A stretch of DNA of 63,645 nt, counting the filler, from Olpidium bornovanus S191 (lineage: Eukaryota; Fungi; Olpidiomycota): NCBI GenBank assembly GCA_017911155.1. It is 29 parts of 29 records of this genome, joined end to end, with 100 filler letters (N's around TTAATTAATTAA, not from the genome) between each part and the next. Parts side by side here need not be neighbours in the genome. Positions count along the whole stretch, not along the records: positions 10,865 to 12,137 come from JAEFCI010010788.1; 28 more parts are not named here. The stretch is one strand, 5' to 3'. This document shows, piece after piece, positions 1 through 63,645 of the stretch (position 1 is its first letter; each line of letters begins with the position of its first letter). The notes beneath the pieces were generated by a model. That model searched no databases, was not told the DNA's origin, and was given only the letters and a program-made list of their open reading frames with translations. Position numbers and translations under genes: made by a program.

Positions 1-159
1 AAAAGAAAAAAAAAAACCCCCCCCCCCGGGCCCCCCCCCCCCCCCCCCCCCCTTCCTCTCCCCCTTTCCTCGCCTTCTCGGAGGCCAGGGAAGGCGACGG
101 CCTCTCTTGCTTCAGGGCTTTTCAGGGCGAAGTTGCCACGACTCTGTTTTCTTTTCGCA

Positions 160-420
160 GGCGCCGACCGACGGTCCTTCTTTTCACGGGCGCCGACAGA
201 CGGCCCGGTCTTCTCGCAAGCATCGACAGGAGACGCTGCGTTTCCTCTCCGCGCGTCGGCGACGGACGCCGCTTCTTCCTCTCTGTGCGCGCCGACGGAC
301 GGCGCGGCTCTGCTTTCCTGCGCGGCTGCTCGGCGCCGACGGTGACGGCGCCAGCGGACGGCGGCGAGTGTACGGCGAAGCTCCACCTTCCGCGGCGCGC
401 TCCCGCCGACGGACGGCGAG
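160..420. repeat. Degenerate repeat, core GCCGACnGACGG, about 8 copies
   Basis: Cores at about 161, 190, 256, 290, 333, 351 and 404 plus a weaker one near 221, separated by pyrimidine-rich spacers. Confidence 0.55.
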
Positions 421-1557
421 GGGCTCCTCCTTCGCAACGCGTGATTAGAAAAGCGCTTTGGCGTTACACGGGCACGGCAGCCCCGTTAAGCTCAATAAAC
501 CCGTTAAGGTTTCGACGCGCTCGCGTTTTGTTTATTGTTGCTGGAAACGGGGGAGGCGGGGGGAGGGGGGGGGGGTTCTTTCGGAGCCGGCTTTGTAACC
601 CGGCTTCGGAGGATTTTTTCGAAGGATACAATCAAAACGCGAGTGTGGTGAACGTGACGTCGACGCGCTACCTCCAGAGTGGGCACTCCTGACACTCCAC
701 ACCAGGATGCCTGGTGCAAATGGTGCGCCAGTGTGGGTCATACCTGAGGCATTAATGAAGGGCGAAATTCCACCGCGCTGTTTTTTAATATTTGGAATAT
801 TTCCAAGCCAGCCCGCCAGTACCGGCACCCGCAATACTGGATATTGTTTCGCCGGCACGTGAGCAATATAGACACAATATCCAGATCTGCACCGCGCGCG
901 CGCCTTGGCGCCGGGCTTAAACCGTTAATACTTAAAGTGCCGTAGGCCCAAACATACCTTTGGGCACACAAAGGTAATCCAGGTTCCAAAATCCTAGAAC
1001 CAGAACCAGACCCAGGCTCCAGTGCTGGAACTTGCGAATGCGGATCTCCAGATTTTTGCAGAGCGCAGATAGCGGAACTTTGCTTGTCACCACTCCTCGT
1101 CGTGACCTACATCCGGCATGATCATCTCTGGGATGGGAATATGACACGCTGTGCAAAAATCCAGCGTCATTTGCAGGTTTCTTGCCACGTCGTGGACTCC
1201 GCGTTCCGCTTGACCATGCTTGACCAAGGGCACTTCTCGAGATTAACCGTCGCACTTGTTTTGGGTGAGCTCTGTGACGTTACGCGGCAGTTACGGTCAC
1301 GGGGGGGACGCCAGCGCCTCTGGCATTTTCCATGTTTCGTCGCCCGTGAGGGAGAGGGCGGAAAGAAGACTGTATTCAGGGCGTCGGTTTGCTATCTCTT
1401 TCTAGGTTCTCTTAATAGAGCGGGGATTGACATATTCATGTCTACCGGCCTCGGAGGCAATCCTGCCGCAGCGACGCCCCGAATTTTCCTCCGGCTCCGC
1501 CCCACCCCCACTCCCGACCGGCTGGCAAACGGCCACAGGCTTGATCCCGACCTGCTT

Positions 1558-1657
1558 NNNNNNNNNNNNNNNNNNNNNNNNNNNNNNNNNNNNNNNNNNN
1601 NTTAATTAATTAANNNNNNNNNNNNNNNNNNNNNNNNNNNNNNNNNNNNNNNNNNNN
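1558..1657. other. Artificial contig spacer N44-TTAATTAATTAA-N44 (first of 28)
   Basis: Identical 100-bp unit with a six-frame stop linker. Starts at 1558, 3023, 4719, 6676, 8451, 10765, 12138, 14900, 17260, 19371, 20767, 22750, 24489, 27519, 28712, 30218, 31560, 39665, 40843, 42983, 45909, 47548, 48773, 51084, 52369, 55529, 58119, 62344. Confidence 0.99.
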
Positions 1658-1708
1658 AAAAAAAAAAAAAAAAAAATCTCCCCAGGCCGACCGAAACAAA
1701 ACACCCAC

Positions 1709-2834
1709 CAACTGCTGGTGCGTGAGAGTTTTCCCGAAGAGCGCCACGGTCTGGGGTAATCGCGGGATGTAGACCAACCCGCCGCCGATCAGCACCGCGG
1801 TGAAGAACAGCAGGAGGTTCGTGAACCTGCACGACCACGGCCGCGTAGAACAAAACAAAAGGAAACATTATCTGAGCAGGAAACCGCACGCTTTCCCCCT
1901 TCCCACTCACCCACTTCGCCCTCACCCTCACCGCCCTCCACCCCTTCCCTTCTCCCCCCCCCCCTCTTCATTCCCGGTGAACGTTGTCGCGTTCGGCTAA
2001 GGCCGCGCGCACGCCGCGAGTCTCGCGAAAAAAAGCGAGAGACGGCGCCCAGAACGGCGGGAAAAAAAAATACGGACAAGACGTATACGAGCAGCACCGC
2101 CACGATGACGGCATAGTTCGTCTGGTAGTGCACGAGGTTCCGGTCCCACCGGTTCTTGACGTCTTGCGTGCGTTTTGAAAGCGCCAGAGGCGGGAAGGGG
2201 TATCAGTGGGCCAAAGTCGGCGTGCGCGGAGAGAGAAGAACGACGGAGGGGAAGCGCGGGCAGGGCCCCTTCCAGGACCCCGGGAACAGAAGGCTGAACC
2301 TTGGAAATTCTTTGGAACGCTGATCCGGTGCTTGTCGAGGAAGTCTGAATGGAAAGAAAAAAAAGGCGGGAGGGTTTATTTGAAGGCCTTCGCGGACGAA
2401 AACACCCGCCCCCGCACCGGGTTGCTTTAAGAGGAGATCGCGCCGCCCGATCGCTCGTGCCGGGCGCAAAGTCGGCGAGCCGGCTTCGCTTCGAGGGCCC
2501 CGTCCCAAAAACCGCCGTATCCAGGTTCGCCTGCCGCCTCTCCCGGCCTAAACGGAAAAAAAAAAAAAAAAAGGGGAACGCGCTCCGTACCGTTGAGCGG
2601 CCGGAGGTTCCCCAGCCTCTCCCGCCGGAACCGGTGCAGCATTTCGAGTCGGGGACCGGCGACGGCGGCGCCGAAGGAGGCCGAGACGGGCGGCGGCGCC
2701 CCCGCAGCGTGGGGCGGCTGATAGAGCGGCGGGGGGCCCTGCTCCGTTGGCAAGCGGCAATCTCCCGCCGGCGGCGCGTCCTCGGTCAGCTTCTGGTACT
2801 GTCCTCCGCCTCCTGGCGCCAGTGGCGAGGGCAT
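1709..2834 (-). CDS. YIP3: PRA1/Yip3 family prenylated Rab acceptor (multi-exon, 3' partial)
   Basis: Spliced translation MPSPLAP...RFRRERLGNLRPLN/DFLDKHRISVPKNFQ/DVKNRWDRNLVHYQTNYAVIVAVLLVYVL/FTNLLLFFTAVLIGGGLVYIP. The YQTNY motif plus hydrophobic hairpin is typical of PRA1; introns are GT-AG. Confidence 0.85.
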
Positions 2835-2910
2835 CGTAAGTCTGAGCGCGGGATCGCAAGCGGGCGTGGCGTGTCGGTCGCGGGCGGCGCGGGGGGGAAG
2901 AAGGGTTTGT

Positions 2911-3000
<90 letters not shown>

Positions 3001-3022
3001 AAAAAAAAAAAAAAAAAAAAAA
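2911..3022. repeat. Poly-G tract (about 90 nt) followed by poly-A at contig end
   Basis: Directly visible; true length is unreliable. Confidence 0.9.
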
Positions 3023-3122
3023 NNNNNNNNNNNNNNNNNNNNNNNNNNNNNNNNNNNNNNNNNNNNTTAATTAATTAANNNNNNNNNNNNNNNNNNNNNN
3101 NNNNNNNNNNNNNNNNNNNNNN

Positions 3123-4064
3123 CATGGAAAAGCAGCTGTTATGCCTGCTGGTAGAGTTCTACATCCGCTCCTGCGCTTGCGTCGTTCAGACTTACTATGA
3201 AGGTGGGATCGAGCTCACCGTCGATCTTGGCCTTCGCAGGACTTCGACCTGAGAATCGACGAGAATGACCTGCTGTTGCAGATGTGGGCATTTCGTGAGG
3301 TCGAGGCGGTCGCTTTGTCGCCTTCGGCGCCGCGGCGAATGACTTGCTTTCCACCAGCAGCCGCGTTACAGGAAGCGCCGACATTTTGGCGCGATTGGCG
3401 GCCAGATGTTCCGGAGGCCAATTCGTGCGAACCCGCGGCGCGCTCCGAAGGAGTTTCAGGTGTTGGCGGCGTCCTGGTCAACGACAACGCCGCGCCCGCC
3501 ACCGCGCCGGCGCTCTTCGGCCCGTTGGTGTTCGCAATGACAGCGCCTGTTTTCCTTCCCTGCGCCGTCGCGGTCCCGGCAGACGACGCGGTTTCCGCAA
3601 GCTACCCCTCGGCGTGCTGGTCCGCGCGCTCGCTCGACGTAAAAAACCTCCTCGCCGAAGGATTCGCTGACTTGGCCGCCAAGGGATTCGTGGACATGGC
3701 CGCCGAGCAATTCGCAGACCTGGCTGCCAAGAGCGACCGCGACGACGGGTTGGTGTCCCGGCCCGACAATGGCGCCGACTCCGTCGACGTGTGCGCTGGC
3801 CGCTTTACCGAAAACGACTGGTATCATTTGGCGCGATTGCAGGCGACTCTGGGTTGCCGCACGTTCGCCCCCTTCGAGCACTGCCCTATACGGCCCAAAT
3901 ACTGCTGGCACGTGGCTGTCCCCGCGACCCTCTCCCGCGAGCTGCTGCTCTCTGAGTCCGCCACCACGCTCCCGTCGTCGTTCGAGAATCATGACGTCGT
4001 CTGCAACAGACGGCTGGCGGCGGCGGCCCCCAACGTGTTTCATTCCCAGGACAGCATCTTATAA
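3123..4064 (+). CDS. Hypothetical protein (probably 5' partial) with a 7-aa internal repeat
   Basis: 262-aa ORF extendable upstream through a probable intron (EKQLLCLLVEFYIRSCACVVQTYYE / DFDLRIDENDLLLQMWAFRE). Contains FADLAAK-G-FVDMAAE-Q-FADLAAK. No family recognised. Confidence 0.5.
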
Positions 4065-4969
4065 GTTTAATCAACGTGCAAACGCCCTTTCCCCCCCGCC
4101 ACCCTCGTACCCCACGCACCGACCGGCCCCCGTCGACTTCTCCGCCGGCGTAGCAAACGCCAATTGGCCGCTTCGAACCAAGTAAATTCTCTCGTTCCCT
4201 TTTCTTTGGGAGGGCGGTCGTCAAGGCCGATGTTTTTCTGCGAGCACCTTTGAGTGCACTTTCTTACGTATCGACCCCGCAATTTGCCCTTAATACCCGC
4301 AACGACGGAGAGCCCACGTAATTCTTTTTTGCGGCAAGTCGTGACTTCTCCGATTTTTTCGGATGGCGCACCGACCCTTGCCCAATTTCATGAATGAAAG
4401 CTCACTGAACGTGAATCGCGGGGAAAACGAGAAAAAGAAAAGTTTTTCCGAAGTTTCCGGGTTTTGTCGTCGCTTCCCCCCGTTTTAGCTGACGGTTTTG
4501 GTCGGAGTTCTTATTTTGTTATGTCCGTAAAAAGGGGGGGGGTTGTTCTCGTATACGTCTATCGGCGTGAAGTATATACGGGTCACGTGATCCGTATCCC
4601 CACCTCGCCGATGGACGCCTGGAGGTGTGGAAAAAGCAGATGAAAAACAGAAGAACGAAAGAAATCCAGGAGATCTCAGGTAAAACAAAGCAGTTTGAAG
4701 AACAAATCATAGACATGANNNNNNNNNNNNNNNNNNNNNNNNNNNNNNNNNNNNNNNNNNNNTTAATTAATTAANNNNNNNNNNNNNNNNNNNNNNNNNN
4801 NNNNNNNNNNNNNNNNNNACCTCCCCCTTTTCGCCCCCCCCCCCCCCCCCTTCCCCCTCCTCCCTCCACCTCTTTTTGCCGGCCCCAAATAGCAAAAGGG
4901 TGGAGGATGAGGTGAAAACTGACGACGCCGCCGCCGCGGACCACAGAGCGGAAACCCCAAGGGACTCAC

Positions 4970-6616
4970 GAATTCGCTCCGCTGGCCGAGCGTGTACATC
5001 TGGGGATACCGGTCGAGCATGCGGGCCGACACGTACTGGTCGAAGACTCCCAAGACAATGGGCGGCGCCACGGTGAAGAGCACGTTGTAATAAGTGATGG
5101 TCCAGGACTCGAATATGACCTGACCGGAGAAGCCGTTGAAGAAAACGTACTGCTCTCCCCGCCCCCCACATCCCGCAGATTGCGAAAGGACGAAAATCGG
5201 TTATTAATTTTCTGTGAAAATTTTAGGGGAGGGAGAGGGTGCTCCACCCACCACACCCGGGGCGCGCGCAAAATCCCCCCTCACCCAAAACTGCGTCATG
5301 TAGAGCGTGATGTTTTTGTAGAACGAATACAGGATGAGTTTGCTGAGCCTCTGGTACGACCAGGCGCCGTGGACAAGCAGCAGCTTGCGGAGGTACCGGA
5401 ACTGGCTGATGGCGAAGTCGGCGCTGCGGGCGGCCTGCAGGCCCTCCATGCCGCTGATGCCCACGCCGACGTGGGCCGCCTGGATCATCGAGACGTCGTT
5501 GGCCCCGTCGCCGATGGCGAGGAGCACCGACTTGGCCTGCTTCTTGACGAGCTTGACGACGAGCGCCTTCTGCAGCGGGGACACGCGGCAGCAGACGACG
5601 GCCTTGCAAAACATGGCCAGCTCCAGGAAGACGAGCTCCACCTCCTTCTCCAGCGCGTACCGCAGCGTCGCTCCGTCGATGATCAGGCACATCGGCTCCA
5701 GCTCCTGCCCCTCCGCGTCCAGCTGCTCGCTGGCCTGCTTCACCGCCTGGAGCTTCTTTTCCAGGAAGTCCTTTGTCGCGAAGTGCGACTCCTCGTTGCA
5801 GATGATCAGGGAGTAATCTTCCATGATCAGCTTGCTGGGGAGTAGCGGCGGCGAAAAAAGAGAGAGAAAGGGGGAGAGAGAAATAGGGAGAAATAAAAAT
5901 AAACCCCCCGCGGGGGGGATAAAAGGGTCAAAAAAAGAAGGTTTTGCCGAGTCCTCCTTCCCTTCTTTTTCCTCCTCCTCCTCCTCTTCGCGCTTTTCTT
6001 TTTAAATTTCCCTGGAAAAACGGGAAGGCGGGGGGGGGGTTCCTGGTGCCGCGGCTGGCCGGGCAGTTTTTTTTTTCTCTCATGTTTACCAGGAGTAGCC
6101 GATGTTGATCGCGGTCTCCTGCCTGTCCCCGGTGAGCACCCATATCTTGATCCCGGCCTGGGCGAGCGTGTGTATGGTCTCCGGGACGCCGTCTTGGAGC
6201 TTGTCCTCGATGGCGGTCGCGCCGAGCAGAAGGAGATCCTTCTCGATGATCTCCGCCGCCTTGTCCAGCTCGTCCTGCCGGTTGACGAGCTGTGTGGCGG
6301 CGCGGTCGTAGATCCCGCTCCAGACCGCGTACTCCTCCTCGGGGATGCAGCGCACGGCGAGGCACAGGGTCCGCAGGCCCTCGGAGGCGTAGTCTTCCAG
6401 CTGCGCCAGCGTCCTCTCCACGAACGGGTTCGACCCGCCGAGCCGCTCGAGGATCACCGTGTCCGCCCCCTTGCAGTAGATCCGGATCTGGCCGTCGGCC
6501 CCGCGGATCACCGCGGACATGCGCTTGCGCGTCGAGTTGAACTCGCAGATGTTCAGCACCTCGTACTCCTGCGGCTCGCCGTTGATCTCGACGAGGATCG
6601 TCTTCGGCTTCCGAGT
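4970..6616 (-). CDS. DRS2: P4-type phospholipid flippase ATPase, Drs2/ATP8A-like (internal fragment, 3 exons)
   Basis: [106 protein letters not shown]. Confidence 0.93.
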
Positions 6617-7508
6617 CTACTTTTGTGACCAACCGACCAGACCGACAAAACCAGCCGCCGCCGCCGCCATTTCCCNNNNNNNNNNNNNNNNNNNNNNNNN
6701 NNNNNNNNNNNNNNNNNNNTTAATTAATTAANNNNNNNNNNNNNNNNNNNNNNNNNNNNNNNNNNNNNNNNNNNNCCAGCCATAAACAAAACAAAAAGGG
6801 CAAGCGGGAGCGCGATGCAGCGAAGCAACGTTTTGCAAGAGGGCGGCTTCAAACCTTCAGTCGAAAGTATCGCAGGTTTCCCTATGCGCCCGGTCGACCA
6901 GGATGAGACGTCGCGTAGTCCAGTGGAGCGCCGTGCCGTTGTTTTTTATTGTCCTTTTTTGTTTTTTTTTTTGTTTTTTGTTGTTTGTGCAACAGCAATC
7001 CCAAAAACGTGCGCTTGAGAAAACAAAAAAAAATCTTTCTGCCGGGTTGGCGTGTCGCAAGTGTGGGCCGTGGGAACTGCCGTGGCTTGGCGAGAAGGCG
7101 GTCAGTCGCGGCCGCGCACAATCAATCGTCAGGCGGCGGTGTCTTCCTCGGTCCCGCGGGAGGCCCTCGAGTATTGCCCGGGGTGGGCGAGGATGTCCGC
7201 TGCATCCGGTGATCAGCAGCGTTCCTCTGTGGGCAATAAACGGTAGGCAGCCCAACGTCCCTAGGCGTTCTCAGGCAGGGTGTCCACGTTGATAGTTTTG
7301 TCAAGTAGAATCGGTGGAGGAGGACGTTTTTGCGAGTTTCGGGAAGGAAGTACACTCCGTAACGGTTTACCACGAAGCTAAATGGCGCTGTGTCAAACTC
7401 AGCTGTCCCGACATCGGGCGGCCCATGGCTGCGTCCTTGGGCCTCGAGTGCGTTGCCGACCGCAATGCTCCTATCGCGGCTGCTCCCGGTCGCCCAGCCG
7501 CGCGAGCT

Positions 7509-8000
7509 ATATGTTAGACAGCTCCCCCTCGTCGCGAGCAGCCGTAACGGCATCATCCAGCTCGGACCGCGGGGAACAACGCGACAATGCTTCGGCGTCT
7601 CGAGGTCGTCGATGCAATCTGCCCGAGGAGGCAATGCGGGCGGATGCGTTGTGCTGGCAGATCGGTTGACTGGATGATTGTCATCTCTAGCGAGCGGCGG
7701 CTGGCAACCCGGCCCCGTCGGCACCTGGTGACGACGGTCCCGGCACCTATGCCGGTTGATAACGCGGCGTCGGAGAGTCCTCGTTGGATGCTGATGCCGA
7801 AAAACGCGACGAGCTCCTCGATCCTCCGGATCGCTTTGCCTGGCCGGCAGGTTGCACCCGGGTAGCCGCCGCCACATCCTCTTAAAACGTGGCGTACCAT
7901 AAATCTGGCAAACAAGCGGACGCGCCGGCTGACGTCGGTCCCTCGGCAATCCGGGCCGTATGGAGCTCGGTACAGGAAGGAAACTTCGCCGGGAGGGCAC
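7509..8000 (-). CDS. Hypothetical multi-exon protein
   Basis: Consistent GT-AG splicing gives ...PLVCQIYG/KAIRRIEELVAFFGISIQRGLSDAALSTGIGAGTVVTR/LHRRPRD...DEGELSNI*. Not recognised. Confidence 0.35.
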
Positions 8001-8564
8001 GCGTGCGGCCTTTGATTGGCGTTCCCGTCGCCAAGGTGGTGCGAGCCGCTCTCGCCTCCAAAAGTACGGGTAGTCTCCACCACGGCGCCCGGGGTTACTG
8101 CGGCGGAATTTCCCGCGTCCTTATTTCCTGTCTGTTCTGTAGTCGAAGTGATGGTCGGTGGCAGATGGGGATGGTTCGACACAGGCGTTGCCGTCGGTCC
8201 TTCGGTAGGCGTGTCGTCCTGTTGTGTTCGTTTGCACGCCCCGCCCCCCCCCCCCCGTCCCCTTTTCTTCTTTTTTTTTCCTTCGTTTTTTGTTTTTTTT
8301 TTTTCTTTCTCGTTTATTTTTGTGCGAATGGTGGTGGCGTGGCAAGCGTTCCCCGCGGGTTTTACGCGCACAACCGATTATATCCGATCAAGCTTGCCAA
8401 CCCCGGGCCCGTGACAGGCCCGGGAGAGAGTTTTGGCGTGCCCGTGCCGGNNNNNNNNNNNNNNNNNNNNNNNNNNNNNNNNNNNNNNNNNNNNTTAATT
8501 AATTAANNNNNNNNNNNNNNNNNNNNNNNNNNNNNNNNNNNNNNNNNNNNAAAAAGAAAAAGAG

Positions 8565-8619
<55 letters not shown>

Positions 8620-8776
8620 ACAACATCAAAAACAACCTGCGAGCCGGAGAAAAAACGACTTGTCTTTCCCGCATCACGGCACAACCGCGCGCCCCGCGCA
8701 TCGCCTGATCCGACGGCGGATGGGGAAGCGGGAGGGCGCGCGAGCCCGGCTGGGCCGCCTCCTTTTTCGGGCGCAG

Positions 8777-10563
8777 ATGTCGCCGGCCGGCGGCGCGGAG
8801 TCCGGCCGGCGGCCGCCGCCGGACCCGGGCGCGGCGAAGGTCCAGATCTACCTGAACACGCCCCTCCCGGGGAGCGCCGTGGACCACCGGGGGCGGCCGA
8901 TCGCGCGGTTTCCGACCAACAAGCTGAACTCCACGAAGTACACCCCGCTGACGTTCCTGCCGAAGAACCTGTTTGAGCAGTTCCGGAGGGTGGCGAACTG
9001 CTTCTTCCTGCTGCTGGCGGTCCTGCAGTCGTTCCCGCAGTTCGAGACCATCGACCCGCTGGTGGCGGCGGTGCCGCTGATCCTCATCATGTCGCTGACC
9101 GCGATAAAGGACGGCGTCGAGGATTGGAAAAGGCACTCGACGGACGCCAGCGTGAACCACCGGACCGTCTACGTCCTGGGGAACTGGACCAACGTCAACG
9201 TGCTCGAGGTCTCCAAGAAGTCGTTCCGGGCGCTGTTCAGGCATTATTCCCACAAGGCGTTCTGGGGTTTCATGGGCCTCATCTCGAAATTCTTCCGAGA
9301 TCTGATCGACCGGACGAACAGGTCGGCGAACGACATCGACGACAGCCTCCAGCCGGCCGCGGCCGCCCGCGACCGGCCGGGTTTGGCCGCCGGGGGCATT
9401 TTCCCCGCTTCTCCCATCGGCGCCGGCGAGCCGGGAGGGAGGCCCGCCTCCGCGGCCAGCCGGAAAAACCCGGCGGTCGACCCCAACATCCTCAGCGGGC
9501 CCAGGTCGACGACGGACCCGTTCTGGAGGGAGACGTTCTGGAAAAACGTGCGCGCCGGGGACGTGATCTTCCTCAGGAACAACGAGTTCATACCGGCCGA
9601 CGTTCTCATCCTGTCGAGCTCGGAGCCCGAGGGCCTCTGCTACGTGCAGACGAAAAACCTCGACGGGGAGACCAACCTGAAGATCCGGAACGGCCTGGCC
9701 CAGACGGCGGCGCTGAAGACCGCGGCGGAGTGCGCCTCGCTCCGGTTGCGAGTCGATTCGGAGCCGCCGACGGCAAACCTCTTCTCGTACAACGGCACCG
9801 TGGTGTTCGAAGGCGCGGAGAACGAGCCCCCCAAGAAAGTGCCCGTGACCCTGAACTCGATGCTCCTCCGCGGCTGCATCCTGCGGAACACGGAATACGT
9901 GATCGGCATTGTGGTGTTCACCGGCGCCGACACGAAAATACAGCTGAACTCCGGGGAAACGCCCTCGAAGCGAACCGCAATCGAAAAAGCGATGAACCCC
10001 CAAGTGTACGGAGCCCCGGCCGTCTTGATTCTCCGGGCGCGGCGGGCCTACCGCGCAATTTTCCTGACGAGCGTGCGTTGACCGTCGCGCAGGATGGTGA
10101 ACCTGTTCATCATGTTTGGGATGTGCGTAGCAACGTCACTCGGCAGCCGCGTCTGGCAGGAGCACTTCCGCCAGACGGACTCTCCGTTCGCTTTCAGCTC
10201 TAACGACCATTCGGAAAACGCCGACCTGAACGCATTTTACGACTTCTGGTACGAACATCGCCCGCCGGGGAAGTGCTTGACGGGACGCCGGCTAGCTAAT
10301 CAAACGCGCATCTCCCGCAAGGTCGAGCCTCATCGCGTATCAAAACCTCGTGCCAGTTTCGCTGATTCTGACGGTGGAAGTCGTCAAGACGGTCCAGGTA
10401 TGCCCCGCGCGGCTGGACCTGCGCCAGGTGGCAATCTCGGAAACCGTGGCCCGCTGACCTTTCGTCAACCAGGCGTTTTTTATTTACCAAGACGTGGAAA
10501 TGTATCACAGCGAGACCGACACTCCGTGCACCCCGCGTAATTGGGCTCTCTCCGACGACTTGG
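8777..10563 (+). CDS. DNF1: P4-type phospholipid flippase ATPase, Dnf1/Dnf2-like (N-terminal half, 3' partial)
   Basis: NKLNSTKYTPLTFLPKNLFEQFRRVAN, AIKDGVEDWKRH, WKNVRAGD, IPADVLILSSS, KNLDGETNLK, LLRGCILRNTEYVIGIVVFTGADTKI; later exons YQNLVPVSLILTVEVVKTVQ and QDVEMY...LSDDLG. Paralogue assignment is tentative. Confidence 0.88.
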
Positions 10564-10627
10564 GTGAGGGTCGCACGGTTGCTGTAACGGCGCGCGGGGC
10601 GCGAACAGCGCCGAGAGAGTGCTGAAC

Positions 10628-10680
<53 letters not shown>

Positions 10681-10864
10681 ACCAAAAACTTATTTTCTCC
10701 AACCCACCACAACCCCCCCACGCCGGGACGGGGGATTGTGGAGGCCGCGCGGGGGGGCGGGAAGNNNNNNNNNNNNNNNNNNNNNNNNNNNNNNNNNNNN
10801 NNNNNNNNTTAATTAATTAANNNNNNNNNNNNNNNNNNNNNNNNNNNNNNNNNNNNNNNNNNNN

Positions 10865-11465
10865 AAAGCCCGGTCGTCATCATCGCCCGCGGAAGGCTCA
10901 GAGCGCAGGCCCGGCGCCAATTGGGTATACACGCCTTTGGCAGTCATAGAAGACCACAAGCGTCGAAGGATCGAATGAGCCATGGTGAGCCGCCCCTCCG
11001 TGCCTTTGGAATGCTCCAACACGGCTCTCCCGTGGACAGCGGCGTTGGCAAACCACCACAGGAGGCTATTCTCCATGGGCTAGAAAACATCGTACTCTGG
11101 GAGTACGAGTTCCCCTCCCGAGACCGGCCCGCTGCACTCCATGCAGAAGCCCAAGACCAAGTGATGCGCTGCCTTGTCGATGTACGTCCGAGACTATGAC
11201 AAACGGAATAGATAGACCCAGAATTAGCCATAGATAGAATGCATGACGAGGCTCTGATGCCGAATAACAGCTACGTCGACGTCCGTACAGAGCACTCGAC
11301 TCGAGCCCCAGCCAAGAAGGATCACCAAGACCGTAGAACCAAGATCTACCTCACCTGGTAGTTGTACGTGATCCACATCGAAGGAGGCGTGTCGGGAAAC
11401 TTCTCATAGAAGAACGCCAACTCCTCCGATAACGTCGACTCGTAGGCCTTGACGTACGACAAGAA
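10865..11465 (-). pseudogene. TET/JBP-like 2OG-Fe(II) dioxygenase, decayed, intron-containing
   Basis: Removing intron 11194-11354 (GTGAGG donor, CTAAT branch, TAG acceptor, phase 0) gives PSMWITYNYQ/SRTYIDKAAHHLVLGFCMECSGPVSGGELVLPEYDVF*PMENSLLWWFANAAVHGRAVLEHSKGTEGRLTMAHSILRRLW. This has the HxD...GGxLxLP...HG...R layout, with H>Y and an in-frame TAG at 11080-11082. Confidence 0.68.
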
Positions 11466-12002
11466 CTTGCGCACGAGGCGAGAGGAAGCCGAGCAATTAG
11501 CACGGGCCACCAACCCGTCAGGCTCGCGGCAAAATTGGGGTTTTGCCAAGAATGCGTGCAACTAACCGGCCCCGGACATCCAGCTGCCAGGCACGGATTC
11601 CCTGGCTTTGCCACGATGCAGCGGGAATGGCGTGTGGACAAGAGCGCGGCTGCGCTGATACCAGCGATTAGCCACGGCAGGCGACGCGAAGTTACGGGAC
11701 CAGCCACCAATCAGCTCTCAGGTCTCGTCATCATACAGCCAGCTTTCCCTCACCCGGCCGCCAGCATTCAAGTTCGGCAAGAATGATAAGCGTGGTGTCT
11801 AGCCGTGCCAGGGGCTCCCCCTTTTTTCTTTAGAGGCCTAGAAAAGGGCCGAGACTTCTCTCGCCCGGGAAGAATTTCGTCCGCGGGCGTGGGGGGGAGA
11901 CGGGGTGGGGTGTCATCGCGGGGCGCCACACTGCCCCGCCGCGTCGAAACGAGAGGAGCAGAGATGAGAAACCCCACCCCCCCTCAAAAACCCCGGGGCG
12001 GG

Positions 12003-12066
<64 letters not shown>

Positions 12067-12237
12067 AGGGGGGGGGGGGGGCCCACCCCCCCCCCCCCCC
12101 CCCCCCCCCCCCCGCGCCCCCCCCGCCCCCCCCCCCCNNNNNNNNNNNNNNNNNNNNNNNNNNNNNNNNNNNNNNNNNNNNTTAATTAATTAANNNNNNN
12201 NNNNNNNNNNNNNNNNNNNNNNNNNNNNNNNNNNNNN

Positions 12238-12351
<114 letters not shown>

Positions 12352-13699
12352 AAAGAAACGAAAAGAACGAAAAAGGAACGAAAAGAGAACAAGGAGTCGG
12401 ATAAATGATAAAGAATGGAAAGGAGAAGGCCTTTTAAGGCCGTGGAAGAATGTGACCCAGACGGCCGCAACTAGGGGTTGCGAAGCGAAGTGCAGCCACT
12501 TGACCTGCCGCGCGCGGCGACACAAACCCAGCGAACGGGTTTCCTTGAAGAGCGGAGCAGGTGTATTCTTGGCAGCAAACTGGACGTTTGATGAACGGAC
12601 GTTGAGGGCGCGCCGTGGTACGATACGCGGTGCGGCGGGTTGCTGATTGTGAGGGGGAGGATGGGAGGCGGGCGAATGGGCGGCATTTCGTATTTTCCCC
12701 CCACGTGAAGTTCCCTCACCCCCCTCCCCCGGCCCCGCTGGTTCTCCTCCTCACCCAGGGCTTCGCCCGTCGCCAGCGTTTCTTGCTCGCAGCCGCCTTC
12801 CTCCTGGCTGCCGCCGCCGTCGCCTCTACCCCCCTCTTCTGGGATGTACGCTTCCGGTACCTCCGCGCCTTGGCCGTCCGGGCGCACCCCCGTCGCCCTG
12901 CGTGAACTTCGCCCTCGCCGACGTCGCCTCCAAAGCCGCCGCCGACGCCCTAAATCGTCTTTGATTGCTGCGCGCCGCTGCCCCCTTCAGGCTGGGAGCC
13001 GTTGCCGCGGCAATCAGGAACACTCGGAACGCCGTTTCCGGCCTGGCGGAGACCGGCGTACAAAACGCGTCGAACTCCGTTGTTGCTCACCCCACTCGCG
13101 TCCAGTGCTAGGCCTCGGTTCCTCTGCTCCTCGGCCTTCCGCGGCAGTAGCGACCGCTCCGGGGCGGGTTTGTTCGTTGGAGGAGTAAGGGTCGCTTGCC
13201 CTGACCCAATAATGCAACAATTTTTCCGGAACCCTTCGACTGACGGTGAGCCCTCCAGTCACGCAAACCTCCGGACAACGCTGCCGGCCCAGAGGGCGGC
13301 AGGCCCCAGATTCGTCCAGTTACCACAGCCTACTCGTGTTTCCGGTTACTGCTTTGCAGTCCATCGGCGTCCCGTGCAGAAGGGGCTCGGTTTGCGCATT
13401 GTCACGGTTTGCTCTGTGTAAATTGCTTTGAGCCGGTCGAAATCAGCCGTTTGTCAGGACGGCGTCGAGTCAGCCGCCGGGATCAGCTGAGGATTCCACG
13501 GTGCAATCCACGACCCGGGCCAGACCTGTTCGATTGTCGTGTTAGGGGGCGGTGGAATTCTGGATTTCAACTTCACACTCAGCACAGTAGGTGTACGGAT
13601 GCAAGAAGAAACATACACATTGTTAGACATACGGCTCTTCCAGTTAACGTGCGACCGAAGATTTGGCTCACTGCAATTGCACTAACCAAACGATGCCGT

Positions 13700-14780
13700 A
13701 CTTCATTGTCTCGGCTTCATCCCCGTAGACGGCGAACCCTGCCTCTACATTTTACGTGCTACCGCTCACCGATGAAATGCAGCCGCCCGTACGACGCAAG
13801 GAGGGGATACTCCTGAAATTCTGCTTCGTCCGATACCGCTGAACCTGAGTCTACAAATGATTTTGCTTCAATCCTGATTTCACTTGCAACCTGGGCGGAT
13901 GATCGTTGCCTTACTGGTCTGAAACAGCGCATTCTGTGCCACTACATCCAGGTCTGGCATGCCAAGTTTCCATTGACTTAGACTGGTGCCCTCAAGTACA
14001 TCCTCGGGGTACAAGTCCATGTTGATAAGGTATGGGGACTCTTTTTTATCTCAGTCAAGCTACATTAAACATGCCCTGGAACGTTTCCACCATGTCGATT
14101 GTCATCCTGAACACCTGCCATTGGGCCCAGCTGCAATTGGCGTGTTGGTCATGCACCCTGACCCTGCGCCAGCGGCAGACTGTTTCTGATGCAGCAGACT
14201 TCTTGGTTCCCTGCTGTACCTGTCTACTCGAATCCGCCCCGAAATCGCATCCGCAGTGACATACCTGTCGCGCTTTATGGCCAACCCTGCACCGGCACAC
14301 TGGGCGGCACTCAAGCGTGTGGTTCGCGATTTCCATGGACGAGACATCCATTTTCTTCTTGGGGCTGGTGTCGGATTCAAACTGTTTCTGCGACTCTGAC
14401 TGGGCCTGTGACACCACCCACAGAAAAGGCACCACCACCTATGCCCTTTGCCTGGGAAACGGCACCAAGGCTTAAAGGAGCGACCGGGACTGTGTGGTGC
14501 TCTCTAGAAAAAAGGCAGAAGTCATAGCAGCAACAAAAGCGTGCTGGGAACTCTCCAGGCTCTGTCATGGCTATGGTACTGTCGCTGGCAAACGCATTCC
14601 AATTCGCGGAAGATAGACAACCAGGGCGCCTTAACTATCGCATCTGACGCTCGTCGCATATCCAAGCAATCCAAGCACATAGAGACCTGTCATTTCTACG
14701 TTTGCAAGGCATTTCGGACGGCAAAGTTGGCCCCCGTCCTCGGTCTTGTTGGCAGACAATTTTACTGACAGCCTCAAAAG
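13700..14780 (+). mobile_element. Degenerate Ty1/copia reverse transcriptase-RNase H relic
   Basis: LGFIPVDGEPCLY (13710), WADDRCLTG (eroded YVDD, 13892), GALKYILGVQV, LGSLLYLSTRIRPEIASAVTYLSRFMANPAPAHWAALKRV, CDSDWA, DNQGA, SKHIET, LADNFT; several stops and frameshifts. Confidence 0.88.
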
Positions 14781-15027
14781 GTCTCCATAATCCTGACTTT
14801 TTCAATTTTGGTGACTCTCGCGGCATCTGCCTTTGTCCTGGTTTGCAGACGCTTTCCTCTTGCCCAGAAAAACTCTGTCACGATGGGCATCCCGTCATGN
14901 NNNNNNNNNNNNNNNNNNNNNNNNNNNNNNNNNNNNNNNNNNNTTAATTAATTAANNNNNNNNNNNNNNNNNNNNNNNNNNNNNNNNNNNNNNNNNNNNG
15001 TGTTTTTTTTTTTTTTTCCCCCCCCCT

Positions 15028-15081
<54 letters not shown>

Positions 15082-15491
15082 CTTTGCTTCGAAAGGAAAA
15101 GGAAACCGCCTTCTGCGTCCGGCAACCCCCCAAAATTTCTGCGCTTCTCCAGCCAGCCGCCATCCCCCCAGTCTCTCCTCCTGCGCCCCGCAAGGGATCC
15201 GGGAAGCTGGAGAAGCAGGTTTTCCCCGGGCAAGCGGAGATTTTGGACAGGTGCGCCGGGCTACGCCGGGTGTAACAATTAACTTACTGGAGGGAGGAGG
15301 GGCGGAAAGAGGAAGGAATTGTGCCAAGGAGGAAAGGAAGGAGGAGGGTGCAAGGTCGGAAGGAAGACAGAGGAGGCTGAGGAAGAAGTAAGAGGGAAAA
15401 GGGGAAGAAGGATGATAGGAGAAAGAGAGGAAGGAAGAAGACGGAAGAAGACGGAAGAAGACGGAAGAGGACGGAGGGGAGAGGTGGCGGC

Positions 15492-17259
15492 TCACCGGAA
15501 GAGCACGTAAGGGAAGGGCGAAGGCGAGGGCGCGTATGTCCCGGCGAGTGCCGGGGCACGGGGCACGCTGTTGTTATTGTTGTCGTACCCGAGGTCGTTG
15601 GAGTGGTGGTGATGGTAGTGATAGTGGTGGTGCAGGTGGTGCCGCCCCCCGCCGCCGCCGCCGCCGCCAGAGTTCCTGCTGCCGCCACCGCTGCCGGTAC
15701 CGCCGCCGCCGACGACGACCGGCACCACCCCGCCGCCCAAGTGGTTTCTGCCGGGCGGGTTGGCGAGGTGCAGGCCGTTGGGAGGGGAAGGCGGTGACGC
15801 CGGTGGGCCAACTGCCGACAACCGGCGTCTTCGGTCCACCGCGTCCGAGGTGTTGGAAGCCGCGGGGAAGGGGCAGGCGGGCGCCGCCGGGGCAAAGGGC
15901 GCCGACGTTGACGATGGGGGCAAGGACGGATTCCGCTCGCGCCGGGCGCGCGCCAACTCCTCGAGAAGGACCATCTTTGCGCGGTTGACTTCGCGCAGCT
16001 CGTCCTGGAGGTCGCGGTTCTCCTTGACGAGGAGCTCGTAGTGCGCGAACACCTCGCGCTGCTCCTTCTCCAGCTCGCGCCTCCTGGCCTCCCACTCCTC
16101 GCGCGCCCGGTCCACCGCCGCCAGCTGCAAATTCACCTGTGCCAGGCTCCGGTTGCGCTGGGCCAGGAGAGCGCGCAGCTCCTCCAGCCGCCGCTCGTTC
16201 TCCGCGACCTCGGCCCACGCCGCGTCCGACTCCTCGCGGGCCTCCCGCACCCGCCGCTCCAGCTCCCCGCGCCGCACGGCCGCCTCTTGCTCCTCCGCCT
16301 CCGCCTGCGCGTCCAGCCGCCGAATGTCTTCGCGCAGCCGCCCCGCCTCCCGCTCGTACCGCACAATCGCGTTCTCGTTCTCGCAAATCGTGGCCGCTCT
16401 CGACCGTAACTCCCTCACCAGGCGCTGCTTCGCCTGCTCGACTTCGCGCTTCCCCTCTTCGAGAGTCCGGAACTGCGTGCGCACCTGCGCCCGCGGGACG
16501 TCCTCCGCCCGCCGCGCCTCCCGGAACTTTGCGAGCTCCGCCTGCAGCTGCGCCGCTTCCTCGTCCGCAGCCTTTTCCGCGTCCGCGATTGCCTTTTCGA
16601 TCTCTTCACACTGACGCCGCGTCCGATTTACTTCCTCCTGTAGCTGCCGTATCTCCTTTACGGTTGCTGCCGGCGTCAGAGGCACGTCCTGCGGGTTCAA
16701 TTTCGTCAGATCAGGGCCTGATTTCACCTCGCCAGCGACTACAACAATTGGAGGATGCCACGAGGCCGAGAAATTCGGAAAATCAGTTGCCCAAACGGCC
16801 CGCTGATGGCACGGGACGACCATTAACGAGAAATTAAGTGGATGCCGTGACGCACCGTCTCCGACGTCGCATGCTCCAGCGTTCGCCCCCTTTAAACTCG
16901 CGGTACGCACAACCAGGTAACTGCTCGGCGTTTTCCCTACGCGCGTCCCGATCGCCCAGACGCGGATGCGATACATCTCGTCAGGGAACAGCCGTTCGAC
17001 CGCCACGCAACGTGTGGCCGCCGAGCTTTCGTGGGCCTTCTTGCCCTCGAACTCCAGGATGTGGCTCTGAACCTCGGACATCCTGAAGAAACCGCCCCTG
17101 TACGACCATCCGACCCGGACAGACGTGTCGGAGACGTGCATGAGCGAAATTACTGGTTTTGGGGGTATCGTAATGCCGCCGAAGCCGTACGCGAACATTG
17201 TAATGGCGCCCAGCGGACAGGTCGCTATTATATAACAGAGATCTGGAGTAATATAATGA
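15492..17259 (-). CDS. Fibronectin type III domain plus long coiled-coil protein
   Basis: 568-aa ORF, open further to the contig end. FN3-like PPKPVISLMHVSDTSVRVGWSY...LFPDEMYRIRVWAIGT followed by an E/R/A-rich heptad region and a Pro/Gly/His low-complexity tail. Confidence 0.7.
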
Positions 17260-17359
17260 NNNNNNNNNNNNNNNNNNNNNNNNNNNNNNNNNNNNNNNNN
17301 NNNTTAATTAATTAANNNNNNNNNNNNNNNNNNNNNNNNNNNNNNNNNNNNNNNNNNNN

Positions 17360-18248
17360 CATGATATTGTTGACAAGGAACTCAACAAGGTCGCCCGCCT
17401 TGGCGACCGTGCTGATCACAAAATCCGGTATCCGTCGGTTGCAGTTGTCGTTGCACGCTAACAACACCTGTCCCGGTCGACAACCAGTCAAGCAAAGTTG
17501 GAGCGGCGCCAGTGTAAGGGATGCTTCTGAGGCTTGGGAAGCACAGACCATTTTCCCAAGATAGCAAAATGGCTGCAAATAGCTCGTGCTCACTAGCAAC
17601 ACCTAGGATTGGTTACCTTGAACTTCAACTCTGGGTTATCCAGTGGCACCGAATACCAGGCGTCCGGCCCGCCCAGCTTTTCAATGACGGCACTGTCGGC
17701 GTACTTGAGAACAGCCGCCTTAACGTTTTCAGCGGTTTCAGCTTCCGTCGCAGCGCTGGACAGTGAGGAGCAGGGCAAGTTTTCAGAACAAACCGGGTCG
17801 CGCTGGCAGAGGACACCACGCGCGTCCAACACGGAACTGGGCCGTGCCGTTCACCCGAGCCCCTCCCCTCCCTCCCGCCCCAACCGCCCTTCCCGCACCT
17901 CGGCCACCGCTTCTCCGGCATAGGAAACGGGTCTGGCCGCTTTTCCCCGTAGATATCGTCGTCGTCCGCAAAGAGCGAAACGCCGAGGTCGTCGTCATCC
18001 AGCATGAACCTCGTCGCCTCGGTAGCGGTGTCGTCGGGCTCGTTTGCGCTGGCGGCGGCGGCAAAGCCGCGGTTGGGCGCAACAGGGAGCGGGCGACCCA
18101 GGGAACACCGCGGGACTCTCGCGGCGGGCGGCGGGACGGCGCAGTGCACAACGCGTGGCGCCAGGGCAGACCGTTTGGCGGTGGAGGAAGCACGCAGCAG
18201 CCGGACGGGCAAGGCGGCCGCAGCGCGGGCGGCAGAGGGAACAGCCAT
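17360..18248 (-). CDS. MRPL50: Mitochondrial ribosomal protein mL50-like (3' partial)
   Basis: Ala/Arg-rich presequence MAVPSAARAAAALPVRLLRASST; exons ...AWYSVPLDNPELKFK / VLLACNDNCNRRIPDFVISTVAKAGDLVEFL match the W-x-x-x-L-D-x-x-LKF...IPD...DL pattern of Ribosomal_L50. Confidence 0.68.
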
Positions 18249-19472
18249 CAGGAAAAGAGGAGGAGGACCAGAGAACGTTGATTGTTCGAGAGAGGAGTCC
18301 ACCTGGATCCCCTCCTTCCCCGGAGCGGCGGTCGGTGGTTTCAACGGGAGTGGGGGGGTGTGCAGCGGGGTGGGGAAGCCGGAGGGAGGAGGGACTTCCG
18401 GAATTTACGTTCTCGACCCTCAGCAACCGTCCGCTTCTCCCGCGTAAAACCAAAATAAAGGAACCAAATAAAACCCGAGAGCGAGAGAAACATCGCTGTC
18501 CTAAGCGGTTTTGAGCCCAACGCGGGCCAGTGTAGCCGAGAGGAAACTTGCGCGCGCTCTCCCGACCCCCGTCATCTCTTCCGTGTCTTCGGACAAGCAA
18601 CGAGCGCTTGTTCCGATGTCAACGGTGTGGAAGGAATTTTCTCAGAAAAAGTCAGCCGTTGTCCAGACTTACCGGGCCTTCCGCTCAATTGGAGATTGTG
18701 GGGACAAAACATTTGCTCACTCGTTGTCTCTCTCTCTGTCAACGACGGAAAACGAACAGGCGAAGGGAACGCCGGCGACGGTTTAAGTCTGAATAGGATC
18801 AACTATAAACGGAGTACGCAATTAATTCATTACACTAACATTGTGTATCGTATCATAGCTTCATCTGCCAGATACTGTAAAAGTATCCATATTTGTTGTG
18901 CGCCCAATTTTGGTTCGACCAGTGGGCAGTTATTACTTGTTTAGATCATGTTACAAGTATAGCATGTAAGCTAAATGCATCTTTTTAACTTTATAAGTAA
19001 ATGTCTAAGTCATGCTAAATATTTGATTATATTTACAGCACTTTTACAATGAGCTTTTGCCTCCAGTGCAATACTACGGAATGAACAAACGGGAAGTGTG
19101 GACGTGCCTAAATAAACCGATTGTAGGGTTTGACGCCGAGGTTGACGGGAAGTAAGAGTCTTTGTACGCGTCCCGGTGCCGACGGGAATTCTTCAATAGG
19201 GCTCGGAGCGAATGGGGGGGAGGGTGATGAATTCCGGCTCTCGTTCCTCCATGCCACACACGAATTTGGTTGCAGGAGGGCGGAACTCGTCAAATTGAAA
19301 TTCAGGAGTTGTTGCTAATGTCGGAGGTTCTTGACCTGGAGACTCGTGGTAGCCAACCGATCGCACATCCNNNNNNNNNNNNNNNNNNNNNNNNNNNNNN
19401 NNNNNNNNNNNNNNTTAATTAATTAANNNNNNNNNNNNNNNNNNNNNNNNNNNNNNNNNNNNNNNNNNNNCC

Positions 19473-19820
19473 ATGCCCGTGGGGTTCCCGCCGCTGTACA
19501 GCAGCACCCCCGACTTTTTCGACGAAGGGTTCGCGTCGCGCGTGTCCAGGTGCCTGCACCGGGTCCACGACGTCGTGATGTTCTTCGTCAAAGCGATCGA
19601 CACGTCGGGCCCCGCCGATTACCACTGGAAGATGTTTTCGCAGGTGGTGTCGGAAGCGCTGCGTCACATCAGGGCCTGCGTCGACAGCCGGGGCGACGTC
19701 AAACTTGCGGCCGAGCTTCTCGACCTGCGCCCCGACGGCATCCCCGTTCCCGAGTTCGAGAACTACCATATAGAAGCTTCGGACGATTACGACAAGATCT
19801 CTTCCGCGGTCTTTTTTTAA
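19473..19820 (+). CDS. Hypothetical protein, C-terminal fragment
   Basis: 115-codon ORF from the contig start with strong GC3 bias and globular-looking sequence ending ...DDYDKISSAVFF*. Confidence 0.5.
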   Translation: MPVGFPPLYSSTPDFFDEGFASRVSRCLHRVHDVVMFFVKAIDTSGPADYHWKMFSQVVSEALRHIRACVDSRGDVKLAAELLDLRPDGIPVPEFENYHIEASDDYDKISSAVFF

Positions 19821-21016
19821 GCGCGGGTTTTTTTCTTCCGCGCGCACGGCGGCCGTTTTCGCTGTCAGCCCGGCCCGTTCCCGCACTTCCATTCCAAACC
19901 GCACGGTTTGCATGAGCAAATAGATGAGTTTTTCACAGGGTTTGTTTTTCGGCACCACCCGAATATCTGTTCCCTTCCCCCCCCCCACCCCCCCCTCTTC
20001 CCACCCTCCTCCCTTCCCCCCTCGGAAAGGGGGAAGCTGAGCACTGCGCCCGCCCACCATGTTTCACCGCTGAAACGTTTTCCCCTGAACACCCTCTCCA
20101 TAAAGTAGCGTAAACTGGCAAAATAGAACAGCTCCCCGAGAGCTTTTTGAAACCCCGAAAACTTCCCCGAATCCGACAGGTTATGAGCCCAACCCGTTAA
20201 CTTAGACTATGCCTGTCGAAGCAGAAGCAAAACCGTGGAAGACGGTCGCCAACTTCCGCCGCGCAGCAGCAGGCTACGGCTGCGCGACGAAACCAGGAGC
20301 ATGCCAGGGGCACCGGACGGTAGCGTGGCGTCAAAGACCTCTCGATTCTCCCGCCCGTCGGACTCCCTCCGAGCGCTCCGGGAGCGCCACCAACAGGAAG
20401 ACGAGAAGAGACAACAGGCGGAGAGAAACTGTACCTGTGTCGATGGTTCTCGACGTTCGTCATGTAGCCAAGTACTGCAAAGGTACCAAAGGCCGGCGAT
20501 ACCACCGTTACCGATGGTACTTGGTGCCCGCGTCACGCGGGGACAAATATTCGTCAGTATCTGATTTCGGTGTCACATCACGTGCGGGGTCCCGGAGGAT
20601 TGTAAAACGTTTCTTTTTTTACAAATCAGCCGAGCCGTCCAGGCGTTTGCGAACCCGTAATTTCGCTTGCCGCGGGCGTTTTGTAAGACGAAGATAGGGT
20701 TTTGGTTCCCGATTTTCCAAACGGCGAATTTTTTTTTTTTTTCGCCTGCCGTTGTGGCCCGGCCGGNNNNNNNNNNNNNNNNNNNNNNNNNNNNNNNNNN
20801 NNNNNNNNNNTTAATTAATTAANNNNNNNNNNNNNNNNNNNNNNNNNNNNNNNNNNNNNNNNNNNNCATGAACCCCTGCACGACCGCCCGATTCAGCTCT
20901 GCGTTGCCCTTCACATCGTAACCGGGCAAATTTCTAGACCTTCAGCTTTCCCTTCCGACAGCGTCCCCAAACGCCGCACGTGCTTCGGATATGGCGAGTT
21001 TGGAAGTGCAGACGAG

Positions 21017-21925
21017 TTGTGCGGAGGTGTGTCTGGGAGGAAATATCCTTACAGTGGCCGCTGGACGAATGGGGATTCAGAGAAGCTTGCGTTCTTTGTC
21101 CGGAATTCCTTGCGGGAGACGGCTTCTCCGCGGTGGAGGGAAACTGCTGCTCACTTCCCGGGAAGGTCCATAGGTGGTGTTTCACGGAAGTTCTACGCCT
21201 TGCAACCAGGAGTCAGGTCGCAAGCTAAAGTGAAATGGTGTGAACGTGACATGCAGCTTGCAATGCTGAATGTGAGCCAGGGCGGATCGACGCAAGGGTT
21301 CATTGCAAGTCTGCCTGGACATCGTCTATTCAAAGTCAGTAAAAGTCAACCCGCTTCCACCACCATCCTCAGGCCTCAGCGACAACTGACCTATCTCACC
21401 GGCCGAACAACGGAAGGCGTTATTAGCATTCGGCGGAAACAACCAAATCATATCGGCAGATTCATGGAATAACATGAGCAACCCAAACACTATCCCTATT
21501 CTGATCCGCTTCCGAGGAGACATCATAGGAGATTGTCCACTGATGATATTGGGCTGCTGAAGCGGTTGCGACTGCTAAGCCTACAAGCCGACTGGGCCTA
21601 TATTAGCGGGGTGCTCCGGCGCACTCTCCATGCCTGCAAGATCATGGTGCGTGGCTGTTATGTAAGCAGTACGAAACGGTGAAAGATTGGGGTCTGATTG
21701 GTGGCTCAGTTTTACAAATGTTTAAGTTCGCAGGACGTCCACAGTTTCCTATACCAAATTTTGGTGAGTGTAGGAGCAATATCGGCAAGCCGGTAAAATG
21801 GTCCGAGGCAAAGGTGCAAAAGCTCTTTTCCTGCGTCACCGAAATCGAGGAACGCCCGAGCTGGTCGAATTGCTGGAGTCTGCCTGGCCGCTTAGCCACA
21901 GCGTGCCGACTAAAAGCGCGTAACA
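21017..21925 (+). pseudogene. Multi-Myb/SANT repeat protein (about 4 repeats), interrupted
   Basis: GRWTNGDSEKL...PRWRETAAHFPGRSIGGVSRKF; KWCERD...LTGRTTEGV; RLSTDDIGLLKRL...ADWAYISGVLRRTLHACK; KWSEAKVQKL...PSWSNCWSLPGRLATACRLK. An in-frame stop at 21470-21472 is present. Confidence 0.6.
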
Positions 21926-22849
21926 CGTCTCACACGACAGAAAGCGCACTTCCACGCACGTTTCTTTCTTCCTTCAATGGGAGCAAATTTGCAAGTCGTC
22001 GACTGGGAGCGGCGACGGTCGACCCCGGCGACGCTCGTTCGACGACGAACCAACACACTGGCGCACTGGAAAGGCGCACGGCTCCTAGAATCACGTAGCC
22101 CGCAGCCGACACACACGGTACATTGTGTGAGACTGGCCTTTCCCCCTGTCGCGAGACTGGCCAACGCCGAACACCCCGCAGGGCACTGCATGTCAAGCGT
22201 GGGCCCAATGCAGGACACACGCACGAGTCACGCCTGCGTAAGGCGATTACGGGGAGTGGCCGATAATCTCTCCAGTGAAAAGACCAAGTCTCAAGAGAAA
22301 AAGCGAGGTCTCAGGTAGTCTGCGAGTTGAGGCACTCAGGTTGTTATCTTCTTTTTTACACTATTTGCGCGTGGATGCGGCCTTTGAACTCTTGTTGCTC
22401 CCCCGCAAAGAGAGAGAGTGAGAGAGAGAAATAGAGAGGCCGGACCAGAGCTGGTTTTGCTGTCTTGGTTTTGGCTGGAGAAACGCGCGAACGGCAGGGA
22501 AAAACAAAAACACAGAAAGAAAAGGCACACTCGAAGACTTTCGAAAGACGGATCGATCGTAAAACAAAAGAAAAAGAACCAATTAAAAATAAAAAAAAAA
22601 AAATGAAAAAGCGCGCGGGCCAGAATTCACATTGATTAAACGCGAACGTGCCCCGTGCGGGCTTCGGAGGCCCGGGTGTGTGCCGCAGCGGGAAAAAAGT
22701 CGAAGAGGCGCAGGCGCAGAATGTCATTTTCGGAAGCGTGGCAGGGAGGNNNNNNNNNNNNNNNNNNNNNNNNNNNNNNNNNNNNNNNNNNNNTTAATTA
22801 ATTAANNNNNNNNNNNNNNNNNNNNNNNNNNNNNNNNNNNNNNNNNNNN

Positions 22850-24488
22850 CATGTAACGGAAACGAACGTGGCAGGGGACTGCCATTGTGTATTTGTGAAC
22901 CCGAGGTCTCTCACCTTCTGGTGTTACGAGTGCGGTACGAGCTCTGCTTGTATTTCAATGCTCTGCCGCAAATTGAAAAAAAAAACGATCCCGGAAGCAA
23001 GCTTTCGCTCACGCTGCTGACGTTCGTCTCATCCCGGATGGGCACCCGGACCGACCTTTCTGACAAAATCGGAATTTTTGCGTGCGGATCCGCGGCATAA
23101 CCGTCATCTCCGTACAGGCCGGGAGATCAGGGCGTTCCCGGCCGACTCTGCGACAGTGAATGGCCACGCGCACGACGGCAGCCGGGAAGGGGTGGCGCCG
23201 CGGGCAGAGTCGGAGTTTGCTACTCCCGACACGGTGGCCTATCTAGCCAAAGTGCTCAAGTGCTTCGTAAGTCGCACGAGCTGCTACAGCTGCGACGTGC
23301 ACTCGATTCGCTGCCAACCTTTGTCGGCTGACGGCGATTGACGTCCCCGTCAGCAAGGAAAGAAAGGCGCACGATTCCCGCGCGTTGTCCCCGCGCCCAC
23401 ATCATCGGCCGAGCCGGTCTTACCCGGTGAGAACTGATAGTCTTCCGGCGACGTACGAAATTTCCTGCTAACCCCCGATGCAAATGTTTTCACAGGTCTT
23501 GTTGGTCTGAGGGTGAGGGCGAAAATTCATGCTGTTGGCCGTTATTTTCATGAGAAGGCGCGGTGGAATTCTCGGGCGTGCTAAACGGAAAACCTTCGCC
23601 GCGCAGAATCTCGGGAATTCTTGTTACATGAACGCCGCGTTGCAGGCATTGTCGAGCACGTAAGAACTTCCCGCCAACTGATGAAACAGTCCGGCGTCCA
23701 GCGATGCTCGGGCTCACCAGCTCTTTATTTTTTGCCTGCATCTAGACCTGCGCTGGCCAACTATTTTCAGACGGCCGAGGCATATTTGCAAGAATGCCGG
23801 CGTCCTGTCGCCGCCACGCGATGCGCGCAAGCGTCGTCATCCCGCGGCAGGTCGCCCTGCCGTCTGGCAGACTCGCTTGGAGCGCCCCTCCGCGCTATGT
23901 GGAGTGGAAAGAAGTGAGAAGTCTTTTGTTGATCAGGCCCCGCTGACGTCCGAAACGTTCTATTTGCTGACGTGTTTCGTGCAACCCAACAGTACGACAT
24001 GTTCCCCTGGCCGGCTGTGGAACGACTTCAGGCTTTACAACGAGGCGTTCCAGGGATACGGGCAGCAGGTAACAACCGATCCATGGAGGAGCGCCACCAA
24101 CGGTCTCCTCTGGGGTCGCCTCCGCGCGTCGCGAGCGGACGCACGAAGTATTCGAGATGTTCTTGTACAATTCATGACTCTGGGTCATTCTTAGGATGCC
24201 CAAGAGTTCCTCCGGTCGCTGCTAGACAAGCTACACGAAGAGCTCCCCTATCCGAACTCGGTTGTTCCGGACGAGGACGACGAACCGCCAGAAAGCTCCA
24301 ATACGGGTTCTGGACGCAGCTCTGCATCGTCTTCGCCGGGCGCGTCGCCGTCCTCTTCTCCCAATCGGAGCAGGCAGCGGTCGTCCTCCTTGTCTAGCAA
24401 AGGTGCAAGCGGCGAGGAAACCAACGGGGACGGCAAACGAAAAAAGAGGGAAAAGAAGGGCGGCGGCGCGGCTAAAGAGATCGACATG
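22850..24488 (+). CDS. Ubiquitin C-terminal hydrolase with zf-UBP domain, USP20/33-like (both ends partial)
   Basis: zf-UBP remnant HCVFVNPRSLTFWCYEC; Cys box GLVGLR/NLGNSCYMNAALQALSS; FQGYGQQ/DAQEFLRSLLDKLHEEL. Confidence 0.85.
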
Positions 24489-24588
24489 NNNNNNNNNNNN
24501 NNNNNNNNNNNNNNNNNNNNNNNNNNNNNNNNTTAATTAATTAANNNNNNNNNNNNNNNNNNNNNNNNNNNNNNNNNNNNNNNNNNNN

Positions 24589-25346
24589 CGTCGCAATCCC
24601 TATAGAAGTGGGGGCCCCCAAAGCATTGACTACGACTATGGCCAGCGACAAGGAGAAGGAAAGAGAATGAGGCGCCAAACGATATCAAAAAGCCATCGGG
24701 TCGCTCATGTGGTTGGCCACCATAACCAGACCCGACCTGGCATTCACCATGTCTTTCCTGTCCCAATTCGTTGCATCCTTAAGAACTAAACACTGGGAAG
24801 CAGTCAAGAGAGTGCTGCTCTACATTGCGAGGACTCCACGCTACGAGATCCACTTCATAGAAGGGGAGTCAGAATTGATCGCGTTCAGCGACGCGGATTG
24901 GGCTGGGTGCTGCATGACACGAGCGTCAACAACCGGTTTAATCGCACTTTACGGCAACGGACCCATATCATGGAGATCGGCACGTCAGAAGTGTGTCGCA
25001 ACATCTACCTGTGAGGCAGAATTCGTCGCGGGTTCAGCGGCGGCACAGGACCGTCTGGCTGAGGTCCATAATCCACAGAGTCTCCTTGACGGTCAAGAGA
25101 CCAACGCCACTCATGATAGACAACACGGGGGCTGCAGAACTTGCTGAGGACAACAAGGCTTCACAAAGGTCAAAACACATAGATATCAAATACCACCACC
25201 TGAGATGGTGCATAGCAGACGGTGAAATCCAAATCCAGAAGGTCAAAATCACAGAAAATCCAGCGAACATGTTTACAAAGCCCTTGGATAAGGTCAAGTT
25301 TACCAAGTTTCGGGAAATGGTCGGGATAGGCCCGTGTGACAACTAA
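24589..25346 (+). mobile_element. Ty1/copia RT C-terminus and RNase H (frameshifted)
   Basis: YQKAIGSLMWLATITRPDLAF, FSDADWAGC, ISWRSARQKCVATSTCEAEF, frameshift near 25050, then IDNTGA, RSKHIDIKYH, NPANMFTKPL. Confidence 0.92.
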
Positions 25347-25425
25347 CCGTCCGAGATTTACAACAAGAAAGGCAAATATATACACGATAGAGGGAAATTA
25401 GGTGACCATGGGATACAGATTTCTT

Positions 25426-25438
25426 AGGAGAGGTGGGG
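25426..25438 (+). other. Polypurine tract of the copia element
   Basis: AGGAGAGGTGGGG immediately before TGTTG, 80 bp downstream of the pol stop. Confidence 0.7.
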
Positions 25439-36400: not shown

Positions 36401-37279
36401 TTAGCAAACCACGGTTCTGTGTTCTGCTCTCACCTTATTGTTTTGTGTTGAGTGGTGATCCCCTTTTGCGGAGGGAACCTTCCCTGATCCCTGTTCACGT
36501 TCAGGGTTTTTCGTCAGCGGAATTTTTTTTTTGCCCGATACAGAAACCGGGCGAAGGGCGATTTTGCCAAAAAAAAAAAAAAAAAAATTCAAGTGGCGAG
36601 CTCACTGCTACTACCTCCTCCCCCCCTTTCATTTCCCGTGGTTGACCCTTTCCCCCCTTCCTCCCATCCTTTTCCCTCATAAAAAAAAAACTCTCAGCAC
36701 GACGAAAAGTGGAAACTAGAGCTTTCCGAGCTGTTCGACGTACCGAAAGGAAAAAATATCAAAAGTTAGACATAAAAATCAGCGGATGCGTTCTGTCGCC
36801 CGGGAAGCCGATTCTTCCCGCCGAAGATCCGAAAATTCTTTTTTTCCTCTAGAAAGAGAAGGCCCTGTACAAGGCATCGGAAACGCCCGCGGGGCTAGCT
36901 GCTCGCGAAGGCCGAAAAGGGGGGGGTCGGTGGTCACGTGATCAGGTTGATACGCCTCCCGCCCGCCCAAAAGACCTTAAAGGGTGGCGGCAAAAGTCGA
37001 TGGCAAAGGGTAACTAAGAGATGGCTGACAGTGACGGGTGGCGGTGGCGAGTGGTGGCCCCTCTTTGCAATTTTTTTTAGGTGTCACACCTTTTTGCAAT
37101 TATTTTCGCATGTGTCCTCCAAAACGAAAATTCCCTCCAAAAAAAACCACCCACGAAGGAGAGGGTGGGAAAAAACCCGGGAGCTTGACCCTAACGTGAC
37201 GGGAAAGGTGCCGGATTTGGGTTGTTAGCCAGGCGCGCTTCCAGACGCCTCCAGTAACAGTGCTGCTGGTTTGGTTGGC

Positions 37280-37790
37280 TACATGGACCATTGCCTGGGT
37301 AACTCGAACGCATGTGAGTCCCGCTGGATCAACACAGTTTCAAGAGGAACTGCTGGGAAAGGCCGGCCGACAGTGATTTGACGCGCAAAGAATTCACCGG
37401 CGGCCGCTTGCCGACGCCTCGGCTGCCCACGTGGGTCAACCTTTGCCGGCGACAGGGTGTACCGCAGTACCGCACTCCAGGAGAACCCCTGGCTTTGTAT
37501 ATTGTTAGCCCAAGACTTCGAAGATCCAAAAGGCTAAACAGGGACCTGCCCAAAGGCAGGCGACCCCCGCTTTGACCAAGCCCGATAGAAGTTGTCAGCG
37601 GTAATCTGGTTGTTCCTGGTTATTCCTGCTGAGCTTTGTTCGTCACGCGGTGCTGACGTCGACACTGTCCGTGGGCGGTGAGCGACGCGGTGAAAAAAGC
37701 TCAAGGTCACCGTCGACCGCTACATTTGAAGAAGTTCACTTCTGTGCCAACTGGCTGAAATCAGCTTTGGCCAGAATTGGAGCCGGCGGC
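37280..37790 (-). CDS. Possible 3' exons of a hypothetical protein
   Basis: Candidate GT-AG exons TAPPAPILAKADFSQLAQK, GITRNNQITADNFYRAWSKRGSPAFGQ and GFSWSAVLRYTL...FELPRQWSM*, with a GCTAAC branch site. Confidence 0.3.
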
Positions 37791-37828
37791 GCCGTCTACA
37801 GCGACATTGCGCATACACAACGTTTGCG

Positions 37829-37860
<32 letters not shown>

Positions 37861-38030
37861 TTACGGTCTAATGGAACCACAGCCAGACATAAATGGATCC
37901 AAAACGCAGGTCCCAAGGTTTGGACTTGGCATCGAAGCGCGAAACATAAAGCACAAAGATAATCCGGCACGGACCTTGCGGTTTGTCAAAGCACTCCAGG
38001 TTTCGGGTAACCTCGCCGCCGCCGCGTGTC

Positions 38031-38198
38031 CTACCTTCCCAACGCACAGCTCGACGGCATGCACATCAAATGCTATCCGGGGACTCGTGTCATCCACGCG
38101 GAGGGAAAATCACTCTACCTTCTCAACCCGCAGCTCGACGGCAAACACATCAAATACTATCATGCGGCTCGTGGCATCCACGCGGAAGAAGAAACATT
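38031..38198. repeat. Diverged 84-bp tandem duplication
   Basis: Units start at 38031 and 38115, both CTACCTTC...CAGCTCGACGGC...CACATCAAAT...CATCCACGCGGA. Confidence 0.9.
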
Positions 38199-38431
38199 CG
38201 CGCGTGGGCAAAACGACAATATTAAAAAAAAAAAAAGGAAAGGGGGGTTTTTTTTTTTTTTTTCCCGAAACGGGGGCCCACCCAAAAAAAAAAAAAAAAA
38301 AAAAAAAAATACTATTTTGCCGTTTTAACCGCCGGAGAGAAGAGGGATGGAAGGAGGTGACAGGGAGGTTGGGTCTTTTCGTGATCTGACGAAAGCAGAA
38401 CGACAGGAAAAAAGGGTGAGTGGGCGGGGGG

Positions 38432-38480
<49 letters not shown>

Positions 38481-38537
38481 TGATCCGGCAGAGCGGAGCA
38501 CGGGAAGTCGGATCGACGTGTCGACACGCAGACGTAC

Positions 38538-39434
38538 TATTTGTAAAGGTTCAGCGACCCGTTGCCGCCTCCGGTGACGAAAACGTCCCTGTTCTGGGGA
38601 AGATGCCGCACGGTCCAGACAGTGGTCCCGTCGTGGGCTTTCTGAGTCAGGTGGGCGAAGCCATTCTTCGGGTGGCGCGTTCGCAGGTCGTGCACGGTGA
38701 AAGAGGCTTCGAGGGTCGTGCAAACGAGCTTGTTCATCTGGATGTCCTTCCGGTCGAACTGGACACCGCAGACCTGCGCGCGCGGCGGTTCCCAAAGAAC
38801 GGTCCGGGAAAAGTTCCCCCGGGGCCGCCCTCAGAATCTCTTCGTCACGGGAGGCCCGGAAAACGTTTTGCCCCGTTTCTCCTGGGGCAGAAACTCACGC
38901 CGTTCCGGAGGTTGGTCTCCCACGCGAGTTTCATGGCGCGCAGGTCGAACATCTTCACGTCGCCGTTGTCGTAACCGGCGACGACGCAGCGCTCCTCGTC
39001 GTCGTACGAGTTGCCGAACGCGACGCACCACGCGTCGCGAGGTTGCTGGCCCTGGCCCGGCGAGATGTCCGCGACGGGCCGGTCCCGCTGCCGCACGTCC
39101 CACACCTTGATCGCTCCTGTGCGGAGGAAGAAAGGAGGAAAAAGGGGGGGGGGGGGGGGGGGGGAGGGGGGGGGGGGGGGTGGAGGGAACGGGCGGGAAG
39201 GGAAAGGAAAGACCGACGACGCCGCGGGAACGCTCAGAGGGCGGACGTGCCGAAGCGGGCCCTTTTGGGGCAGCGGAAACGCGCCGACGTCCGCGCCACG
39301 CACCGTCGCGGCCGCCCGTCGCGATCTCCGGCGGCCCGTGCGGAGCCCCGATCCCGCCGCAGCCGTCCACGCAGTTCACGATGTCCGAATGAGCCTTCAC
39401 GGTGAAAACGGGGGCGCCGAGCCGCTCGAGGTCC
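38538..39434 (-). CDS. WDR92: WD repeat protein 92 / dynein axonemal assembly factor 10 (internal fragment)
   Basis: [15 protein letters not shown]...[96 protein letters not shown]. Confidence 0.95.
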
Positions 39435-39436
39435 CT

Positions 39437-39477
<41 letters not shown>

Positions 39478-39822
39478 GCGGGCGGGGCGGGCGGGGCGGG
39501 CGGAGACGGAAGAGGAGCGGGGGGGTTGTCACGAGAAGAGGCATCCATCCCTTCTTGGCCTCCTCCCCCTGCCCGCCCTCACCTGCAAAAGGAAAAAAAC
39601 GATGCAATCTCCCACTCGGCGGGCCCCCCTCCCCCCCCCCCCCCCCCCCCCCTGCCTCCCCTCCNNNNNNNNNNNNNNNNNNNNNNNNNNNNNNNNNNNN
39701 NNNNNNNNTTAATTAATTAANNNNNNNNNNNNNNNNNNNNNNNNNNNNNNNNNNNNNNNNNNNNCCAGTCCACCTGTCGTGCGGGCGCGCCGCTGACCGC
39801 TTTTTTCCCGCGACCTCTCAAG

Positions 39823-40275
39823 CCTCCCAAAACGCACTGTTCATATTTCAATCCAAGATGTCGTTCCTCACGCGCCTCGCCATGCACCCGGACGGCGCCG
39901 CCAAACTTTTGGACAGCCGCCTCGTGGAAACCCTGCAGGGGTGCGGCATAATAACCGAGCGGCACCAGCCGGACGCGAACGGTAAAACGGAGAGGCCGCC
40001 GCAGCCGTTTTTCCTTCCATGTCTAACCCCGCGGTAGGCCCGGGGCTCTGCTGACCGAAAAGCAAACCCCTCCGTTCAACCGCCGCGCCGCCACCTACCC
40101 AGGTTTCGACGGGTCGATGATGCAGGACCGGTACCAGGAGATTATCTCGCCCGCCGTCCAGCTGTGCGAGTGCATCGTGGCCGTCCTGGGCAAAGACGTC
40201 TCGCGCCATTCGTTGCAGGGCGTGAACGCCCTCCTCAATCTGCTCAAAACCGACACGTCCCTCGAAGCGCGCTGA
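39823..40275 (+). CDS. NUP192: Nucleoporin Nup192/Nup205, C-terminal exons
   Basis: FQSKMSFLTRLAMHPDGAAKLLDSRLVETL and DRYQEIISPAVQLCECIVAVLG resemble the Nup205 C-terminal region. Confidence 0.68.
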
Positions 40276-40942
40276 AGCGCCCCGAGGGACGCGAAAAGCA
40301 GCAAAAGAAAAAAAAAAATTGCGCACAAAAAAAAAAAAAAAAAAGAAAAAAAAAACTTAGACAGCGGACGGGCGGCATCCTTTTATAAATGCCATTCACG
40401 TACGGAACTCTGGACGTTCGCGCGGGGAGCAGAAGTTTCGGAGTGTGCACGCGTACTGCTGATGGCGGGACGCCGTAGTGCTCTCCGAGCCGGGCCTCTG
40501 GGGCACTCAATTGCGCGATGGGGAATTCCGGGGGACGCTGCCAAATGAACGCGAGGTGGGGAGGGCAGGATGCAGGCGAAATGCCCCCTTCCCCCCCCAA
40601 AAAAAAAAAAACTTATCTTACAAAGACAGAGTAGCTTGGGTGGGGAAAGAAAAGCGGTTTCAGCGTTGACCTTCTATCGCTCGTACATCTTTTTGATGAG
40701 CCTGTCTACAGCGCGCACTGCCCATGCACGCACCCACCAGCGAAAGGGGCACATATGTTGCTGCCGATTCTCGGCCTATCCAGATACTTTGACAAAATTT
40801 CCCTTACTATCCCCCCCCACGTCCTTCCGCCAAAAGTCACAANNNNNNNNNNNNNNNNNNNNNNNNNNNNNNNNNNNNNNNNNNNNTTAATTAATTAANN
40901 NNNNNNNNNNNNNNNNNNNNNNNNNNNNNNNNNNNNNNNNNN

Positions 40943-41589
40943 CGACGGAAGCAATAACGGCGACGGCAGCAGCGAGAATCGGCAGCCAAATTGCGGTGGA
41001 TCCAAGCGTTTTCATATCCGGGCTTGTGATCCCGCTGGCCATTGCCGCGGCGTGCGCGGCATGCCCCTGCCTGCTGTTCCGAGTAAGGGACCGGAAACGC
41101 CGACAGTTCACGTCGGAGCGGCAGATGAAGCGGCGGCGGCAGAGCAGAAGCCAGGCTGACCTCGGCGGGAGGCTGCCACCGACGAAGCGGAGCACGTCCT
41201 TCACCAGCTCGGCGGCGGGGTCGTTTGCCGTAGGCGGCCGGATCGGCGGCGGGCCGGGGCATCCCAGAATCACGCGTTCCGCCAGCATGAAGGAAAATGC
41301 GGGGGGCGCCGACGATGAGGACGCACCGCTGGCCGCCGCCTTGGCCGCCGGGTCCACGTACCGTCCGGCGTCCCGGGAGTTTGTCGTGCCTAAGCTCGTC
41401 CGTGCTGCGTACGACTTTTCCAGCTCCAACTCGGACGAGATGAACTTCGCGACCGGCGACTGCATACTACTCCATGAAGTTTACTCGGACGGATGGGGGC
41501 GCGGTATTTTGGCAACGCCTGCTGGCGAGCCGTTGTCCGAGAGCCCGGAGCTCATGGCTCTGCCGCTGAATTACGTCAGACTTGTTTGA
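40943..41589 (+). CDS. Single-pass membrane protein with C-terminal SH3 domain (5' partial)
   Basis: TM segment VFISGLVIPLAIAAACAACPCLLF followed by RVRDRKRR; SH3 VRAAYDFSSSNSDEMNFATGDCILLHEVYSDGWGRG...LPLNYV*. Confidence 0.85.
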
Positions 41590-42916
41590 CAATTTATAGA
41601 CGATACCCCCTCCCCACCCTCTTCCCCTCTTCCTCCCCCTTTCCCCCCCCATTTTTTACACAGAGTATGGCTTACTCTAATCCATCGAACGTGGAAATTC
41701 TCGAAGCAGTCTTTGCTTTTTTGCCCTATATAATCCCACTCAAGCGAATTCTCGCTCGTATGTTTACTAACCTGAGCATAGTTGGCGCTGCATTATTTTT
41801 TTGTCAATCCCCACATACTGTTACCTGTACAAATCGTTCGCAATGCAGAACGCGGGGCGCCGGCAAAACACCGCGGGCAGCGGCTTTGATGCGGGACTGG
41901 GGGAAAAACAGGCACGCGCCGATTGAATTCGCGTCCTAGCCGGCCCGGTGAAGAACCCAGTTTTAATTCCGACCCGAGAGAAAGCTTGTGCGCCGTGGCC
42001 TCCCCCCACCCCCCCCCTCTCGCTTTTTTGTGTTGTTTTGTCTCTCGCAGATTTCTAAAGCGCTTTCCTACCGCGTGGCCGCCGTACTCTTTGCCTGGGG
42101 TCGCTTTCCCTCGCCAAACCGGCAAAAGGAAGGTTTATGCCCATATCCGATCCTTCGCCCCCTCCCCCGTCCTTGCACATTTTTTTTCATGGCCACGGCT
42201 GTTCGTTTCACGGAATCTCTCATCGTCAACACTGAAAAGAAGACGGAATTTGCCACATTGACGGATGCGTTCCCGTATGCGGGGGCTTTTAGGAGCAACT
42301 TCCGAAGAATAACACCGTTTGCGAAGCATTTTTCATGCAAGAAATGCTCCGGGAGAACCCATTTGAGACAGCTCCAGACATAAAACACAATTTAGAATGC
42401 AGCTCTGCAGACCTGTCCAGAAAGATTCTCGCTAAATGCTTTGCCGGACCAAAAAACAGCCTGTTGTCGACCAGTCTAAACAACCAATGAGAATCTTGGA
42501 CGCCTCCAGTGGTCCAAGTTCCCATTATTTAAGATAACTCTCTCTTGACAGCTCGGCCTCCCTCGCCCACACTCACCGTCGCTGCCCGTGGAGTGGAGAG
42601 TCGTGACGGACTGCGCCGGATGGTTCGTCCTATAACGTGTTTAGCATATAGCTGCTCCGTGTGGGCCACGCGACCCACACCTACTCTAGTGATATAATCC
42701 ACACGTTGCGGACGGCCGCCGGGGAAATCCTCTTTGTAGACATAGGAGGGCAGCAGCGGTGGGTGGCCAGCCGGGGGCGCTGCTAGGGCGCTCGTCGATG
42801 CGCACGCTGCTTTAGACTTGCATCGTCGACGATTCCACCGACTGATGTGTCGGCACCTCCTTGTCTCGCCCTCGTCGCTTCGCCATTCGGCCCTACGCCC
42901 CGACGCCAAGCTTCCT

Positions 42917-42962
<46 letters not shown>

Positions 42963-43162
42963 TTCCCCCCCCCCCCCCCCCCNNNNNNNNNNNNNNNNNN
43001 NNNNNNNNNNNNNNNNNNNNNNNNNNTTAATTAATTAANNNNNNNNNNNNNNNNNNNNNNNNNNNNNNNNNNNNNNNNNNNNAAGAAAAGGAAGAACTTG
43101 AGCTGGCGAATTTGAAAAGAGGACCGAATATTTTTGTCAAGCAGAAGTTTCCTTTCAAAGAG

Positions 43163-43202
<40 letters not shown>

Positions 43203-44314
43203 AAAAAAAGCGAGGGGAACAAAGTGGGCCCCTGGCGTCTACTTGGATTAGGGAACCTCAGCTCACGTGTGCTTCAGCCGGGCCCGCACGCTGTGTGGAG
43301 CGCCATGCAGACTGCCATCTATTCCACCAGACAGCCGGCGTCCTTGTTACGGAGCAAAGTTAGGTCCCCGAAGACCACAACCTAATGCCTTTTTTTGGCG
43401 TTCCGTTTACCACCTCAAGAATCGCACTGGCTTGGGCTCAGAGTTTGGTTGTCTGCCAAAAGGGCGGGGTTTACCTTTTGCCTAACCCCATCTACGTTCA
43501 TCTCAATTTTCTGCTTATCCCCATGGCGAGATACTCCCTCCCCACACCATGCGTACATTAAAACTTTTTTTTACCAGATGTGTCGCTGGCCACGGTGGGC
43601 AGAGAGATAAGAATGTTAACAATGATTCTCTCGGTCTACGAGAAGGGCCCCGGGGAATCACGCCGACGAGTTTTCTTTTTTTTTTTTTGGCTTGCTGGAT
43701 TAATGCTTCGGAAAGACCACAATGTCCGCTCATGGGCCGTTTGCAGGTAGAGTTTGCCTTTGCCTGGCACTCCAGGTTCATCTCCGCTCTGGTCTTTTTC
43801 CGGCTCATCCCGCAGCTGGAACCTAGATCGGTTGCAGAAGAGAGGCCCTCGATCCCTTTGGGCGTGCCAGTCTGGCGTTCGTCGCGCATACCCTCGCCCC
43901 CGCAGAAATTTCCAACTGATCGTTCACCCGGGGCCGTTACGTCTCGCTTCTCGTGCTCGCGCGGGCTAGGCTGCGTGGCGAGTTCTGCGCAGGTTTGGCG
44001 CGCGGCAGGGTGCAGGGCTGGGGGGTTCTCACGTCCGCCGGCAAAACGAGACGTTCGGTCTGACGCGGTGGGCAACAGGGCGCAACCGTCGGTCACTACC
44101 CTTTTGTGCCTTCAAGTGGCCTGCCAACCCGAGGCTGGCGGAAGAGGCGTCGTTCCCGTCGCCCGGTAAAAGGGGCCTTTTACGCGCGACGTGCGGTTGC
44201 GCCTACCCGCCGCACGCGCCGTGGCGTGTCGCTAGATCAACGTCGGGTCGGCAGCAGCGGAGGTTCCGGTTTCTCAAAAACGTCGCCGCAAGCTGCCGTA
44301 TGTGAAAGGCGCCA

Positions 44315-45908
44315 ATGAGCGAAGGGCGCCGGTTAACGCCCGGGTCGTCCGAAACCCCGGGAACCGCGAGCCCCAGAAGCGTGTCCTCCGCAATCAGGAG
44401 CGTCACTTCCTCGCTGGCGTCGTTGCTGAGGAAGACGCCCGACGTCCGCGCCGTCACTCCGCCGCCCTTCGAGGAGGACCCCTGCTCGGAGTGCCCGTGA
44501 GTGTCGCGCGCGTCGCTCCCGCGCCGGTTTTCGCCGGAGCGCGCTCAAACGCGGGACGCCACCCGCGCAGGTTACGAATCGCGGTCGTCTGGCCCGGGTT
44601 CTCTGCGCTCTCCGATTCGTTTCTGCCCCAACCATCCGCACCGCCGTGTTTGCAGTCACCACTCCGGTGTTTAGGCCGCGCGCTGGCTCATAATAGTCGC
44701 TAACCCTTCGTGAGCCGCCAAGCGCCGGCTGTATCCGCGCCCTCGTTCGCCGAAGCCCTGACGCCAGGAAACACCGCGTTTTCCCAAATGTCACCGTTTT
44801 TTTCCCAGGAGCGTCTGCGACCATCCTCGGATTCCGTCATACCTACTAAAGAAGATTGATTACGATACACCGCTGGAGGGCACAACCCAACCGTATCACA
44901 GACATGTGGTGAGTTTTCAACCCGTCTCCTTCGGAATCCAAACCGATCCTGTCATACAGGGGCCCAGACCTACAATCGGTTTTGTTGTACTTGCAGCTGG
45001 TGTCAACCGGTCGGACGGACTGGCCGGTAAAGGCTGAGTCTGAGGAAGGTAGCCTGGTGTGGGCCCTTGCGAGGGTCGCGGGCCAAATGAAAGAGAGAAC
45101 GTACAAGTGGGCGGACGGGGGCAACGCCCCGAAGGAACTCAAAATGGTGGTGACGGCAATCTCCCGCCCGACGGAACCCGTCCGCGCCGAGGCCGGCGCC
45201 AATCCGGCCCTCGCGCCGCCCGACCACGAGCTCGCCGAGGACGTCGTCTTGCTTCCCGAAGGCTTGCTCGTCCCGCGCGTTGCCCCAACCGCCGTGGACT
45301 CGCTGGTTAACACATGGCTCGGCTCCGGACACGAGTACAATTCGGATTCGCTCGTCCGCGCCCTCGGCGCTAGAAGACTCCCGTACAGCTGGGTCGTTAT
45401 TGTCTGCGGCCACAAAAAGCGCGACAAGCGATGTGGCGTTGCCGGTCCATTAATCGGCGAAACTTTCGAGACAGTCCTCAGACGAAAAAACATGTTCCTC
45501 CCTGCGGACGCCTTGTCTATTGAGCCTGCGCCGGAAGTACGCTCCGCGGATATCGGCGCTTTGCCCCGAAGGGATGCGGCTGATCAACGAGCAAATCTTG
45601 ACGATGGGGAATCCCCGGAGGGTGCCGAGCGCGCAGAAGGCGCGAGTGCCCGCAATGGTGTTGGCGTGTTCCTGGCTAGTCACACAGGAGGCCACAAGGT
45701 CAGTGGGATGATTACAGGTTCTAGTTGCTACCTCTTACTTACGCAGTGCCGTTGCACTAGTTCGCCGGTAATGTCATCGTCTACCCAGGTGGGATTTGGT
45801 ATGGACGAGTGACACCGTGCCACGTCCCCGTTATCGTGGAACGTCACCTCGAGGGCGGAAAGGTGCCGAGAGAGATTTACCGGGGATGTTTGGCAGGTCC
45901 CGAGCATG
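44315..45908 (+). CDS. APD1: Apd1/Aim32 sucrase-ferredoxin-like [2Fe-2S] protein (3' partial)
   Basis: DPCSECP/SVCDHP, PLEGTTQPYHRHV/LVSTGRTDWP, VCGHKKRDKRCGVAGP, SHTGGHK/FAGNVIVYPGGIWYGRVTPCHV. Confidence 0.9.
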
Positions 45909-47647
45909 NNNNNNNNNNNNNNNNNNNNNNNNNNNNNNNNNNNNNNNNNNNNTTAATTAATTAANNNNNNNNNNNNNNNNNNNNNNNNNNNNNNNNNNNN
46001 NNNNNNNNCATGCGCTCCCTCTAGCGCGAGTAGACTACGTGGGATTAGACGGATAAAATTGGGGCAGCGTTCGGATTTTTCCACGTTGCACACACGAGAG
46101 CTTTCACGTGCACAATTTTTGCGATCTCTGGTGAAAGGCCGGGCGGCACGCTCGACACCAGCCTGCCAGTTAATGTAACCCCCCCCCCCCTCCCCTTTCC
46201 CACGCGCGCGCGCGCGCGCGCCCGTCTGGTTGGGACGCACCGTGCTGGTGTGTCCTTACCAATTGGGACACTTCCAATCCAAATTGTTCGCGCGATGCCC
46301 TAGTCTCCGTGCCGCGATACGTACTAAAATTGGTATGACATTGCTTTTGTCGACCAAAGGCAGCCGGTATGCAAAGTTTTGCGTAATTATGACAAAAGCC
46401 ACCTGCGAAGCACCAGCAATGTTGAAAGTGACACGAGCACTTTCTGTAAATGCGACAGGCAGCGAGTTGCTCCTCTTCCAGTTGGAAGGTGGGAGAGGGG
46501 GGGGGGGGTAAGAGTACAGCTCTGCTGTTTTCCACAGACACCGTCCGACCCTGGGATTCAGCGCCAGTGCGCTGTCAGAGAAACGCACAGATCAGAACGG
46601 TGCAGCGCGGACCGCTTCAACCGTACCGTTGAAGGGCACACTCGGGTGACATCTCACGCATCCCGCCTGCCAACAAAGCTTTGGCCAGACACCTAAAAGG
46701 CGGCCGGGAGAACGTTTTACAAATCATTCACCCCACCCTCCTGCCAGTCACGCCGCGCCCCTGTTGCAGTCCTCGATCCGGCTCACTCGTGTCTGGCCAG
46801 ACGTGGTCTGGTTTCCGCGCCCTTCGCAGCCGCACGTTTTCTCCCCACGTTTCTTGAAGGGGGCAATAATGGGGACCGCAAAGCTCGCTCCCCCACCGCC
46901 GAGAAAGCTGTGCTTGTCAGTTATTCGGACACCTCAAAAGGCGTATTCGACGCAGAAAATGTCCGTCGAACGCTGCGACGTAACCACCAACTGCTAGTTA
47001 ACCGTTTATTGATCGGCATAACAGTCCACCGCATCCCACCTTTCTAAATGGCCGCGCGTTTCAGTTGGAAAAATCACGGAGGTATTGACCCCGCAGAGTT
47101 TTGCAGCAAGCAAGCAACTGGGTCGCGATTTTCCGCTGTACAACGCACGCCTCGGGTACAGATGACGACCCGCAGGGGTCCCGAGTTGTGCGAAAGAAAT
47201 CATCGACCAGCGTGTAACGCCGGGCAATCACACACCTTCCAGGCGAAGCAGGTTGAGCCTATACCCGTGTCAGAGATTTTAACGGAACTGTGTCGGCCGA
47301 GACTCCGCGGTCCAAAATCAGCCGGAAGAAACGGCGCGCGCCGCAAGTCACTTCCGCAGGTTCGATCGATTTCTAACGATGATTTTACGACAGTTTTAAT
47401 GAAAAAAAAGGCTCAAAAGAGAGTGTGTGTGTGTGGGGGGGGGGGGGGGGGGGGTTGGGGGGGATGTTTTCGGTTTAAAAAAGGCCCCCGGGGTTTTGAG
47501 GCAGGGAAAATTCTTAAATGGCGCGGCCCGCCCGGTTGGGCAGAGAGNNNNNNNNNNNNNNNNNNNNNNNNNNNNNNNNNNNNNNNNNNNNTTAATTAAT
47601 TAANNNNNNNNNNNNNNNNNNNNNNNNNNNNNNNNNNNNNNNNNNNN

Positions 47648-48485
<838 letters not shown>

Positions 48486-48698
48486 CTGCCGGCAGACGGG
48501 GGGGGGGAGGGGGCCGGAGGGGTGAATCGGGCGGTAAGCACACGGCGGCGAGGAGCCACACGCAAGGGGAGAAAACCGAAATCTTGAAGACCGCCGGAGG
48601 CGCTTCGGCGCGGGCGGAGGGGCGCCAGACCGGCGCCGGACGCAAGCCCGCCGGTTCCGCCCCGGGATCGCACGTGGCTTTTTCTTTTTTTTGTGTTT

Positions 48699-48732
<34 letters not shown>

Positions 48733-49539
48733 TTCCTTTACCTCGAGGTCTTTCATGTACGCCGTCCTTTGCNNNNNNNNNNNNNNNNNNNNNNNNNNNN
48801 NNNNNNNNNNNNNNNNTTAATTAATTAANNNNNNNNNNNNNNNNNNNNNNNNNNNNNNNNNNNNNNNNNNNNCATGAGTTCCATCTATCTAACTGCATAG
48901 TGAACGGCGGACCCTTGAACGGCGAGTTCTTCGTCAGGCCTGCTGCAGGCAGCCGAGCAATTTGCCGGTGCACTATCCACAGACTGTTCTGTCTGGATGC
49001 GACGTTCGTCTTCTCTGTTCTTGGAAATGTGCGGCAATCGCTTCACCGCACTCAGCAATGTGCCCGACTTGGTCGTGTGTGAATAGCGTTGTTTCTGAAT
49101 CTGTAAAGACTGTGAGCGGGCGTCGTTGGACTGCTGCGCTCGTCTTAATAAAGTCCAATTCGGCAGGGGCAAATAATTTGATGGCGAGCACAGTCCCTTC
49201 ATTAGCTCGTCCGTCACACGTGGAGTTGAACGATTCAGGCATCCATCCGCGGGATCAGAGTTGGGGCCAGATACGGATATTCGCCCGGCTGGCATCGGTT
49301 TGACTTTCATATCAAGTTCCGAGCCTTATCACCAAGCGGGCTAAGCGGTCCCGTCCCGTCTGTCTTCGCAGCAGTACCTATAGTCAACCTTACCGCGCTG
49401 GAGACGCACGTGCTCTACGCGCCATTTTCGCGGTCAACGGCAGGTCAACTTAAACTGGACAAACCGATGGGCTCGTCTTGAGCACGGGGAAGTTTCCAAT
49501 TTTTGCTAAATATATACGTCGAAACTTTCTGGCGCCCGT

Positions 49540-50672
49540 TCACTTCACCTTCTTTACCGTCGGATCACTCTGCGGTTGGCGACGCCGCGCGTACGACCGC
49601 CAAACGTTCCGGACGACCACATATAGAGCGGAGAGGATTCCGATGGGCGGGAAGAAAAACTGTACGAAGGTCCAAGGCCAGTGGGGCTCGTGGCGGAAGA
49701 TGAACCGCTTGATCTGCAGCTCGGTTGCCTGAGGGGTGCCCGAGTTGTCTAGGACGTAGTCCGCCAGCCGCTTCTTCTCGTCCGCCGACAACTGCGCCGA
49801 AATGAGCTGCCGTGCTTGCTCCTCGCTGACGCCGTCCCGTTTTGTGAGGCGCTCGATTTGCGATTTCTCCGGGCTGGCGGAAGCCGCACAGTTGACCCCG
49901 TTTCCGACGTAAACCCGGTTATTCGTTGGCCCGAGACGACGCACTGGAGAGGTCAAGAGGCAACCCTGCACGAAAGCGAAGAACGGCCCAACTCTACAGT
50001 CACGCGAAAGGAGGGAGCGCGCGGGGGGGGCTGCGTACCACCACACTGAGACGGTTATTGAGCAGAACTTATCCAGTCCGCGCTCGAAGAGCAGTGGAGC
50101 GTCCAGGACCACGGCGCGCATGCCGGTGGCGTAATGGAAGAATATCTCCCACAACATTCGGAGGACGATCCACTTGTGCGTACAGTGGTTGAGCAGCTTC
50201 CTTTTCTCGCCGGTCGCGTCCGAGAACACGATCTCCCGCAGCTTTTTCCGGTCGAGCTCCTGCGCGGGGCCCGGCAAAAGCAGGGAGGATTCGTCGCCGT
50301 CACCGAACGCTTTCAATATGGCTCGATAGGCGGGCTTGCCCGGCTGCACGACCTTCTTGGCGATCTCGTCCGCGTCGACTACTGGTATCTGGTTCTCGGC
50401 AAAGACGGCCGAAACGGTGGACTTACCTTTTTTTTGTTTTGTTTTTTTTTAGACACGCGCGAAGTTAAGGTCTGGGGGGTCACCCATTCGAACGCGACTC
50501 GCACGAAAGCGGGGGCCGCTTTCGGGCGGAGGGAAGGGGGGCGGGAACCCGGGGCGACCCTGGACAGGGCAAGCGCGCGTCCAGGCCAAACCGTCCAGCT
50601 GCCCACAGGCAGCTTCCTCCTGCTGCGTGTCTTACCGCAGGCGACTCCGCCAGTCAGGCCAATCAGCTTCAT
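49540..50672 (-). CDS. CAB5: Dephospho-CoA kinase
   Basis: MKLIGLTGGVACG/KSTVS, VDADEIAKKVVQPG, LDRKKLREIVF, VVLDAPLLFE, QIERLTKRDG, ADYVLDNSG, hydrophobic C-terminal tail. Confidence 0.93.
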
Positions 50673-51499
50673 GGTTCACCGCAGACGAGACGCTGCTCGA
50701 GGGAGCTCGTGTTGGCGTGGGGGGCAGCAAAGCGGGGGCCGTTCTCTCTTCCTTTCTCATTTTCCCTTTCAAACGCCGAGGCAGGGGTCAGCGGGAGGCA
50801 CGTGACGATGCGCTGTAATCACGTGCCGTCCGCGGGGCGCCAGCCCCGCGTTTGGCGCTCCGGACAACTCCACAACCACTCGCGGCGGGCGGAGGAGCGA
50901 ATTCACAGCCCAAAAAGTGATCTGATTCTGTCTTCAGCCTTGCGCGGCCGCATTTTGGCCGGTGGCGAGGCTCAACCCCTGCAGGCCGGCACGGCTTCAT
51001 CATCTGCTCCTTCGCTTCAACCGAAACCCGCCCGCACGCGGCCTGCTCGCGGATTGCGCCGCTCAAAAAAAAAAAAAAAAAAANNNNNNNNNNNNNNNNN
51101 NNNNNNNNNNNNNNNNNNNNNNNNNNNTTAATTAATTAANNNNNNNNNNNNNNNNNNNNNNNNNNNNNNNNNNNNNNNNNNNNAAATGGATTCTATTAAA
51201 TAGATAATGGAAATGAACCATTAACCTTAACTAACTAAGTTAGTGTAATCAATTAATTTAAACCATTTATTATTGAATAGTTATATATGATGTAATAGCA
51301 CATGTTCACGGCATGCGTCCTCATCACGACAACTCTCCAGATCTGTTCGTCGGATGGAGCCGTGCACCCGTAAAAAACTCGACCTCGTCGGCCTCAGTCT
51401 AAGCTTGCAACCCTTCACGGTCGGCGAGGAGGACCTCGAGAGCCCCGGGCAGCGCGACGCCTCCAAGACTTGAAAGAGGATCTGCGCGCATGACGTGTC

Positions 51500-51790
51500 T
51501 AAGAATTAGCTTCCATAATTCGCTTCCATGCCGAAGGCAAATCCGGTGCTGGGGTCACGAGTTGGCCACAGTGGCCCATGCAGCCCTTCCAACGAAGCTC
51601 GCAGACCATACCCTGGTCTTAGCCCCTCGCGCGGTGGCCAGCCTCCAAAGGACCGCACCTGAGCGTGATTTGCTGCACTCCATCTTCCAGACACGTGAGC
51701 TCGTCGGAGGGTTGACGACGTCCCTTCAGTGGAGTTCTCAGACCATACCACGGGCTTAGCCCTCCACGCGATGTCGGCGCCCAAATGGTC
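51500..51790 (-). pseudogene. Possible eroded Myb-repeat gene fragment
   Basis: A 23-bp diverged direct repeat (about 51602 and 51740) encodes AKPVVWSE and AKTRVWSA, followed by GRWS...RS and WATVANS*...CLRH...LW. Similar to AKVKWCE and KPVKWSE at 21017-21925. Confidence 0.3.
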
Positions 51791-52637
51791 GCCCGCCGGA
51801 TTGACGCCTTGCTATTGCATAGAGTCCATGGATTTCCCCTCCCGTAGGGGGGTCGACTTGCTTAAATCGATTGCTTTTCCTTTCGATCTTTTTGTTTTGA
51901 TTTTCCTCCCCCCCCTTTTTTCTTTTCTTCGTCCACGCTTCTACCGCTACACAAAAAAAATTCCCCCGACGTCGAAAAAGAGAGGGAAGTCGAAGTTGCC
52001 GTTGGGCAATCGGAGAAGAGGGGTTGGAGTCGAGAACTGCCGTCGGGCAGCTCGGGGTCAAGGTCGAGGGAGTTGAGTTTCGAGCGTTCTTTGTGCCGTC
52101 GGGCCAGGAGTAAGAACGTCCGACAGCGCGCTGGTTCTTACGCGTCCTTCGAAGGAGAAGCGTTCCGTCTCCCCTTGCCTTGCCCTCCTTCGCAACCCCT
52201 CCCTGTTACGTGCAAGCCCCCGGCAGGTACGGTTTCGCAGCCTGCCATCCTATCCTCCGTCCCATCGATCGTCCTTCGCCCCACTCTCCCCGACGACGAG
52301 AGGGCTCCACCAAGGCGTTTCGATCTCGACAAACTGGCGCTCCCGGGCAGGAACTGCAGGTAAGACCGNNNNNNNNNNNNNNNNNNNNNNNNNNNNNNNN
52401 NNNNNNNNNNNNTTAATTAATTAANNNNNNNNNNNNNNNNNNNNNNNNNNNNNNNNNNNNNNNNNNNNAAGGGGGGGGGGGGGTTCTCGAAAACGGCATT
52501 GCTTCGGACGAAGAAAAAAAAAAAGGGGGGGGGGGGTTTCGAGGTGTGTCAGACGCCGGCCGTCGCATGTTCCAGGTGATTCATGCCCTCTTCTCTTCCC
52601 CCTCTCGGCGGACCGCGGCTCACGCACCGCCGCGCAG

Positions 52638-53895
52638 GAGCAAGCCGCTCCAGATCTGGGACAAGAAAGTTCGCAACGGACACATCAAGCGCATCACCGA
52701 CAACGACATCCAGTCCTCCGTCCTGGAAATCATCGGCACCAACGTCTCCACAAACTACATCACCTGCCCGGCGCAGCAGAACAGGACCCTGGGCATAAAG
52801 CTGCCCTTCCTTGTCATGATCATCAAAAACCTGAAAAAATATTTCACTTTCGAGGTGCAGGTCCTCGACGACAAGAACGTCAGGAGGAGATTCCGAGCGT
52901 CGAACTACCAGGTGAGGGATTGGGGTTGGGAGAGAAAGGGAAGCGCCGGGGTGTGAGGGGCGCACTGCGCAACAGTGAACGGTGCAATGAACGGAACGGC
53001 GACGGAACGGCGGACGATGACGACGAGCAGCGACGGCGGAAAAAGCGAAAGGCGAGAACACCCTTGGCGATCCTCGTCGTTGCTCAAGCCGGAGCAAAAG
53101 AAAAAAGAAAAGAGGGAGGGGGGAGGGGGAAGAGGGGGGGGGGCGGTCTCCGCAATTTCCATTCTTCGCCAGGAAAGGCCCGCGGGATTTCCGCCTCTCC
53201 CCCCTTCCGCCCCCGTTTCCTTCCCCCGCTCCGTTGGCAAAAGACCCCGCGGAACCTTTGCCAAATGCCACCGTTTTCTTCTCTCTTTTTTTTTCTTTTT
53301 TTTTTTTTTTCTAAATTTTGGTTATTTTGTTTCTCGGCCCGCAGTCCACGACGCGCGTCAAGCCATTTATCTGCACCATGCCAATGCGCCTGGACGACGG
53401 GTGGAACCAGATCCAGTTCAATTTGGTGAGAAGCGAGCGACGTGCGATTGATTTTTTCTCTCATTCTTTGTTTGTTTTGCCTGCCTCGGATCAAGTTCTT
53501 TTACGCATTGGGGCCGGTGGCCGGAAACGAACACGGGGACTTAACGGAGTTCTCCCGACGTCCCCCCCTCACCCCGGTTTTCTTCGATCCGCTTGCGCGC
53601 GGGGGGGGTGTGACGAACGACCAACCGACTGCCAGAGCGACTTCACCCGCCGGGCCTACGGCACCAACTACATCGAAACCCTGCGTGTGCAGATCCACGC
53701 CAACTGCCGCATCCGCCGCATTTACTTTTCCGACCGCCTGTACTCCGAGGAGGAGCTTCCGCCTGAGGTAAAGCCAAATCCCGATGTCAAACCCGGCAAA
53801 CGACGCTTCAGACGGGGGGAAAATGCCGACTGACAGACTCCCGTTTCCCCGGCTCGCAGTTCAAGCTGTTCCTCCCTATCCAGAAGCAGACCTAG
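52638..53895 (+). CDS. CFAP20: Cilia/flagella-associated protein 20 (BUG22), 5' partial
   Basis: [31 protein letters not shown]...[118 protein letters not shown]. Confidence 0.99.
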
Positions 53896-54821
53896 GGAAG
53901 AGTTTCCTTGAACAGCGGTCGCTGGCTCGACCGAATCTGCTCTACGCCAACGTTTCTTTATCTTCCTTACTCATCGCTCTGGAATCAATGCGGCTGTTCC
54001 TTTCCAATGCTCCTCAGACTTTGTTCTTTTTTTTTTTGTTCCATTTCCACGGGCCCCCGTTTCGCGGGGCGTGGTAATTCGGCGGATCCCCTCGATTACC
54101 CCACCGAGACGCGCGCCCCTCACACCTCTCGCCATTTTTTCTTGACCTAATTGGTACTTCATCCGATTAGTTCCCTCAGCGAATTAGACTTCCCGGCCTG
54201 CCCGGCCACGTTGCCCGCTTGCACTGCGTTTTCATTCTCTCTGCTTTTCGTGTTTTTTTTTTCCCAACCCGATTCGAACGTCAAGGTTGTTTCCCTAGCT
54301 TGGTGTCTAATATCGGAAGCAGAGGGGAGCGCATCGCACCGACCCTGGGGAGCAGGAACTTTACTATAAGGACGTCGGAGCAGACGTCGGCGACGTGCAA
54401 AGTTGGTGCTCCTCTGGGGAAACAAGGCCAAACGTGCTTTTGACAAGCTAAACACCGAGCAAGATGCCGGCCGCGGGACCTTGCAGGGTCTTTTTCGAAT
54501 TGATGTCACGCTCTTTTCCTTTCACATCGCAGAAAACTATTATTTTTCCTTTTCCCCCGCGGTTTCGCCGCCTTCCTCGACTGTCCGCGAAATCCGATGG
54601 TGGCCCCTTCCCGTCAAACCGGCGCAAAAACCGCCAATCCCACACAAGAAGTCCCACGCGACGGGGTAAGGCAAAAGGAGGGGGGCCGCCCACGACGGCA
54701 AAACGCACACAAGGCTGAAGGCGCTTTTACGCGTTCCGCCTTTTGCACATCGGCGGAAGTTGGTCTGCGTGGGATACTTTTTTCTTTTTTTGCCGTAACG
54801 GGGCAGCGGCCGCGCCGCGCC

Positions 54822-55196
54822 CTATTCCGCTTGCGGCACGAACGGGTTGGCTATAGGCGCCGAGCCGTCGAAAGGTGAAATTACAATGACGGTCGGGCCC
54901 CTGCATATGACCAGTCCCAGCGTCCGCGTCCGGTCCGTGTACGAAGTCGGATCTTCCGGGTCTACGAAAAAGCAAGGGGGGAAACCGCGGTGGGCCAGGG
55001 GTCGGATCGCCCAAAATCGCGCCCCTCTCGATATCTTTCTCTCTCCTCTCCCTCTCTTCTCTCCCTCTCCCTCTCCCTCGCTCTCCCTCTTCCCCCTCCC
55101 CCCTGCCCGCCCGGCTGGACGAACCTCTTAGTGTCTCCACGGTCTCGTCCAGGACGAGGTTCAGCAGCTGGTCGAACCCTTTCAGAACTCCGATGA
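54822..55196 (-). CDS. LSM7: U6 snRNA-associated Sm-like protein LSm7 (5' partial)
   Basis: IGVLKGFDQLLNLVLDETVETLR / DPTSYTDRTRTLGLVICRGPTVIVISPFDGSAPIANPF. Confidence 0.93.
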
Positions 55197-55684
55197 CTGC
55201 GAAAGCGTGACGCGACGGGGGGCGCAGGCGGAAAAGTAAGTAGCGAACGACGGGAAAACGGCGTTGACTTTGTCGGGCGGACCTTCCACGCCGGGCGGTC
55301 GGACGGTCGTCCTTTCTCACGTGCGGTTCCTTTTTTTGGTTTTCAGCCGGCCCCCTCCCCCCCCCCCCCCCCCCGGGGGGGGAATTTGGGGGGGAATTTT
55401 TTTTCCCGCCAAAACCGGGGGTTTCTTTGCCCCGAACCTGATAAAGCGCATCGTGATTTTTATTTGTCCTTTGCCGGAAAATCCCCCTCTCGCACGAGGC
55501 TTTGCTTTCTCGCCACGAGGCTTTGCAANNNNNNNNNNNNNNNNNNNNNNNNNNNNNNNNNNNNNNNNNNNNTTAATTAATTAANNNNNNNNNNNNNNNN
55601 NNNNNNNNNNNNNNNNNNNNNNNNNNNNACATGGTCAGACAGAAGCAACCATAGGCCGCTAGCAGATCCCGGAAACAAAAGTTG

Positions 55685-57046
55685 CTACCCGGCAAGATCC
55701 ACTAAATGCAGTTTCGACCGCCGGATCTTGTCGTCGCCCTCCTTGGTTGAGGTGATTGAAATGATAAACAGGCAATGCGAGCGCGAGGAAGCCGGATTGC
55801 TGGGGGTCTCGGCGATAATTTTGTTGGTGTCACCGACAAACAGCAAATTTAAAGCTTCCTCCTCCGTCGTCGCAGGCACCGCCGAGAGGTTGCGAAGATG
55901 TATGACTTGGTCGTCGTCTTCCTGTAATGTGACGCGACTGACTGGTCCGGTTTAGTCCGCGCTTGTTCTTGTTAGCAGAGCGACCACCGTGTGCGTTTCC
56001 GATTCCGGCCGAATGGCGAACTGCCCAAGAGCCCAAAGAAGAGAAACGTTCCACGGTTTTTGAAGCTGGAGCAAAGGACGTACGGGAGATCCTCTAATTT
56101 CTTGTGTTCCCTGGAGTCGTCAAGAAGGTCGTATCCGATCTCGTTATATATTTCGAGGTATGACACGTGCGTCTGAAAGCTCGTGTCAGCGCGCTGGTGA
56201 GCACACGCAAAAAAAAAAAAACATTCGCGTAAGCGGGCTGTTTTTCCACGGTTAACCGTCTGTTCGGAAACGCCAGCCGACCAGACGCTCACCCGCGCGA
56301 TTTCCTTGAAAATGAACTGGATTGAGCGCGGGATCAATCCTCGATCCGCGTATCGTTCCGCACCGCCCGTTATTGTGAAGGTTTTCCCGGAGCCGGTCTT
56401 TTTCATAACGGAGTAACGAAGGGCGACGTCAACAACAGTGCGAAACTAATGTCCCGCTGGAACTTCCGCCGGTGTCTACCTGTCCGTACGCAAAAATCGT
56501 CCCGTTGTATCTGCACGGGTCAAAAAAAAAAAAAAAAAAAAAAAAAAGGGAAAAAAAAATTGCGCGTGTGGAGGGTTGGTCAAAGGCGCGTCGTGCGATT
56601 TCTTGGAGCGCGTCAGCATCAACAAATCTTACCCTTCCAAGACGCTGCAAGCGAAGGACGCCGTATAAGAACATGGTGCTTGAGGCTCTCCGAGATCGCA
56701 GTCCCTGGCGCACACCTTTGAACGCGCCCACCGTCGCGACGCACCTTAACACAACTTCCTTCGCGACGTGGTCGAACACCTCCTCTTGCTTCGCGTCTTC
56801 CCCGAACACGCGGTCAAACCTAAAGTCGAACTTCTCGCGCTGGTTATTGATCATGCCAAAGCTCTCGTCCTTTGGGACGAAGAAGTGCAGCTGAGCGGGG
56901 TTTCCCTCGTCGTCGTTCGCGTCCGGCCCGTCGAGGGTGACCCTTCCCGGGACGACCCTCGTGCCCTGCTTCGTCGGCCTGATCCTCCCGAAGATCTTGA
57001 TGTTGTTGTCACCGGACGAGCCGGCGTGCCTGCGGGACGCCGCCAT
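55685..57046 (-). CDS. KIF6: Kinesin-9 family, KIF6-like (3' partial)
   Basis: IKIFGRIRP, INNQREKFDFRFDRVF, YNGTIFAYGQ/TGSGKTFTITGGAERYADRGLIPR, SYLEIYNEIGYDLL, LNLLFVGDTNKIIAETPSNPASSRSHCLF, LHLVDLAG. Confidence 0.93.
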
Positions 57047-57829
57047 CGCCGCGCGCGCCTCTGCGGTTGCGCGGCTCTTCTCTCTCACTCTCTCTTTCTC
57101 TCTCTTGGGCTGTCTCTGGGGGCGGCGGGACGAGGATGCGATCTTCCGAGGATCCGGCAGGCGGCAAGCGGGTGGCGGCGGGGAAGGTGAAGGGTGCGGC
57201 GGCGCGCAGGAGGGTGGCGACGGGGCGGGGTGGTGAGGGGACGACGGACGGACGGGATGGCGATGACGGGCGCGATGCGGCGCGGGGATGCACCAATCGA
57301 TGACGGGGGACAAATGATGATGGTACGGCTCTTTCGCGCGGGCAGGATGACGACAATGCAACCCGATGGTTTCGTCAATCAATCACGTCATGCGCTGCCG
57401 ACGTTCTCTGGAGCGTGGCCTCAGTGCGCGCGCGTGTCGGGGAGGCGCGGGGCGGTGTTGATCCCGCGTTGGAACCGAGCGAGAGAATCTCTCCGGAAAA
57501 GCTCTGCGCGCAAAAGAAAAATTACAAAAAAAAAAAAAAAAAAAATGTGGGGCCTGCACCCCACAGACCTCCAGGTCCTCCGCCCCCGCCCGCCCCGCCG
57601 CACTCCCGCGGACAACGCATAGAAACGCGCGCGGGTGAGAAAAGAAGCCGGGCTCTCTTTTCCTGTACGTTGCTGTGCTGCGATCGTCTGCGTGCGGCCG
57701 CGCCGTTTCCTCATATTTGCTGCGTCCCCTTGCAGCCGAAAAAGCCGCCGCCGCCGCCGCCGCCTCGCCTTCTCCCGCCCGCCCGGCCGCTGGCGAAGAA
57801 AGCCCCCCCCCCTCCTCCCTCCGTCCGAA

Positions 57830-58068
57830 ATGGAGTACTTCTCCAAGTTCAAGCGGCCGTGGGCGCCGCAGAGGCAGACCCTCCGCGCGTCGCCGGAGCA
57901 GATGCTTGAAAAGGTACACTCGGTCGGTTTGCGCGCGCGGGGGGCGGGGCGCCGGCGGGTGCGGAAAAGGTTCGGCCGCGCGGTTGCGTTTATTCGGTCG
58001 CGTTCACTCCCTCTGCCGCGCGTACACCGTTTGCTCCAGTTTGAAAAGTGCTGGAAGTACGTCCACGT
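57830..58068 (+). CDS. 5' exons of a gene divergent from KIF6, possibly FHIP/FAM160-like
   Basis: MEYFSKFKRPWAPQRQTLRASPEQMLEK/FEKCWKYVH with GT-AG junctions. The family guess rests only on the short N-terminal pattern. Confidence 0.4.
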
Positions 58069-58711
58069 GAGTCCGCGTAGAACAGGGATGGAAGCCGGGC
58101 GACGGACACAGCCTCGGGNNNNNNNNNNNNNNNNNNNNNNNNNNNNNNNNNNNNNNNNNNNNTTAATTAATTAANNNNNNNNNNNNNNNNNNNNNNNNNN
58201 NNNNNNNNNNNNNNNNNNGTGGGCAAAATTCTGCACGTGCGCTATCCCGACGGGCACGTGGAAAGCGGCAAAAGGTAAACCGAAAACTGTGATAAAAACA
58301 CGACCTGAACTGTCAAAAAAAGAAAACAAAAAAGGCATGCCGTAAACTGTCAAAAGAAAAAAAAAAAACGGCTGCACATGGCCCGTTGAAGAGCACATCG
58401 AGGAGCACACGAAAGAGTACCAAGGGGTGCATCGTCGGGTGCATCGGCGCCGGCCACCACACCGGCGACGACGCCTTTTTTTTTTTTTTTTGCTCGTTCA
58501 CGTCCCCGTCCGCAAATGCGACACCAATTAATCACCGGTCCCTGTCTTTGTCTTTCCGTCTTCGGCATCAAGATTATATTTAACAATCAAGTAGTTTCCT
58601 GCTGGTGGTACAATTCCGGGTAGTCGACATATCTAAAATCGGGTTATACCGGGACGGAGTTAACGGACGGAATATCTCAGAATCATCAAACACCATCGCG
58701 GTTGCCCCGCA

Positions 58712-60427
58712 CTAAAGTAGATCTGGTGAAGATGCAATGCACCACGTCGGGAAAAGAGTCTCCCACCTTTCTTGCACATCCATAACTTCCCGCACGCGGG
58801 AAATCTCCCGTGCCACCTGTTCGAGAATAATTGCATTTCCCCCTGCGTTGAGAACTCCGAAAACGTAGCCTCCAGCCTTGTCTACCGCGCGTACCAGCCG
58901 CACGACCGAATCCTTGTCCTTGTTTTTTGTTTTGCGCAAACCATTCAGTAGTGTCCTCGCCCTGGGCGCATGGACCAGACTCGGACACGGCCTCACCTCA
59001 ATGCAAAGGGTGTGAAAGCAGACCAGGCTAAAGTCCTGTATCAAGTCACAAAGAGCCCTGTTCAGTTTGCGGAACTTTTGCGAAAACCTTTCCTGCTCAA
59101 GGTGATTGAGCAGGTACGAAAGGTCAAGGACCTCCGTGTAGAAGTCCAGATTGAAGTCTAGCTGGTCGTAAACCGTGCTCCCTGTCAGACCCCACGTAGC
59201 CGATGTGCCACATAACGCCAGAAAAAGAACGTACGCAATTTCCCATAAGCCTCCATTAAATCCACCTTCGACAGGACGTTGATGTGCGGTAACTCCAACT
59301 GGAGCATCATCACAAGCGAAATTAGAAGCACGGAGATAAATTTCGACGGCTCCGTGCAGTAGTGTGCATCCACAAGGTTCACGGCTACCAGCTTCAGGCG
59401 ATTTCAGGAGCTTAGTGATGCGCCCGGTCGAAAACTAGCTTTACGAGCGAGGAAGCTGAAACACTCACCCTAAAGTTCTCTTTTTGTAGCCGGTCCACGA
59501 TATTCCTGATGGACTGATGATGAGTGAAAAGTTCCACTTGGCCCGGGCAGTCAAAAAGAAAGTAATGGTCTGTGCGACGGGGGTACGCGGTCCCAAAGGT
59601 CAGAGGCATACTCGACGCGACAGAACAAACGACTCCGCGGACGGAACGCCCCTGACCTTCATATTGTGCTAGCTTCTCAAGCAGCCAGTCGAAGTTGGTC
59701 TCGAGGAGCTCGGCACAGTACCTTTCCGAAACAACCGCGACGCGCCAAGGGCCCTTTGAACACACCGTCTGAAACGCGTTTGGCACCGGCGAACATTGAA
59801 AAGACGTACATGATTCCGCCGTTCGGCCCCAAGCCCTGCTGAGCCACGACGTCGGTCAAAGTAACTAGGTCACTCATGTTGACGGCACACTCGTACGGGA
59901 GGAACTCGTTGGCCGGGTCGAGGTTCACGACTGCAACCTTCCTGGGTTTTTCGTCGTGAACCGCAAAGTCGAAGAACCACGGACAAAGAAGAAATAAGAA
60001 ATCCCGCGGATATGAACGTCCGGCTCTGCCCCTGGGTCAAAGCTGAGCATGCAGACCTTCCCAGCGAGGTGAGCATTTCCTGCATGCCCTTGCAGTACGT
60101 TGTCTTTCCGGATCCGGGTGGTCCGATGACCAACTTTTAAAAGCAAGGAAACGCCATCGGTAAAAAGAAAATTACGTCAGCAAAATACATCTCCCGGCGC
60201 ACACGACAACGAGGGCTACGAGTCGAGCGCGCGCTCCCAGCGCTCTCAGGTCTACCCTCAGACCCCCCGGTCCACGCGGTTCCTAGCTTCACCCAGCAAG
60301 CGTTGCGGTCGTTCCGCGACAACCAGCCGAGACCGAGAAAGGCGGGCAGAAGTGCCATTGGCCGCGGCCACTGGGCGGAAGCCGCGTGGCGAGAAAACCC
60401 CCCTGCACGCACCTGCGCGTACGGCAT
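58712..60427 (-). CDS. GPN2: GPN-loop GTPase 2
   Basis: [111 protein letters not shown]. Confidence 0.96.
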
Positions 60428-60859
60428 AGTCCACTTGCTATCCCTTTCGACGAAGGCAAACGAGAGCGAGTGGCGGCGACGCTCCTGCTTTTTCGGGCAC
60501 GAGTGAGCGTGGCGTTTCGTTGCCTGGGGAGAGTGAAGGGAGAAGGGGAGATTAGTCTTGGTCCTGGATCCGCCTTTTCCTGGGCGCAGCAGCACCACAA
60601 AAAAAAAAAGAAGGGGGGATTGCATGTGCCAAGAGGGAGAGCGCTCGCCCTGCTGCACATTTTGCACTACCACCGTCATAGGAACGGAACGGGCACGGGC
60701 CGAACCAGCTTGGAAGGCTATGTCTTAAAGCCACCCGTCGCTTGTTGAACGCTATCAAGCCAGCCGTCGGTTCTTGTTTTCCTCGCCGAAGCTGTCAAAC
60801 CGCAACAAACCGGCCAGCCTTTTTTTTTTCTCTCGCGGGCCATCGCATCGTCCCCAATA

Positions 60860-61670
60860 ATGGCGATGACACCGCCGACACACCCGGGTCAACGGCCGGG
60901 CAGCCAATGGCGGATGTGATGTGGAGGTTGTATAGCCACCCTAGCCACAAACTTGCCGCCCTCAAGGCGCAACTCGCCGCCCAGCGACCTTCTCAGGTGC
61001 AAAGAGGGGGACGACGGCGACTTTGGCGGCAAAGTTGCGCCGCCCGTCGCCGTTGCGGAGGGGTTTGCCGACGACCTCTTCAAAGTCGTGCTGGACGAGG
61101 ACACGCCCGCCTGCCTCAAAATACGCGCCCCGAAGTACCGCCGCATTTCCCAGCCCCTGAACCTCACGCTTTCCGAGACCCTTTACCAGAAGTTTCCATT
61201 AGGAGACGGACAGCTGAAGAAGGCCAAGAAGAAGGCTGAAGGGATCCTCGCCAGTTTTCAGCACATCGTTCACGCTGAGGAGTGGATGATGAACATTTTC
61301 GTTTGTCTCAAGGCTCTCGCTGACGCCAACCGACTGTCGGCTGACGCGAAGGTCTCCTTCCCTGGCTGACTGGAACAAGACGCAGGCCCACCTGCACTCC
61401 GCTCTCTTGCTTCAAGGGCACCAGTGTCGTGACGTCGTCGACGCGTATCGCCGCAGCATCCTGCAGAATCTGAAGATGGACGCGCTCGCCACGCCGGAAA
61501 CGCTGCGTAGGCCCCGCTACGTCACCCGCGACCGCCCTGTTGCCGTTTTTAACGAGGACGAATCGCAGGAAGTTTTGGCGCGCCGCGCCAAGTTCGAGAA
61601 GTCGCCGGCGAAGGTGCAGAAGACTGCCCAGGACATCAAGAAGGACTCCGGCGCGAAGTGGGTCGGCCGT
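60860..61670 (+). CDS. Hypothetical multi-exon protein divergent from GPN2
   Basis: Exons ...GFADDLFKVVLDEDTPACLKIRAPKY...SETLYQKFPLG...FQHIVHAEEWMMNIF...SADAK / GHQCRDVVDAYRRSILQNL...QDIKKDSGAK with GT-AG borders and codon bias. Not recognised. Confidence 0.55.
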
Positions 61671-61709
61671 GTGGGACGAAAGTGGGAGGGTGTGCGTGTA
61701 CGCGTGTGG

Positions 61710-61850
61710 CGAGAGACAGTGAGAGAACAGAGAACAGAAACAGAGAGAAAAAGAGAGAGAGAGAGAGACAAACAGAGAACAGAAACAGAGAGAAAGAAAG
61801 AGAGAAAGAGAGAGAGAGAGAAGGTAAGGAGAGAGAGAGAGAGAGAGAAC
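61710..61850. repeat. (GA)-rich microsatellite / low-complexity tract
   Basis: GAGAGA and GAACAGAAACAGAGAG repeats, probably intronic. Confidence 0.9.

Positions 61851-63645: not shown

What the first reader, a model, noticed from the sequence alone, without database searches (positions are those of the whole stretch)
10865..11465. Hidden TET/JBP-like DNA-base dioxygenase, knocked out by two C>T changes
Seen: the gene is invisible in the ORF track because it is split by a canonical intron (11194-11354) and a stop. Spliced, it reads ...MWITYNYQSRT-Y-I-D-K...GGELVLPEYDVF*PMENSLLWWFANAAV-H-G...G-R-LTMA. Known: TET/JBP 2OG-Fe(II) enzymes use N-x-x-x-x-HxD, GGxLxLP, a distal H and a 2OG-binding R. 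Fungal members oxidise modified DNA bases and often travel on Kyakuja-Dileera-Zisupton transposons; the large expansions are described mainly from basidiomycetes. Inference: the two defects (TAC for CAC at the HxD His, 11182-11184; TAG for CAG, 11080-11082) are each a single C>T transition, suggesting a recently silenced copy of a family with intact members elsewhere in this zoosporic fungus. That would imply a possible 5mC/6mA-editing system in an early-diverging lineage.
Basis: partly seen in the sequence, partly recalled or inferred. Interest (0 to 1): 0.75.

Follow-up and report, generated by a model that had tools for sequence, protein, structure and literature searches.

The report
Dead retrotransposon-borne TET-like dioxygenase gene
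The piece holds a broken, intron-containing copy of a rare, distant TET-like DNA-base dioxygenase gene found in Olpidium-type fungi, and the intact relatives appear to ride, back-to-front, inside Ty3/gypsy retrotransposons, a carrier not so far reported for this enzyme family.

Summary
On the minus strand a 161-nt GT…AG intron (11354-11194) joins two exons. The spliced frame has Tyr (TAC, 11184-11182) at the HxD histidine and a TAG at 11082-11080. The damage is heavier than reported: two more stops (11720-11718, 11564-11562), a 24-bp deletion, 5' truncation near 11780, and about 20% DNA divergence from the nearest copies. The TAG derives from TGG (Trp), not CAG. Relatives are very few (16 representatives among 1.84 billion), from soil or root metagenomes and three Olpidium bornovanus contigs. 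Intact copies keep HxD…H…R, with dN/dS 0.03-0.07. Pfam Tet_JBP does not detect the family. Three family profiles each hit one solved structure only, the algal TET homologue CMD1 (E 1e-4 to 2e-4), with the motif on CMD1's iron ligands. No KDZ transposase was seen. In all three loci that reach past the stop codon (L002, L007, L008; L003 is collinear by DNA), it abuts or overlaps, tail to tail, a Ty3/gypsy integrase-chromodomain ORF. In a fourth locus (L005) a PPT-like tract, 490-bp LTR-like stretch, PBS-like site and gag lie upstream. Best reading: a decayed copy of an antisense, retrotransposon-carried TET-like gene. Fold, activity and a full element remain unshown.

The parts
11355..11780 (-). 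Exon 1 remnant of the TET-like gene. It is 5'-truncated: relatives have about 110 more N-terminal codons.
   Evidence: Homology to L001 spans 11780->10960. Translation: LPNLNAGGRVRESWLYDDET*ELIGG...MWITYNYQ. It aligns to P0003-P0008.
11718..11720 (-). In-frame stop TGA, where the relative L001 has GGA (Gly); a G>T transversion.
11562..11571 (-). Site of a 24-bp in-frame deletion (relatives read LTVARSTG here), followed directly by in-frame stop TAG 11564-11562, where relatives have GAA or GAG (Glu).
11194..11354 (-). Spliceosomal intron, 161 nt, phase 0, GTGAGG...CATAG, with a CTAAT branch-like motif about 33 nt before the AG.
   Evidence: Same donor and acceptor position in all copies. Lengths 146-185 nt with differing length mod 3, in-frame stops, and GC 0.37-0.52 against ~0.59 in the exons. 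All ORF-called database fragments end 1-10 residues after ...NYQ.
10865..11193 (-). Exon 2, the catalytic core (HxD...GGExVLP...H...R). It is cut by the piece edge about 15 codons before the stop.
11176..11184 (-). Y-I-D at the HxD iron-binding motif. TAC (Tyr, 11184-11182) replaces CAT/CAC (His); the Asp (11178-11176) is kept.
   Evidence: It aligns to CMD1 His345-x-Asp347.
11098..11118 (-). GGELVLP motif, aligned to GGEFVLP of CMD1.
11080..11082 (-). In-frame stop TAG, where all relatives have TGG (Trp); G>A on the coding strand.
11032..11034 (-). Distal iron-binding His (CAC), retained. It aligns to CMD1 His397.
10990..10992 (-). Invariant Arg (CGG) of GRLTMAHS, 14 residues after the distal His; candidate co-substrate-binding Arg.
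   Evidence: Invariant in all seven exon-2 sequences. Equivalence to the TET 2OG-binding Arg was not tested.
11781..12137 (.). Not part of the gene. This is non-homologous GC-rich sequence ending in A(60), G and C homopolymers, and it marks the 5' truncation point of the copy.
   Evidence: No match to the upstream regions of any relative. An Olpidium contig, L004, has similar homopolymer runs.

Best explanation
Window 11780->10865 (minus strand) is a dead, 5'-truncated copy of a gene from a small family of very divergent TET/JBP-like (CMD1-like) Fe(II) dioxygenases, found in Olpidium bornovanus contigs and in soil/root metagenomes.

Shown:
- The two-exon structure with a conserved phase-0 intron.
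- Three premature stops, a 24-bp deletion and Tyr in place of the first iron-binding His.
- Intact relatives that keep HxD...H...R under strong purifying selection.

Inferred from related loci, not visible in the window: functional copies are carried inside Ty3/gypsy chromovirus LTR retrotransposons. They lie between the integrase-chromodomain end of pol and the PPT/3' LTR, on the strand opposite to gag-pol. On that strand the intron is not removed from the element's genomic RNA, so it survives reverse transcription.

Inferred mechanism: the enzyme is made from its own antisense transcript and oxidises a methylated base (5mC, or possibly 6mA) on element DNA to counter methylation-based silencing, as proposed for TET genes on fungal DNA transposons. 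The window copy is a decayed insertion. By analogy with CMD1 H345A, its His->Tyr change alone would abolish iron binding.
For: Gene and lesions:
-.

Family:
- E=8e-48 to 1e-46 to P0001 and P0002.
- 16 representatives with E<=0.001 among 1.84e9.
- Olpidium members P0008, P0024 and P0015.

Selection:
- dN/dS 0.03-0.07 at dS 0.9-1.5 among L001, L002, L003 and L007. The window copy's dN is 2-3 times higher.
- HxD/GGxF/H/R are kept in the divergent L006 and L008 lineages.

TET-like character:
- Profiles A1, A3 and A8 each hit only CMD1 among 177,635 PDB sequences (E 2.3e-4, 9.9e-5, 1.8e-4), with HxD...H on chain residues 719/721/771, i.e. His345/Asp347/His397.
- The top two Pfam hits for the Olpidium paralogue are Tet_JBP and the Tet-like 2OG-FeII_Oxy_6, both sub-threshold.

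Retroelement linkage:
- The convergent ORF is rve + SH3_Tf2-1 + Chromo in L007, Chromo in L002, and SH3_Tf2-1 + Chromo in Olpidium L008.
- The two stop codons abut in L007 or overlap by 11 bp (L002) and 36 bp (L008).
- 79-82% DNA collinearity runs across the junction in L002, L003 and L007.
- In L005 the order is TET start, 625 bp, PPT-like tract, 490-bp TGT...ACA stretch with TATATAAA, TGGTAGCA PBS-like site, then a Ty3_capsid/gag ORF.
Against: - Pfam Tet_JBP and 2OG-FeII_Oxy_6 do not reach threshold for any member.
- Both AlphaFold models are low confidence (pLDDT 38.7 and 48.7) and the fold search found nothing significant, so a DSBH fold is not shown.
- No contig carries RT/RNase H, two LTR copies, or a complete element. 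All contexts are contigs of 3 kb or less.
- The LTR, PBS and PPT in L005 were identified by inspection from one copy only.
- The window itself ends before the junction, so its own context is unknown.
- Attribution to Olpidium rests on a binned metagenome assembly.
- No expression or splicing data were available.
Confidence: 0.62

Rival explanations
1. An ordinary host multigene family of TET-like genes (not mobile) that happens to lie in TE-rich heterochromatin. The window copy is then a plain duplicate pseudogene.
For: Only short contigs are available and no complete element was seen. L009 shows a copia pol tail next to another fragment, so nested TEs are common around these genes.
Against: The same tail-to-tail junction, with no LTR between the gene and the integrase stop, recurs in L002, L007 and L008, down to about 55-64% protein identity; L003 is collinear across it by DNA. 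Independent insertions would not reproduce it. The copies are numerous and mostly degraded, like a TE family.
Confidence: 0.12
2. The carrier is not an LTR retrotransposon but a DNA element with a gypsy-like integrase, such as a Ginger-type transposon or a Polinton/Maverick, that also carries the TET-like gene.
For: Only the integrase core, SH3 and chromodomain are seen next to the gene. No RT or RNase H lies on the same contig.
Against: L005 shows a Ty3_capsid/Retrotrans_gag ORF preceded by a PBS-like TGGTAGCA directly after a ...ACA end, with a PPT-like tract before a TGT... start 490 bp away. SH3_Tf2-1 is the Tf2/Ty3-type integrase module.
Confidence: 0.1
3. The family is a 2OG/Fe(II) dioxygenase of another class, for example AlkB-like RNA/DNA demethylase or a protein hydroxylase, and not a TET/JBP-type DNA-base oxidase.
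For: There is no curated Pfam hit. The HxD...H...R triad is common to the whole superfamily. An AlkB-type domain is already known in orchid Ty3/gypsy elements (PMC9289625).
Against: Three profiles hit only CMD1 and no AlkB, prolyl hydroxylase or other DSBH chain, even at E<=10. GGEFVLP and the 50-52-residue His-His spacing match CMD1. The sub-threshold Pfam hits are the two TET families. Kojima's distant PE-type fungal TETs likewise hit CMD1 best.
Confidence: 0.13
4. The spliced reading is a chance artefact, or the defects are sequencing errors in a poor assembly.
For: The piece ends in long homopolymers typical of low-quality sequence.
Against: Homology at E about 1e-47 and 77-81% DNA identity, intron included. 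The damage is five independent lesions plus elevated dN, not one or two doubtful bases. Other copies (L001, L004, P0014, L009) are also degraded in different ways.
Confidence: 0.03

Closest known systems
CMD1, the Chlamydomonas reinhardtii TET homologue (PDB 7cy4-7cy8)
   Same: It is the only solved structure hit by the family profiles (E 1e-4 to 2e-4). HxD, GGEFVLP and the distal HG are in register with CMD1 His345/Asp347/His397, and the His-His spacing is 50 against 52 residues.
   Different: Similarity is confined to about 100 residues and the alignment stops before the family's invariant Arg. CMD1 uses vitamin C rather than 2OG, and the co-substrate here cannot be inferred. No retroelement context for CMD1 came up in the papers read here.
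Transposon-encoded fungal TET/JBP dioxygenases (PU, AG and PE types on KDZ, hAT, Harbinger, EnSpm, Plavaka, Helitron and other elements; Kojima 2025, PMC12730594, which refers to earlier reports of the link with DNA transposons in Basidiomycota)
   Same: A multi-copy TET-like gene linked to a mobile element in a fungus, with many dead copies and a presumed anti-silencing role. The PE type is likewise so divergent that CMD1 is its best HHpred hit.
   Different: All known carriers are DNA transposons in Pucciniomycetes, Agaricomycetes and Pezizomycetes. [quoted passage not shown] Here the neighbours are Ty3/gypsy integrase-chromodomain and gag, the gene is antisense with an intron, and the lineage is Olpidium-like.
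Retrotransposons that captured epigenetic enzymes: DNMTs in dinoflagellate and charophyte elements (PMC5890265), an MBD in arthropod Copia (PMC6673714), an AlkB-type m6A demethylase in orchid Ty3/gypsy (PMC9289625), and adenine methyltransferases in chromovirus-like LTR elements (bioRxiv 10.64898/2026.05.21.726589)
   Same: An LTR retrotransposon carrying an accessory nucleic-acid-modification enzyme next to the 3' end of pol. A chromodomain is present in some of those elements.
   Different: Where the text read here gives the layout, the extra domain is appended in sense to pol. Here it is a separate, convergent, intron-containing gene, and the enzyme is a TET-like oxidase.

Membership tests
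TET/JBP dioxygenases (2OGFeDO, Pfam PF12851 / PF20515) | Match to the curated Pfam models above the gathering threshold | tested here: not met
   No hit for the window copy or for intact L001, L002 and L007 proteins. Only the Olpidium paralogue gives PF12851 E=0.11 (12.1 bits against a cut-off of 34.9) and PF20515 E=0.27.
TET/JBP dioxygenases (2OGFeDO, Pfam PF12851 / PF20515) | Significant sequence-profile similarity to an experimentally characterised member | tested here: met
   CMD1 is the sole PDB hit for profiles A1, A3 and A8 (E 2.3e-4, 9.9e-5, 1.8e-4).
TET/JBP dioxygenases (2OGFeDO, Pfam PF12851 / PF20515) | HxD...H iron-binding triad in register with a solved member | tested here: met
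   Met by the family: it maps to CMD1 His345/Asp347/His397 and is conserved in L002, L003, L006, L007 and L008. The window copy itself fails it (Tyr for the first His), and L001 has Asp for the distal His.
TET/JBP dioxygenases (2OGFeDO, Pfam PF12851 / PF20515) | Co-substrate (2OG) binding Arg after the distal His | tested here: inconclusive
   An invariant Arg lies 14 residues after the distal His (GRLTMAHS), but the CMD1 alignment ends before it, so positional equivalence is untested.
TET/JBP dioxygenases (2OGFeDO, Pfam PF12851 / PF20515) | Double-stranded beta-helix fold with the TET-type N-terminal extension | tested here: inconclusive
   AlphaFold2 gave pLDDT 38.7 and 48.7. Foldseek against PDB gave no hit with E<2; CcTet appears only among non-significant rows.
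TET/JBP dioxygenases (2OGFeDO, Pfam PF12851 / PF20515) | Oxidation of 5mC, T or 6mA in DNA | not testable with these tools
   Needs a biochemical assay.
Ty3/gypsy chromovirus LTR retrotransposon (as carrier of the gene) | Integrase core with a C-terminal chromodomain | tested here: met
   L007: rve 6.8e-8, SH3_Tf2-1 3.9e-12, Chromo 1.5e-15. L002: Chromo 3.7e-17. L008: SH3_Tf2-1 1.1e-10, Chromo 1.8e-13.
Ty3/gypsy chromovirus LTR retrotransposon (as carrier of the gene) | gag/capsid ORF | tested here: met
   L005 3-797(-): Ty3_capsid 5.3e-13 and Retrotrans_gag 1.6e-11.
Ty3/gypsy chromovirus LTR retrotransposon (as carrier of the gene) | PBS next to the 5' LTR end and PPT next to the 3' LTR start | tested here: inconclusive
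   L005 has GAAAGTGGGGAGGG|TGT... and ...ACA|TGGTAGCAAAGG 490 bp apart, with TATATAAA between them. These were found by inspection, and the tRNA match is from memory.
Ty3/gypsy chromovirus LTR retrotransposon (as carrier of the gene) | Two LTR copies flanking gag-pol and the gene; RT/RNase H present | not testable with these tools
   All available contigs are 2.9 kb or shorter. Four collection scans found no longer loci.
KDZ (Kyakuja-Dileera-Zisupton) TET-carrying DNA transposons | KDZ transposase or CxC domain adjacent to the TET gene | tested here: not met
   Pfam on the flanking ORFs scanned from L001, L002, L004, L005, L007 and L008 gave only retroelement domains or nothing. The flanks are short, so absence is not proven.
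RIP-like or 5mC-deamination hypermutation of the dead copy | C>T/G>A changes concentrated in a dinucleotide context (CpA or CpG) | tested here: not met
   CpG 12/90 against non-CpG 21/172, Fisher p=0.85. There is only a general GC>AT bias, 11.8% against 4.4%.

The most novel reading that the evidence does not exclude
This family is the first TET/JBP-type dioxygenase carried by an LTR retrotransposon. It would be an antisense, intron-bearing accessory gene between the chromodomain-integrase and the 3' LTR of a Ty3/gypsy chromovirus in Olpidiomycota, serving the element as an anti-silencing (demethylating) module. That would extend transposon-encoded TETs beyond DNA transposons and beyond Dikarya.
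Probability: 0.55. Interest if true: 0.8.

Novelty: new variant of a known kind. Interest (0 to 1): 0.66.

Why it matters
Transposon-encoded TET enzymes are thought to let mobile elements erase the host's methylation marks. The most recent survey (Kojima 2025) found them only on DNA transposons in three Dikarya lineages. It remarked on the absence of any retrotransposon carrier and offered a copy-number argument for it.

A chromovirus that pairs a heterochromatin-reading chromodomain with a TET-like oxidase would contradict that generalisation. It would also add the missing 'eraser' to the DNMT, MBD and adenine-methyltransferase captures already known in retroelements.

The finding points to base-modification biology in Olpidium, the zoosporic lineage closest to the terrestrial fungi. 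The family is also a very divergent, CMD1-like branch that current Pfam models miss, so it is likely under-annotated elsewhere.

The window copy itself is only a dead relic. The value lies in the family it reveals.

Tried and rejected
- Pfam scans of the window peptide and of intact spliced relatives found no TET model. The only hit was AtuA noise at E about 0.02-0.07.
- AlphaFold2 was run twice, on alignments of 9 and 19 rows. Mean pLDDT was 38.7 and 48.7.
- Foldseek against PDB found nothing significant.
- The profile search of 1.84e9 representatives effectively covered only the exon-1 half, because few rows spanned exon 2. It gave the family size but no link to annotated TETs.
- Two scans of metagenome contigs, one of genome contigs and one of viral contigs found no relatives. 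An 11-sequence alignment was too diverse for pattern search.
- The RIP/CpG-deamination signature was tested and rejected.
- Rfam and tRNA scans of the piece found nothing.
- The upstream 11781-12000 was compared with all loci and gave only 13-nt chance-level matches.
- No direct LTR repeats were found within any contig.
- dN/dS values involving L006 were discarded because a one-codon indel put the comparison out of register.
- The SRA runs behind the Logan contigs could not be identified from the literature.

Full report
**1. What is in the window**

Only 10865-12137 is genome. Read on the minus strand, frame 0 runs from about 11780 to ...MWITYNYQ at 11355. A 161-nt GTGAGG...CATAG interval follows (11354-11194). 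A second frame then reads SRTYIDKAAHHLVLGFCMECSGPVSGGELVLPEYDVF*PMENSLLWWFANAAVHGRAVLEHSKGTEGRLTMAHS... to the piece edge.

It is not a chance reading. The spliced peptide finds database proteins at E=8e-48, and the DNA aligns at 77-81% identity, intron included, to three metagenome contigs.

**2. The intron is real**

In every copy for which DNA was obtained (window, L001, L002, L007, L006, L008), the donor sits directly after the ...NYQ codon and the acceptor directly before (P/S)R(M/T)(H/Y)xD.

| Property | Value |
|---|---|
| Intron lengths in five copies | 161, 185, 174, 151 and 146 nt (L008 shorter, about 83 nt by eye) |
| Length mod 3 | Differs between copies |
| In-frame stops | Present in each intron |
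| GC content | 0.37-0.52 in introns against about 0.59 in exons |
| Branch-like motif | CTAAY upstream of the AG (by eye) |

All prokaryote-style ORF calls in the databases end one to ten residues after NYQ or NYM, even in members only 30-47% identical. Splicing itself was not observed, because no RNA data were available.

**3. The copy is far more damaged than reported**

Alignment to relatives shows the following lesions.

| Lesion | Window position (minus strand) | Relatives have |
|---|---|---|
| Stop TGA | 11720-11718 | GGA (in L001) |
| 24-bp in-frame deletion | near 11571/11570 | LTVARSTG |
| Stop TAG | 11564-11562 | GAA or GAG |
| His->Tyr (TAC) | 11184-11182 | CAT or CAC |
| Stop TAG | 11082-11080 | TGG in all three relatives |
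| 5' truncation | about 11780 | about 110 more N-terminal codons (as in P0003) |

The C>T inference is right for the histidine. It is wrong for the stop, which is Trp TGG>TAG, a G>A change on the coding strand, not CAG>TAG. The two upstream stops are G>T transversions.
- **Private substitutions.** The copy has 62, of which 39 are GC>AT transitions and 10 are AT>GC.
- **Mutation context.** The GC>AT bias is general. 11.8% of G/C sites changed against 4.4% of A/T sites, with no CpG or CpA preference (p=0.85). Nothing therefore points to RIP or 5mC deamination.
- **Age.** Synonymous divergence from the nearest copy found is about 0.5, and non-synonymous divergence is two to three times that seen among intact copies. 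'Recently silenced' is not supported, although a closer sibling may exist in the source genome.

**4. The family**

It is very small in public data. Three proteins matched the single-sequence search, ten matched an alignment search, and 16 representatives had E<=0.001 among 1.84 billion. The sources are as follows.

- A wheat/cucumber root and soil metagenome (PRJNA208116).
- A JGI metagenome.
- Several Logan assemblies.
- Three contigs of the Olpidium bornovanus assembly GCA_017911155.1 (P0008, P0024, P0015).

That assembly is a binned metagenome of 13,695 short contigs, so the taxon label is probable rather than certain. O. bornovanus is, to my knowledge, a cucurbit root parasite, which fits the cucumber-root source. 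The Olpidium contig L004 has the same odd poly-A/poly-C runs as the window's 12001-12137.

Scans of the prokaryotic genome, viral and JGI metagenome collections found no members.

Many copies are dead in different ways:

- L001 has Asp at the distal His.
- L004 has a stop.
- P0014 has a deletion across HxD.
- L009 is interrupted.

Intact copies (L002, L003, L007) and two divergent lineages (L006 and Olpidium L008, 59-64% identical in exon 2) keep H-x-D, GG-x-F-V-x-P, H-G and the R of RLTMA. dN/dS among the closer copies is 0.03-0.07 at dS 0.9-1.5. The protein is, or recently was, functional in those elements.

**5. Is it TET/JBP-like?**

Pfam Tet_JBP finds neither the window peptide nor intact relatives. 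Only the Olpidium paralogue gives PF12851 E=0.11 and PF20515 E=0.27, which are its top two hits but both sub-threshold.

Profile searches of all PDB sequences are clearer. With three differently composed family profiles, the only hit at E<=10 is CMD1, the Chlamydomonas TET homologue, at E=2.3e-4, 9.9e-5 and 1.8e-4. The single window peptide gave E=0.023.

The alignment puts the family's HxD...H on chain residues 719, 721 and 771. After the 374-residue tag offset these are His345, Asp347 and His397, which are CMD1's iron ligands. H345A and D347N are catalytically dead. GGEFVLP is shared verbatim.

Kojima (2025) describes fungal 'PE-type' TETs that are similarly remote and also hit CMD1 best.

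Structure prediction did not help (pLDDT 38.7 and 48.7), and Foldseek gave nothing significant.

I therefore treat the family as a distant TET/JBP-like Fe(II) dioxygenase with probability about 0.8. The DSBH fold, the role of the invariant Arg, the co-substrate and the substrate base are all unshown.

**6. The context is Ty3/gypsy, not KDZ**

- **L007.** The gene's stop (...1715) abuts the stop of a convergent 351-aa ORF with rve, SH3_Tf2-1 and Chromo domains.
- **L002.** A convergent Chromo ORF overlaps the gene's end by 11 bp.
- **L008 (Olpidium).** This much more divergent paralogue overlaps an SH3_Tf2-1 + Chromo ORF by 36 bp.
- **Collinearity.** L002, L003 and L007 are collinear at 79-82% DNA identity straight across the junction.

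No LTR lies between the integrase and the gene, so the gene sits in the element's internal region rather than next to an insertion.

In L005, read on the element's sense strand, the order after the gene's start is:

1. 625 bp of non-coding sequence.
2. A purine-rich tract (1424-1411).
3. A 490-bp stretch starting TGT and ending ACA (1410-921), with TATATAAA inside it.
4. TGGTAGCAAAGG (920-909), a PBS-like site complementary, from memory, to the ...UGCUACCA end of initiator tRNA-Met.
5. A Ty3_capsid/Retrotrans_gag ORF from position 797.

This is the pol-(gene)-PPT-LTR-PBS-gag walk expected from tandem elements or from an assembler collapsing the two LTRs. The sister contig L006 breaks 117 nt into that stretch.

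An antisense orientation also explains how a spliceosomal intron persists in a retroelement, since it is not an intron on the genomic RNA. No KDZ or other transposase domain was found in the flanks scanned.

Limits:

- RT/RNase H and a second LTR were never on the same contig.
- The LTR, PBS and PPT calls were made by inspection.
- The window ends about 15 codons before the junction, so its own context is unknown.

**7. Comparison with what is known**

Fungal TET/JBP expansions are known on DNA transposons (KDZ, hAT, Harbinger, IS3EU, EnSpm, ESTA, Plavaka, Helitron) in Pucciniomycetes, Agaricomycetes and Pezizomycetes. [quoted passage not shown]

Retrotransposons have captured DNMTs, an MBD, an AlkB-type dioxygenase and adenine methyltransferases. 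The example whose layout I read has the extra domain appended in sense to pol.

An antisense, intron-bearing TET-like gene in a chromovirus of an Olpidium-like fungus would be a new variant of the 'TE-encoded epigenetic enzyme' theme. It would also be a direct counter-example to the stated absence.

**8. Verdict**

- The window feature is a genuine but thoroughly dead pseudogene (near certainty).
- Its family is TET/JBP-like (about 0.8).
- The family is retrotransposon-borne (about 0.7).
- The joint statement gets 0.62.

The pseudogene on its own is of modest interest. The family and its carrier raise the interest to about 0.66.

Noticed in passing
window 12001-12137 (and 11781-12000): The piece ends in A(60) followed by G and C homopolymer runs, preceded by GC-rich sequence with no match to any relative's upstream region. 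The Olpidium contig L004 (positions 41-100) has a similar poly-A/poly-C block. This is either an assembly or sequencing artefact or a genuine low-complexity repeat of this genome.
   Followed up: partly
L001 about 320-345, L007 about 204-228, L010 about 265-290 (upstream of the TET-like start): A conserved near-palindrome AGTCGGGGGCCCTCCGACT lies in the otherwise fast-evolving non-coding region between the gene's start and the presumed PPT. It could be a promoter or regulatory hairpin, or an element of the retroelement's 3' UTR.
   Followed up: no
L001 exon 2 (contig end): This otherwise open copy has Asp (GAC) in place of the distal iron-binding His, and Tyr for Leu in GRLTMA. It is a second, independent catalytic knockout without any stop codon.
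   Followed up: partly
L009 (Olpidium JAEFCI010004531.1) and P0021/P0015: An exon-1 fragment is interrupted and followed by Pro/Ala/Arg-rich tandem repeats (…PPSAACRAASAAFGRLPRRFRRLRPPAAP…), which also appear in the 873-aa P0021. The tail of a copia-type pol (…ADGFTKGL…) lies just upstream, indicating nested TE debris.
   Followed up: no
L007 437-445: In L007 the position of the start Met of relatives (MPGALEVLL…) reads I-PGALEVLL. This otherwise intact copy may have lost its ATG (ATG>ATA), or it may start in an upstream exon.
   Followed up: no
L005 1419-1495: A 20-nt inverted repeat (ACTTTCGAACGTCGAACTTG / CAACCTCGAAGTTCGAAAGT, 85% complementary, 37 nt apart) ends within the PPT-like tract (1424-1411), just inside the internal region next to the LTR-like stretch.
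   Followed up: no
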